The notes beneath the pieces are model-generated. The model ran no database searches and was not told the origin of the DNA. It saw only the letters and a list, made by a program, of their open reading frames with translations. Shown here in pieces: positions 1 through 64,000 of a DNA stretch of 64,000 nucleotides. The position numbers and the translations under genes were made by a program. Source of the stretch: the human T2T-CHM13v2.0 reference genome, Homo sapiens; the NCBI RefSeq assembly GCF_009914755.1, contig NC_060947.1. The stretch is one strand, 5' to 3'. The stretch's first letter is position 1. Every line of letters begins with the position of its first letter.

Positions 1-1718
1 CAAAATGTCTCAGCATTTGCCCGTCTGTAAAGGATTTTATTTCTCCTTCAAGTATGTGTCTTGGAGTTGCTCTCCTTGAGGAGTATCTCTGTGGCATTCT
101 CTGTAATTTCTGAATTTGAATATTGGCCTGCCTTTCTAGGTTGGGGAAGTTCTCCTGGATAATATCCTGAAGAGTGTTTTCCAGCTTGGTTCCATTCTCC
201 CCATCACTTTCAGGTACACCAATCAGATGTAGATTTGCTCTTTTCACATAGTCCCATATTTTTTGGAGGCTTTGTTTGTTTGTTTTTACTCTTTTTTTCT
301 CTTATCTTATCTTCTCACTTGATTTCATTCATTTTATCTTCAATCACTGATACCCTTTCTTCCACTTGATCGAATCTGCTACTGAAGCTTGTGCATGCAT
401 CACGTAGTTCTTGTGCCATGGTTTTCAGATCCATCAGGTCATATAAGTTCTCCTCTATGCTGTTTATTCTAGTTAGCCATTCGTCTAATATTTTTCAAGT
501 TTTTTAACTTCCTTGTGATGGGTTTGAACATCCTCCTTTAGCTCAGAGAAGTTTGTTATTACCGATTGTCTGAAACCTTCTTCTCTCAACTCGTCAAAGT
601 CATTCTCCATCTAGCTTTGTTCCATTGCTGGTGAGGAGCTGTGTTCCTTTGGAGGAGAAGAGGTGCTCTGATTTTTAAAATTTTCAGCTTTTCTGCTCTG
701 GTTTCTCCCCATCTTTGTGGTTTTATGTACCTTTGTTCTTTGATGATGGTGACATACAGATGGGGTTTTGGTGTGGATGTCCTTTTTGTTTGTTAGTTTT
801 TCTTCTAACAGTCAGGACCCTCAGCTGCAGGTCTGTTGGAGTTTGCTGGAGGTCCACTCCAGACCCTGTTTGCCTGGGTATCACCAGCAGAGGCTACAGA
901 ACAGCAAATATTGCAGAATGGCAAATGTTGCTGCCTGATCCTTCCTCTGGAAGCTTTGTCTCAGAGGTGCACCCGGCTGTATGAGGTATCAGTCAGCCCT
1001 CTACTGGGAGGTGTCTCCCAATTAGGCTACTCAGGTGTCAGGGACCCACTTGAGGAGACAGTCTGTCCGTTCTCAGATCTTAAACTCTGTGCTTGGAGAA
1101 CCACTACTCTCTTCAAATCTGTCAGACAGGGATGTTTAAGTGTGCAGAAGTTTCTGATGCCTTTTCTTCAACTATGCCCTACCCCCAGCGGTGGAGTCTG
1201 CAGAGGCAGGCAGGCCTCCTTGAGCTGTGGTGGGCTCCACCCAGTTTGAGCTTCCTGGTCACTTTATTTACCTAATCAAGCCTCAGCAATTGCAGATGGC
1301 CCTCCCTCAGCCTTGCTACCACCTTGCTGTTTGATCTCAGACTGCTGTGCTAGCAGTGAGCAAGGCTCTGTGGGTGTGGGACCCTCTAAGCCAGGCATGG
1401 GATATAATCTCCTGGTGTGGTGTTTGCTAAGACCACTGGAAAAGTGCAGTATTAGGATGGGAGTGACCCCATTTTCCAGGTACCTTCTGTCACAGCTTCC
1501 CTTGGCTAGGAAAGGGAATTCCCTGACCCCCTGCACTTCCTGGGTGAGGCCTGCTTCGTCTCACACTCCGTGGGCTGCACCCACTGTCTGGTAGGCCCCA
1601 GTGAGATGAACATTGTACCTCAGTTGGAAATGCAGAAATCACCCGTCTTCTGCATCGCTCATGCTGGGAGCTGTAGACTGGAGCTGTTCCTATTTGGCCA
1701 TCTTGGAACCTCCCCACC
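1..1718 (-). mobile_element. LINE-1 (L1PA5-7-like) 5'UTR and ORF1, running off the left edge
   Basis: Reverse complement of the L1 5' end (GGTTCCAAGATGGCCAAATAGGAACAGCTCC) at ~1680-1710, followed leftward by 5'UTR and degenerate ORF1. It abuts ORF2 of an older L1, so it is probably nested in it. Confidence 0.9.
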
Positions 1719-6688
<4,970 letters not shown>

Positions 6689-6709
6689 CAATCTGATTTT
6701 TTAAATGCT

Positions 6710-6858
6710 TATGATCACAGGGTCCCACAGTATGCTGTCTGCAAGCTGTGGGGCAAGGAAAACCAGTCTGAGTCCCAAAACTGAAGAACTTGGAGTCTAA
6801 TGTTCAAAGACAGGAAGCACCCAGCACCAGAGAAAGATGTAGGTTGGGAGGCTAGGTC
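6710..6858 (-). mobile_element. MLT2A-like (ERVL) LTR fragment
   Basis: GTCTGAGTCCCAAAACTGAAGAACTTGGAGTCTAATGTTC...GAGAAAGATGTAGGTTGGGAGGCTAG resembles my recollection of the MLT2A consensus. Confidence 0.7.
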
Positions 6859-6869
6859 GTCTCTTTCTT

Positions 6870-7445
6870 TGAGACTCCTTAATTGACCCATGTGCAATTT
6901 AGGTGTGTGGTGTTTAATTTATTTTTTAATATTTGTTAAGGTACGTTTTATATCCTATGTGGTTTATGTTGGTGAATGTTTTATGTAAGCTTGAGAATAA
7001 TTTGCATTGTTTCTGTGGTTAGGGATGAAACACTCTATAAATGTCAATGAGATCATTGACATTGGTGATAAGTTAGATCATTGATGGTGCTGTTCAGGTC
7101 AACTGTACTCTTACTGATTTTCTGTCTATGTGATCTACCTGTGAGTAACAGAGGGTCATTGAAATCTCCAACTGTAATAGAAATATATAATTCCATTAGT
7201 TTCAGCTTCAAGTAGTTTGACACTCTCTTGTTAGCTGCATACACTTTAACGATTGTTATGTCTTATTGGAGAATTGGCCCCTTTGTCATTCTGTTTTTCT
7301 TTATCCCTGATAATTCCTGAAATTTGCTTACTATAAAAATAATATTGCTATTCCAGTTTTCTTTTGATTAGTATTATATGGTGTGTCTCTTTATATCTTT
7401 GCTTTTAAGTTGTCTGAATCTTTAAATTAAATTTCTTGGAGACTA
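6870..7445 (-). mobile_element. Old L1M ORF2 (endonuclease) fragment
   Basis: ORF 7053-7244 contains ITVGDFNDPL, the L1 EN motif GDFNxPL. Confidence 0.65.
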
Positions 7446-7449
7446 CATA

Positions 7450-8044
7450 TATAAACATGAGGCATTTAATGATGGGGATACATTTTTGATAAATGCATTG
7501 TCAGGTGATTTCATCCATGTGTGAACATCATAGAGCATACCTATATAATCCTAGATAATATAGCCCACTACACACCTAGACTATATGTATGGCATAGCCT
7601 ATTGCCTCTCAGCTACAGACATGTGCGTTGTCTCTGTACTGAATACTGTAGACAATTGTAACACAATACGTTTTTGTGTATCTAAACATAGAAAAACTTC
7701 AGCAAATTATGGTATAAAAGATGAAAAAGATACATCTATATAGGCATGTATCATGAATGGAACTTGTAGTACTGGAAGTTGCTCTGAGTAAGTCAGTAAG
7801 TGAGTGAATGGTTAGAGAAAGTGAATGCCTAGGATACTACTGTCCACTACTATAGACTTTGTAAACATTTTTAACTTAGGTTATATTAAATTTATATAAA
7901 AATAAAGTAATTGCACTACAACATTAGACTGGCTATGATGTCACTGGGCAATAGGAATATTTCAGCTCCATTATAATCTTATAAGATCACCATCATATAT
8001 TAGGCACATCATTAACCAAAAAGTTATTATATAGCACATGACTG
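7450..8044 (-). mobile_element. Tigger3/GOLEM-family DNA transposon derivative
   Basis: Characteristic TAGCCCACTACACACCTAG, GGAAGTTGCTCTGAGTAAGTCAGT and CAGCTCCATTATAATCTTAT segments; terminus CATGACTG followed by TA at 8037-8046. Confidence 0.75.
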
Positions 8045-8204
8045 TAGTTGCTTTTTTAGGGGGACACTTTGGCAATCTCCATTTTTAATTGGTATATTTT
8101 GGTCACTCACATTTAAAGTTTTATTGATATATTTTGATAAATATCTACTATATTTGTACCTTTTTTGGTGCATTTACATTGTTCTTTTTCTGCCTTCTCT
8201 AGAT

Positions 8205-9918
8205 TTATTTAACTTTAATTTTAAGTTTGAGGTACAGGTGCAGGTTTGTTATATAGGCAAACTTGTATCATGGGAACTTGTTCTACAAGTTATTTTGACA
8301 CACAGATACTATGCCTAGTACCCAACTGTTATTTTTTCTCACTTGCTTTATCCTTCACCCTCCACCCTCAGGAAGGCCCAGATGTTTTTTGTTCCCCTCT
8401 TTGTGTCCGTGTGTTCTCATCATGTAGCTCCCACTTATAAATGAGAACATGTAGTATTTGGTTTTCTGTTCCTTAGCATTGGTTTGCTAAGGGTAATGGC
8501 CTTCAGCTCCATTCATGTTCCTATAAAATACATAATCTCATTCATTTTTATGGCTGCATAGTGTTTTATGTTCTGTATTTACCACATTCTCTTTATCTAA
8601 TCTATCATTTATGGGCATTTAGGTTGATTCCATGTCTTTGCTATTGTGAATAGTGCTGCAATGAACATTCGCATGCATATGTCTTTATGGTAGAACTATT
8701 TATATTTCTTTGAGTATATAACAGTAACGGGATTGCTGAGTCGAATGGTAGTTCTGTTCTTAGCTGTTTGAGGAATCACCACACTGTTTTCCACAACAAT
8801 TGAGCTATTTTACACTCTGACCAACAGTGTTTAAGTGTTCTGTCTTCTCTGAAACATAACCAGCATCTGTTAATTTTTTTTTTGACTCACTAACAGTAGC
8901 CATTCTGACCAGTGTGAGATGGTATCTTATTGTGGCTTTAATTTGCAATTTCTCTAATCAGTGATACTGAGCTTTTTTCATATGTTCTTTGGCCAAATTC
9001 ATGTCCTTTTTTGAAAAGTGTCTTTTTATTTCTCTTGCTCCCTTTTTAACGTGGTTTTTTGGTTGTTTTGGTAACTAAGTTTCTTATAGATGTTGAATAC
9101 TAGGCCTTTGTCAGATGCATAGTTGCAAAACTTTTCTCCCATTTCGTAGTTATTCTGTTTACTCTCTTGATTTAATTAGAACCTATTTGTAAATTTTTGC
9201 TTTTGGTTCAATTGTTTTCAGCATCTTGGTTATAAAATTTATGCCAGTTCATATGTTCACATTTTTGCCAGTTCATATGCCTAGGTTGTCTTTCAGGATT
9301 TTCATAGTTCTGGGTTTTGCATTTAAGTCTTTAATCTACCTTAAGTGGATTTTTGTTTATGGTTTAGGTAAGGGGTCCAATTTGAATCTTCTGCATATGG
9401 CTAGCCAGTTATTTCAGCATCATTTATTGAACAGGGAGTCCCTTCCTAATTACTTGTTTTTGTCAGATATGTCAAACATAGGATAATCACAGGTGTGTGG
9501 CCTTACTTCTGGGCTTTCTATTTTGTTCCATTGGTCTATGTGTCTGTTCTTGTACCAGTACCATGCTGATTTGATTATTGTAGCCTTGCAGTATAGTTTG
9601 AAATTGAGTAATGTGATGTCTCCAGGTTTGCTCTCTTTGCTTAGGATTGCCTTGGCTATTCAGGCTCTTTTTATTTTCATTTTCATTTAAATTTTTAAAT
9701 AGTTTTTTTCTAGTTCTAAAAAGAATGTTATTTGTAGTTTTATAGGAGTAGCATTGCATCTGTAAATTTCTTTAGGCAGTGTGGCCATTTTAATGATATT
9801 TATTCTTCCTATCTGTGAGCATAGAATATTTTTTCATTTGTTTATATTATCTTTGATTTCATTGAGCAGGGTTTTATATTTCTCATTATAGAGATCTTTC
9901 ACCTAGCTGGATAGCTGT
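8205..9918 (-). mobile_element. LINE-1 (L1PA13-16/L1PB-like) 3' part
   Basis: L1 3'UTR and ORF2 C-terminal sequence, interrupted at 9919 by a MaLR element. The same element probably resumes at 12054. Confidence 0.8.
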
Positions 9919-12053
9919 TGTATTAGTTCATTCTCACATTGCTATACAGAAATGCCTGAGACTGGGTAATTTATAAAGAAAAGAGTTTTAATTGGCTCAC
10001 AGTTCTGCAGGCTATACAAGAAGAATGATGCTGGCTATTTCCTCAGCTTCTGGGAAGGTCTCCTAAAACTTACAATTATGGTGGAAGGCAAAGTAGAAGC
10101 AGGATCATCTTACATAACTGGAGCAGGAGGAAGAAGGGGAAGGAGCTACATACTTTTTAACAAACACATCTCATGAGAACTCTATAATGGAAACAGCCCT
10201 GGGGGATGGTACTAAACCATTAGAAACCACCGTCATGATCTAGTCACCTTCCACCAGGCCACAACTCTAACATTGTGGTTTACAATTTGACATAAGATTT
10301 GGACAGGGACAGAGATTCAAACCATATTATTCTGCCCCTGGCCCCTCCCAAATCTTATGTCTTTCTCAATTTTAAAATACAGTCATGCCTTTTCAATAGT
10401 CACCCCACAGTCTTAACTCATTCCGGCATTAATTCAAAAGTTCACAGTCTAAAGTCACATCTGAGACAAGGCAAGTACCTTCTGCCTATGAGCCTCTAAA
10501 ATCAAAAACAAGATAGTTACTCCCAAAATGAAATGGGAGTACAGGCTTTGGGTAAATACTCCCATTCCATAAGGAAGAAATAGGCCAAAAGTAAGGGGGG
10601 GTTTAAAGTATAACATTTACAGCCACAGAACCCAGCAGGGCAGTCGTTAAATCTTAAAGCTTCACAATAATCTCCTTTGACTCCATGTGCCACATTCAGG
10701 GCAGACTGGTTGAAGAGGTGGGCTCCCAAGGCTTTGAGCAGCTCCACCCATGAGGCTTTGCAGGGTACAGCTTCTATGGCTGCTTTAATGAACTGGTATT
10801 GAGTTCCTGCAGCTTTTCCAGGTGCATGACACAAGCTTTCGGTGGGTCTACCATTCTGGGCTCTGGAGGATAGTGTCCCTATTCTCATAGCTCCACTAGG
10901 GAGTGCCTCAGTTAAAATCTGTGTGGGGGCACAAACCCCACATTTCTACCCCACACTGCCTTAGTAGAGATTTTCCATGAGGGCTCTATCCCTGCAGCAA
11001 GCTTCTGCCTGGACATTCAGGCATTTTCATACATCCTCTCAAATCTAGGTGGAGGCTCCCAAGCCTCAACTCTTACACTCTGTGCACCTGCAGGCTTAAG
11101 ACCATGTGGAAACCACCAAGGCTTATTGCTTGCACCCTCAGAAGCAGTGTCTTGAGCTGCGTCTTGGGCCCTTTTAGCCATAGCTGGAGCTGGAATGGCT
11201 GGGACACAGGGAGCAGTGCCCCAAGGCTGTTCAGGATGGTAGGGCCCTGAGCCTGGCCATGAAAGAATTCTTCCTTCCTATGCCTTTTGGCCTGTAATAG
11301 GAGGGGTTTCCATGAACATCTCTGAAATTCCTTCAAGGCCCATTCTCCATTTTCTTGGCTATTAGCATTTGCCATCTTTTTAGTTATGCAAGTTTTTGTA
11401 GCCAGCCTCAATTCTTCCCTTGAAAATGGGCTTTTGTTCATTTCATTTCTTTGTTCACATATATGAGCATAGGTTATTAGAAGCAGCCAGGCCACAACTT
11501 GAAAGCTTTGCTGCTTAGACATTTTTTTCACTAGATACCTTAAATTATCACTCTCAAGTTCAAATTTCCACAGATTCCTAAGGCATGAGCACAATGTCTC
11601 CAACCTTTTTGGTAATGCATAACAAAAGTTACCTTTCTTCCAGTTCCCAATAAGTTTTTTGTCTCCATCTGAGACCCCTCTTACCTGGCTTTTACTGTCC
11701 ATATCACTATCAGCATTTTGGTCACAGCCATTCAACAAGTCTCTAGAAAGTTCCAAATTTTCCCTCATCTTCCTGTCCTCTTCTGAGCATTCCACTCTTT
11801 TTAACTCTGCCTGTTATCCAATTCCAAAGCTGCTTCAACATTTCCAGGTATCTTTATAGGAATGCCCCACCCCTCATTACCAATTTTCTGTATTAGTCCA
11901 TTCTCATATTGCTATAATGAAATGCCTGAGACTGGGCAATTTTTAAAGAATATAGATTTAATGGGCTCATGGTTCTGCAGGCTGTATGGGAAGCATTATG
12001 CTGACTATCTGCTCAGCTTCTGGAGAGGCCACAGGAAACTCACAATCATGGTG
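9919..12053 (-). mobile_element. MaLR (MST-type) LTR retrotransposon: LTR 9919-10330, internal region, truncated second LTR 11888-12053
   Basis: Both LTRs start TGTATTAGT(T/C)CATTCTCA(C/T)ATTGCTATA...AAATGCCTGAGACTGGG on the + strand. Internal ORF 11073-11795 (MECSEEDRKMRENLEL...) is typical of MaLR internal regions. Confidence 0.85.
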
Positions 12054-12990
12054 GGTCTGTCATAAATAGCTCTTATTATTTTGAGGTATGTTCCTTCAAT
12101 ACCTTAGCTATTGAGCGTTTTTAACATGAAGGGCTGTTGAATTTTATCCAAAGTTTTTCCTGCATCTATTGAGATAATCATGTGTTTTTTGTCTTTATTC
12201 TGTTTATATGATGAATCACATGTATTGATTTTTGTATGTGAAACCAATGTTGCATCCCAGGATTAAATCCCAAGTTGGTCGTAGTGGATTAGCTTTTTGA
12301 TGTGTTGCTGGATTTTGTTTGCAAGAATTTTGTTGAAGATTTTTACATAAATGTTCATCAAGAATATTGGCCTGAGGTTTTTGTGTATGTGTCTCTCTGC
12401 CAGGTTTTGGTATGAGGATGATGGTGGCTTTATAGAATGAGTTGGGGAGTAGTCCCTCCTCCTCATTTTTTGAGGGAATATATTCAGTAGAAAATGTACC
12501 AGCTCTTTTTTGTTATCTTGTAGAATTTGGCTGTGAATCCATCTGGTCCTGGGCTTTTTTGTGGTTTGTAGGCTATTTATTACTGATTCGATTTCAGGTC
12601 CCACTATTGGTCTGATCAGGGATTCAATTTCTCATTGGCTTATGCTTGGAGCATGGCTGTAGCCAGGAATTTATCCGTATCTTCTAGGTTTTCTAATTTG
12701 TGTGCACAGAGGTGTTCTTAGTAGTCTCTGATGATTAATTGTATTTCTACAGGATCAATGGTCACATCCCCTTTGTCATTTCTGGTTGTGTTTATTTGGA
12801 AATTCTCTCTTTTCTGTTTTATTAGTCTAGCTAGAAGCCTGTCTATTGCATTATTTTTTTTCAAGAAATCAACTCCTGCATTCACTGATTTTTTTAAAAT
12901 TTGGAGAGTCTTGATTTTCTTTCATTTAGCTCTGATTTTGATTATTTCTTATCCTCAGATAGCTTTAGGATTGGTTTGCACCTTTAGTTT

Positions 12991-13019
12991 TTGTTGTTGT
13001 TGTTGTTGTTGTTGTTGTT
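12991..13019. repeat. (TTG)n microsatellite inside L1
   Basis: About 9.5 TTG units read directly. Confidence 0.95.
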
Positions 13020-15129
13020 CTGATGTTTGGTCATTAATTTGAGATCTTTCTAACTTTTTGAAATGAGCATTTAGCACTTTTTTTTTTCTCTTACACTGCA
13101 TTACTTGTGTCCCAGAGATTCTGGTGTGTTCTATGTTCTCATTAGTTTTAAAGAGCTCCTTGGTTTATGCCTTAATTTCATTATTTACCCCCAAATCATT
13201 CAGGAGCAGGTTAATTTTGATATAATTGTATAGTTCTGAGCGATTTTTTGTTTTCTTTTCTATTTTTATTGCACTGTGATCAGAGAGAGTGGTTGGTATG
13301 ATTTTAGTTCTTCTACTTTTGCTGAGGGGTGTTTTATGTCCAATAGTGTGGTTGATTTTAGAGTATATGCCATGTGGCAATGAGAAGAATGTATATTTTC
13401 TTGTTTTGGGGGTGGAGAGTTCTACAGAGGTTTATCAAATCCATGTGGTCCAATGTTGAGCTGAGGTCCTAAATACCTTTGTTAATTTTCTGCCTTGATG
13501 ATCTAATACTGTCAGTGGAATTTTGAAGTCTCCGCCAATTATTATGTGGGAATCTAAGTCTCTTCATAGGTCTCTGAGAACTTGCCTTATCAATCTGGGT
13601 ACTCCTGTGTTTGCTGCATATATACTTAGGATTGTTAGGTTTTCATGTTAAATTGAACGTTTTATCATTATATAATGCCCCTTTTTGTCTTTTTTGATCT
13701 TTGTTGGTTTAAAGTCTGTTTTGTCTGAAATTTGGATTACAACCCCTGATTTTTTCTGTTACCCATTTGCTTGGTAGATTTTCCTCCATCCCTGTATTTT
13801 GAGCCTATAAGTGTCACTGCATGTGCGATGGGTGTTTTGAAGAGCATAACATTAAGTCTTGCTTTTATTACACAGATTTCCACTCTGTGCCTCTTAAATG
13901 GGGCACTTAGCCCATTTACATTCAAAGTTAGTATTTATATGTGTGGATTTGATACTGTCATTGTGTTTTTAGCTGGCTATTGTGCTGACTTATTTGTGTG
14001 CTTGCTGTAGAGTGTCACTGGTTGGTGTACTTAAGTATGTTTTAGTATTGGCTGGTAATGGTCTCCTTTTCATATTTAGTGCTCCTTTCATGATCTCTCA
14101 TCTGGCAGGGCTGATGATAACAAACTCTCTGAGTGTTTGCTTATCTGAAAAGGATATCATTTCTGCTTTGCTGAGGAAGCTTAGTTTGACTGGTTATAAA
14201 ATTCTTGGTTGAAACATTTTTCTTTAAGAATGTAATATAGGCTCCCAATCTCTTCTGGCTTGTAGAATTTCTGCTGAGAGGTCCACTGTTAGCTCAATGA
14301 GGTTCCCTTTGTAGGTGACTTGGCCTTTACTTCTAGCTGCCTTTAACATTACTTCTTTCATTTCAACCTTGGAAAATTTGATGACTCTGTGTCTTGGAGA
14401 TTATCTTTTTGCATAAAATCTTGCAGGGGTTCTCTGTATTTCCTGAATTTTACTATTGGTCTCTCTAGCGAAGTTGGGGAAATTCTCATGGATGATATCT
14501 TGAAATATGTTTTCTAAGTTGTTTCCTTTCTACTCACCCCTTTCTATGATGTCAATAATTTTAATATTTGGCATCTTTATATAATCATATATTTTTCAGA
14601 GGTTCATTCATTGCTTTTCATTCCTTTTCTTTATTTTTGTCTGACAGTCCTATTTCCAAAAGCCAGTCTTCAGGTTCTGAGATTCTTTCCTCAGCTTGGT
14701 ATATTCTGCTGTTAATAATTGTGATTACATTGTGCAATTTTTGTAGTGTGTTTTTGAGCTCTATCAGATCAGTTTCTTTTTTATACTGGCTATTTAATCT
14801 GTCAGCTCCTGTATCTTCTTATTTTGATTCTTAGTTTCCTTGGACTAGGTTTTGCCATTCTCATGAATTTCAATGATCTTCATTTTTATCCATATTTTGA
14901 ATTTTATTTCTGTCATTTCAGCCAACTTAGGCTGATTAAGAACCTTTGTTGGTGAACTAGTGTAGTTGTTTGGAGGACATAAGACACTCTGACCATTTGA
15001 GTTGCCAGAGTTCTTTCATTAGTTCTTTCTCCTCTCTGCATGTGGTTGTTCCTTTTACTTCTGGGCTGCCTCTGATCGAACTGATCAGGTGGGGGCAGGG
15101 TGGTTATGCTGGAGTCCCAGATTGAGCAT

Positions 15130-16700
15130 TCCTTCCCAGTAAGGAGAAGTGTGGATCAGGACCTGCATAAAGAAGAGTCTGGCCTTTTTTCCATGAAGTG
15201 GATGCTCTGTACTGGGGGTCTTCACCAGCCTCTGGTCCCTGAAGAATTTTCAGAGCCTGGAGACAGCAAGGTTGAGGGTTGTGAGATCACAAAGATGGCA
15301 ACCAGTCCCTCTCACTGGGAGTTCTGTCTTGGGAAGTTGCAGAATTGCTGCTGGCTCAATAGCTCTGGTGGCAGTTGGCTGGAGACCCAGGCCAGGAGGA
15401 CCAGTTGAATGAAGAGATACAGGATCAGGGACCCATGTAACAAAGTGTCTGTCCACTTCTCCATAGGAATGCTGCAGTATAATGGGGGTCCACTCCAGTC
15501 CCCGGTCACCTTGGATTTTCCAGTACCTGAAGGTGGCAACAGTGAAGGCTGCCAAACAGTAAAGATGGCAGCCTGTTCCTTCCTCTGGGAGCTCCATCCC
15601 AGTGAGGTACGGCCCTGTTGCCAGCCTGAACGCACCTGCAGGAAGTAGCTGGAGACCTTGTTCAGGAAATATCACCCAGTGAAGAGTAACAGGATCAGGG
15701 ACCCACTTAAAAAAGCAGTCTGGCCATTTTTTCATAAAGCAGCTGTTCTGTGGTAGGAATCCACTCAATCCCTTAGTCACCTCGGACTCTCCAAGGCCCA
15801 CAGGCAAGAACAGCTAAGGCTGCCAAACAGCAAAGTTGGTGGCCCAAACTTTTCTCTGGGAGCTTCTTCCCAGGAAGGTTTGGAACTGCTGTTGGCTGGA
15901 AAACACTGGTGAGAGCAGCTGGATACTGTGGTTGGGAGGTCCCCCCCAGTGAAGAGGAATAGGATCGGGGACCCACTTTAAAAAGCAATCTGGTCACATT
16001 TTCATACAGCAGATGTGCTGTGCTAGGGGTCTGCATTAGCTCCCAGTGACCAGTGACCTTGGACTTTTCAAAGCTCAGAGGCAAGAACAGCTAAGGCTGC
16101 CAAACAGCAAAGATGGTGGCCTTCCCCTCCCTCTGGGGGCTCTATCCCAGGGAAGTTTGAACTGCTGCTGGCTGGAAAACATCTCCAGGGTAGCTATAAT
16201 CCTGGTTGGGAGGTCCCACCCATTGAGGATGAATGGGATTTGAGACCTGCTTTTAAGAAGCAGTCTGGCCACATTTTCATAGGGTAGCTGTGCTGTGCTG
16301 GGGGTCTGCTCTAGCCCCCAGTTGTCTCAGATGCTCCAAAGCCCGAAGGCAAGAATGGCTAAGGTGGCCAAACAGAAGAGATGGCAGCCTATTCCTCCTT
16401 CTGGGAGCTCCATTCCAGGGAGGTTTAAAACCGCTGATGGCCACATAACACCAGCAGGGGTGACTGGAGACCCCAATCACGGATTTTTCCCAGTGGAGAG
16501 AAACAGGATTTGAGACCTACGTGAATAAGCAGTCTGACTGCTTCTCTATTTAGCCTCTTGGCTGTGCCAGAGGATCGCTCCAGTCCCTATTTGACTCAGA
16601 CTCCCTAGAGCCCTAGGGCACTCGCTAAGGCTGTGAAGCAGCAAAGATGGTTTCCCACTCCTCCCCCTGGGAGATGTGTCTCAGGGAGGTGTAAAACCGG
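15130..16700. repeat. ~270-bp tandem array in L1 5'UTR (about 6 units)
   Basis: AAGATGG...CTCTGGGAGCT-like marker recurs at about 15292, 15562, 15832, 16109, 16378 and 16643. Confidence 0.8.
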
Positions 16701-17409
16701 CGCAAATCTGTCTGGCTCAGAAAAATGCACATAGTGGACTGAAATATTCCGGGTGATGGCCCTACAGAGATACAGTGCCTGGTCCCACCTAACAGTGATG
16801 GTAGGTCCCGCATACCATTGCGTCTGGCTTATCATCAGCAATCATTTTGGCCCAGCCATGATAGTGCCCTTTGTGAACTCAGGGTGGTGGCTGGCTGGGG
16901 TTCCAAGCCAATGGGTTTTATCCTGTGAGGTGCCATGAAAACAGGACCTGCAGAAAATCTCTGCTCAGCCCCCTGGATTCAACCCCTTTTCTAAGGGTAT
17001 ATATGTATGGGGGTCTATGCCAGAGTTAAGTTGCTTTTGCTGGGAAGCATGGGTATCTAAGGTTCTTGGGGCTCTGCATGTGCCTGAGTGGCTGCTCTGC
17101 CAAGATTCCACATAGCTATGACTGAAGGCCCTGGCAGAGTGGGTTCATTAGGGAATCTCCTGAACTAGAAGTTGCAAAGAAGCGTGGGTTCCCAGGGTTT
17201 CTCAATCACTCACTGCTTCCCTAGGCAGGGGAGGTTCTCCTGGCTCTGTGTCACTCCCAGGTGGGGAATTGGCCTGCCTTACATTTCTCTGTTCTTCGTG
17301 AGTTGAGTTATTTCCTTGATTAGTTCCAATGCATGTACCTGGATATTTCAGTTAAAGGTGCTGTATTTACTCACTTTTTCCGTTCCTTTCCATGACAGCA
17401 GCACACCTT

Positions 17410-18622
17410 CATTTTTTAATTACTTTTTTTTCCTCAGACTGTATTTTCAAATAGGTGGTTTTAGCTCACTGATTTCTTTCTCTGCATGATCCGTTCTGCA
17501 GTTAAGAACCTCTAGTGAATTTTTCAGGTCAGCAAATGCATTCCATAGTTCAACAATTTATTTGATTTTTAAAAAATGATTTCAATTTCTTTGTCAAATT
17601 TTTCTCCTAAGTTTCTGAATTGCTTTTCTGTATTATCTTGAAGATTATCGAGTTTCCTTCAAACTGCTATTTTGAATTTTTGGTCGGAGAGCTCACATTA
17701 AGGTCAGTCACCAGATCCTTGCTTTGACTGTGGAGGTCACAGTTCCCTGTTTTCTTTTGTTTCCTGTGAATGTACGTTTATTTCTTTGCATTGATAGATT
17801 AGTTATTTATGCCAGTCGTCTCTGTCTGGCTTGTTTTGGTTTTTATTGCATTTGTTTGCTAGAGATTCGTTTTAGTTTTTCAATTTCTTTCTCTGTACAC
17901 CTGCCCCTCCCCCACCCCACCACTGGGTTACTACCTCCTTTTTGGCACTACATGATGCCTTAAGCCCAGGTTTGCCTAAGCTTTCATAACAGATCCCAGC
18001 ACTGCTCATCCCCAGTGGTGGAGGTTCTAAATGGGATAACCTGATAGTGTGGGAAGGCTGGCTGGGGGTTGTGCCGAGTGGGCCTGTGGAATGAACCACT
18101 TACAGCATAGTGCTGCTGAATAGCCACTCTGAATGGTGTCCTTTTTGTCTGAGTAACACAGCAGAGTTCTCAGGGCTGTGGGTGATAATGTCCCACTTCC
18201 ACCCTTTGTGCCTGGCTGTCCTCAGGGAGATTTCTTTTTATGGGCACTCATGATGCATCCTGTGGGTTAAGGCAGGGACGGTTCTCCTGCCAAGAACTCA
18301 AGATGGTGGAGGAGCTGGTTGTCTGCCTCAATCTCAGGTATTCCAGTGTAGAACACATAAGTCTGGGGAAATTTTTCTGCATCATTGGTGCAGGGCAGAT
18401 TGTGGTTGATGTGTTGCAGACATAGAAATCCAAATCTCTGTCTGCTTGGATTTTTTTTTTTTTTACTTCTCTGTGCCCCTGGAACTGCCTAACCTTCATA
18501 TTTGAGTTCTCAGATATTGCTGGTGACAATCTCAACACTGTACGTTTGATTTAGGTTTTCTCAGGGAGGGAGGGTGAGTGAAGCCAGCTTGCTTCTATCC
18601 TGCCATTTTGGAACTGGAAGTT
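17410..18622 (-). mobile_element. Old L1M 5' region fragment
   Basis: Antisense ORF1-like AT-rich sequence at 17420-17850; ends in GCCATTTTGGAACTGGAAG (L1 5'-end YY1-like motif). Confidence 0.55.
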
Positions 18623-20689
18623 CATCTTTTTTTGATCTGTTGATTTGATAACCAAGAAGGCTGCTAAGTAGCTAATGGGCAAGTAGCTTCTCAGATGATA
18701 TAGGTTTGATTACCTTAGAGCCACATAGTTCATTTTTTTTTTCTTTAAATGTGCTGAATGCTACTCCTGTGTTAATTTTCTTTGTGCTTGTCTCTGAACC
18801 ATGTGAAACTGCTTTTCCTGGATTTTCCATCTTGCACTATCATTGCTCTCTGTTACAAGATGCTGCAAAAGGTTTTGCTAACAAATTACTTCTTGTGTTC
18901 TATACAGAGATAGTCCTGGGTTCATGAGTGCTACTCACACACCCAACTTCTCTCTAATGATGCCCACTGATGCCCTATTAACCCACAGAAGATGCTTTTT
19001 TTATATGAAGTGTGATGGCAAATTAATAGATGGCAAATTGATTTGCAAAAGTTTCTCCAGGTGACAAGGGAGAAGCTTGTTTTCTTACAAGATGATCTCA
19101 CACCTGCCCCTGTGTGGTCTTCCAACTCTACACCCTGCATGAGAGAAAACCTTCCATTGGCCTCACTCTTGAAATAGATAGGGCAGATACCCCACTGGGG
19201 ATGCCTGCAGGAGAGTTTCCTCCATGCCTTCCTAGGAACCAGAATAAGGAGATTAAGGTCCAGATTGTGAGAGCAAACCGTCCTTCATGAATGAACACTC
19301 AGTGCACCAAAACCTCACTGACTTTTCTAAGGGTAGCCGATGTTCTCCGAAATTCTGATTTACAGACAACTGAAGGCCCCCAAGGGCCTCCCAAGAGAAA
19401 GGTAGACTATCACATGTGAACACAGAGGCCTATGGGACAACTTTTTGTCAGAATTTTAAAGGCAATGTGGGACTGTTTCTCATAAGTTCTCACTTAAACA
19501 TATTGTCCTGCCTCATATGGACTATGTCTATCTCTTCCCTATTTGCAAGTTAGAGAGAAAGAGGATCTCCTGTCACCATGGTCTTGGCTGTTTTCTTATC
19601 ATACCTCCCAAAAGAAAGGCCTGAAATGGACAATTTGTTTCTGGTTTTGAAGAGTGAGGCTATTGAGCCATGCTGAAGTAAAAAGGGGAAGGCAGCTCCT
19701 GCCTTTGGTCTGGTGGATCATCCCTGCTTACCTGCCTGTACCCCTTGCACCAACCTCTAGCTGTCTGCTTTTTCCAGATCTGTCTGGTCCTGGTTTGCAC
19801 ACCTGTTCATGGGGCTCTCCAGAACTGCCTTTCCACGATGGCTCTGCTTTGTGTGCAAAAGGAACAGTACTGCCCACCAGGAGGAGGATAGGCCAGAAAC
19901 CCAGAAAGATTTCTAGAAAGAGGCTATAACTGGAGCAGAAGTAGGGATCAAGGGATGGAGGGAAGGGGTCTGTTTTCAACTACAGAAGTAACATCCAGGG
20001 TGTCAACCACGTTTCTATGGAAGTGTGCATATGTGTGTGCACACACATATACAGCTGTAGATTAGCCCTAGCTGCTGTGAAAGTAGACTGTGCTGTGTGT
20101 CTGGTATTTTTCAAACAAGTATCACAGTGACGGACAAGGTTCTGTCTACTTTCCTAACCTTCATTTCTCTTCTTTCTTCATTCACCTCCATCTCCTTCTC
20201 CTTTCTCCTTATCCTTTATTTCTTCTTCATCATTATCTTTGTGTCTTTGTCTTAATCTTTTTTTCTCTCTATTTTACCTTCTTCCTCTCTTTTTCTTCCT
20301 CCTCTCTTTTTTACCCTTTTCATTCTCTGTTAACAGCCCCAACCCTCTTGCAGTTATCCACATAGGGCCTTCTTCCAGCTATCCCCACCCCTCCAGATAT
20401 CTATATTCAGCTAATCCTTGCAGAGTCCTTCCTGCATTATGTCTCTTCTTTTCTGTGGCCATCATTTTTCTGGCTGACTCTAAGTCTCCTCAATCTGAAC
20501 CAGTTTCCATGATTTTCCCAACCTCAAATGTTCCCAATATTTTTATTAAAGTAATCATTGTAAACCTTCTGGTCCTTTGCACACATCAGCAAAGTTCTTT
20601 ACAGGGCACCTCTGGTAACTTATCACCTTTTGCTTTTAACTCTTTCTTTTTTCTTTCTTTTTTTTTTTTTTGCTCGTTTTAGAATGTTC

Positions 20690-20695
20690 TTTATT
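20690..20695 (-). terminator. Polyadenylation signal AATAAA of the retrocopy
   Basis: TTTATT on the + strand, 18 nt from the start of the poly(A) remnant at 20671. Confidence 0.85.
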
Positions 20696-21879
20696 CTGAC
20701 AGTTGTTGGACAAATATAAGGCATGTTCACAAGTATCTGAAGTTATGTACAAAACACACTCATTCGACAGATATTCCTATTCTCCTTTTGTACTTGCTGC
20801 TGCAAACTGATCTTTCTGCATGTTAACACCCATAGCGCTCAATTCTTATGGATATGCAGAGAATGTTTTGGGGACCACCGTGGAGAACCTGTTTCAAACT
20901 AAGACGTAAGCTTCTTTGAACTAAGTCACTAAGACATCAGAACTCACGGTGAACAAAGGCAGAGGAAGGTGACCAAATCAGCTCATAATCTCATGACTCT
21001 AAGTTTACAGTGGAACAAAGAACACATTGAAAAACATTTTTTGATCCTTCATGTTGGAGAGAAATGGAATGTGTCCAGAATTCATGGTTCTACATTTATC
21101 ACTGTCTAAAAGTCACAAAACAATATCTAATTTTTTCATGGTTTCAAATGCAGTTACAGTTTTGTTCTTAGGCCACAGTACAAGATTGCATGCATTACTT
21201 TACACAAATGTCAAACACAGAATGATTGTAACACAGACAGCTCAGGGTTGTCTAAAGACACAGCTTCTCTTTTTGTGGTGGGGTCGGGAAGGAGAATGAT
21301 GGTGGCCATTTCCATACACAGCCTGTTGTGTGCTCAGCACGGCTGGATGCGGATCCCAAGAACTTGCTGACTGACTCACAGAAGAGGACAGAAGCTGCTG
21401 AGGAGGGCAGCAGAGTTCAAAGAGCAGTCTCCAACTGGGGGCTGGGATGACGGACACAGAGCCTCGATTCCAGGGGGAAAAAGTCTTAGTCAATACTAAT
21501 TAAAAACTGTTAACGATTTTTGAAAATCAGATTACATCTATAAAAGATGAAAAGTAAACACTTAAAACAATCTATTGAGGGGAACATAAAATAATAAAAA
21601 ATGAAATGCAGCTGGGATTTCACAAAGAGGAGATTTGAATCTTTTGGTCTCAATCAGCCAATATTTTAACATTAACTATAAATTATTAAAATGTAGTTTG
21701 CTTATGCCCATTCTTAAAATGCAGAATCTTTGAGGAAAAATATAGGCATATTTTCAGGAATACAGACTCTTGTAAAAAATTTTAAAAGTCAGTATCATCT
21801 CTCTTGCGGAGCTACTGAACAGGTTTTTCAAACACAAAAGGGGAACAAACATGGGGCGCTTGAATATGTTAAAAATTCT

Positions 21880-22168
21880 TTTTTTTTTTGAGACAGAGTT
21901 TCGCTCTTGTTGCCCAGGCTGGCGTGCAATGGCGCAATCTCGGCTCACCACAACCTGCGCCTCCGAGGTTCAAGCAATTCTCCTGCCTCAGCCTCCTGAG
22001 TAGCTGGGATTATGGGCATGCACCACCATGCCTGGCTAATTTTGTGTTTTTAGTAGAGACGGGGTTTCTCCATGTTGAGGCTGGTCTCAAACTCCTGATC
22101 TCAGGTGATCCGCCCGCCTCGGCCTCCCAAAGTACTGGGATTACAGGCGTGAGCCACCGCGCCCGGCC
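21880..22168 (-). mobile_element. AluS (AluSp-like), full length, in the retrocopy 3'UTR
   Basis: Starts GGCCGGGCGCGG on the minus strand; diagnostic GTTTCGCTCTTGTTGCCC and GGTTTCTCCATGTTG; TSD GAATATGTTAA(A/G)AATTCT at 21862-21879 and 22169-22186. Confidence 0.92.
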
Positions 22169-22568
22169 GAATATGTTAAGAATTCTTATCACTAGAATAC
22201 TGCTTTGAGGCGCTCACAGTACTTTCCAAAAGAAACTACCCACCTCAAAGAGCCCTGCACAGCCCAAGCGACCCATGAGTGTGGTAGCCATCATTTTGTT
22301 AGCCACTGCTTGGCCATCATCAAAGTATTCACTCAGAGTGGGGAAATTACTTAATATCAATGATATTAACGATTTCCATGGATTTAGCTTTGTAACACAC
22401 AATGCACAAGGGTCTTCAGATGTTTGCTTTTTACACCAATGGTAGGAAATTGTCATTCTTCCGATTCAACACGCTGGCGGATGACGCTTTAGTGAAGTGT
22501 GACTACCTAGAGGAGCAGGAAGGCGGCTCCCGATTCTCACTGGGCCAGCCTCTTCCAGAAGGTGCAGG

Positions 22569-25500
22569 CTACTCTTCTGACAGGAGATCACAAGTCTGGC
22601 AGGCTGGGCAAGCGCTCTGCCCTTTAAGCCACTGCTTAAAACACCCTTTGTGATACTTGTGCCCACATTTGAGCACACGCACGTTTTTTGATTTGAACAC
22701 CTCGTGACATATTTCACAGGAACTTGCACCCAGTGCAACCCTCACAGGGACATCTTCTGCTTTCTGCCCCTTGGTTTTGGGTGATGGTGCAACAACCGCC
22801 AAGGGTGGGCCCTGGGAGGACCTGGTCACGTGGGCGGCAGAGCTGGGCTCATAAGTCCTCTTGTCCTTTCCTGGGTTTGGCTTTTTCTTTTTCTGTTCAT
22901 CTAGAATGTGTTCTGTCACTCTTTGGACAATTTCATCAATACTCAATCCTGAAAGTGAGTTCTTGTTTTTGCTTCTCACTTTTTTAATAAAACCAGCAAG
23001 CTCAGTGCTGTTGTAACATGGGAATACCACTGACAGGTGCTCAATAATACTATTGAATGGCTTTTTTGGAGACTGGCTTGAACATGCAGCACACCCTGGA
23101 GGAACAGGCTGCTTCTGATCAGCCGCAGGGCTTTGCTCTGACAGAGCTGCCTGGCCAGCCCCTTTTGGCCCTGGCAGCTGAGTGGCTTCAGGCTGAGAGG
23201 GGGGTGGCCCTGGCAACAGTGCAGAAGGAGCCTCCCCTGGGGAATCGCCGGCAGAGAACACACTGGGATCCCTGTGAAGTGCTGCTTGGTTTCCAGTCAC
23301 ATCGCTTGCGGAAGTCATAAACCCTTGGTCATCATGGCCTGAAGACTCAGGGAGTAACTCAGGATGAACCGTGTTACAGGCAGGAAATGAAAGCTCAGAA
23401 ATCTGCACTTTAGAAAGTTCACTGAGCCGAGAACCATTTTTAATTGCCTTAATTTGTTCTTCAAACTGATACTTTGCTTTCTCAGTTTCTTTTGTAACAT
23501 TAGAAAGAAACAATTCCCATGAACATATATCGGACTCCATGTCAGGATATGCTGCAGGATCATGGCTAATCAGCTCCAGCTTCTTCAGATAGGCTTCTGC
23601 TTGTGACTGCATGATCTGTAGCTTATACACTTCACTCTCCTTCCAGTTTTCAAGTACGGATACCTCTGCAGCCACAGCTCTCTGATGACTCTCTTCATAA
23701 TCCTTTTTCCCTTTCTTTATACACTCTTCTATTTTCATTTTCTCGTTTGTAAGTGTGTTGCTGATTTCAAGGGACTGATCCAGATGTAATTCATGTTCCT
23801 TATCATTTCCATCATTTTTCTGGGTATACATTTCATTGGCATTTGAAACCTTTTTAATTTTCTTCTTCAGTGATTTTAGTGTTTTTTGGATTTCTTTTTT
23901 TTCCTCTTGCCATTTTTTAATTTCTCTTTCCAAATCTTGAAGCAACCAATCTAATTCTGTCTTTGATATCTTGTTTTCTTCTAAGTGCCTTTTCAACTTT
24001 TCTTCCAGGTCCCTGGTCTCTTCTAAGCCCTTAAGTTTTATCTGCTCATAATTTTCATACGCTTCTTTAAGTTGGTCTTGTAATACTTGGTACTCCTTTT
24101 CAATCCGTGAAATTTCCCCTTGTTGTTTCTCAAAAGGATTATATGGCTCAGTATTGACTTCTTGGTGTGTTATGTTCCAAGATACCTGTATGGCAACCAT
24201 CTGCACCTGTGGAATGTTTGTTACTGCACTGGTGCTTTCTGGAATTACTTCACATTTGTTGTTAGAATTTCCACAGTGCCCATCTTTTCTGTTAGACTCA
24301 CTCAGGACTGTATGAGCATCACCTGTGCTGCACTGTGACTTTACAGATATTAACGAAGAATCCTCAAGGATCTGTGTTTCGGAGGCAATCTGGTGACCAG
24401 CAGCATTCTCAGCATTCAAATGATGACCCTCAAAATAGGCAGTAGCATTTTTATCTGCTCTGTCATTGGCTACAAAAGACGGCACCACTGGTACTGATCT
24501 TGGTAGCTGATATTCAGGAGAAAGGCTGACCAAGGGTGTATATATGCTGGTGTACTGGGGCAAACCTGGTAACACATTTATGTATGCTGGCGATGTCCGG
24601 GTGTTATCAAATCTCTGGAAAGGAAGATACGTACAGTATCCTGTGACCAAATGGGATTGAGCCCAATAAGTTGGTTTCACATCCTCAAGAACCGGTTTGG
24701 GAGAATTAGAGGAGACTCGCTTGTAATTTGCATCCTCAGAGCCTGGTTTGGGAGAATTAGAAGAGAACCCTTTGGGTTTCCCATCCTCAGAAACTTGTCT
24801 AGAAGAATTATCGGATACTGGTTTGGCCTTCACATCTTCACAAGCTGGCTTGGGAGAATTTGCAGACAAAGGTTTGGGTTTCACATCTTCAGAAGCTGGT
24901 GCTGAAGATGAACCTGATACTGGTTTAGACTTTACATCTGGTTTAAATTCCCTAGCAGCTGAATTAAGTGGTAGTTTAACTTGTAAATACTCTCCTGCTT
25001 TTGAAATGTCTTCTACTTTTGTTTTAATGTTTTTCTTCTTTCTTTTTTTCTTGAGCCGTGATGCAACTTTCTTCAATGCAATACAGTTGTCAATCACAAC
25101 AAAACGGGGACATCCCAAGAGAAAAGATTTTAAACCTCCTGCTTTTTCTAGTATTGGTCGAGTTTCTTCTGGGAAAAACTCATATTCTTCAGAGAACATC
25201 TTGTGACTCATGTCCAAGGGACCATGTTCCTCCAACAACTGAGAGAAGTAATCATATAGAGTTGAACATTTTTGTTTTGGGTTCATGTCCCATAGCTTCT
25301 TATTGCGGACAACATATTCATTACTGTGTTGGTCATAGAGAGCTTCAAATTCTTCTACGTCTTGCCGAAGATGGTCAGGCACTGCAAATGGGCCTGCAGT
25401 ATCTGAATTTTGATTGCTATGGTCTTCACTTGAAGTGATGATCTCATTATTTGGAGTTACTGAAGTTGTTCCAGACCCAACTAACATAGGCTTTGAATCC

Positions 25501-28500
25501 TTTGGTTTCTTTTTCTTGCCTTTGTTTTTCACCTTGGTAGAACTAAACGGTGCTTCGCCACTGTCTTGTTTCCTTAACACAGTACAGCGGCTGTCCATTA
25601 TATCAAAGAATTCATCTAAAGCACTATGTAATGCTGGGAACTTGTCTCTGTGTTCTTCTAGCAGCCATATTAAACAGCGGGCTTCCTTCGATGATGTTGG
25701 CTCAAAGAAATAATCAAGTTGCTTTCCTTCTATAGAGTCTAGTTTGTGACCATATTTCTCATTCCAGAGGAAAGTCATGATGCTAAAATCAAGCTGTTTA
25801 AGAGATGCTTCATACCGAGAAAAGAAAGGTCCTGTGGCATCTAAGCCAAAGCTATTAAGTTTTCGGATCCAGGCGGCTAATTTGGGCTCCACTTCTTTAA
25901 GCTCACTCAAAACATGCAGAAATATTCTTGTCTTTACTCTGTTCTTTTCTTGAATCAAGTGACGAATAACATAGTCCACTGCTTCATTTAGAAAATTTCT
26001 GCTTGAAAAACAGGTTGTATAGTCCTCTGTGCTCAAAACTTTCCAAGAAAGCAATTCTTTGAGAAGCGTGGCTGTATTCCATATGCCGGATTTAATCTTG
26101 TCAGCATACTGCTTTATACACTGTAGAATTCTGTCATCAAGGAACTGACAATGCTGAACATTGTCTACAGTTTCTTTCTGCTCTTCGTTTTTGGGTGGAT
26201 TACTTTCTCTTAAGTCCTCCTCCATTCTTTCTTGTGCTAATTTTTTTGCTTCTTTTTTTTGGATCTTTCTCTTCAATTTTTTGTCTTCTTTCAGTCTTAG
26301 TTTCTCTAGGCTAGAACATTTCTGTTTCAGAATAGGTCTTGGAGGAACCTTTTCTTTTATGACCTTGTGTTCAAATTCACATTTAACTTGACCACCACTG
26401 CTGAAGATGATAATCTTAGAAATGACACCTTCACAGTCAGGGGTAAGACATATTCCTTGTAGAAAATCCTTGTCAATTTTATCATTAAAGGTTGTGGTTT
26501 TTAACTTCTTCCAGCAATTCATGTGAAATTCTATTTTACAGTACTGGCAACAGCTGATGCGTATAAAACCCTTAAAGTCTGGATCAGTTATGTATATCTG
26601 GATCTTAGAATATCCACAGCACTTCTGATAGCAACAAATGGCATCTGGCACTGGAGGGAACTTGCATTCTTCAACAAATTTCTCTAACAGCATCTTTATT
26701 TTTTCTGGCTGAGACTCTTCAATAATCACATTACTTGTGGGCCAAGTTAACACTCCAGGAAGACGATAAATCAAGGTTCTTGCTTTCTCAAAGTGATTGA
26801 GAGCTTCTAGAAATCTGTTTTTTTTCAAATATACTTTTCCAATTCCACAGTAGGCCAAGCAATCAAGTCCCTCATTGTGGTAGTGTTCAATAATCCTCTT
26901 AAACTGGTTTTCAGCTTCAGATAGTTCTTCAGGCTGTCCTATTCCAAGGAGTGAAATGGCAAGTCCATAGACAACCAAGACATAGTTAATCATGGCCAGA
27001 TTCAATTGCTTTATTTTTTGAGGATCTAAACCATTCAGCAACTCTGTAAAGGCATGTGCGGCACTGCGGCAACGCTGCTCCAATAAGGCTGTATAGCCAT
27101 CTTGAATTAAGCTTCTCAGCATTGTCATTATATTAGCAAAATCCTGGTGTGCACCTCTGGAAGATTTAGAAAACTGTTTCTCCAAGATGTTCTTCAAATC
27201 TGCTGGTAAAGTCAATTGTGAACTAGAACTGAACTTTTCTGATTCATTGTTTCGAGATTTTTGTTTTCCTTTATGTTTCGGAGGCTGACTTGATGGTGGT
27301 GAAAATTCAGGATGACAGTCACAATCATCTACCATCAATGCCTCATCCATCACCTTTAGATTCTGATTACCACCGTTAGCCATTTCGTGATTAATTTTTC
27401 TGAAATCTCTTTCCTTCTCCACAAAGTTAAGTGAAGTACTAAATACAGGTGCTGATAAACTCCTAGGTGTGTAGGCCCTGTTTTCATAAAAGGCTTTAAT
27501 TGGATTCTTATTTGCTGTTCGACCTTGTAGGTCTTCTATTTGTTTTTGTAACTTTACATGCTGCTGAATTAGATCCTTGATTCCCTCAGGGTCATTTTTA
27601 CAGAGTTTTTGAGCTGTTATGTTTGCTTGCAGGGCCCAGTTATATTCCCCCAGCATAGAAAGAGCATCACAATAACGATAATGACCCTTTGGCCAAGTGT
27701 TCTTCAGAATAGTGGCTCTCTTTCCATCACCAAGTGCATTTCTAAACTGTCCAGTACGAAGAAAACAAAGAGCTCGGTTACCATAAAGAAGGTGGTTTTC
27801 AGGTCTATATTCAATGGCTCTGGTGTAATAGATAATAGCTATATCAAATCTTTCTTTGGAAAACTCTTCATTTCCTTTCATTTTCATTAGTTCTCCTTGC
27901 TCTATACAATCCATACAACTTTGGGTTTTAAGTTCTTCAAGCAAATTGCAGTCTTCCATTACAATTTTAGTTATGTGGTACTTGTATTCAGTAAAGAAAA
28001 TACTTAACATAGGCCAACAATTGTCAATTGATCCTAATTTAGTTAGAATTGTTACATCGCCTGCATATTTTATCCAATTCAGAGCTTCTTCCATTGCCAA
28101 GATTTTATTTTCTATTTTATAACCAATTCTCAATAAGCCTCCAATAAGGAGTGAATCATTAGCAGCTTTCTTTGCCAAATCCACAATATCTTCCATCAAC
28201 TCAAGATGTTGTAATCTCTTCAAATTTATCTCGGAAGCACGTGAATTGTTGGCGTCCACACAGGGATGCAATCGTGATATTACAGAACTGTTTTGATGTT
28301 GAAACAGAAGTGGCCAGAAGATGTTTATTTTAATGGCATCACAATAATCTTGCAGGACAGAAATTGGTTTACTACACCATATACTGCAGATGTCAAATTC
28401 TAAATTCCTCTCACTTTGGACATAATCTTTATATTGCTTACCCACCCCATCACAGTAAAGCTGAGTCACACGAACATAATCATCGGTCATAAATTCAGCA

Positions 28501-28556
28501 GCAAAGACACAATCGTCCACGTAAGGGCAATCTTCTAACAAGGCATAATCCGCCAT
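22569..28556 (-). CDS. TTC3-like E3 ubiquitin ligase ORF (TPR repeats, PAM2 motif, coiled coil, C-terminal RING-H2). 1995 aa from the strong-Kozak ATG at 28556; frame open upstream to ATG 28670 and GTG 28856
   Basis: The 2095-aa ORF in the track is collinear with human TTC3 as I recall it (DNFAEGDFT...; TPR KMKGNEEFSKERFDIAIIYYTRAI; RING CEICHEVFKSKNVRVLKCGHKYHKGCFKQWLKGQSACPAC at 22718-22599). Translation is not demonstrated. Confidence 0.75.
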   Translation of the reverse strand: MADYALLEDCPYVDDCVFAAEFMTDDYVRVTQLYCDGVGKQYKDYVQSERNLEFDICSIWCSKPISVLQDYCDAIKINIFWPLLFQHQNSSVISRLHPCVDANNSRASEINLKRLQHLELMEDIVDLAKKAANDSLLIGGLLRIGYKIENKILAMEEALNWIKYAGDVTILTKLGSIDNCWPMLSIFFTEYKYHITKIVMEDCNLLEELKTQSCMDCIEQGELMKMKGNEEFSKERFDIAIIYYTRAIEYRPENHLLYGNRALCFLRTGQFRNALGDGKRATILKNTWPKGHYRYCDALSMLGEYNWALQANITAQKLCKNDPEGIKDLIQQHVKLQKQIEDLQGRTANKNPIKAFYENRAYTPRSLSAPVFSTSLNFVEKERDFRKINHEMANGGNQNLKVMDEALMVDDCDCHPEFSPPSSQPPKHKGKQKSRNNESEKFSSSSQLTLPADLKNILEKQFSKSSRGAHQDFANIMTMLRSLIQDGYTALLEQRCRSAAHAFTELLNGLDPQKIKQLNLAMINYVLVVYGLAISLLGIGQPEELSEAENQFKRIIEHYHNEGLDCLAYCGIGKVYLKKNRFLEALNHFEKARTLIYRLPGVLTWPTSNVIIEESQPEKIKMLLEKFVEECKFPPVPDAICCYQKCCGYSKIQIYITDPDFKGFIRISCCQYCKIEFHMNCWKKLKTTTFNDKIDKDFLQGICLTPDCEGVISKIIIFSSGGQVKCEFEHKVIKEKVPPRPILKQKCSSLEKLRLKEDKKLKRKIQKKEAKKLAQERMEEDLRESNPPKNEEQKETVDNVQHCQFLDDRILQCIKQYADKIKSGIWNTATLLKELLSWKVLSTEDYTTCFSSRNFLNEAVDYVIRHLIQEKNRVKTRIFLHVLSELKEVEPKLAAWIRKLNSFGLDATGPFFSRYEASLKQLDFSIMTFLWNEKYGHKLDSIEGKQLDYFFEPTSSKEARCLIWLLEEHRDKFPALHSALDEFFDIMDSRCTVLRKQDSGEAPFSSTKVKNKGKKKKPKDSKPMLVGSGTTSVTPNNEIITSSEDHSNQNSDTAGPFAVPDHLRQDVEEFEALYDQHSNEYVVRNKKLWDMNPKQKCSTLYDYFSQLLEEHGPLDMSHKMFSEEYEFFPEETRPILEKAGGLKSFLLGCPRFVVIDNCIALKKVASRLKKKRKKKNIKTKVEDISKAGEYLQVKLPLNSAAREFKPDVKSKPVSGSSSAPASEDVKPKPLSANSPKPACEDVKAKPVSDNSSRQVSEDGKPKGFSSNSPKPGSEDANYKRVSSNSPKPVLEDVKPTYWAQSHLVTGYCTYLPFQRFDNTRTSPAYINVLPGLPQYTSIYTPLVSLSPEYQLPRSVPVVPSFVANDRADKNATAYFEGHHLNAENAAGHQIASETQILEDSSLISVKSQCSTGDAHTVLSESNRKDGHCGNSNNKCEVIPESTSAVTNIPQVQMVAIQVSWNITHQEVNTEPYNPFEKQQGEISRIEKEYQVLQDQLKEAYENYEQIKLKGLEETRDLEEKLKRHLEENKISKTELDWLLQDLEREIKKWQEEKKEIQKTLKSLKKKIKKVSNANEMYTQKNDGNDKEHELHLDQSLEISNTLTNEKMKIEECIKKGKKDYEESHQRAVAAEVSVLENWKESEVYKLQIMQSQAEAYLKKLELISHDPAAYPDMESDICSWELFLSNVTKETEKAKYQFEEQIKAIKNGSRLSELSKVQISELSFPACNTVHPELLPESSGHDDQGFMTSASDVTGNQAALHRDPSVFSAGDSPGEAPSALLPGPPPSQPEATQLPGPKGAGQAALSEQSPAADQKQPVPPGCAACSSQSPKKPFNSIIEHLSVVFPCYNSTELAGFIKKVRSKNKNSLSGLSIDEIVQRVTEHILDEQKKKKPNPGKDKRTYEPSSAAHVTRSSQGPPLAVVAPSPKTKGQKAEDVPVRVALGASSCEICHEVFKSKNVRVLKCGHKYHKGCFKQWLKGQSACPACQTCDLLSEE

Positions 28557-28589
28557 AGTGAAATCTCCCTCAGCAAAATTGTCCGTGAT

Positions 28590-28900
28590 GCACAAGTCAC
28601 GCACACACGGAGGGGTGTGGAAGGCCCCGCTCCCCTGGCATCTCGGCTGCAGCGGGACCAGGTAACACATCCGGGAGCCCGGCCGCGCGCCGGGTGTGCA
28701 CTCACCCGGGCCTGCCGCCCGCGAGCCTGGGACGCAGGCATCCGCCGCCGCCGCCGCCGCCACCGCCGCCGCCGCCGCGGCCGCCGCCGCAGCAGCCGCC
28801 GCCGCCGCCGCCGCCGCCGCTGCTGCCGCTGCCGCTTCCGCCGCCGCCGCCGCCACCTCCGGCCCTCTACGTCAGCGGACGGTGGGAGGGAGCGAGTGCT
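28590..28900 (-). promoter_or_regulatory. CpG-island-like 5' leader of the retrocopy with a CRE-like site (TGACGTAG, 28874-28867)
   Basis: Very high CpG density against CpG-depleted flanks; TGACG half-site near the 5' end. Confidence 0.6.
28743..28853 (-). repeat. Interrupted (GCG/GCN)37 trinucleotide tract, reading A5-E-A24-V-A6 in the TTC3 frame
   Basis: Read directly: CCG runs interrupted by CAC, GCG, GCA, GCT and TTC on the + strand. Confidence 0.95.
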
Positions 28901-29829
28901 TTTAACTGTTTCGGTGTCAATACTGACCACAGTCATTATTTTCTCCGGCTGTACTTTAAAGTCTTAATGGTTGAAGCCATGTATCCTTTGCCCACAGACC
29001 AGAGGAAGGGGAACCAGGTTCTTTCAGGAAAGTGCATGGGGGATGCCTCTCTCTCATCATGTCCCCTGACTCCCAGGTGTAATCATAATCTCCTCATGGA
29101 AGTGCCAGGCACATAGAGAGTGCTCTTCCTGCTGCCTCCACTCCTGCTAGACAGAGCCCTGTCAAGGTCATCCTAAGGGCTGGGATCCACTAACAGCTTT
29201 GACCTTAAAGCAGAGTCTGATATTGGGGATGTCATTTCTTCACTCTGATGTACTAATTTTTTTTTTTATCTATACGCTGATGAGAGGCTGCTCAGACACC
29301 TGCAAATTAGCATCACACTCCCCTAGGTTCTCTAGCAAGATATTCTGGGAGGAAAACCTCTGAATCTTATTTCTACCTGTTGCTCAAGGAAGGGACTGTT
29401 TCCAAAGAAAATCACAGTCGTATACAGGGGAGCTTTTCTGTGTCCCTTTTTCTCCTTTGTTCCTTTTCCCCTCTCTCTCTTTTAATGGCACCCATTTCTT
29501 CCCATCACTTAGAATCACTGAGAATCTTTTTTTACCCTGGCTTATAAATTGTGTAGAATTCCTGTAAAGTATGGTGCTCCTTTGTCTGTTTCCATTGTCT
29601 CTGACCTAATTTTTGACTGACTGGCCATTTACCTGATCCACTTTAAAAGCCAGGAGAACTGTGTTCTCATTTCAGAAGAAACTGTGTTACCCTGGCCAGT
29701 TTTCTTCCCTTTTCTGGGATTCATTTCATCTGTAAAATGGGGGGCGGGGGTTGACCATCCTGGGTTCTATCTGGAGGTCGATGGGAGTCAGAGAGAGAGC
29801 TCTGACATGGTGATGCAGGGCCTTGAACT

Positions 29830-29910
29830 CCACTCACAGCTCTGCTGCTAACCTAGCATGTGATTTAGTTCTAGTCCCTTTCCACTTCTGAGCCTCAGTT
29901 CCCCATCTAA
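29830..29910 (+). mobile_element. MIR core fragment
   Basis: CTCTGCTGCTAACCTAGCATGTGA...CTTCTGAGCCTCAGTTCCCCATCT; a second MIR-like piece at ~29700-29742 (CATCTGTAAAATGGG). Confidence 0.6.
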
Positions 29911-30239
29911 GCAGCCATGACTGACAAGGGAGAAGTCTTAGACTCCCACAAATGAGGACCTTGATCCCCTAACATGACTGTGTGTTCATAAGACCCGTAT
30001 CCTCTGATCTTGAGCAGATAGAGCCTTTTCTTATCCTCTGGATTGCTTCTTGGAAATGGCTGTAGCGAAAGCCTCTTCTTTTGTGCTTGATACTTTATTT
30101 TCCCAGGTAAGCTCCCTCTACCTTTGTCCTGGGGCATGTATTTATGGATATTTTAGTTAGAAAAAGCTATCAATTAGTGTAATTAGCTTATTGTCACCTT
30201 CAATCTTGACCCTCTCCCTGCACTGTCCCCTACCCACCT

Positions 30240-31846
30240 CAGGTTCTCTCTTATTTTAACTTAGTGAGCAGAGCTCCTGGCTGCATCACCATAGCAACCA
30301 GCAGCTAGGACCTATTAAGCCATGATGAGTCATTAGACATCTAAGCTGATTATAGAGTCCAGAATGTTAACTGCAGAAGAGATGCTGAAAGAAGGAAAAT
30401 GAGGCAGATCTTAACCTACAAACAAGTAGACAACAGAGTAGCTGAGTGCTTCAAACTATCCCCGACCTGGATGCCATGGGCGCTATGGGCCTGGGTGTCA
30501 ACACCTTGGCATGTACCCTCAGCCACCAGACCAGAGGGAGGGGCACCAGGCCCATTCTCTTCCCAGGGAAGTAATTCTGGACACCTTCCTGCCAACATGC
30601 TCCAAGTAGATGGATTTGAGTCTGGATTTTTCAATGGGCAGTACCAATTACTGAGTTCATCCTGAGTCCTACTCCTAATCTAGTGACACATTTCCTTATC
30701 TTTCAACTTTCCATAGAAGTTTCTTAAATGAAAAAGGGCATTTTTTTTTTTACTTGTTTGAAACTCTCTTTTCCCAGTCAGTTCCCCTGCTGCCTTGGCC
30801 TGTATTTGTGGCCTGTTAAATTTAAAAGTCTATCAGTTAGTCTAATTAGGATATTCAAATTTTAATTATTTTCCCTTCTCCACATGGGCAGCCACCCACC
30901 CTTCTTTTATTCTCTCTTTTTATTTCATTTAGGGAAAAAAGCTCTTGGCAGGATTGCTATAGAAACCAGCCACCAGGCAGACTAGGCCATTGTGCTTCTG
31001 GACACTGATACTCAAAGCTGATTATGGGTCTGGAAGCTTGCATGGCTGAGCAAGACTGATGGAGTTAAGACAAAGAGGGTCTCAGCTACAGAGAAGGGGA
31101 AAATAAGCACCTCAGAACTTTAGACAAACCTCAGCCCTACCTTTATCTTTGCCCCTGTATGCTTCATGGAAGAAAAAAGTTAGAATGAGGAAGGCTGTCC
31201 CCTATTAAAGATGAATGTCTGGGTTGACATCAGAACTTGTGCCCTTAGGCTAACCCTGCCATGACGACAAACCCACACCTGTGAACATGTCATTTTCACT
31301 GAGTATCCCTAGTTCCTATTAAATTACCTGGCATATACTTAAGGTTCTCATAGTGCTTGGTGCTCAGCAATTCTGTAAGACAGAGCACTACTAGTGAGAG
31401 CACACTGAGACTACCTTGGAACATGAGCAAGTGAAGACTTCCTAACACACTGGATTTTTCTGGGAAATGACACTAATGAAAGCCTCTGCTATGTGCTCTA
31501 AGGCTCCCTGTTTGCAATTTACCTCCCCTGCCTTCTGGCAGTGGTGGTGTAAATGCCTGGTGGAGGGGCTTTGAAAGCTGTTAGTCACTGAAGTACCTAA
31601 GTGTATTAGGCTATTATTGCCTTCAAGGATTTTCCCCTGGTCCCACAATGCACCCCTGTCTACATTAACAGGCTCCCACTCATTTACACTGGGAGAGCAG
31701 TGCTCCTGGACACATTGCCATAGCAACCAGAAGCCAGACAGAGTAGGAGGGTGAGCCAGACATTTGACAGCAAAGGTTAGTGGAGTATCTGTTGGAGAGG
31801 GGCTGACTCTTAGGAGGAAAATACCTTATCTCTCAGCTGCAGAGAA
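30240..31846. repeat. Three diverged tandem units (~670-760 bp spacing), each with an RFX X-box-like core
   Basis: GAGCAGAGCTCCTGGCTGCATCACCATAGCAACCAGCAGC (30266-30305) and GAGCAGTGCTCCTGGACACATTGCCATAGCAACCAGAAGC (31695-31734) match at 33/40 without gaps; a third copy GCTCTTGGCAGGATTGCTATAGAAACCAG lies at 30941-30969. Confidence 0.75.
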
Positions 31847-32228
31847 ATAGGCCACTAGGCCCCTCAGTGTTCCAACACCATCCCCTCCCCATCCTCCATC
31901 CCCATGCCTCCAGATGAGGAGTAGTCAGAATGAGTTTTGTTTTATCTGGAGGCCAAGGCCTGTGTTTTATCAGAATAGGTATCCTTTGCCCCGAAGCCGG
32001 TCAAGGGAACCAGGTACCACATACTTCCTCCTACGCCACCTTGTTACCAAACTAACACCCATGAGTGAACATATGCTCCAAATGTGTGTTCCCATGACTG
32101 CATCTCCTGTGCCTAGAATAGTGTCAAGTATATGGCAGTGCAACTTTCTGCACTTCCCCTGTCTACTCACTCCATTGCAGTTCACACCTTATCATTTGCA
32201 GAATTCCATTTACTACTGGAATACCCAC

Positions 32229-32573
32229 TGTATTAGTCTGTCCTCATGCTGCTAATAAAGACATACCCGAGACTGGACAATTTACAACAGAAAGAGGTTT
32301 AATGGACTTACAGTTTCTTGTGGCTGGGGAGGCCTCACAATCACAGCTGAAGATGAAAGGCACATCTCACATAGTGGCAGACAAGAGAAGAGAGCTTGTG
32401 CAGGGAAACTTCTCTTTTTAAAACCATCAGATCTTGTGAGACTTATTCATTATCATGAAGAACAGCACAGGAAAGAACTGCCCCCATGATTCAATTACCT
32501 CCTAACGGGTCCCTCCCACAACATGTGGGAATTCAAGATGAGATTTGGGTAAGGACACAGCCAAACCATATCA
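32229..32573 (-). mobile_element. THE1 (THE1B/C-like) solo LTR
   Basis: TGTATTAGTCTG...GCTAATAAAGACATACCCGAGACTGG...CCAAACCATATCA; 5-bp TSD CCCAC/GCCAC. Confidence 0.88.
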
Positions 32574-32929
32574 GCCACAGTCTCAACTGATGACACTGAG
32601 AACATGAAAGTAAAGGAATAGCCTTTAAAAACTTCTCACTTCCATGCATCTGCAACTTGATACTCTGCTTTCCCTTTCATCACTATGGATAAACTCTCTA
32701 CATTCCTATGAAAACCCATACCTACCGTTGGCCACTAGATTACACCCCTTCTTGACTATTCAATGCATGGTCCCAGCAATGCTGTCTGTGCTCTTTGCCA
32801 CATCATCAATTTACCTTTATGTACTGGATGATTCCCATCAGTACACAAAGATTCCACAAGTCTCCCTTGCAACAACAACAACAAAACCAACAAGAAAGAA
32901 ACAAAACACCCTACCTTAACTGTACAACC

Positions 32930-33300
32930 CACTCCACCTACTGCATCATCTCTGTACACCAAACTTCCTCAAAAATCATTATGTGGTCTTGATTTGTTCA
33001 CTTATGTACTCTCATTTTTTTCTTGAACCCACCCTAGTCAAGCTTTTATCCCCCACTCCATGGAAATAGCTCAAGGTCCCCAAATAACCTGCATATTGTT
33101 AAACCTAGTGATTATTTCTCAGGCTGGTCTTACTTGACTGAAAAGTAGAATTTGACACAATTGATCACTTCCTCCTCCTTGTAATACTTTCCTCACTTAA
33201 TTTACAGGACATTTCTGTCTCTTGGTTGTGCTTCTGCTTCAGTGTCTGCCATTTTTCAGAGTCATGGCTAGTTACTCCTCACTGCTTTGACCTCTTCACC
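32930..33300 (+). mobile_element. L2 LINE fragment
   Basis: CTCAAGGTCCCC...CTTACTTGAC...ATTTGACACAATTGATCACTTCCTCCTCCTT is the typical L2 RT-region signature. Confidence 0.65.
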
Positions 33301-35945
33301 CTGCTAGAAGCTATTAGTCAAAACATAAGTTTTTATTTAGCCAATTGAAGGTGTGTAACATAGGACTGTGGTTGTCAGAATGGAAACCACTTGGGCCTTC
33401 ATATAGGTGGCTGAAGAAATTTATCCAAGCAAGAGATAGCATCAGGTCCTGGGCTAAGAGCTTTCTGGTTGGGAAAGACCCCCAACACCTGCCTTCATTC
33501 AGTGAGACAATTGTATGACTCACCTGCAGTAATGTGCAGGTTAAAGGTAACGAGTTGAACTTGTAGCTTGCCCCTCTCTCACTACATAAACTCCTTTCTT
33601 CTCTCTGGAAGGAGTTCAGTTTCCAGCAGAGGTGATGACAGATTAACAGATTCCAGTTTAAAAAGTGCTATAACCCTGAAGGGGGTGGGGTATGTTGGTA
33701 GATAAGAGAAGTTAGATCTTTAATAAATCCCACAAATTATTCTGGGCAATTTATTTACTGAGAATTTTTAACTCTCAAGTGTTAAGATTTTCCTAGATAA
33801 TCATTTGTTTAATTCAGGTTTTCAAAAGCATTTACTTCAGACTCCTTTTATTCTCTTAATTTCTTTTCTATTGCTGTTTTAAAAACAAACAAAAAAAATA
33901 CTTAGTGACTCAATTAAAAAATATTATTGGTGAGGGGATGAAGCACAGTTTCAAAGAGTTACAAATTAAAAATATTAATTGGCATCTGAATTGCAAGAAT
34001 CCATTTACCTCCACTCTCTAAGCTCTAATGATGTTTGTGTCCCCAAGTCAAGTTCCAAAGTAACCATTATTCCCAATAGGTAAAATTCCTCTGACCTCTG
34101 GTCCTGTTGAACCTTAAGGCTTACCATAAAATTGCTTCAAATTGCAAGAAATGAGCGTGGAATTCTTCCCTCCCCCTAGCCAAGGCCTGTTCTAGTTACA
34201 ACCAACAGTCGATAAATCCCAGTGCTTCTCCCATAGTCCCAACCCTCTCGTGCACTCTCACTACCTCATTGAGGGCTTTGGAGTTTCCAGGATACAGCAT
34301 ACGAGTCTTACCAAAATCCCAGATGGGGCACCTCTCAGTCATAACTTAAGAAGATGCTCTCAGATCTTGACTCCCAGATTCAGCCCAGACTCACTATGAT
34401 CTTGAAGTGCCTTGTGAACTTTAACAAATGGCCCATCCTGTCCCCAGTCTCTGGTGCATAAACTGTTTCCCACATCAATCACGAGCACAGGTTCTATGCC
34501 ATCCAACACTGCATTGTTCCTTGACATGTTTTTTTTTTTTGTTTGTGCAGTCAACACATAATTGATGAGGCACATTCTACATGACAGGCACTACACAAGA
34601 GACTGAGGGGTGAACTGATTAGCACCCTGCCCCTTTGGTGACCTGTTAAGATATAATAATAATGGTCATACTGAGCTCTGAGAGTAAAATAAAAACAGCA
34701 GTACACTCAGGAGGGGCCAAAAATATTCCATTCCTTCCTTCCCCATCAACTTTTTATTTGTGGATCCTCAAGGCCGAATGATCCTGGAAGACCCCTGTCT
34801 GCATAAAGACATTTATTTGTGGCCTTTCATTTCAAGTAATTGAGTTTTGATATCTATACCAAACAAAGAAACGTCCAGACCCCCATCACATTATAGCTTC
34901 CCCTAAACAGTTGTTTGCAACAAACAGGTTCAGTAAGTGACCAGTTATAAGATTAATATATAAGAAAATAGCTTTCCAGTGACTAAAATCCAGCTGGAAG
35001 GGCAAGGAAGTTTTACTTCATTACTGCATCTCCTAAGAAGCTTACTAAGTCTCTGTTTCCCAAATATGTGAAAAGCAATAAGTTGCTTCTAGGGTAAGAA
35101 GCAATAATGTATGTGTATGGAATGAACTGGCATTCACCTGAAGCTCAATAAAAGTTATTCCCTTCCCTTTGGAAAAAAAAAACCCAGTTCTCAAGGTGGG
35201 ACTACAGAAAATGTTTGCTTTTCATCAATTCTTTAGGTAATTTTGAGCTTCATCTTGGGGCTGAGAATTTGGGTCAGGACCTATTGAGAATAGCCACCAC
35301 TCACCTCAAAAGAGATCACATCAGGAGGTTCATAATCTGTTTCTATCTTTCAAGTATTCTTATTGCTTTTTCACATTTCTCTTTCAGTACCTTACAATGG
35401 AAATATGGGCATTTCATAAAACAGAACGAGATAGTCATGTGCACAGCATTATCAGGGCCAAGCTTTGGAAAAATGGACTCTGATATTCAGGACAATATCC
35501 TTAGCAAAGGGCAATTTTGATTCTCAAACGCGGACCAGCAAAGTGCTTTGCAGTCTAATGATCCAAGCCTACCTCCAGTTTTTCTTTTGACATCTGAAGC
35601 CTTGAACTGATTCCGGTTGCAACCACTTTACAATGAAGGTTTTAAAATCCCTAACACACAATTCTATCAACCCTTACTCTTCAATCAGTCAAGTACCCTA
35701 CGTTTCCAATCCTAGAAATTAGGCTGCCTCCATTCCCTGATATATAGAATGCTTTCAAATTTATAATCCAGTGCCAAGTCTTGCTTCCATCCCTGACTTT
35801 TTTACTTTCTTAAGAATCAGAAACCATGAAGAATTCTGGGCCCCTTGCTGATCAGCACAGTGCTATGAGAATTTCACAAGCCAAGGACAGTACAGATCCA
35901 GAAATCCTGTTTTATAAACTGTGTCAAGATTCAAAGTCCATTTTC

Positions 35946-37840
<1,895 letters not shown>

Positions 37841-38482
37841 TAATATATAGTCAAATGCACAACAATTTATCCTCTGGATTGGGAACAAGAGATTTCTAGA
37901 CATCTCAGCTTTAGCCAGTTTATTATACACCTACTGCTTCATAGTTGAGTTCTTCCAGAATATCTGTTAGAACCCCTGATAGCATACTATTTTGTGATGA
38001 GATAAATACTTTAAAAATTATATGATCACAGTAGCATGGAATGACATTTCCTTAATGCTATGTTTGAGGGCCTTTTTCTTGTTTCTGCTAGTAGAATCTG
38101 TTCTACCATTACTTATATACAAACATTATTTATTGCCAACATGATACACATTATATGGTGTGGATCCAGTAAATATTTGTAAATTAACTGATTTGGCACC
38201 CCACAATATCTCAAGACATGAGATTTAAGAAGAAAAGAGCTTGACTAGTAAACCTGGTAGAGAAAATGCCTTTATACAGTTAGTATATCCCACAATACTA
38301 TCAACAAGTAGATTGGATTTTATTGTTATAACAGAATTGAGTGAGATTGTGAATAATAAGAAAGTTGAGTTGTGGTGCATTGTCCTTAGAAGTTTCCTTC
38401 CTTTCTTTCCTTCTGTTCAGTGTTGTGACCTCAAATAAGGGGCACAGATGCCTCCTCGGGCAGCTTGGGGCAAGTGATCTAC

Positions 38483-39600
<1,118 letters not shown>

Positions 39601-42302
39601 TGACACACAGAGCTAGTGAAATTTAGGCAGAGCAACTGCACAGGCATGTGCAGAGACCAGGAGCCTTAGATACTTGGGCTTTCTGGGCTCCCCTAAAAAA
39701 GTAGTTGCAACTCAAGCAAAGCAGGAACAGACCCCCGTACATACCCTAGGAAAGAGGCTGAATCCAGGGGGCCAAGCAGCAACAGTCTACAGGCCCCACT
39801 TCCATGGCATCTCACAGGATAAGACCCAGTGGCTTGGAATTCCAGCCAGGCACCGGTAGTAGTGTTACACCTCTCTGAGACAGAGCTCCTGTGGAGAGGG
39901 GCCAGGGGCCAACCTCCATCTTTGCTGTTTGGACAACTTTGCTGTTTCAGCCTTCGAGCTTTGGAGAGTCCAAGCCAACCGGGGGTGGAAGGGACTCCTG
40001 AGCACAGCACAACTGCTCTGTGAAAATGTGGCCAGTCTGCTTCTTTAAATGGGTCCCTGATCCCATTCCTTCTCACTGGGTGGGACCTCCCAACTAGGGT
40101 CTCCAGCCACCCCCACCACTGTTATCTGGCTAAACAGTTTTGAAACCTCCTTAGGATAGAGCTCCCAGAGAGAAAAGTGAACCGACATCTTTGCTGTTTG
40201 TGTGACAACCATTCCAGCCTTCAGGTTTTGGAGAGTCCAAGCTGACCAGGGGAGAAAGGGATTACCCAACACAGCACAGCTGTTATACAAAAACATGGCT
40301 AGACTGCTGTTTAAAACAAGTTTCCAATCCCGTTCCTCCTCACTAGGCAGGACCTCCCAACCAGAACCTCCAGCCACCCTCGAGGGTGTTCTTTGGCCAA
40401 CAGAGATCCGAATACTTCCTCAGTTGGAGCTCCCAAGGGGAGGGGCAGGCCTCCATCTTTGCTCTTTGGGTGACTTAGCTGTTTCACCCTTTTCGCTTTG
40501 AGATTCTGAGGTGACAAAAGGCTGAAGCAGACACCCAGCACAGCAGAGCTGCTCTATGAAAACATGGCAAGACTGATTTTTAAAGCAAGTCTCTGATCCT
40601 ATTCCTCCTCACTGGAGGTGACCTCCCAACTGGGGTCTCCAGCCAGCTCCTTCAGATGCATTCAGGCTGGCAAAAAGTCCATACCTCCCTGGGATGGAGG
40701 TCCCAGAGGGAGGGGCAGGTTGCCATTTTTACTGTTTTGCAGCCTTTGGTGGTAATACCTCCAGGTACCAGAAACTCCAAGGTGACTAGCAACTGGAGTG
40801 GGCATCCAGCATACCACAGCAATCCGGCAAAGAAAATGTCTAGCCTGTTACATTGGTATCTGTTTCCATATCTCATCACCAGGCAAGTCTTCCAGACCTG
40901 GGCCTCCAGCCATCATCTGCCAGAGATACTGAGCCAGTAGCAACTTTACAACTCCCTGGACAGAGTTTCCAGGGGCAACTGAAAGTCTTTCTACCACTGC
41001 CTCTGTAGTGGACCTGTCTTTGCTAACCTTGGACTAACAAAGGAGTAAAAACCCTACCTAAGTGCCTTATCCACACCTCCAACAAGCTGCAGTTGACCCA
41101 AGAAGAGGAGGCCAGTTTGTCTCCAATGGGTCCTACACACCCCCTGCTGCTCATCACCAGACAAGGAACCCCTGGCTTGGGCCCACAGCACAAACCCTCC
41201 ATCCTAGGCTGATTTCACTGCACAATTGCTGACCCACATTTCTCTGGGGTGGAGCCCCCAGGAGGCAAGCAAAGTGGTGGCACAGCAAGCCAGCTGATAT
41301 GGAGCCCAGAGGGTTTAGTGTTGGAGCATCTGTAGTGGAGTGTGGCCAGGTACGGCCATCCCTCTTGGCTCAGCTTGCTCCCATAAGAGACTTCAGACCT
41401 AGGGGAATGGTCAGATCTGATCTCTGCCATGCAGTCTTGCACACCAGATGGGGCTGATCCAACCTGAGCACTCCTTGGTCTCCTGGCCTCTTTCAGGGTT
41501 TCACCCTGGACACTCCAGCTTACAAGGCAGTCTTGGATGCCCTGGGGACACACACCTTACCTTCTGCACTAGTAGACTGCGCCTGATCAGTGGAGAGTGC
41601 CAAAAATGTGGCCCCTATGGCCCTGCACAGCCTGCATATTCCATCCTCATACTGCAGCTTTCCTCAAGTCCATGGCAACTCTCCACATCCCTTTGCTGGC
41701 ACCTGTCTGCATGAGTAGGTTTTGCTTCACATGCTCTGCCAACACACGGGATTGCAGTACACCCCCACCACCTCCACTGAACACCAATGAAGATGAAGCC
41801 TTAGTGGGCACAGAGCCAGCAAGCCCCACCCCCACCAGCACCTAGCCCCTGTGCTAATGCTGCACAGAGAACAAGGTATCCTCCCACACCCCGAGTGATC
41901 ACTCCTGCTTGCAGGGAACAAAGAAGGCACCCAGACCTGTGCTGGCCAACAACCTTCCAAAAGCCAATACCACCTCCACTGCAACAGTGCACACAATCTT
42001 CAGCAGGGGCTTTCTGCTCCCCACCACCCCCAGCTGCCTAGCCTCTGCCACTGTGGTAAATGCCTGCAGGAAGGCAGGTACCCCTGTATTTGCTAACACT
42101 CTTGCTGCAGCTGCTGCACATTGGGCCCCACAGCACAGTGGACTGCAAACCTCATGGACCAGAGAACAAAGTCAGGGCCCCAGAGTTAGCATATGTAGGC
42201 CAGGGGTTGGGAGCTGAGCACTGGCCCCCTAAAAGCTTTCTGAAATGAAGCCATTTGGCTGAATCAAACTTGTACCTCAATCAAACCATCAAGGTCATGA
42301 AT

Positions 42303-42355
42303 AAAAGAAAAGAAAAGAAAAGAAAAGAAAAGAAAAGAAAAGAAAAGAAAAGAAA
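42303..42355 (+). repeat. (AAAAG)n pentanucleotide microsatellite
   Basis: About 10.5 perfect units. Confidence 0.95.
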
Positions 42356-44645
42356 CCCAGCCAAAGGTCAGCAACCTCAAAGATTGTAGGTACATAAACC
42401 CACAAATATGAGAAAGAATCAGTGCAAGAACACAAAAAACTCAAAAAGCCAGAGTGCCTTCTTTCCTACAAATGACCATATCACCTGTCCAGCAAGGGTT
42501 CACAACCAGGCTGAGGCTGAGATGGCTGAAATGACAGAAGTAGATTTCAGAACATGAACAGGAATGAAGTTCATTGAGCTACAAGAGTACATTGTGACCC
42601 ACTGCAAGAAAGCTAAAAATTATGATAAAACATTGCAGGAGCTGACAGACAAAATAGCCAGTATACAGAAGAACACAATTGACCTGACAGAGCTAAAAAC
42701 ACACTACAAGAATTTTATAATTCTATCACATGTATTAATAGCAGAATAGACCAAATGGAGGAGTCTCAGAGCTTGAATACTGTCTTTTTGAAATAAGACA
42801 GGCAGACAAGAATAGAGAAAAAAGAATAAAAAGAAATGAACAGAGCCTCCAAGAAATATGGAATTATGTAAAGAGATTGAATCTATGACGGGCTGGTGTA
42901 CCTGAAAGAGATGGGGAGAATGGAACCAACTTGGAAAACATATTTTAGGATATTATCCATGAGAATGTCCCCAATGTAGCTAGGAAGGCCAACATACAAA
43001 TTCAGGAAATACTGAGAACCCCAGTAAGATATACCACAAGAAGATCATCCCCAAGACACAATCATCAGATTCTCCAAGGTTGAAATGAATGAGAAAAATG
43101 TTAAAGACAGCTAGAGACAAAGCTCAGGTCATCTACAAAAGGAAGCCCATTGGACTAAAAGTGGATTTCTCAGCTAAAACCCTACAAGCCAGAAGAGATT
43201 TGGGGCTAATATTCAACACTCTTAAAGAAAAGAAATTCAAACCAAGAATTTCATATCTGGCCAAACTAAACTTCATAAGCAAAGGAGAAATCAGATCTTT
43301 TTCAGACAAGCAAATGCTGAGGGAAATTGTTACCACCAGATCTGTCTTACAAGAACTCCTGAAGGAAGCACCCAATATGCAAAGGAAAGACTGTTACCAG
43401 CCACTACAAAAACACACTGAATTACACAGTCCAGTGACACTATAAATCAACCACATAAACAAGTCTGCAAAATAACCAGCCAGCATTATGATGACAAGAT
43501 AAAAGACATATCAATACTAAAGTTGAATGTAAATGGGATACATGCCCCAATTAAAGGTCACAGAGTGTCAAGCTGGATAAAGAGCCAAGGCCCATTGCTA
43601 TGTTGCCCTCAAGTGACCCATCTCACGTGTAATGACACACACTGGCTCAAAATAAAGGGATGGAGAAATACCAACCAAGCAAATGGAAAACATAAAAACA
43701 ATCCTAGTTTCTGACAAAACAGAATTTAAAACAACAAAGATCAAAGAAGACAAAGAAGGGCATCATATAATGGTAAAGGGTTCAGTTGACAAAGATAATC
43801 TAGCCATTCTAAATATATATGCACTCAACACAGGAGCACCCAGTTTCATAAAGCAAGTACATAGAGACTTTCAAAGAGTCTTAGACTCCCACTCAATAAC
43901 AGTGGGAGACTTTAACACCCTACAGACAATATTAGTTCAATCATTGAGACAGAATATTAACAATGATATTCAGGACTTGAACTCAGCACTGGATCAAATG
44001 GACCTGATAGTTATCTCCACAACTTTTGACCTCAAACCAACAGAATATACATTATTCTCATCAACACATTGCACTTACTCTAAAATCAATCATATAATCA
44101 GAAGTAAAACACTCCTTAGCAAACGTAAGATAACTCAAATCATAACAAACAGTCTCTCAGAACACAATGCAATCAAATTCAAAATGAAGATTAAGAAATT
44201 TACTCAGAACTGTACAATTACATGGAAATTGAATAACCTGCTCCTAGATGACTTTTGAGTAAATAATGAAATTAAGGCAGAAACCAATATGGTTTTTGAC
44301 ACTAATGGAACAAAGAGACAACATACCAGAATCTCTGGGACACAGCTAAGGCAGTGTTAAGAGGAAAATTTATAGCACTAACTGCCCATGTTAAAAAGTT
44401 AGAAGGATCTCTAGTTAACAACCTAATGTCACAACTAAAAGAATTAGAGAGCCAAGAGAAAACATATTTTAAAGCTAGCAGATGATAAGAAATAACCAAA
44501 ATTAGAGCTGAACTAAAGAATATAGGCATTAAAAAAACATTCAGAAGATCAAAGAATCCAGGAGCTTTTTTTTTTTGAAAAAATTAATTAAATAGATAGA
44601 CTGCTAGCTAGATCAATAAAGAAGAAAAGAGAAAAGACTCACGTA

Positions 44646-44757
44646 AGAATGGCGTGAACCCGAGAGGTGGAGCTGGCAGTGAGCCGAGATCGTGCCACTG
44701 CACTCTAGCCTGGGTGACAGAGCGAGACTCCTTCTCAAAAAAAAAAAAAAAAAAAAA
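44646..44757 (+). mobile_element. 5'-truncated Alu (AluY-like right arm) with poly(A), inserted in L1 ORF2
   Basis: AGAATGGCGTGAACCCG...GAGCGAGACTCC followed by a ~21-nt A tail. Confidence 0.88.
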
Positions 44758-47719
44758 GGAAATGACAAGGGGGATATTACCACTGGCACCACAGAAATAC
44801 AAACAACCATCAGAAAATATTATTAATTCCTCTATGTACATAAACTAGAAAATCTATAAGAAATGGATAAATTCCTGGGCACATACACCCTCCCAAGACT
44901 GAACCAGGAAGAAATTGAACCGTTAAACAAACCCATAATGAGTTCTGAAATTGAGACAGTAATAAATAGTCTACGAACCAAAAAAAGCTCAGGACCAGAA
45001 AGATTCACAGCTGAATTCTACCAGATGTACAAAGAAGAGCCAGTGCCATTCCCACTGAAGCTATTCAAAAAATGGAAAAGAAGGGACTCCTCTGTAACTC
45101 ATGCTATGGGGCCTTCCTAACTGATGTTATTGGTCTGAAAACTTCAGACCAGTATTCAGCATCATCCTGATGCCAAAACCTGTAAGAGATACTACAAAAA
45201 AAGAAAACTTCAGAGCAATATTTTTTATGAATATCAATGCAAAAATTCACCACAAAATACTAGGAAACTGAATCCAGCAGCACATCAAAAAGCTTATCCA
45301 CCAGGATCAAGTAGGTTTTATCCCTGGGATTCAAGGTTTGTTCAAAATATGCAAATCAATAAATGCAATTCATCACATAAACAGAGCTAAAAACAAAAAC
45401 CACATGATTAGCTCAATAGATGCAGAAAAAGCTTTAAAAAAAATTTAATATCTCTTCATGTTAAAAACTCTCAATAAATTATATATTGAAAGAACATACC
45501 TCAAAATTATAAGAGCCATTTATTGCAAACCCACAGGCAATATACTGAATGGGCAAAAGCTGGAAGCATTCCCCTTGAAAGCCGGCAGAAGACAAGGATG
45601 CTCTTTCTCACCACTCCTATTCAACATAATATTGGAAGTCCTGGCCAGCGCAATCAGGCAAGAGAAAGAAAGAAGGGACATTCAAAATAGGAAGAGAGGA
45701 ACTCAAATTATCCCTTTTTGCAGGCGATATGATCCTATATCTAGAAAATTCTATCATCTCAGCCCAAAAGCTTCTTAAGCTGAAAAACAGCTTCAGCAAA
45801 GTCTTAGGATACAAAATCAATGTGCAAAAATCACTAACATTCCTATACCAACAACAGTCAAGCTGAGAGCCAAATCAAGAATGAACTTTCAATCACTATT
45901 GTCACAAGAAAGAATAAAATACCTAGCAATACAGCTTACTAGGAAGGTGAAAGGTCTCTACAAGGAGAACTACAGACCACTGCTCAAAGAAATCAGAGAT
46001 GACACAAATGAATGAAAAATATTTCATTCATTCATTCATTCATGGATAGGAAGAATCAATGTCTCTAAAATGGCCATATTGCCCAAAGCAATTTATAGAT
46101 TCACTGCTGTTCTTATTTTTAAAGCCATTGAGATTCTTCACAGAGCTAGAAAGACTATTTTAAAAACCACATGAACAGAGCTAGAAAAAACTATTTTAAA
46201 AATCACATGGAAAGAAAAAGCACAAGTGGTTAAGGAAATTTTAAGCAGAAAGAACAAAGCCTGAGGCATTACACCACCTGAATTTAAACTACTCTACAGG
46301 GTTACAGTAACCAAAACAGCATAGTACTGGCACAAAAATAGACACATAGGCCAATGGAACAGAATGGAGAATCCAGAAAAAAAGACCACACCCCTACAAC
46401 TACCTGATCTTTGACAAACTTGACAAAAACAAGCAATGGGGAAAGGATTCCCTATTCAATAAATAATGCTAGTGTAACTGGCTAGGTGGATGCAGATGAT
46501 TGAAACCGGACTCCTTCTTTACACTATATACAAAATTAACTCAAGATGTATTAAAAATACTTAAATATAAAACTGAAAACAAGAAAAACCTTGAAAGTCA
46601 ACATAGGCAATGTCATTCGGGGCATAGGCATGGTCAAATAATTCATGACAAAAATGACAAAATCAATTGCAACCAAAGCAAAAATTGACAAATGGGAACT
46701 AATTAAACTAAAGAGCTTCTGCACAGCAAAATAAACCATCAGCAGAATAAAGAGACAACCTAAAGAATGGGAGAAAATGTTTGCAAACTATGCATCTGAT
46801 AAAGGTCTGCTATTCAGCATCTATAAGGAACTTAAATAAATTTACAAGAAAAAAAACAAACTCATTAAAAAGTTGGCAAAGGACATGAACAGGCAATTAT
46901 CAAGAGAAGACGTACGTGTGGCCAAAAACTGTATGAAGGAAAGCTCAACATCACTGATCATTAGATTAATGCAAATCAAAATCACAATGAGATACCGTGT
47001 CACACCAGTCAGAATGTCTATTATTAAAAAGTCAAAAATAATGGATACTGGCGAAGTTGTGAAAAAAAGGAATGCTTATACAATTTTGGTAGGAGTGTAC
47101 ATTCATTCAACCATTGTGGATGACAGTTTGGTTATTCCTCAAAGACCTAAAGACAGAAATACTACTTGACCCAGCAATCCCATTACTGGGTATATACACA
47201 AAGAGATATACATCATTCTATTATAAAGACACATGCATGCATATATATTATTGCAGCCACTATTCACAATACTAAAGATATGAAATCAATCTAAATGACC
47301 ATCAGTGATAGACTGGATAAAGAAAATGTGGTACATATGTAGCATGGAATACTATGCAGCCATAAAAAACCCAAAATTACGTCCTTTGCAAGTACATGGA
47401 TGGAGCTGGAGGACATTATCCTCAGTATACTAATGCTGGAGCAGAAAACCAAGCACCACATGTTCTCACTTATAAGTGACAGCTAAATGATGAGAACACA
47501 TGGACACATAAAGGGGAACAATACACACTGGGGTCTATCAGAAGGTGAAGATTGGGAGGAGGGAGATGATCAGGAAAACTAACTAATGGATACTAGGCTT
47601 AATACCTGAATGATGAAATAATCTGTACACCAAACCCCCCATGACCCAAGTTTACCTATGTAATAAGCCTGCACATGTATTCCTCAACTTAAAAATTAAA
47701 AATAAATATATAGAAAAAA

Positions 47720-48008
47720 AGAAGTCACAAAAGACAATATAATGCATGTCTCCTTTTATATGAAATGTCTAGAATAGAATAATTTATGGATACAGAAAGT
47801 ATACTTATGGTTGCCTAGGTCTCAAGAAAGAAGTGAATGGGGAGTGATTGCTAATGGATATGGGTTTTATTTTTGTAATGACTAAAATGTTCTAAATAAG
47901 ATTGTGATGATGGTTGTACAAGTCTGTAAATACACTGATAACCATTGAATTATACACTTTAAATAGGCCAATAACATAGTATGTGAATTATATCTCAATA
48001 AAGCAGTT
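47720..48008 (+). mobile_element. Old L1MB/L1MC 3' end
   Basis: GTGATGATGGTTGTACAA...GAATTATACACTTTAAA...TGTGAATTATATCTCAATAAAGC. Confidence 0.75.
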
Positions 48009-49802
48009 AAAATACATAAAAAGAATAATAGATTTTCATGTTCCTTTACACTAGCTATTGGCTTGCCGACTGGTGTTTTCAAATCCTGTTGATTCAAGTG
48101 CAAATGTATATGCATCACTCTGGGTTTTCTCTAGAAAATATTTGCTATGACCTTAAAACTTTGTGTATCTTCTGACCCTGAAGATGTTGTCTAATGGAAA
48201 TTATTGTAAGGCAATAGTCGTTTATGAGAACAAAGTTTTTACTCTCATAATGCTTATCACAGTGATACCCTGCAAAATTATTAAAACATAAAACATATCA
48301 TTTCTGTTGCAAGAAGAAATGATAGAACAGCTCTAAAATGTAAATATATGTCTCCATGAGACGATAGCAGTAGCTTAGAAATCAATGTGGAGACAGGATT
48401 AATCACCTGCCAAGTAAAGATCCCCTGGGCCATGAGTAATCAGCAACAATATCCAGGCAGTACAGTACTTTCCATGGGCCTTGGGTTAGACACAGAGACT
48501 TAATAGCTTCAGATTTGACCCAGCACATTCCCAGCTCTGGTGGCTATGCGGGAAAGACTCTTTCTGCTTGAGGAAATATGAGAAAAGAGTAAAGGGGACT
48601 TTGTCTTGCAGCTTGGATACCAGCTTGGCCACAGTGAGGTAGAGCACCAAGAGGGCAATTGGGTTTTTCAATACCAGGCACTGGTTTGTGGAAGGCATTT
48701 ATGAAACTTCCCTTGTACAGAGGGTAACTCGCTTCCTGGAAGGGAGGGTTCCAGTCCAGGCAGTACTCACCATGGTCCTGGGGTGGTGGTGGCCAGAGAG
48801 AGAAACTCCAATTCTTGTGAAAAGGGGAAGAAAGGGTAGGAATGGCTTTCTCTTGTGGCTTGGGTGCCACCTCAGCCACAGTAAACCAGGGTACCAGGTA
48901 GATTCCTAAGATTGCTGATTCCAGGCTCTGGCTCCTGGATGACAATTCTGGACTTGCCTGAAAATGGGAACTTGCCAACTTGTAGGGATGGACAGAAGCC
49001 TGGCTGGCTTTGCTACCTGCTGATTATACAGCTCTAGAAGTTTGAGCAGACGTAGGTGTTAGGTAGATCATTGTTACCATGGGCCTTAGGGGAGAAACAG
49101 CCCCTTGCTGGCTTCAGGTTTGAGCAAGCACAGTTCAAGTGATGGTGGCCACAAGGGTTCTAATGTCCCTCTTCCCCAAGCTCCAGGCAGCTCTGCAAGA
49201 CAGAGGCTCCATTTATTTGGAAGAAAGTAAGAAAAGGGAACAAGAGCCTTTGCCTTGTAATACAGAGAATTCCTTTGGATTGTACCCAAGACCACCAAGG
49301 CGGTACATCTACTACTCTTCAAGAGTCATGGCATTACTGTGCTTGGGGTACCTCCTAATGCAGATATGGCTGCAGTGGCCAGAAACTTAGATTACAAAAC
49401 CCAAGTCCCTTCAAATACCTCGAAAGACTTTCCAAGAAGAATGGGTACAAACAATCCCAGACTATAAAGACTACAATAAATACTCAACTCTTCAATGTCC
49501 AGACATCAAGGAATATCCACAAACATAAACAACAAGACTAACCTGGAAACATGGCCTTACCAAACAGCCTAAATAAGGCACCAGGGAGCAATCCTAGAGA
49601 GAGAGACATGTGACATCTTTGAAAGAGAATGAAAAATAATTGTTTTGAGGAAAGTGAACGAAATTCAAGATATCACAGAGGAAAAATTCCGAATACTATC
49701 CGATAAATTTAACAAAAAGAATGAAATAAGTAAAAAGAATCAAGCAGAAAATCTGGAGCTGAAAAATACCATTGCAATACGGAAGAATGCATCACTCTCT
49801 CT

Positions 49803-50085
49803 CTTTTTTTTTCTTTTTTTTAATTATACTTTAAGTTTTAGGGTACACGTGCACAATATGCAGATTTGTTACATATGTATACATGTGCCATGTTGGTGTG
49901 CTGCAACACCATGGAATACTATGCAGCCATAAAAAAGGATGAGTTCATGTCCTTTTTAGGGACATAGATGAAGCTGGAAACCATCATTCTCAGCAAACTA
50001 TCGCAAGGACAAAAAACCAAACACCGCATGTTCTCACTCATAGGTGGGAATCGAACAATGAGAACACATGGACACAGGAAGGGGA
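49803..50085 (-). mobile_element. Miniature (~280 bp) L1PA insertion with inversion
   Basis: Poly(T) and 3' end on minus to ~49905, then plus-strand ORF2 end/3'UTR to 50085; TSD GCATCACTCTCTCT at 49789-49802 and 50086-50099. Confidence 0.85.
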
Positions 50086-50606
50086 GCATCACTCTCTCTT
50101 ACCAGCAAAACTGATCAATCAGAGGAAAGAAATGCTGAGCCTGGAGACAGGTTATTTGAAAATACACAGTCAGAGGAGACAAAAGAAAAGAGAATAAAAA
50201 AGAATGAAGCACACCTACAGGATCTAGAGAATAACCTTAAAAGGGCAAATCCGTGGTATTGATCTTAAACAGGAGGTAGAGAAATAGATGGGGATAGAAA
50301 GTTCATTCAAAATGATGATAACAGAAGATTTCCCAAAACCACAGAAAAATATCAATATTTAAATAGAAGTACAAGCAGATTTAACCCAAAGAAGACTACC
50401 TCAAGGCAATTAATACTCAAACACCCAAAGATCAAAGGGTCTTAATAGAAACAAGAGAAAAAAATAACATATAATGGAGCTTCAATATGTCTGGCAGCAG
50501 ATTTTTTAGCAGAAATTTTATAGGCCATGAGAGAATGACATGACATAACATATTTAAAATGCTAAAGGAAAAAATCATGCATCATTTTTTTAAGTTTTCA
50601 CCCTAG

Positions 50607-53674
<3,068 letters not shown>

Positions 53675-53951
53675 TAAAAGGAGTTTTTCAGTCTGAAACA
53701 AAAGGATGTTAATGAGCAAGAACAAATCATCTGAAGGTACAGAACTCACTGATAATAGCAAGTAAACACAAAAACAAGAATATTATAACACTATTATTGG
53801 TGTGTAAATTACTGACATCTTGAGTAGAAAGACTGAAACTAAAGCAGTAAAAAATAATAACCACAACCTTTCAAGACTTAAGCAGTTCAGTAAGATGTAA
53901 ATAGCAACAACAAAAACTTAAGAAGTCCAAGAATGAAATTAAAAAGTGTAG

Positions 53952-54104
53952 AGTTGTTGGGGTGGGTGGGAGGGATAGCATTAGGAGATATACCTAATAT
54001 TAAATGACGAGTTAATGGGTGCAGCACACCATCATGGCACATGTATACATATGTAACTAACCTGCATGTTGTGCACATGTGTCCTCAAACTTAAAGTATA
54101 ATAA
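53952..54104 (+). mobile_element. Very short L1PA 3'-end insertion
   Basis: GGAGGGATAGCATTAGGAGATATACC...CTTAAAGTATAATAAAAAAA; TSD AAAAAGTGTAG at 53941-53951 and 54105-54115. Confidence 0.85.
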
Positions 54105-56625
54105 AAAAAGTGTAGTTGATATTGGTTGCCTTTTTGCTTGTTAGTTTCTTTATGCACTCAGTTTTAAGTTATAATTACTTTAAAATACCGAGTTATAAGA
54201 TAGTATTTGCAAGCCTCATTCTAACAGCAATGCACACACAGAAAAAAGCAAGAAATTGAAATACACCACCAGGGAAAATTATCCTCTAAAGGAAGACAAG
54301 AAGGAAGGAAGAAAAAGAGAGGATCACAAAACAACCAGAAAAAAATCAAAATTTCAGGAGTGAGACCTCACTTATCAATAATAGCATTCAATGTAAATGG
54401 ACTGAGCACTTCAGTCAAAAGACAAAGAGTAGATGCATGGATTAAAAAAAAAAGAGACCTAAGAATCTGTTGCCTACAAGAAACAAACTTCACCTATAAA
54501 ACACACATAGAGTGAATATAAAGGATGAAAAAAGATATTCCATGCCATTGGAAACCAAAAAAGAGCAGGAGTAGCTATACATATATCAGACAAAATAGAT
54601 TTCAAGACAAAAACTTTAAAAAGAGACAAAGAATGTCATTATGTAATGGTAAAGGGGTCAATCCAGCAAAAGGATATGTAAATATATATGCACTCAACAC
54701 TGGAGAATCAAGATGTATAAAGCAAACATTATTAGAGCTAAATACAGAGATAGGCTACAATATAATAAGAACAGGAGACTTTAACTTCCTCTTTCATCAT
54801 TGGACAAATCATTTGGACAGAAAATCCGCAAGGAAACATCAGGCTTAATCTGTGCTATAGATCAAATGGACCAGATAGATATTTATAGAACATTTTATCA
54901 AATGGCTGCAGATGCACATTCTTCTCAGCACATAGATTATTTTCAAGGATAAATCATATTTTAGGCTAAAAAACACGTCTTAAAAATTAAAATTAAAATT
55001 AAATTTTATATCAAGTATCATCTCAGACTTCAGAGATGACGCAAAACTAGAAATCAATAACAAGAGAAATTTGGAAACTATGCAAATACATGGAAATTTT
55101 AAAAATGTGTTTCTGAATGACCAGTGGATCAATAAAGAAATTAAAAAGGAAATAAAAAATTTTTGAAACAAATGATAATGGAAATACAACATAACAAAAC
55201 CTATGGGATACCACGTATGCAGTATTAAGAGGGAAGTTTGTATCTGTAAGTGCCTACATCAGAAAATTAAAAAAACTTCGAATAAACAACCAAATGATCC
55301 ATCTTCAAGAGCTAGAAAAGCAAGAGCAAAGCAAATTCAAAATTGGTAGAAGAAAGGAAATAATAAAGATCAGAACATAAATAAATAAAATGGAAACAAA
55401 TAAAACAATACAAAAGATCAACAAAATGAAAAGTTTGTCTTTTGAAAACATAAAAAAATTCTCAAACCTTTACCTTAAAAAAAAAGAGAAAAAACCCAAA
55501 TGAATAATATGAGAAATGAAAAAGGGGACATTACAACTGATAATACAGAAATTCAAAGGATCATTAGAGGCTACTATGAGCAACTGTATGCCAATAAATT
55601 GGAAAACCTAGAAGTGGATAATTTTTTAGATAATGCAACCTACCAAGATTGAACCTAGAAGAAATCCAAAACATGATCAGAGCAATAACAAGTAATGAGA
55701 TCAAAGCCATAATCAACGTCTCTCAGCAAAGAAAAGTCTTGGACCTGATAGCTTCACTGCTGAAATTTGACATTTAAAGAAGAACTAATACCAATCCTAT
55801 TCAAACTGTTCTGAAAAATAGGGGAATGAATACTTCCAAACTCTTGGTACAAGGACGGTATTACCCTGATACCAAAACCAGAAAAAGACACATCAAAAAT
55901 AGAAAACCACAGGCCAGTATTCTTGATGAACATTGACACAAAGATTCTCAATTAAATACTAGCAAACCAAATATAATGACGTATTAAAAAGATTATTCAT
56001 CATAACCATGTTGGATTTATCCTAGGGATGTAAGGATGGCTTACCACATGCAAATCAATCACTGTGATACATCATGTCAACAGAATGAAATTTCAATTGA
56101 TGCTGAAAAAAATTGGACAAAATGGAACATCCCTTTATGATAAAAAAAAAAAACCCTGAAAAACTTGGTACAGAGGGAACATACCTGAACACAATAAAAG
56201 ACATATGTCACAGACACACAGCTAGTATCATACTGAGTAGGGAAAACCTGCCAGCTATATTTTTCTGAGATCTAGGACATGACATTGATGCTTACTTTCA
56301 TCATTGCTGTTCAACATGGTACTGGAAGTCCTAGCTAGAGCAGGCAAGAAAAAGAAGTAAAGGGCATTTATATTGGAAAGGAAGAAGTCAAAGTATGTTT
56401 GTTTGCAGATGATATAACCTTATATTTGGAAAAGTGTAAAGATTCCACCAAATCTATTAGAACTAGTAAACAAAATTGCAGGATACAAAATCAACTTACA
56501 AAAATCAGTAGCATTTCTATATGCCAGCAGTGAACAATCTGAAAAAGAAATTGAAAAAGCAATCTTATTTAAAATAGCCACAAATAAAATAAAATACCTA
56601 GAAATTAACTTAACCAAAGAAGTGA

Positions 56626-56918
56626 TAAATCATGGAAGAAAGATTTTACCTTACCTAGAGCTGAAATGGATTTAGGAAGCTTAGCAAAATATAAAAGTAG
56701 AAGAATCAATGGAAAGAGCCCTGTAGGCGCTCCTGGTTTCCAGCTTGAGCTTGTGGAAATCATCCTTGTGTTTATCTCATAGGTTTCCTTGGGCGTACAA
56801 AGCCATTGGAATTAAGGAAGGGCCACAGGGTGAAAGAAGCTTCTAGCTGAACTTTGTACTAATTTTGACCAAATGTGAATTTTCTTGAGCAGAATCAATG
56901 GGCAAAGGGGAAGTGCAA
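56626..56918 (+). mobile_element. L1PB-type 5'UTR fragment
   Basis: TTTTACCTTACCTAGAGCTGA...GTAGAAGAATCAATGGAAAGAGCCCTG resembles my recollection of L1PBa. Confidence 0.5.
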
Positions 56919-56919
56919 A

Positions 56920-58881
56920 CTTTTTCTTTCTTTCAGGGATACCAATAGGTCATAGTTTTGGTCTCTTTAGGTAATCCCATATTTCATGGAGGCTTGTTTG
57001 TACTTCTTTATTGTTTTTTCTTTATTTTGTTTGACTGAGTTATTTCAGAGAGCCAGCCTTTGAGCCCGGAGATTCTTTCCTCATCTTGGTCAGTTCTGCT
57101 GTTAATACTGTGATTGCATTGTGAAATTCTTGAAGTTAGTTTTTAAGTTTTATCATATCACTTTGATTCTTTCTAAAAGTGGCCATATTGCCTTTCATCT
57201 CTTTTACCGTTTCATTGTATGCCTTAGAAACCTTGGATTAGGTTTTGACTTTATCCTGAATTTCAAGGATCTCCATTCCTATCCTTATTCTGAATTCTAC
57301 TTCTGCCATTTCAGCCTGGTTAAGAACCATTCCTGGGGGAAAAGTGCAGTCTTTTGAAGGGAAGAAGACACTAGCTTTCTTAGTTGCCAGGCTTCTTGAT
57401 CTGCTTTTTTTCTCATTTTTGTGGGCTGATGTTTCTTCAATAATTGATGTTCCTGTTTCTTTGGAAAGCATTGGGTAGATTTTTTTGTCTTCTTTGATGT
57501 CTTTAGGGGTTTGGTTGTGGTAGACTCAGTCAACAGACTTTGTTTCTGGAAGATTTTAGGAGGCCAAGGCTCACCTCAGGACTCCTGGGCCTCATGTACT
57601 AACTCTGGGGGGCTGATATTAGGTCCCCACCTTTGTTCTTTGGCTTCTTGATATTAGGAACCTGCTGTGCTAGAGGGGTTGATGTATTCCAAGGCTGGTG
57701 GTTACAACACTCCAATGGGTGGTGCCAATCAAACACTTCACTGGGTGGTGGCAGTAGAATCTATGCTAATTCCCACCTGCCAGCAGTGGTGGAATCACAG
57801 CATGGTGCACACTCATTGGCTGGATAAGGAGTCTGGAAGGCACAGGGTTGCCAGCTTCCATGTGGGCATTTATAGTAGCAGTGGTGGTGGCACAGTATGT
57901 GGGAGGGGTGGGGCTGTTGATTTCCATTCATGCATTCATGTTGGTGGCAGTGTTGGTGTGGAAGCATGACACCGGCAGATATGAAACTAGTGCCCTCCAT
58001 GCATGCATTCACACAAGCAGCAGTGGCAACACAGGGTGGAGGCCAGGGCTTCTGGTCTCTATGCACACATGCAAGCAATGGTGGTGCAGCAGGAGTGGGC
58101 AGGGTGTGCTCACATACAGAGTAGTGGCATAGTGGGGTGCATACATAAATGCATGCTGGCAGGGAAGGGAGTTGAGGTCAACCAGCATGCACATGCACTG
58201 ACAAAGCAATGTCAGGGGTAGCTGTGGGCAAATTTGTGCTGCCAAAGGGGCACAGAGGAGGCTGTAGTTGGGGGAGTGTGTGGGTGGGCTTGTGTGCACC
58301 AGTAGAAGCTGCTCTGCTGGAGCTCTGCAAATGTGAGGCATGGTCTGTCAGTGCAGGAACTGTGATGTGTGTCTCCAGGAGGCATTCCAGCTGGGCACCC
58401 AAGGCTGCACTGCAAGCATGTGCACTAGGGGAGTAAAGGTGAGCCTTGGGGGATGGACATCCCTGGCTGTACTCCACTGACGACACTCACACACCAAATC
58501 CCTTGGGTTCCACACTGGCTGGTCTTCTGCCTCTACCACTTCTCTAAGCAGCTCTGCCTGCCACTACAAGTGTCCATGCAGGTTAGGGGGTCTCCTGCTG
58601 CCAGAATTCCAGAGATCCATGGTGTGGGCAGGTTGCTCCTCACCTGCTCAACTTACCTTTTCCCTGGGAGTGGCTGGTGGCCAGGAACAAGTCCCAGTGC
58701 ATGGAAGTCCCTTGCAGGGTTCCCACCTTCCTTTCTCTATAGCCCAGCATCTGAGTCTTCCCTCCATCAATTCTCATTGTCTTTCCTCCAAATATATGCT
58801 TGGAGTGTGCCAGGCTTCCCAATGTCCTAGTCTCTTGGTGGCAGATATTTCTCTTGGCTGCACTGAGTGAGCCACCTTGCC
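56920..58881 (-). mobile_element. Older LINE-1 ORF1 start and 5'UTR
   Basis: Antisense ORF1 N-terminus (57238-57533: NQAEMAEVEFRIRIG); GT-rich 5'UTR; ends GAGCCACCTTGCC. Confidence 0.65.
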
Positions 58882-59704
58882 TATAATTTTTAGAAGGCTT
58901 TTAACTAGATATTATCTCATTTATCCATTTTTGCTTTGGTTGTCTGTGCTTGTGAGGTACTACTCGAATCTTTGCCTAGTCCAGTGTCTTGGAGAATTTC
59001 TGTGATATTTTCTTGTAGTAGTTTTATAGTTTGAAGTGTTAGATAATAATCAGACTCAACAAATGGCAGAATTCACAATTAATGAAACACACAATAGTAG
59101 ATCAATGTAAAAATAACTTTAAAGATAAATCTGGTTTAAATATTGAAAGAGACGAAAAAGGGACTGTAATTTGTAAGACAAGAACAGGAATCTTCTTTAA
59201 CAATAAGGTATATTTTAAAAAAGAAACAACTGGAAATTTTATAAATGAAACAGGTATGCACTGAAATAAAACCATTAATAGATTGCTCATATATTTCGAC
59301 AGAGTCAAGGCTGAGTATTGAGTTAGAACACAGATTAGACAGGGGTCACATCTAATTCATCCCTGTACCCCAGTGTCTAATACAATAAGGCCAACATATA
59401 ACAAGTGTTTCAAAATTGCTTATTAAATTGAACTGGGTAAGTGGTCTTCAGATAGGCCAGACATCTCTGGGCTTCTCCAGTGTATAGGGGTTTCAGGGGG
59501 GCAGGACAGCCTCAAGTGGAACTACCTGAGGGCTGGGCAGAGCTGGGTGTGGTTCCTCGTGGGTGGAGTAGGCAATAAAGGCTATCTAGAAAAGAGGTAC
59601 TGGCTTTACCATTCACCTCAGGGACTAACTAGTTTGTTCCCTCTCAGAGCTGGAGAGTGAATTATCTTCATTCAGCACATGTCTGGCTACTATTCATCCT
59701 CCCC

Positions 59705-60285
59705 GTGTCAAAGATACTTAAAGTAGTGAAAACAGATCTTATTCAGTAACTACTAACAATGCTGAAAAAAGCTGAGCTCCATTCCAATTTGTGCAAAGGT
59801 GGTTTGGGCATTTTAAAGGGAGAATGATGTTGGGGGCTGAGTAGAGTCAGAGAAGTGAAAACTACAAAATATTGGTCAGTGTAAATGCACTGTGTTTAGG
59901 CCATCTGTGTTTGTTAGCCGGCAGTTATCAAAGTTAGGATTTGTCCTTCCACAGAGACTGGAAGACAGGGTTCCTATCTTTCTTGATTACATTTCAAAGA
60001 AATGGCTCTCAGGTCCTTGGGAGAGACATTTCTAAATTGTAAGAGATACATATTCACTGTAATAAGCCCTTTTAAATAAGTGCTCTAAAAAAGGGAGGTC
60101 AGGGTCTTATCATCAGATTTTGGCAAGAACAAACAGTATATTTTCCTGGCAGCATTGAACTTTCTCAGGCAGTCATTTTAGTGGGGTTTGGGGTCAATTA
60201 TAGGGACCCAGCCTTAGGCTGTGAGAAACCATGCTAGAGTTTAGTTAGTTCCCTTACTACTACAGGGGTTTGGACAGAAGTGTTA
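59705..60285 (-). mobile_element. ERV1-type solo LTR (MER67-like)
   Basis: About 580 bp starting TGTCA on +; minus strand reads CTTCTGTCCAAACC...AAACTCTAGCATGG...CAGCCTAAGGC, resembling my recollection of MER67. Confidence 0.5.
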
Positions 60286-62849
60286 GTTCCAGGAGTTCTG
60301 CAGTTCTCCCCTGTTAGAAACTCTAAGGATGTCCATGGCTATATTTATGTGACAAAACATTATATAAATGGTTGATGTTAACAACCTGCCAAAGATTATT
60401 TTTCTTACTCCCTCCCTCCTAGGCCTTTTGCAACCCCCACCCCCATTACAGAGAAAGGGGAACAATCCTGTGTGCAACCAGCTCTCCATACCTGGCCCCC
60501 ACAGCTGGATCTCAGGGTGATCTCCTTTACCACCTGGAATGATAAATACCTTCTTCCAGGACAGCAGCCCTCTTTATCTTGCAGAAGGAGGCAATCCAGG
60601 CTGGGTCCTTCGCCAGGGTACCATTTTCCTGCAGCCTCTACAGGAAAATAAGCTCGTCTGAGCTGTGGCCTGAGCAGGTCAAGTCTTCAGTAGAGAGGTC
60701 AACTTTAGAAACAATGGCTATTCTTGTGTCTTCCCTTTCTCTATCCTCCTTCCCTTCTATATTACCAAAGAAGTGAACACTTAGAGGACAGAAACTTTAT
60801 CCTGTCTAGCCCATGCCAAAGAAGATGTTCTCAAGAGAAGAACAGTTTGAAAGAGGCTGCTTGGACCTTAGGCCTCAGCTCCCAACTCCCTCCCTAACTC
60901 TTTCCCCTTAGAAAGGAAATCATCCTCACTGACTGAAGCCCTGAGTGGCAAGTCAGCAGGTGGTTTCCTGTAGGACACTGAGGTCTGCTTAAATAGACCA
61001 CCCATATGCTTCCATAAAAATATCTTGTGTATTGGAGTCTACAAATAATATATTCTTGATGCACCTAAACCTCACTAATTCATAACCACCTGGGGTTAAC
61101 ATTTGCCTGAAGTATTTTCTAAAGAAAACAAAGACTAGTGATTCTAACAACCCAGATGTTGTTTGACTTCAGCTACCCAGGTGTTGACAAGTAGTAGTTT
61201 TAAAAGCAGTTGTATGGCATGGAAATATCACTAGACTAAGATACAACTGGTTTGGGTCACAGTTCTGAAATCATCAAATGGTAGATATGTGACTGGGATT
61301 TTCTATCAATTTATTGAAAACAGCATTAAGTGGCCTAGAAAGATGTGAGTAACTTTCCCAAGTTCACACAGCTAGTAAGTGACAGAAAAAGTACCGTCCA
61401 GATCTAGAGTTCTTAACCATTCCAAATATATTGCCCCATCCTTATCAGGTGCTTGTTTATTCCTATGGTTTCTAGAGAGCAAAAGTATTAATATTTCAGG
61501 GTACACTTTTTTGCAACTTTTTTTGGCAACTATCTTCAAATCCTGCCTGCAGAGAATTCCTAAAGATATTGTTGAGCACTCATTGAGATGGAAGACAAAC
61601 CCTGTTCAACGAGAAATCTTACTGTCTGGAGATCCCCTCTAAGAAAGAAGAAGGAGACTGCAGGGGTCTTGTCTGAACATGAAAGACACTTATGAGTTGG
61701 TCTAGATTGTCAGTATTGGAGGATTTAGGGGCAGCAATCCTTGGGGCAGGGGGAATTTCCTTGAAATCCACATATGCCAGTCTAGCTCAGCTTTTGCTTG
61801 GTTTGTATGTTTATTTCTGGATGGCTTGTGTGTGTATGAAGCTGATGTAGAGAAGGGGCAGGAAAAGATTTTCTAACCACTCATCCCTGAAAGAGGGCAC
61901 TCCTAGGACTCAGGAACTGAAAGTGATTATATTCTCCGTGTTGTCTCCCTAGGAAGGATCCAAATCATAGGTTAAAGGGAATTCTGGATGGAATATATAC
62001 AGGATGATGAATCCATATCTAACCAATACCTATTCTGCAAGCCCCAACATGGCCAAAACTTCAATACTTGGTGGACATTGATGGCCCACAGAGTCTGCAA
62101 ATGAACTCAGGCCTTTCCATCTTCCAAATGAGTTCACAAAGATAAGAAAGATATTTTGTCTGGTGTTCTAAAGGCTTAATAGTGACTTGCATTGGAGTAA
62201 TTTGTACAGCATCCTCTGTAAGTCTTGTTTACCAGACACTCACTTCTACCCCTAAGTGTTTCTTAGTGGGCGTTAATTCTAAATTGGTGCCTAAAGGATG
62301 GGAGTACTCAAATCTCTCTTGGTCTTCAAAGGAATGGCTGTGGACACAGAGAGACTATACCTTTTCCCACACCATAGGCATGTGCCCTGCAAGTCTCACT
62401 CTTGTCACTTCTGGAAAACTGCACGTGGTCTCTGTGACACAGGGCTATTTCCCACTTCTGTTCTTCAACTCTGAGCAACCCTGGGCAGGTCAGAAGTTCT
62501 TTCAGGTCATTGTTCTTTCAAGATTCCAAAAAAATTACTTAACACTTCTGGAGCTCCAGAAACGATGATATTTGACGCTCTCTAAATGAGATAAGCAGAT
62601 AAGGCTGGAGGCTTGAAGAGGTTCAGCTGGAGAAGACTCATAGGTCAGAGTAGGGAGACTGGACAGAAATGCATACTCTATACCAAGACAGCTCTCATGG
62701 AGCCCCAGTGGTGGAACAAGGAAGAGCCTGGAGAAATTTCAGCTTCACTTTCATTCTCCTGAGTGCTATCATCTTGCTTCTCCACTCTGACCATGCAGCC
62801 TTTCTTTGTATATTCCAAAAGTCAGAAAATTTGAGGGGGATTATTGGAC

Positions 62850-63045
62850 AGGCCCAGAGTGGGGATCCTTGGACTCCAAGCCCAGTTCTCATTGACTGGC
62901 TGTGTGACCTTGGGCATATTAGTTAAGCCTCAGTTTCCTGTAGTGTTAAGTGGGACTATTAAAATGCTTCTTAGAGAAATGGTGGAAAGATTAGATCTAA
63001 GAACATGAAGAACCCAGCACAGTGCCTGACGCATATTTAGTATTA
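62850..63045 (+). mobile_element. MIR
   Basis: GGCTGTGTGACCTTGGGCA...AGCCTCAGTTTCC...CAGCACAGTGCCTGAC. A further MIR-like piece lies at ~61330-61420 on minus. Confidence 0.75.
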
Positions 63046-63419
63046 AAACAATTGGCAGCATTACATTGATCATCGTTGTCCAGATGCTACATGTTCCCCT
63101 TGGCAGATTTCTTTCTCTCTTTACTGGAGCCCCCCAGAAGAGCTGACATGTTTGTGGACCCAGAAATTGCACCAATCCAAAAAGTCAGAGTAAAAAAAAC
63201 TTGGCAACTTAACGTGCTTGCTTCCATACCCTCTCCCGTCTCACAAGCATGTATGGGTTAACAGTCCAAGGGAGCTGAAGAATGAGAGAATTGCTGTTTA
63301 GCACACAGGCAAGATTTTGTTCCAAGGTCCCAGATTTTGAGTTGGATACTCTCCCGCCTGACAACCCCACCCCACCCCATTTTCAAGAACCCTTTCAGAC
63401 CAGACTTTCCAATTACTCA

Positions 63420-63660
63420 TTTTCTCGTCGCTAGAAGCCCTGCCCTTAGCATTCAGACTTTGGAATGCTACCGATGGGAAGATCACTGAGACTGGGCTGT
63501 ATTGCCCTAGCAACCGCGGAGTGCGCCTGCGCAGTGGCATCCCCAGGCCGACAGCTCTAATTAGGCTTCTGCATCTCAACCGGCCAGACTTTGGATACAA
63601 AACGGCATATCTTCCTTCTCCCTGCCGCTCCCCCAGCGAAACGATTGTGTCGTTCTCTTC
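63420..63660. promoter_or_regulatory. Promoter-like CpG-enriched element with RFX X-box-like site (63501-63514) and NRF1 motif (63522-63533)
   Basis: ATTGCCCTAGCAAC, then TGCGCCTGCGCA after a 7-bp gap; local CpG cluster in otherwise CpG-poor unique DNA. Confidence 0.65.
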
Positions 63661-64000
63661 CTGAGGCTGATGAAAATGTGAGGAATGTCTTCCAACTCTC
63701 TCCCATCTAATAGGAGGTAGCAGATGGGAGTAGCCCCCGGTGATTAAATGGATGAAAAAGGCAGAAAGCTTCTGTGTGCCAGGAAATGAAGACATATAGA
63801 TCCTACACTACCGGTAGGCAGCAGCCATCCCTCTGTAATAAGTGATTTTCCATATGACACTCATCCTTATACCAGGGCTCCGTCTCAGAAATTGTTACCT
63901 GCTGGCTCTCTAGGGAAGGCTTATGGGGAGCTATGAGACAGGTTAGAAGCTGTAAGGGGGATCAGAATGAAGACAGCCTAAATGCAAACACTCACCTTAA

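What the first reader, a model, noticed from the sequence alone, without database searches (positions are those of the whole stretch)
22569..28856. TTC3 'pseudogene' with an uninterrupted ~2,000-codon reading frame: candidate X-linked E3-ligase retrogene
Seen: an intronless TTC3 copy with poly(A) tail and TSD and no frameshift or internal stop over 6.3 kb. Against human TTC3 recalled from memory it has about 120 amino-acid differences (~94% identity) and no apparent indels. TPRs, PAM2 and all eight RING-H2 ligands are kept. Known: the human X-linked copy is annotated as pseudogene TTC3P1; TTC3 is a RING E3 ligase reported to target phospho-AKT. Inference: a neutrally evolving 6-kb ORF at this divergence would be expected to carry several stops or frameshifts, so selection to keep the frame open is likely.
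Basis: partly seen in the sequence, partly recalled or inferred. Interest (0 to 1): 0.9.

Follow-up and report, generated by a model that had tools for sequence, protein, structure and literature searches.

The report
Intact X-linked TTC3 retrogene candidate (TTC3P1)
A full-length, intron-free copy of the ubiquitin-ligase gene TTC3 on the human X chromosome, labelled a pseudogene, has kept its 2,005-codon reading frame open since before apes and Old World monkeys split, which points to selection, although the human copy has lost the original start codon.

Summary
Window 22569..28670 (-) is a 2033-codon ATG-to-stop ORF inside a complete processed retrocopy of chr21 TTC3, with all introns removed, a poly(A) tail and an 11-nt target-site duplication.

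Against the parental CDS rebuilt from this assembly:
- 205 of 6015 nt and 119 of 2005 aa differ, with no indel.
- The retrocopy's own 3'UTR is 5.41% diverged and has 6 indels in 1517 nt.
- TPR1, 2 and 4 and the RING are identical.

The "early" stop is the ancestral TTC3 stop; the hominoid parent later gained a 20-aa tail.

Two Old World monkey proteins group with the human retrocopy (SH-aLRT 98). They are gap-free over the same 2005 codons, so the ORF predates the ape/monkey split and survives in three lineages.

Chance survival is rejected:
- P(no stop) is 0.0007-0.028.
- P(no frameshift) is 5e-5 to 0.01.
- A polarised CpG-decay test gives a nonsyn/syn rate ratio of 0.37 (p=0.002).

Amino-acid constraint is only moderate: pairwise dN/dS is 0.41-0.68, about the same as the parent.

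There are also a new overlapping 68-codon uORF, an in-frame upstream ATG and a new strong-context ATG at codon 11. Present-day translation in humans is therefore open.

The parts
28897..28907 (-). 5' target-site duplication AGTTAAAAGCA. Its last 2 nt are ambiguous with the first bases of the retrocopy.
28587..28898 (-). Leader derived from parental exon 1 and the 5'UTR part of exon 2. It has a 1-nt deletion relative to the parent. GC is 0.81 and CpG o/e is 1.06 over 28600-28900, so it is CpG-island-like, against o/e 0.29 in the CDS.
28742..28854 (-). Imperfect (CGG)n array, 37.7 units, 87% matches. It is expanded relative to parental exon 1, where TRF reports no array.
28535..28741 (-). New upstream ATG (28741, G at -3) opening a 68-codon out-of-frame uORF. 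The uORF overlaps both the former start and the ATG at codon 11. It is absent from the parent.
28668..28670 (-). Upstream ATG, in frame in human only through the 1-nt leader deletion. Its context is weak (C at -3, T at +4). It starts the 2033-aa ORF.
28584..28586 (-). Former initiator codon. It is ATG in the parent and Met in both monkey retro proteins, but ACG in human. The context still has A at -3 and G at +4.
28554..28556 (-). New in-frame ATG at parental codon 11 (GTG to ATG, a change on the human retro branch), in a strong context (A at -3, G at +4). It is a candidate replacement start.
22569..28670 (-). Open reading frame of 2033 codons plus stop. Codons homologous to parental 1-2005 occupy 28586-22572.
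27693..27896 (-). TPR1 and TPR2 (parental residues 231-298), identical to the parent.
24939..24968 (-). PAM2-like stretch (residues 1207-1216), with one difference from the parent.
22596..22718 (-). RING-H2 finger (parental residues 1957-1997), identical to the parent.
22569..22571 (-). Stop codon TAG at the ancestral TTC3 stop position. The human and gibbon parent lacks it and runs 20 codons further.
20673..22568 (-). 3'UTR-derived sequence. 1517 nt align beyond the parental stop at 5.41% divergence with 6 indels. It is interrupted by an Alu.
21881..22168 (-). Alu inserted into the retrocopy's 3'UTR, flanked by its own TSD AAGAATT[C/T]TTAACATATTC.
20642..20672 (-). Retrocopy poly(A) tail (interrupted), preceded by AATAAA.
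20631..20641 (-). 3' target-site duplication AGTTAAAAGCA.

Best explanation
TTC3P1 is a complete L1-type processed retrocopy of the chr21 gene TTC3. It covers 5'UTR, CDS and 3'UTR and is about 8.2 kb including a later Alu. It inserted on the X chromosome before apes and Old World monkeys split. Since then it has been kept as a protein-coding retrogene: a TPR plus RING-H2 E3 ubiquitin-ligase paralogue of TTC3 that retains the ancestral C-terminus.

Shown here:
- The retrocopy anatomy.
- An open, gap-free frame in human and in two monkey proteins that form a clade with it.
- Fewer stops, frameshifts and nonsynonymous changes than neutral decay predicts.
- Identical TPR1/2/4 and RING domains.
- A 300-bp leader that has kept a CpG-island composition.

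Inferred:
- The CpG-rich leader inherited from the parental promoter region serves as the promoter.
- The product acts like TTC3, as a RING-dependent ubiquitin ligase.

In the human lineage the original start codon became ACG. Translation, if it still occurs, must start at one of three places: the ACG (a near-cognate codon in a good context), the new strong-context ATG at codon 11, or the weak upstream in-frame ATG. It must also compete with a new overlapping uORF.

I put about 0.9 on 'ORF maintained by selection for most of its history'. I put about 0.5 on 'still makes a functional protein in humans'. The confidence value below is for the combined statement with human status left open.
For: Anatomy:
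- 46 colinear exon pieces without introns.
- Poly(A) tail and an 11-nt TSD.
- This is the only other match to mid-CDS in the assembly besides the parent.

Frame:
- 0 stops and 0 indels in 2005 codons against 205 substitutions.
- Its own 3'UTR has 6 indels per 82 substitutions in 1517 nt.
- A decayed chr11 TTC3 fragment has 6 indels (a 151-nt skipped exon apart) and 2 stops in 284 codons at 15.3% divergence.
- P(no frameshift) is 5e-5 at the per-nt UTR rate. It is 0.026 at the lower 95% bound of that rate.
- P(no stop) is 0.0007-0.028.

Constraint:
- CDS 3.41% against 3'UTR 5.41% divergence, Fisher p = 5e-4, at equal GC and CpG content.
- Pairwise dN/dS: 0.41 (NG86), 0.50 (LWL85), 0.61 (YN00), 0.68 (ML).
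- Nonsynonymous fraction 0.617 against a neutral 0.708, p about 0.003-0.006.
- Amino-acid changes: 49 on the retro lineage, 52 on the parent lineage, 18 ambiguous, of 119.
- CpG decay on the retro lineage: 19 synonymous and 14 nonsynonymous, rate ratio 0.37, Fisher p = 0.002. None of the 12 stop-creating opportunities was used.
- No long identical tracts. The longest is 195 nt against a random mean of 168 and a 95% point of 233, so there is no sign of gene conversion.

Orthologues:
- The tree of 15 proteins gives (human retro, (Chlorocebus 'TTC3-like', Rhinopithecus)) at SH-aLRT 98. This clade is sister to (Mandrillus, (Symphalangus, human parent)) at 98.
- Both monkey retro proteins are gap-free over 2005 codons and keep Met1.
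- Their lineage-specific changes avoid sites that are invariant in 9 outgroups: 10 of 29, 6 of 27 and 9 of 36, against 56% expected (p = 0.015, 0.0004 and 0.0002).

Promoter hint: leader CpG o/e is 1.06 against 0.29 in the CDS.

Transcription: TTC3P1 appears in RNA-seq gene lists, including allele-specific calls (passages only).
Against: - In human the parental ATG is ACG.
- The leader has a new 68-codon uORF overlapping every plausible start, and the in-frame upstream ATG has a weak context.
- On the human-specific branch alone, the site-conservation test is not significant: 14 of 32 changes fall at invariant sites, p = 0.11.
- 11 of the 37 human-branch changes pile up in one helical domain (p = 0.008). 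That could be relaxation.
- With a realistic mutation spectrum, the retro-lineage dN/dS test depends on how the synonymous changes are split between lineages: p = 0.003 to 0.05.
- The RefSeq transcript covers only the 3' 2.5 kb (22210..24751, hub annotation).
- Short reads can cross-map from TTC3, which is 96.6% identical. TTC3 and TTC3P1 appear together in a trisomy-21 differential-expression list.
- No peptide or ribosome-footprint evidence was available.
- The genomic position of the monkey genes could not be checked; only their proteins were seen. No great-ape or New World monkey retrocopy could be examined.
Confidence: 0.8

Rival explanations
1. A retrogene that has recently died in the human (or ape) lineage. 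It was protein-coding for most of its roughly 30+ My and still is in Old World monkeys. Loss of the initiator ATG and gain of an overlapping uORF ended translation in humans, too recently for stops or frameshifts to have built up. TTC3P1 would then be a young, transcribed pseudogene, as annotated.
For: - ATG to ACG in human, while both monkey retro proteins keep Met1.
- A new 68-codon uORF from 28741.
- The human-branch site-conservation test is not significant (p = 0.11).
- Human-branch changes cluster in one domain.
- RefSeq labels the locus a transcribed pseudogene with only a 3' partial transcript (hub annotation).
Against: - The human branch as a whole has as few amino-acid changes as the parent: 37 against 38. 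Tree branch lengths are 0.026 against 0.026. Any loss of constraint must therefore be recent.
- A new ATG in an optimal context arose only 10 codons downstream on the same branch. By my hand estimate, a chance change to Met within the first 30 codons has a probability of about 0.02.
- ACG keeps an A at -3 and G at +4 context.
- The leader keeps CpG o/e of 1.06.
Confidence: 0.4
2. An ordinary neutral processed pseudogene whose long ORF survived by chance.
For: It is annotated as a pseudogene. Pairwise dN/dS by ML is as high as 0.68.
Against: - Joint conservative probability for the human lineage alone is about 3e-5 to 2.5e-4. This is my own multiplication of P(no stop) for 100 substitutions, 0.014-0.028, by P(no frameshift). 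The second factor is 0.002-0.009, scaled to about 100 substitutions at the observed 0.056-0.073 indels per substitution.
- Two further lineages are also gap-free.
- The CDS evolves slower than the copy's own UTR.
- The CpG-decay nonsyn/syn rate ratio is 0.37.
- By hand: 132 lineage-specific amino-acid changes across the retro clade, times 0.041/0.679 stops per nonsynonymous change, gives about 8 expected stops. None is seen.
Confidence: 0.01
3. The locus is kept for an RNA-level role (competing-endogenous RNA, antisense partner of lncRNA LOC107985664, or regulator of TTC3). The open frame would be incidental.
For: It is transcribed according to RNA-seq gene lists. It lies inside an antisense lncRNA span (hub annotation).
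Against: - RNA-level selection does not protect a reading frame or favour synonymous over nonsynonymous change.
- Differences by codon position are 58, 61 and 86.
- CpG-decay ratio is 0.37.
- There are zero indels in the CDS, but 6 in a quarter as much UTR.
Confidence: 0.03
4. The low divergence and open frame result from gene conversion by the parent, or from independent recent retropositions in each lineage, rather than from long-term selection.
For: None found. It was considered because conversion can mimic constraint.
Against: - Differences are spread evenly. The longest identical run is 195 nt, within random expectation.
- The human and monkey retro proteins form one clade with 12 shared derived residues, apart from each species' parental type.
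- The retrocopy keeps the ancestral stop that the hominoid parent lost.
Confidence: 0.02

Closest known systems
TTC3 (chr21, parental gene; RING-H2/TPR E3 ubiquitin ligase reported to target phospho-Akt)
   Same: - 94.06% amino-acid identity over 2005 residues with no indel.
- The same Pfam architecture.
- TPR1, 2 and 4, Ser378 and the RING are identical, and PAM2 is kept.
- A similar rate and pattern of protein evolution.
   Different: - Intronless and X-linked.
- Lacks the 20-residue tail that the hominoid parent gained when it lost the ancestral stop.
- The initiator is ACG in human.
- The leader has an expanded CGG array and a new uORF.
- Its function has never been tested. The TTC3 review I searched does not contain the word pseudogene.
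Primate protein-coding retrogenes of similar age, such as TAF1L (a long ORF retrogene) and GLUD2 (an X-linked retrogene). Both are recalled from memory and were not checked here.
   Same: A processed copy of a multi-exon parent that kept a long open frame for tens of millions of years and moved between an autosome and the X.
   Different: Those are accepted genes with expression and functional data. This copy is annotated as a transcribed pseudogene, has no such data, and in human lacks the canonical start.
Chlorocebus sabaeus 'E3 ubiquitin-protein ligase TTC3-like' (P0002) and Rhinopithecus roxellana A0A2K6NCA2 (P0003)
   Same: They form a clade with the human ORF (SH-aLRT 98). They are gap-free over 2005 codons. 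P0002 ends at the same residue.
   Different: - Both keep Met1 and Val11.
- They are annotated as protein-coding in those species.
- Their genomic location was not seen.
- The Rhinopithecus model steps over the stop position, leaving a 5-residue gap.
Decayed TTC3 retro-fragment on chr11 (L002)
   Same: Also derived from a spliced TTC3 mRNA, with exons joined and one 151-nt exon skipped.
   Different: It has 15.3% divergence, 6 indels and 2 in-frame stops in 284 codons, and only about 0.7 kb is left. This is what neutral decay of this sequence looks like.

Membership tests
Processed (L1-mediated) retrocopy | All parental introns are absent and the exons are joined exactly. | tested here: met
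   46 colinear exon pieces, with junctions resolved to GT-AG (one GC-AG) in the parent.
Processed (L1-mediated) retrocopy | Poly(A) tail at the mRNA 3' end and flanking target-site duplication. | tested here: met
   AATAAA plus an A-tract at 20672-20642. The 11-nt TSD lies at 28907-28897 and 20641-20631.
Protein-coding retrogene | Intact ORF covering the parental CDS. | tested here: met
   No stop and no indel in parental codons 2-2005, ending at the ancestral stop.
Protein-coding retrogene | A usable initiator codon. | tested here: inconclusive
   The parental ATG is ACG in human. Alternatives exist at 28670 (weak context) and 28556 (strong context), but a 68-codon uORF overlaps them.
Protein-coding retrogene | ORF conserved in orthologues of other species. 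| tested here: met
   2 of 2 retro-type monkey proteins found are gap-free over 2005 codons and form a clade with the human ORF. Synteny was not checked, and apes and New World monkeys were not available.
Protein-coding retrogene | Purifying selection on the retrocopy lineage (dN/dS below 1). | tested here: met
   - CpG-decay ratio 0.37, p = 0.002.
- Nonsynonymous changes 58-70 against 101-110 expected from the UTR rate, p = 4e-8 to 7e-4.
- Pairwise omega 0.41-0.68.
- A proper branch model needs primate DNA.
Protein-coding retrogene | Transcription of the full ORF and translation. | not testable with these tools
   Only gene-list mentions in RNA-seq papers. The RefSeq RNA covers 22210..24751 only. 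No Ribo-seq or proteomics data were accessible.
TTC3 family RING-H2 E3 ligase | TTC3-specific domains plus a C-terminal RING with all ligands. | tested here: met
   PF24525, PF19179, PF24812, PF24905 and PF13639 all score above their cut-offs. RING residues 1957-1997 are identical to the parent.
TTC3 family RING-H2 E3 ligase | Ubiquitin-ligase activity. | not testable with these tools
   This needs a biochemical assay.
Non-functional processed pseudogene | Disabling mutations or neutral evolution. | tested here: not met
   There are no stops or frameshifts, and neutrality is rejected. The only disablement is the loss of the ATG in human.

The most novel reading that the evidence does not exclude
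Human TTC3P1 is a live gene. After about 30 My as a retrogene, its start codon was relocated on the human/ape branch: Met1 became Thr and Val11 became Met, with the new ATG in an optimal context. It would make an X-linked TTC3 paralogue with the ancestral C-terminus and a fast-changing helical domain. Transcription would come from a CpG island inherited from the parent's 5' end and, if the published XCI-escape calls are real, at a sex-biased dose. TTC3 biology (Akt turnover, Down-syndrome dosage, knock-down and antibody experiments) would then have an overlooked second locus.
Probability: 0.3. Interest if true: 0.7.

Novelty: new member of a known kind. Interest (0 to 1): 0.55.

Why it matters
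Retrogenes with 6-kb ORFs are rare, because few 8-kb mRNAs are copied full-length and fewer stay open.

If TTC3P1 is coding, three things follow.
- Primates, and perhaps humans, have a second TTC3-type E3 ligase on the X chromosome next to the X-inactivation centre. TTC3 is studied for Down syndrome, Alzheimer disease and Akt signalling as if it were single-copy.
- siRNAs, antibodies, read mapping and knock-outs aimed at TTC3 may hit this locus or be buffered by it.
- Its label as a 'transcribed pseudogene' would need revision, at least in Old World monkeys, where it is already modelled as protein-coding.

The human start-codon change gives a clean, testable case: either start-codon relocation or very recent gene death.

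In the library searched, no paper discusses this copy. The terms were 'TTC3P1', and 'TTC3' with 'retrogene', 'retrocopy' or 'processed pseudogene'. Retrocopy databases and supplementary tables were not searchable and may list it.

Tried and rejected
1. I first took the stop after ...LLSEE to be a premature truncation. I rejected this when 7 of 9 non-anthropoid TTC3 proteins fetched were seen to end in EE at that position, with tarsier ending in EK and dog two residues earlier.

2. I assumed the X-linked copy has a lower neutral rate than the parent. This is not supported. Polarised CpG decays are 19 against 13 at synonymous sites and 13 against 9 in the UTR, in favour of the retro lineage.

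3. The NG86 dN/dS of 0.41 overstates constraint. With kappa of about 4.8 the neutral nonsynonymous fraction is 0.708, not 0.78-0.79, and ML gives 0.68.

4. The search for further primate retro-type proteins among shorter database entries gave only a marmoset N-terminal fragment and unnamed short pieces. Nothing useful came of it. The marmoset fragment merely agrees that several 'retro-type' residues are ancestral.

5. The gene-conversion check was negative.

6. The 'Orphan retrogenes' paper hit was TTC30B, not TTC3.

8. Three genome-search runs did not complete. Two of those queries were replaced or repeated successfully. The 3'UTR query was not repeated, so other copies of the 3'UTR alone were not looked for.

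9. I ran no structure or complex prediction. The domains in question are identical to the parent, so a fold would add nothing.
Full report
**1. What is there**

On the minus strand, window 22569..28670 is a single ORF of 2033 codons from ATG to stop. The frame is open from stop to stop over 22569..28871, 2100 codons. Pfam finds the four TTC3-specific domains, TPRs and a C-terminal RING above their cut-offs.

The window's own assembly could be searched. The same sequence matches exon by exon on G000:C21:35.455-35.585 Mb. I fetched 180 kb there. I chained 46 colinear exon pieces and resolved every junction to GT-AG, with one GC-AG. This rebuilt a parental CDS of 6078 nt, 2025 aa.

The X copy is therefore a complete processed retrocopy. 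It starts in parental exon 1 at about 28898 and runs through the whole 3'UTR to AATAAA and an interrupted A-tail (20672-20642). It is flanked by an 11-nt target-site duplication, AGTTAAAAGCA, at 28907-28897 and 20641-20631. An Alu with its own TSD sits in its 3'UTR at 22168-21881. For the mid-CDS query, the assembly holds only this copy and the parent. A 0.7-kb decayed fragment lies on chr11.

**2.

- Over the 2005 shared codons there are 205 of 6015 nucleotide differences (3.41%), split 58/61/86 by codon position.
- 145 are transitions and 60 are transversions.
- 119 of 2005 amino acids differ (94.06% identity).
- There is no stop and no indel.
- TPR1, TPR2, TPR4, Ser378 and the RING (1957-1997) are identical to the parent. 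The domain limits come from the review PMC9239942, of which I read passages.
- The PAM2 stretch differs at one residue. That TTC3 carries a PAM2 motif rests on a figure legend in PMC7356810.

**3.

(a) The parental initiator is lost. The parent reads ...CACC ATG GAC..., while the retrocopy reads ...CATC ACG GAC... at 28586-28584. The ATG at 28670 that opens the 2033-codon ORF lies in 5'UTR-derived sequence. It is in frame only because of a 1-nt deletion in the leader. In the parent that ATG is out of frame.

The human leader also has:
- a new ATG at 28741 opening a 68-codon uORF that overlaps all candidate starts;
- a 14-codon uORF at 28641;
- a new in-frame ATG at parental codon 11 (GTG to ATG, 28556) in an A(-3)/G(+4) context.

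(b) The ORF ends 20 codons before the human parental stop, at a 6-nt indel that contains the TAG. This is not a truncation. Lemur, mouse lemur, galago, tree shrew, squirrel, rabbit and mouse TTC3 all end in EE at that position. Tarsier ends in EK there and dog ends two residues earlier. The human and gibbon parental proteins carry the extra tail. The retrocopy has kept the ancestral stop, and the hominoid parent lost it later.

**4. Orthologues**

The large protein database returned two Old World monkey proteins of the retro type. These are Chlorocebus sabaeus 'TTC3-like' (P0002, 2023 aa, ending at the same residue) and Rhinopithecus roxellana A0A2K6NCA2 (P0003, 2020 aa).

In an IQ-TREE tree (LG+G4, quick search) of 15 proteins, they group with the human retro ORF at SH-aLRT 98. 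This clade is sister to (Mandrillus, (Symphalangus, human parent)) at 98. I chose the 15: the window ORF, the rebuilt parent, the 4 best primate hits and 9 non-anthropoid mammals, out of the 120 hits listed.

Both monkey proteins align without a gap over all 2005 codons and keep Met1 and Val11. The Rhinopithecus model merely steps over the stop position.

The insertion therefore predates the ape/Old World monkey split. From general knowledge, not computed here, that split is roughly 25-30 My old. The frame is open in three lineages. I saw only proteins, so their genomic position was not verified. No ape or New World monkey retrocopy could be examined, and a second search among shorter proteins added nothing.

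**5. Is the open frame more than chance?**

Stops:
- Random substitutions on the parental CDS (kappa 4.8, CpG x1 or x10, 3000 replicates each) leave no stop with P = 0.014-0.028 for 100 substitutions. That is about the number actually on the retro lineage.
- P = 0.0007-0.003 for 170 substitutions, the number expected at the UTR rate.

Indels:
- The copy's own 3'UTR has 6 indels (1, 13, 1, 3, 1 and 1 nt) and 82 mismatches in 1517 aligned nt.
- The chr11 fragment has 6 indels per 108 mismatches, plus 2 stops in 284 codons.
- At the UTR's per-nt rate, half assigned to the retro lineage and 5 in 6 frameshifting, 9.9 frameshifts are expected in the CDS, so P0 = 5e-5.
- At the lower 95% bound of that rate, P0 = 0.026.

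Across the clade (my own arithmetic): the 132 lineage-specific amino-acid changes in the retro clade imply about 8 stops if they were neutral, at 0.041 stops per 0.679 nonsynonymous changes. None is seen.

**6. Is the protein sequence constrained?**

Yes, moderately, and about as much as the parent.

- Pairwise dN/dS is 0.41 (NG86), 0.50 (LWL85), 0.61 (YN00) and 0.68 (ML).
- With the observed transition bias, the neutral nonsynonymous fraction is 0.708. The observed fraction is 0.617, p about 0.003-0.006.
- The CDS is less diverged than the 3'UTR (3.41% against 5.41%, Fisher p = 5e-4), at the same GC and CpG content.
- Polarising the 119 amino-acid differences with the monkey retro proteins, the parental-type primates and 9 outgroups gives 49 on the retro lineage (12 stem, 37 human branch), 52 on the parental lineage and 18 ambiguous.
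- A neutral copy should have clearly more changes than its constrained parent. Tree branch lengths agree: 0.026 against 0.026.
- From the UTR rate, 101-110 nonsynonymous changes are expected on a neutral retro lineage. The observed range is 58-70, Poisson p = 4e-8 to 7e-4.
- I used CpG to TpG/CpA decay to polarise nucleotide changes. The retro lineage has 19 synonymous and 14 nonsynonymous decays against 68 and 136 opportunities. The rate ratio is 0.37, Fisher p = 0.002, and none of 12 stop-creating opportunities was used.
- The parental lineage gives a ratio of 0.42, p = 0.036.

Site-conservation test: lineage-specific changes in the monkey retro proteins avoid sites that are invariant in 9 outgroups. 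The counts are 10 of 29, 6 of 27 and 9 of 36, against 56% expected (p = 0.015, 0.0004 and 0.0002). The human retro branch (14 of 32, p = 0.11) and the human/ape parental lineage (14 of 33, p = 0.08) show only a weak trend.

Differences are evenly spread. The longest identical run is 195 nt against a random mean of 168, so gene conversion does not explain the similarity.

**7. Expression hints**

The 300-bp leader (28600-28900) has GC 0.81 and CpG o/e 1.06, while the CDS has decayed to 0.29. Keeping CpGs for this long suggests a germline-unmethylated CpG island, meaning a promoter inherited from the parent's 5' end. This is an inference.

The leader holds an imperfect (CGG) array of 37.7 units that the parent lacks.

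In the searchable literature, TTC3P1 occurs in 15 papers, in gene lists only. I read passages in five.
- It is called a novel robust escapee from X inactivation in fibroblast single cells (bioRxiv 10.1101/298984).
- It carries allele-specific SNPs in iPSCs and neurons (10.64898/2026.02.27.708613).
- It appears beside TTC3 in a trisomy-21 list (PMC4535757). That is what cross-mapping from the 96.6%-identical parent would also produce.
- It appears in a placenta list and a muscle-ageing list.

No paper found with 'TTC3' plus 'retrogene', 'retrocopy' or 'processed pseudogene' deals with this copy. Supplementary tables and retrocopy databases were not searched.

**8. Verdict**

The best reading is a catarrhine-wide TTC3 retrogene that encodes a TPR/RING-H2 E3 ligase with the ancestral C-terminus.

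What remains open is the human copy. It has lost the canonical ATG and gained an overlapping uORF. It also gained a strong-context ATG ten codons downstream, and it shows no other damage.

Two readings fit, and I give them roughly equal odds: a relocated start, or a gene that died very recently. Eleven of the 37 human-branch changes fall in the helical domain at residues 1486-1735 (P = 0.008), which fits either relaxation or adaptation.

This is a new member of a known kind (primate retrogenes), not a new kind of system. Its interest is moderate, raised by its size and by the medical attention given to TTC3.

Noticed in passing
window 22569-22571, compared with G000:C21 about 35583700 (last TTC3 exon): The human and gibbon parental TTC3 has lost the ancestral stop codon through a 6-nt deletion and gained a 20-residue C-terminal tail. 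That tail is absent from lemur, galago, mouse, squirrel, rabbit and tree-shrew proteins. The retrocopy preserves the older state, like a molecular fossil.
   Followed up: partly
window 28742-28854: An imperfect (CGG)n array of 37.7 units (87% matches) in the retrocopy leader, on the X chromosome. TRF finds no array in the parental exon 1. The open frame runs through it up to 28871.
   Followed up: partly
window 23379-24128 (parental residues 1486-1735): 11 of the 37 amino-acid changes on the human retro branch fall in the 250-residue TTC3 helical domain, where 4.6 are expected (P = 0.008). Several are charge changes. This could be relaxation or adaptation.
   Followed up: partly
L002 (G000:C11:67187179-67187900, approximately): A second, old TTC3-derived processed fragment on chr11, covering about 0.7 kb of the 5' CDS. 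It has 15.3% divergence, 6 indels and 2 in-frame stops, and it derives from an mRNA that skipped the 151-nt exon.
   Followed up: partly
window 21881-22168: An Alu inserted into the retrocopy's 3'UTR with an intact 19-nt TSD (one mismatch). The RefSeq RNA NR_030737.1 ends at 22210, about 40 nt upstream of it.
   Followed up: no
G000:C21:35455570-35455658 (parental exon 1): In the parental TTC3 mRNA, an upstream ATG 57 nt before the annotated start is in frame and open. It would add 19 residues. The Chlorocebus TTC3-like model starts at the equivalent ATG.
   Followed up: no
proteins P0003, P0004: The Ensembl-derived monkey models (Rhinopithecus, Mandrillus) skip 5 residues exactly at the ancestral stop position. 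This suggests that the models step over a stop with a tiny intron. The Mandrillus model has several further gaps and scrambled stretches.
   Followed up: no

What the first reader, a model, noticed from the sequence alone, without database searches (positions are those of the whole stretch)
28743..28856. GCG/GCN tract in frame with the ORF behind a strong-context GTG: possible polyalanine extension and expansion-prone CGG locus
Seen: GAG GTG G (G at -3 and +4) followed by 37 codons, 35 of them Ala, with no stop before the TTC3 body. Known: 5' CGG tracts (FMR1, NOTCH2NLC, GIPC1) expand, become methylated and support near-cognate initiation; polyalanine lengthening is pathogenic in ARX, PABPN1 and others. 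Inference: the tract probably derives from a shorter GC repeat in the parental leader and may be length-polymorphic.
Basis: partly seen in the sequence, partly recalled or inferred. Interest (0 to 1): 0.7.

Follow-up and report, generated by a model that had tools for sequence, protein, structure and literature searches.

The report
CGG repeat at hidden retrogene's start
This long GC-rich triplet repeat sits at the transcription start of TTC3P1, an X-linked gene copy labelled a pseudogene whose 2,000-codon reading frame is intact and conserved in monkeys, so it is likely the start region of an overlooked working gene rather than a source of polyalanine protein, and an expansion would be predicted to silence it.

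Summary
The tract is the parental TTC3 leader repeat grown by 26 triplets inside a complete retrocopy. It is already catalogued as a polymorphic 'intergenic' CGG locus (median 38). The polyalanine reading is weak. A published long-read 5' end and a CAGE peak map to window 28823-28824, inside the tract and 32 nt downstream of the GTG. The GTG is inherited from the parent, where its frame stops after 60 codons; a 1-base loss fused it to the main frame, and the vervet orthologue uses another frame. The larger result is the gene. TTC3P1 has no indel or stop over 6,015 nt, dN/dS 0.41 against the parent and an intact RING. Full-length predicted orthologues exist in two Old World monkeys. The parental ATG is now ACG, with a new strong ATG at codon 11. 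Best reading: a mis-annotated catarrhine retrogene transcribed from an inherited CpG-rich CGG leader, an FMR1-like layout. No protein, full-length transcript or large expansion was found. The repeat is heavily interrupted (longest pure run 8).

The parts
28897..28912 (-). 5' target-site duplication (16 bp, 1 mismatch to the 3' copy); outer edge of the retrocopy
28857..28896 (-). parent-derived 5' leader upstream of the tract, with a TGACG (CRE-like half site, name recalled) at 28874; a TAG at 28869-28867 (TGG in the parent) closes the poly-Gly frame
28743..28853 (-). interrupted GCG/CGG tract, 37 triplets, 8 of them not GCG; hg38 X:75747071-75747182; about 11 triplets lie upstream of the mapped start and 27 downstream
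28823..28824 (-). mapped transcription start: 5' end of HAP1 PacBio isoform PB.14985.1 (3 full-length reads) and FANTOM5 CAGE peak; falls on a C|A step at a GCA interruption
   Evidence: PMC8108447 supplement files 10 and 4, mapped
28761..28763 (-). second in-frame GTG inside the tract; within the transcript; would add only 6 Ala before Asp (2,064 aa)
28535..28741 (-). out-of-frame upstream ORF from a new, weak-context ATG at the tract's end (68 codons, overlaps the main start)
28668..28670 (-). former parental uORF ATG, weak context, now in frame (2,033 aa)
28597..28641 (-). 14-codon upstream ORF from the second inherited ATG
28612..28615 (-). C run one base shorter than in the parent; this is what puts the Ala frame in frame with the main ORF
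28584..28586 (-). parental start codon, now ACG (Met kept in the vervet and snub-nosed monkey orthologues)
28554..28556 (-). new ATG at parental codon 11 (GTG in the parent, Val in both monkey orthologues), A at -3 and G at +4; likely main start, 1,995 aa
22569..28556 (-). intact TTC3-like ORF (TPR, TTC3/DZIP3, winged-helix, helical and RING domains); RefSeq model covers only 22210-24751
22599..22718 (-). RING finger, identical to the parent over 40 residues
21862..22168 (-). Alu-type insertion (name recalled) in the 3' UTR with its own 19-bp duplication; absent from the parent
20631..20695 (-). AATAAA (20695-20690), poly(A) tail (about 20672-20647) and 3' target-site duplication (20646-20631)

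Best explanation
The tract is the parental TTC3 leader repeat, carried into a complete X-linked retrocopy and lengthened by 26 triplets; it contains the mapped transcription start of TTC3P1 and likely acts as the CpG-rich promoter and 5' UTR of a likely protein-coding retrogene, whose main product is predicted to start at the ATG at 28556 without polyalanine. SHOWN: retrocopy anatomy; repeat growth; open ORF; purifying selection; orthologous predicted proteins in two monkeys; a published 5' end and CAGE peak inside the tract; polymorphism in catalogues. INFERRED: insertion shortly before the ape/Old World monkey split; low germline methylation of the leader; that the repeat drives rather than merely hosts initiation; scanning past two weak ATGs and one moderate ATG (with re-initiation after the 14-codon uORF) to 28556; ubiquitin-ligase activity of the protein; silencing by methylation if the repeat expanded greatly.
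For: Retrocopy: 46 parental exons joined, poly(A) tail, 16-bp duplication. Selection: 0 indels in 6,015 coding nt against 7 in 1,580 nt of 3' UTR (Fisher p 1.7e-5; one of the 7 is the 6-nt loss at the parent's stop). dN/dS 0.41 against the parent. Parental CpG bases changed at 20 of 46 synonymous but 13 of 122 non-synonymous positions (p 7e-6). 9 of 61 copy-branch amino-acid changes fall on the 586 of 2,005 columns invariant in 44 other mammals (29% expected, p 0.007). Neutral simulation, 600 runs per setting: no stop in 0.2-2.7% of runs. Vervet P0001 and snub-nosed monkey P0002 group with the human copy (99/98), share 12 derived residues and align without gaps over 2,005 residues. PMC8108447 file 7: a 645-codon part has no stop in chimp, gorilla, orangutan or rhesus, median dN/dS 0.19. 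Start site: window 28824; the mapping is checked by two ATGs and by downstream A content of 65% and 85%, matching the table exactly. Leader keeps 18 of 22 parental CpGs, 3' UTR 10 of 23 (p 0.013). About 3% of expressed retrocopies inherit a parental promoter (PMC4772013 passages), so the route is known.
Against: The start rests on 3 reads in one cell line plus one CAGE peak in a GC-rich repeat, where reverse-transcriptase stops and short-tag mapping are real risks; upstream minor starts are not excluded. Neither long read is full length; both end at A-rich internal sites. HAP1 short-read counts are low (3-43 per sample) and may include TTC3 reads. I found no peptide or ribosome-profiling evidence. 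The human copy differs from the mammalian-invariant residue at 13 columns, against 7 for the parent and 6 for each monkey copy, and has lost Met1, which suggests some relaxation. The dN deficit alone depends on how synonymous changes are split: 65 or fewer neutral changes (observed 61) occurred in 40% of runs if only 28 synonymous changes are on the copy's branch, 3% if 39, 0.2% if 48. The monkey proteins are gene-model predictions; P0002 carries a C-terminal tail that looks like a model bridging the stop. Promoter activity of the repeat itself is untested.
Confidence: 0.68

Rival explanations
1. One reading: the GTG at 28856 starts a 2,095-aa protein with a 35-Ala N-terminal extension at a meaningful level.
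For: Frame is open and the context is G at -3 and +4. The GTG is 40 nt inside the insertion's 5' end, so a transcript starting at that end would include it. GC-rich structure downstream can favour near-cognate starts (established knowledge).
Against: The mapped 5' end is 32 nt downstream of it. In the parent the same GTG frame stops after 60 codons at the exon 1-2 junction. The vervet model starts at the second upstream ATG with 54 nt to the main Met, against 55 nt in human, which implies the Ala frame is out of frame there (inferred from protein only). A search with residues 36-92 found no protein at E<=1 among 46 candidates of 1,152-3,667 aa (weak, because ape copies are hidden in a 90% cluster and the musk-deer uORF look-alike was also missed). 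Tracts of 13-20 Ala were already toxic in a yeast model (PMC3113764 passages). The leader folds no better than shuffles (z 0.69).
Confidence: 0.08
2. TTC3P1 was a working retrogene in the catarrhine ancestor but is decaying in humans; the tract is an unconstrained microsatellite in a transcribed pseudogene.
For: Met1 lost; three ATGs precede the strong ATG; 9 changes at invariant columns on the copy's branch against 3 on the parent's; low expression in HAP1.
Against: Human-chimp and human-gorilla dN/dS are 0.107 over 645 codons (PMC8108447 file 7). The RING is unchanged. A strong ATG arose ten codons after the lost one on the same lineage.
Confidence: 0.12
3. The retrogene is real, but the tract is a passenger in its 5' UTR or flank: true initiation is at the insertion's 5' end or in the flank, and the start inside the tract is a mapping or reverse-transcription artefact.
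For: Only 3 reads; 81% GC leader; a TGACG motif lies upstream at 28874.
Against: Two independent methods agree within 1 nt, and the site is a C|A step typical of mammalian starts (recalled).
Confidence: 0.12

Closest known systems
Retrogenes with a promoter inherited from the parental mRNA (PMC4772013, passages read)
   Same: Start site lies inside parent-derived 5' sequence; CpG-rich; ORF intact across species.
   Different: Here the inherited element is a triplet repeat that roughly tripled in length; TTC3 is not named in that paper's main text and its supplements could not be read.
Transcribed 'pseudogenes' with conserved ORFs such as HMGB1P1 and AK4P3 (PMC8108447, part 1 of 6 and supplement rows read)
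   Same: TTC3P1 is a row in that paper's tables: transcribed, CAGE-supported, dN/dS below 1.
   Different: Only a 645-codon piece was scored, TTC3P1 is not named in the main text, translation was not tested, and the repeat was not linked to the start.
FMR1, AFF2 and BCLAF3 5' CGG/CCG loci (PMC7844047 part 1 of 5; PMC13673688 passages)
   Same: X-linked, polymorphic CGG tract at the 5' end in CpG-rich DNA; median 38 units, longer than FMR1 (28) and AFF2 (30) in the same table.
   Different: 8 interruptions in 37 triplets, longest pure run 8; no allele above 57 in the tables seen; no methylated expansion or disease found; a close paralogue (TTC3) could buffer loss.
Poly-glycine disorders (NOTCH2NLC uN2C, FMRpolyG; abstract start of PMC8186563 seen in a search listing, rest recalled)
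   Same: GGC repeat in a 5' leader with upstream ORFs.
   Different: The Gly frame is closed by a TAG just upstream and has no ATG, CTG, GTG, ACG or TTG before or in the tract; it is the Ala frame that runs into the main ORF.
Polyalanine-tract genes (ARX, PABPN1, HOXD13, PHOX2B; largely recalled)
   Same: Imperfect GCN run in frame with a protein.
   Different: Here the run lies upstream of every in-frame ATG, straddles the transcription start, and its frame is not conserved.

Membership tests
Processed (L1-made) retrocopy | Intronless copy of a spliced mRNA | tested here: met
   46 parental exons, 45 of 45 junctions fit GT/GC-AG
Processed (L1-made) retrocopy | Poly(A) tail and target-site duplication | tested here: met
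Protein-coding retrogene | Intact ORF with domains | tested here: met
   1,995-2,033 aa from ATG; Pfam domains and RING intact
Protein-coding retrogene | ORF kept in orthologues | tested here: met
   Predicted vervet and snub-nosed monkey proteins; 645 codons in four primates
Protein-coding retrogene | Purifying selection | tested here: met
   published median dN/dS 0.19
Protein-coding retrogene | Own full-length transcript | tested here: inconclusive
   CAGE-supported 5' end, but both long reads end at A-rich internal sites; allele-specific X-linked expression reported in two preprints
Protein-coding retrogene | Protein detected | not testable with these tools
   No proteomics or ribosome data available; none found in the paper searches
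FMR1-type 5' CGG locus | CGG tract at the start or in the 5' UTR within CpG-rich DNA | tested here: met
   GC 0.81, CpG observed/expected 1.06 over 297 bp; start inside the tract
FMR1-type 5' CGG locus | Length polymorphism | tested here: met
   Short-read catalogues only: 37% polymorphism in 544 genomes; 16-48 units, 111 hits listed for a cohort of 191
FMR1-type 5' CGG locus | Long uninterrupted run predisposing to expansion | tested here: not met
   Longest pure run 8 in this allele
FMR1-type 5' CGG locus | Large methylated expansions that silence the gene | not testable with these tools
   No mention in one methylation-outlier supplement file or in main-text searches
Poly-glycine (uN2C/FMRpolyG) locus | Upstream start codon open into the Gly frame | tested here: not met
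   TAG closes the frame; no listed start codon follows it
Polyalanine-tract gene | Tract lies downstream of the used start codon | tested here: not met
   All in-frame ATGs are downstream of the tract; the first GTG is outside the mapped transcript
Polyalanine-tract gene | Ala frame conserved in relatives | tested here: not met
   Out of frame in the parent and, by inference, in vervet; ape DNA not available

The most novel reading that the evidence does not exclude
TTC3P1 is an unrecognised X-linked E3-ligase gene of catarrhines whose start site sits in one of the longest normal CGG tracts in the human genome. The repeat is an unlisted expansion-disease locus with two routes: methylation silencing, or repeat-driven translation of polyalanine fused to the whole 2,000-residue ligase, because a 1-base loss put the Ala frame in frame.
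Probability: 0.07. Interest if true: 0.85.

Novelty: new member of a known kind. Interest (0 to 1): 0.57.

Why it matters
A 6-kb coding frame under selection is annotated as a pseudogene covering only its last 2.5 kb, so exome, proteomic and CRISPR pipelines are likely to skip it. Repeat catalogues file this tract as 'intergenic', so expansion screens would rank it low although it spans the start of a probable gene on X. TTC3 is a chromosome 21 gene studied in Down syndrome (recalled); a 94%-identical X-linked paralogue could buffer or confound knock-down, antibody and expression results. The pieces are in supplementary tables of separate papers; I did not find them joined in print.

Tried and rejected
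Chance origin of the tract: rejected. De novo origin at the insertion site: rejected; the 20-base flank pattern occurs only here and in TTC3 exon 1. Poly-Arg frame from the flank ATG at 28936: needs a start outside the insertion, 112 nt upstream of the mapped one; not pursued. Special RNA structure: none beyond base composition. Solved-structure search gave only generic TPR and RING relatives. Search for annotated proteins with the Ala-frame extension: none, low sensitivity. The chromosome 11 copy is partial (81-84% identity, with a stop) and was not used as an outgroup. No primate DNA outgroup was available, so synonymous changes could not be polarised; strong-to-weak counts were 44 against 28, hinting that the copy's branch carries at least half. 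The 'fraction at invariant columns' printed was a script error and was recomputed (0.287). In PMC9808627 only the catalogue entry was found, and its file 1 was not searchable. Supplements of PMC4772013 could not be read and may list this retrocopy; bioRxiv supplements were closed, including those of 10.64898/2026.06.26.734816, whose main text does not name TTC3. Earlier scan notes were not available.

Full report
OBSERVATION. On the minus strand the sequence reads GAG GTG at 28859-28854, followed by 37 codons to 28743, of which 35 are Ala (29 GCG, 3 GCA, 2 GCT, 1 GCC; the others are GAA and GTG). The longest Ala run is 24. The frame runs from 28871 to a stop at 22569. Nowhere else in the window does a 37-codon stretch hold more than 11 GCN codons. 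The longest pure GCG run is 8.

WHERE THE TRACT CAME FROM. A genome search with the surrounding DNA found TTC3 exons 1-3 on contig 21 and an older partial copy on contig 11. The window sequence matches 46 parental exons joined without introns. It ends in a poly(A) tail and is flanked by a 16-bp duplication with one mismatch at 28912-28897 and 20646-20631. The insertion therefore begins 40 nt upstream of the GTG. The parent has the same GAG GTG followed by (GCG)6 (GCT)6 GCC; the copy is 78 nt (26 triplets) longer. The GTG and its context are inherited.

WHY THE ALA FRAME IS IN FRAME. In the parent the GTG frame is the frame of an upstream ATG and stops after 60 codons, at a TGA made by the exon 1-2 junction. 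The copy lacks one C at 28612-28615, which joins that frame to the main ORF. Predicted N-termini of a bat and the musk deer read through this run as the human parent does, so five Cs is likely ancestral (inferred from protein). Rodent and pika models have the second upstream ATG in frame instead, so frame relations in this leader shift easily. The vervet orthologue also has the second ATG in frame, 54 nt before Met1 against 55 nt in human, which puts the Ala frame out of frame there unless another indel compensates. No annotated protein matched the Ala-frame extension (0 of 46 candidates), a weak negative.

WHERE TRANSCRIPTION STARTS. Supplement file 10 of PMC8108447 lists a HAP1 PacBio isoform of TTC3P1 (3 full-length reads) whose CDS starts at transcript position 155 and hg38 X:75746998, within a FANTOM5 CAGE peak. 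File 4 lists a second isoform 526 nt from the same peak. The offset to the window is fixed by two ATGs, by the catalogue coordinate of the repeat, and by downstream A content (65% and 85%, as in the tables). A ribosome scanning this RNA would meet the GTG at 28763 (in frame, 6 Ala), a weak out-of-frame ATG (28741), a weak in-frame ATG (28670), a 14-codon uORF (28641), the ACG that replaced Met1 (28586) and a strong ATG at 28556. Both monkey orthologues keep Met1 and Val11, so the loss and the new ATG are on the ape or human line and look compensatory (inference). The leader keeps 18 of 22 parental CpGs against 10 of 23 in the 3' UTR (p 0.013), as expected of a region largely unmethylated in the germline. 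Limits: 3 reads, one cell line, a GC-rich repeat, and no full-length transcript.

THE GENE IS UNDER SELECTION. Against the parent, 6,015 coding nt show 205 substitutions, no indel and no stop; dS 0.066, dN 0.027, ratio 0.41; 119 of 2,005 residues differ. The 3' UTR has 7 indels in 1,580 nt, one being the 6-nt loss that removed the parent's own stop. CpG bases changed at 20 of 46 synonymous and 13 of 122 non-synonymous positions. Of 119 differences, 61 fall on the copy's branch, 57 on the parent's and 1 is unassigned; 9 of the 61 hit columns invariant in 44 non-catarrhine mammals, where 29% is expected (p 0.007). I chose those 44 by hand from the 120 listed hits (of 349) as near-full-length and non-redundant. 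Neutral simulation expects 4-7 stops, and none in 0.2-2.7% of 600 runs; the dN deficit is significant only if at least half of the synonymous changes are on the copy's branch. The two best protein hits, vervet 'TTC3-like' and snub-nosed monkey A0A2K6NCA2, group with the human copy at 99/98 in a 13-row tree, share 12 derived residues and align without gaps. The published table shows no stop in a 645-codon part in chimp, gorilla, orangutan and rhesus, median dN/dS 0.19. Equal stems of 12 changes against totals near 60 put the insertion a little before the ape/monkey split (about 25-30 million years, textbook date). Against: 13 departures from invariant residues in the human copy, versus 7 in the parent and 6 in each monkey copy. 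Two preprints report X-inactivation-related allele-specific expression of TTC3P1 in fibroblasts and in iPSC-derived neurons (passages); cross-mapping with TTC3 cannot be excluded.

THE REPEAT IN POPULATIONS. PMC7844047 file 2 lists it as intergenic TTC3P1->MAGEE2: reference 37, median 38, range 0-57, polymorphism 0.37; the parent's repeat has reference 6, median 8. Only 11 of about 6,101 loci have a longer median. PMC13020279 gives median 38, range 16-48, 111 hits in a cohort of 191, 'polymorphic' (decimals in other columns were lost, so I do not quote them). These are 150-bp short-read estimates on a 112-bp impure repeat, and the zero minimum suggests failed calls. The hg38 and CHM13 alleles have the same length. 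No large or methylated expansion turned up, but most long-read catalogues were not searchable here.

MECHANISM AND VERDICT. Most likely (0.68) an L1-made, 5'-complete copy brought along a CpG-rich leader; the repeat grew; transcription now starts within it; and a near-full-length TTC3 paralogue is made from the ATG at 28556. The polyalanine product from the first GTG is unlikely (0.08). Decay in humans (0.12) and a passenger tract with an artefactual start (0.12) remain. It works like an FMR1-type 5' CGG locus in layout, but fails the long-pure-run test and has no known expansion. It is not a poly-Gly locus or a polyalanine-tract gene on the features tested. It passes the retrogene tests that could be run, except full-length RNA (inconclusive) and protein detection (not testable).

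PAPERS SEEN. PMC8108447: part 1 of 6, passages, supplement rows. PMC7844047: part 1 of 5, supplement rows, file 3. PMC13020279: passages, supplement row. PMC9808627: one supplement passage. PMC4772013, PMC3113764, PMC13673688, 10.1101/298984, 10.64898/2026.02.27.708613, 10.64898/2026.06.26.734816: passages. PMC13278280: supplement search only, no hit. PMC8186563: search listing. Facts on ARX, HOXD13, PHOX2B, interruption thresholds, initiator dinucleotides and TTC3 in Down syndrome are recalled.

Noticed in passing
window 22569-22503 (-) and L022 (parent last exon): The copy keeps the stop after ...LLSEE that many mammalian TTC3 proteins have; the human and siamang parent lost it (a 6-nt loss in human) and gained a 20-residue tail.
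   Followed up: partly
L004, G000:C11:67187179-67187887: A second, older and partial TTC3 retrocopy (81-84% identity, covers the 5' coding exons, has an in-frame stop and an internal deletion).
   Followed up: no
L003:1510-1710 (parent TTC3 exon 1): The parent's own leader repeat is polymorphic (median 8, range 6-34) and has CTG and ACG codons open into a Gly9-Cys6 frame, and a GTG open into a 13-Ala uORF; two upstream ATGs have counterparts in musk deer, bat, rodent and pika models.
   Followed up: partly
window 22210-24751: The RefSeq model covers only the last 2.5 kb of an 8.2-kb insertion and misses the start, leader and two thirds of the ORF.
   Followed up: yes
window 21862-22168: Alu-type element inserted into the copy's 3' UTR with a 19-bp duplication.
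   Followed up: partly
window 24673-24939: 51-bp (17-residue) coding tandem repeat, shared with the parent.
   Followed up: no
window 15673-16441: About 2.8 copies of a 270-277-bp unit at 75% match, not in the masked list given; possibly an old L1 5' region (guess).
   Followed up: no
TTC3P1 locus: Called a novel X-inactivation escapee in fibroblasts and XIST-sensitive in iPSC-derived excitatory neurons; could be real or TTC3 cross-mapping.
   Followed up: no

What the first reader, a model, noticed from the sequence alone, without database searches (positions are those of the whole stretch)
30240..31846. Ancient triplicated unit with RFX X-box cores 1.4-2.9 kb upstream of the retrocopy
Seen: three units with cores ATCACCATAGCAAC (30285-30298), ATTGCTATAGAAAC (30953-30966) and ATTGCCATAGCAAC (31714-31727). 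Units 1 and 3 align without gaps over 66 bp (30240-30305 vs 31669-31734, 50 matches). AAGCTGATTAT is shared by units 1 and 2, and CTCAGCT(A/G)CAGAGAA by units 2 and 3. Each unit's right boundary is a minus-strand acceptor-like site (AG before 30370, 31085, 31836). I recognise no transposon here. Known: the X-box is GTNRCC/ATRGYAAC-like, and RFX2/3 drive spermatid and ciliary genes. Inference: either an RFX enhancer or promoter cluster that the retrocopy could have co-opted, or tandemly duplicated exons of a decayed gene.
Basis: partly seen in the sequence, partly recalled or inferred. Interest (0 to 1): 0.7.

Follow-up and report, generated by a model that had tools for sequence, protein, structure and literature searches.

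The report
Old triplicated RFX-site module beside TTC3P1
Three very old tandem copies of a ~450-base non-coding unit, each with a match to the RFX binding motif, lie 1.4-2.8 kb from the start of an intact TTC3 gene copy on the human X; two of the copies are unusually well preserved, so they likely act as regulatory switches that are older than the gene copy and may now help drive it.

Summary
The repeat is real and larger than reported: three ~400-500 bp units, 51-62% alike, each with an X-box-like core. The whole block has one paralog 237 kb away (85.6% identical) that lacks the TTC3 retrocopy. Against it, the two best-preserved 69-bp windows in 6.4 kb are the unit 3 and unit 1 X-box regions (69/69, 68/69; 1 of 3000 permutations). 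Unit 2 is at background and its RFX half-site is broken. No dispersed family, structured RNA, coding signal or BEX/BGW homology was found. The exon reading is unresolved: one minus-strand acceptor AG is kept in 6 of 6 copies, but no donor is. Best reading (0.55): an old homotypic RFX promoter/enhancer cluster under selection since before the retrocopy arrived, so not built for it; co-option is untested. The retrocopy also carries its own CpG island and an intact ~2000-codon frame with a newly gained start codon. No binding or expression data for the units were available. A mouse ependymal RFX ChIP table lists no peak that I could place there.

The parts
30062..30467 (.). Unit 1 of the triplication; constrained tract 30239-30309
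   Evidence: left-out profile hit; 1 difference from the paralog in 30239-30309
30285..30298 (+). X-box-like site of unit 1: one mismatch to GTNRCC-N2-RGYAAC, perfect RGYAAC half; 14 of 14 identical in the paralog
30755..31251 (.). Unit 2; not preserved above background (58 of 67 in the core)
30953..30966 (+). Degraded X-box-like site of unit 2: RGYAAC half broken here, intact in the paralog; 12 of 14 identical
31474..31935 (.). Unit 3; constrained tract 31676-31825 (145 of 150), including 69 of 69 at 31711-31779
31714..31727 (+). X-box-like site of unit 3: one mismatch to consensus; 14 of 14 identical in the paralog
28978..29061 (.). Partial fourth copy of the unit's far end (matches 30510-30599)
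30415..30417 (-). Acceptor-like AG of unit 1, aligned with those at 31085 and 31836 and present in 6 of 6 copies; use as a splice site not shown
20642..28896 (-). TTC3 retrocopy (TTC3P1) inserted in the block: poly(A) at the left end, open frame 22569-28871, CpG island about 28250-29000
28897..28907 (.). Target-site duplication, right copy (left copy 20631-20641); the paralog holds one diverged copy
17415..33880 (+). Extent of the block shared with the paralog G000:C23:74414800-74424609, excluding the retrocopy and the 32222-32579 insertion

Best explanation
The three units are old tandem copies of one non-coding module, and units 1 and 3 likely still work as RFX-bound promoter/enhancer elements that were under selection before the TTC3 retrocopy landed 1.4 kb away. 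Shown by sequence, in order: tandem triplication (units 51-62% alike); duplication of the whole ~9.5 kb block to a site 237 kb away (K2P 0.16); insertion of an LTR-like repeat and of the TTC3 retrocopy (dS 0.055 to its parent) into this copy only. Also shown: local excess identity on the X-box regions of units 1 and 3. Inferred: the excess reflects purifying selection; the bound factor is an RFX dimer (RFX1/2/3 type) in ciliated, neural or spermatid cells, as the region is CpG-poor; unit 2 is decaying; the original target was a neighbouring gene or an unannotated transcript; the retrocopy, which has its own CpG-island 5' end, would at most use the cluster as an extra tissue-specific input.
For: Top two 69-bp windows in 6419 aligned bases both contain an X-box: 1 of 3000 permutations, 0 of 3000 circular shifts. 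Pooled cores 192 of 205 vs 5304 of 6214 elsewhere, Fisher P 2e-4. Across six copies 9 of 14 X-box columns are invariant vs 73 of 316 elsewhere. Units 1 and 3 match the published consensus with one mismatch and a perfect RGYAAC half; such half-degenerate sites occur in cell-type-restricted targets (PMC3414849, passages). Constraint only after the retrocopy arrived predicts 16.5 differences in the two cores; 4 are seen, P 3e-4. Constraint on one copy only predicts 9.9, P 0.03. Units 1 and 2 fall in the -2300..+1400 window given for human X-boxes if the retrocopy starts near 28896 (PMC5838959, passages).
Against: No binding, chromatin or reporter data. In the mouse ependymal ChIP table (PMC7498320 Table S8, file cut when stored) the only peak listed between Magee2 and Zdhhc15 is 3476 bp from Magee2, which fits a different human X-box at 63501. 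A single 68/69 window is not rare in a blind scan (P 0.19), and three windows of 67/69 lie elsewhere in the block. The cores were first picked for inter-unit likeness, which biases the window branch slightly. Unit 2 shows no constraint. PMC5838959 says functional X-boxes far from a start site are the exception. Gene conversion between the blocks is not excluded.
Confidence: 0.55

Rival explanations
1. The units are duplicated alternative promoters with non-coding 5' exons on the minus strand, left from a lost gene or lncRNA. They would now splice towards the retrocopy and drive the intact TTC3 frame.
For: A minus-strand acceptor-like AG is aligned in 6 of 6 copies (scores 2.9-7.9). Unit 3's constrained tract (31676-31828) nearly fills the span from that AG to about 31668. 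Unit 1's tract ends at a GT donor-like site (30237) kept in both paralogs. The orientation is that of the retrocopy. Its frame has no stop or indel in 1371 compared codons, against 3.5-6.1 stops and 5-9 frameshifts expected under neutrality over 1995 codons.
Against: No donor is kept in more than 4 of 6 copies. The acceptor scores are within the top decile of background AGs at best (model trained on only 35 TTC3 introns). No exon is annotated here. No decayed coding exon could be identified downstream.
Confidence: 0.2
2. The constrained tracts are plus-strand exons of an unannotated isoform of the lncRNA LOC107985664, and the X-box match is incidental.
For: A plus-strand acceptor lies at the left edge of the constrained tract in units 1 and 3 of both blocks (30243, 31672; scores 6.8-8.7). 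There is a strong donor-like site at 30107 (10.7 in both blocks) and one at 31751. The lncRNA spans the window on this strand (annotation).
Against: The listed transcript has no exon in the window. The paralog lies outside that gene yet is likely constrained too. Unit 1 has no donor after the core. No stable or covarying RNA structure.
Confidence: 0.1
3. The units are a neutral relic (an old local duplication or an uncatalogued ancient repeat), and the high-identity patches come from chance or short gene conversion between the two blocks.
For: About 60% identity is what very old neutral copies show (general knowledge). Unit 2 is at background. The motif consensus is degenerate. No mouse ependymal RFX peak could be placed there. 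Dfam could not be searched.
Against: The patches fall on two X-boxes (1 of 3000). 145 of 150 exceeds the 99th percentile of the shuffled maximum. Only two genomic loci match at E<=10, while old interspersed repeats in neighbouring DNA give many hits in the same search. 19 of 19 other pattern hits score <=10 bits against the unit profile.
Confidence: 0.15

Closest known systems
RFX X-box promoter/enhancer elements (GTNRCC N0-3 RGYAAC; RFX1-3 targets)
   Same: 14-bp imperfect inverted repeat with a perfect RGYAAC half in units 1 and 3; locally preserved; within about 1.4-2.8 kb of a likely start site.
   Different: Typical targets have one site within 500 bp of the start (PMC5838959, passages). 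Here there are three paralogous sites inside 450-bp tandem units, duplicated again as a block, with no annotated start at them and binding unshown.
BGW motif of the BEX/TCEAL/ARMCX cluster (PMC1274310, PMC7586669; passages read)
   Same: X-linked, duplicated non-coding motif beside a retrocopy; a precedent for retrocopies co-opting an older regulatory motif.
   Different: BGW is about 60 bp with an E-box and confined to Xq21-22. The units carry an X-box, lie near MAGEE2, and show no homology to 5 BEX-family loci.
Ancient interspersed repeats (MIR/L2 and the like; names recalled)
   Same: Similar level of divergence between copies.
   Different: Six copies at two linked loci and no dispersed copies found.

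Membership tests
RFX X-box element | Match to GTNRCC N0-3 RGYAAC | tested here: met
   Units 1 and 3: 1 mismatch, perfect right half, in both blocks. Window unit 2: 3 mismatches, so not met for that unit.
RFX X-box element | Sequence constraint on the site | tested here: met
   Units 1 and 3 vs the paralog; within-genome comparison only, no other species.
RFX X-box element | RFX binding in vivo or in vitro | not testable with these tools
   Indirect only: the mouse ependymal table lists no peak placeable here; orthology not checked.
RFX X-box element | Position near an active start site | tested here: inconclusive
   1.39, 2.06 and 2.82 kb from the retrocopy's 5' end; no CAGE data; region CpG-poor, obs/exp 0.07.
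BGW motif | Sequence homology to BEX/TCEAL 5' regions | tested here: not met
   Unit profile vs 5 of 19 BEX-family loci: best 4.3 bits; blastn best E 0.013, outside the units.
BGW motif | Internal E-box | tested here: not met
   None near the unit 1 core; two different CANNTG at unrelated places in units 2 and 3.
Dispersed transposable element | Many dispersed copies | tested here: not met
   2 loci at E<=10; 6 exact pattern hits, all in the two blocks, and 19 of 19 others lack the unit body. The search is seed-limited.
Dispersed transposable element | Match to a Dfam/RepBase consensus | not testable with these tools
Duplicated spliced exons | Conserved acceptor and donor on one strand | tested here: inconclusive
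   Acceptor AG in 6 of 6 (minus strand); donors in at most 4 of 6; rival plus-strand sites.
Duplicated coding exons | Conserved frame, codon-patterned change or protein homology | tested here: not met
   Every frame of every unit has stops in the tested spans, and pN/pS scatters from 0.37 to 2.2 on few changes.
Structured non-coding RNA (miRNA, snoRNA) | Rfam match or stable covarying fold | tested here: not met
   No Rfam hit in the units at E<=1; z from -2.2 to +1.2 in 10 folds; covariation term -0.99 kcal/mol.

The most novel reading that the evidence does not exclude
TTC3P1 is a working, ape- or catarrhine-age X-linked retrogene for a full-length TTC3 ubiquitin ligase. It captured an older array of RFX-driven alternative first exons, giving it ciliated-cell, neuron or spermatid expression that its chromosome 21 parent lacks, while the empty paralog 237 kb away preserves the pre-capture state.
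Probability: 0.15. Interest if true: 0.75.

Novelty: new member of a known kind. Interest (0 to 1): 0.45.

Why it matters
It marks an unannotated, likely constrained regulatory cluster next to a 'pseudogene' whose ~2000-codon frame is intact and has gained a new start codon. The empty paralog is a built-in control, so whether a young retrocopy captured an older regulatory module can be tested directly. If the units prove to be only ordinary RFX enhancers, this is one more element of a known class.

Tried and rejected
Decayed coding gene left of the insertion site. Frames read with X at stops gave no Pfam family, no convincing solved structure (best E 0.04), and no genome hit beyond the paralog except one at E 0.19. 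No homolog was found among 637 candidates. The representative search gave 3 hits: a 1477-aa tandem repeat summing weak matches (28.9 bits each) and two short peptides nearly identical to these very human frames. pN/pS showed no coding frame. One search's figures for that flank used a junction 2 nt off and are superseded; the same 2 nt do not affect the identity figures.
BGW/BEX homology: rejected.
Copies near MAGEE2 or upstream of the CpG island taken as PBDC1's: none; only a 21-nt X-box match at 63495-63515.
Structured RNA: rejected.
The bacterial promoter scan does not apply and was not used.
Literature: TTC3P1 appears in 15 papers. Three were read as passages; none mentions upstream elements. 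Searches listed no description of these units or of an intact TTC3P1 frame. Two terms and the mouse gene name were recalled or guessed names. The library lacks most subscription papers, bioRxiv supplements are closed, and the PMC7498320 supplement was cut when stored.

Full report
Observation. The cores, the 50 of 66 gapless match and both shared words are as stated. Left-out profile searches give extents 30062-30467, 30755-31251 and 31474-31935 at 151, 121 and 81 bits. A partial fourth copy of the far end sits at 28978-29061. The acceptor-like AG of unit 1 that is homologous to 31085 and 31836 is at 30415, not 30370.

A paralog that serves as a control. Searching the genome with unit 1 gave the window and one other place, C23:74419182, 86% identical. 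The match extends over window 17415-20647 and 28899-33880 and is contiguous there: the paralog lacks the TTC3 retrocopy and the 32222-32579 LTR-like repeat (family name recalled as MST-like, from no call). An 11-bp target-site duplication flanks the retrocopy (20631-20641, 28897-28907). Identity is 5496 of 6419 (85.6%), K2P 0.16. In a tree of the six units each pairs with its paralog at 100/100, with end branches of 0.06-0.13 and inter-unit branches of 0.3-0.5. The triplication is therefore much older than the block duplication. By recalled primate rates the block duplication is roughly 55-65 million years old and the retrocopy 20-25; these dates come from no call.

Not a dispersed repeat, at the sensitivity available. 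Window 30000-32210 matches only the two loci at E<=10, whereas neighbouring stretches with old interspersed repeats give 15 and over a dozen scattered hits in the same kind of search. A 29-place core pattern has 25 matches with up to 3 mismatches; the 6 exact ones are these units (the pattern was built from them). All 19 others score 10 bits or less against the unit profile. No copy lies near MAGEE2 or in 20 kb upstream of the CpG island that I took to be PBDC1's. Dfam could not be searched.

Constraint. The two best 69-column windows of the paralog alignment are 31711-31779 (69/69) and 30241-30309 (68/69). Both contain an X-box, which happened in 1 of 3000 permutations and 0 of 3000 shifts. 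31676-31825 gives 145/150, above the 99th percentile (144) of the shuffled maximum. Against this: a blind scan reaches 68/69 with P 0.19, three other windows reach 67/69, unit 2 is at background, and gene conversion is not excluded. Four differences in the 138 core bases of units 1 and 3 compare with 16.5 expected if constraint began only with the retrocopy (P 3e-4) and 9.9 if only one copy were constrained (P 0.03). The function is thus likely older than the retrocopy and shared with the empty paralog.

The motif. The published consensus is GTNRCC(0-3N)RGYAAC (PMC5752003 and PMC3414849, passages). Units 1 and 3 differ at one base and keep a perfect RGYAAC half in both blocks; window unit 2 has lost that half, its paralog has not. 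A looser, recalled consensus occurs 6 times in the window vs 4.7 expected, and 4 times in 28.9-35.9 kb vs 0.45. The match means something only together with the constraint. TAATTA words recur at aligned places in units 1 and 2, and forkhead-like words lie about 150-200 bp from each X-box in the window (motif names recalled, short words, weak evidence). PMC5838959 (passages) places functional human X-boxes mostly within 500 bp of a start, permissively -2300 to +1400. PMC4498915 (passages; supplements) found about a third of RFX2 testis peaks in promoters and lists the Pbdc1 synonym (recalled) 2610029G23Rik as ChIP-positive. In PMC7498320 Table S8 (supplement search, file cut) the only peak between Magee2 and Zdhhc15 is RFX1 at +3476 from Magee2. 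That fits a separate human X-box at 63501, 3.4 kb from the annotated MAGEE2 end, not these units. A second peak (RFX1 and RFX3) lies 9.6 kb upstream of Pbdc1, on the side where the human paralog lies; orthology could not be tested.

Exons? A simple splice model from 35 TTC3 introns finds two minus-strand AG positions kept in 6 of 6 copies, plus-strand acceptors kept in 4 of 6 at two positions near the core, and no donor in more than 4 of 6. Scores overlap background. The edge of unit 1's constrained tract fits both a minus-strand donor (30237) and a plus-strand acceptor (30243), which nearly coincide. No coding signal was found in the units or around the empty insertion site, and no structured RNA. 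There is no homology to 5 of 19 BEX-family loci; BGW is described as an E-box motif of Xq21-22 (PMC1274310, PMC7586669, passages).

The neighbour. The retrocopy matches 44 chr21 pieces, mostly at 93-100%. From 40 of them, 1371 codons with both exon ends resolved show dS 0.055, dN 0.026, no stop and no indel. The pairwise ratio of 0.47 does not by itself exclude a neutral retrocopy. A neutral copy, however, would carry 3.5-6.1 stops (P of none 0.03-0.003) and 5-9 frameshifts over 1995 codons, and the frame is open for 2100 codons. The parental ATG reads ACG, but a parental GTG ten codons on reads ATG (28556). A CpG island at about 28250-29000 (obs/exp up to 1.08) came with the parental first exon; the units are CpG-poor (0.07). 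TTC3P1 shows allele-specific signal in iPSC neurons (bioRxiv 10.64898/2026.02.27.708613, passages) and fibroblasts (10.1101/298984, passages). Cross-mapping from TTC3 could contribute (my inference). Such broad expression fits its own island better than an RFX-only promoter.

Verdict. This is a real, old, locally duplicated non-coding module with constrained X-box regions in two of three copies. Most likely it is an RFX promoter/enhancer cluster that predates the retrocopy (0.55); captured minus-strand 5' exons 0.2; plus-strand lncRNA exons 0.1; neutral relic 0.15. It is a new member of a known kind; interest 0.45.

Noticed in passing
window 22569-28871 (-): TTC3P1 has an intact 2100-codon frame; the annotation lists only 22210-24751. 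Parental ATG lost, new ATG at 28556 (1995 aa) and another in frame at 28670. Likely a functional retrogene.
   Followed up: partly
window 28738-28860: A 41-triplet interrupted GCC/CGG-type repeat in the retrocopy's 5' region inside a CpG island, against about 13 triplets in the parent exon.
   Followed up: no
window 63495-63540: Separate X-box followed by a GCGC-rich NRF1-like word (name recalled), 3.4 kb from the annotated MAGEE2 end; a mouse RFX1 peak is listed at +3476 from Magee2.
   Followed up: partly
G000:C23:74414800-74424609 (L004/L005): Empty-site paralog of the block; further pieces match inverted at 74405148-74405671 and 74363932-74364396.
   Followed up: partly
window 34918-35174: About 260 bp ending in AATAAA and an A run, missing between the adjacent inverted paralog pieces and 84% like C23:100137746-100138004; likely a short retro-insertion of a transcript's 3' end.
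   Followed up: no
window 20158-20641 and 28908-29116 (+): A plus-strand frame is open across the empty insertion site in the window flanks (0 stops in 173 compared codons; 1 in the paralog), with no indel over about 500 bp but pN/pS 0.93; unexplained, possibly compositional.
   Followed up: partly
window 29295-29363, 29858-29926, 18157-18226: Further windows of 67/69 identity to the paralog; the first holds an octamer-like word (name recalled).
   Followed up: no
G000:C11:67187179-67187887: An older, partial TTC3 retrocopy, 81-84% identical.
   Followed up: no
window 21873-22174: Alu-like insertion in the retrocopy's 3' part, the source of the sub-threshold SRP and mir-1268 Rfam matches.
   Followed up: no
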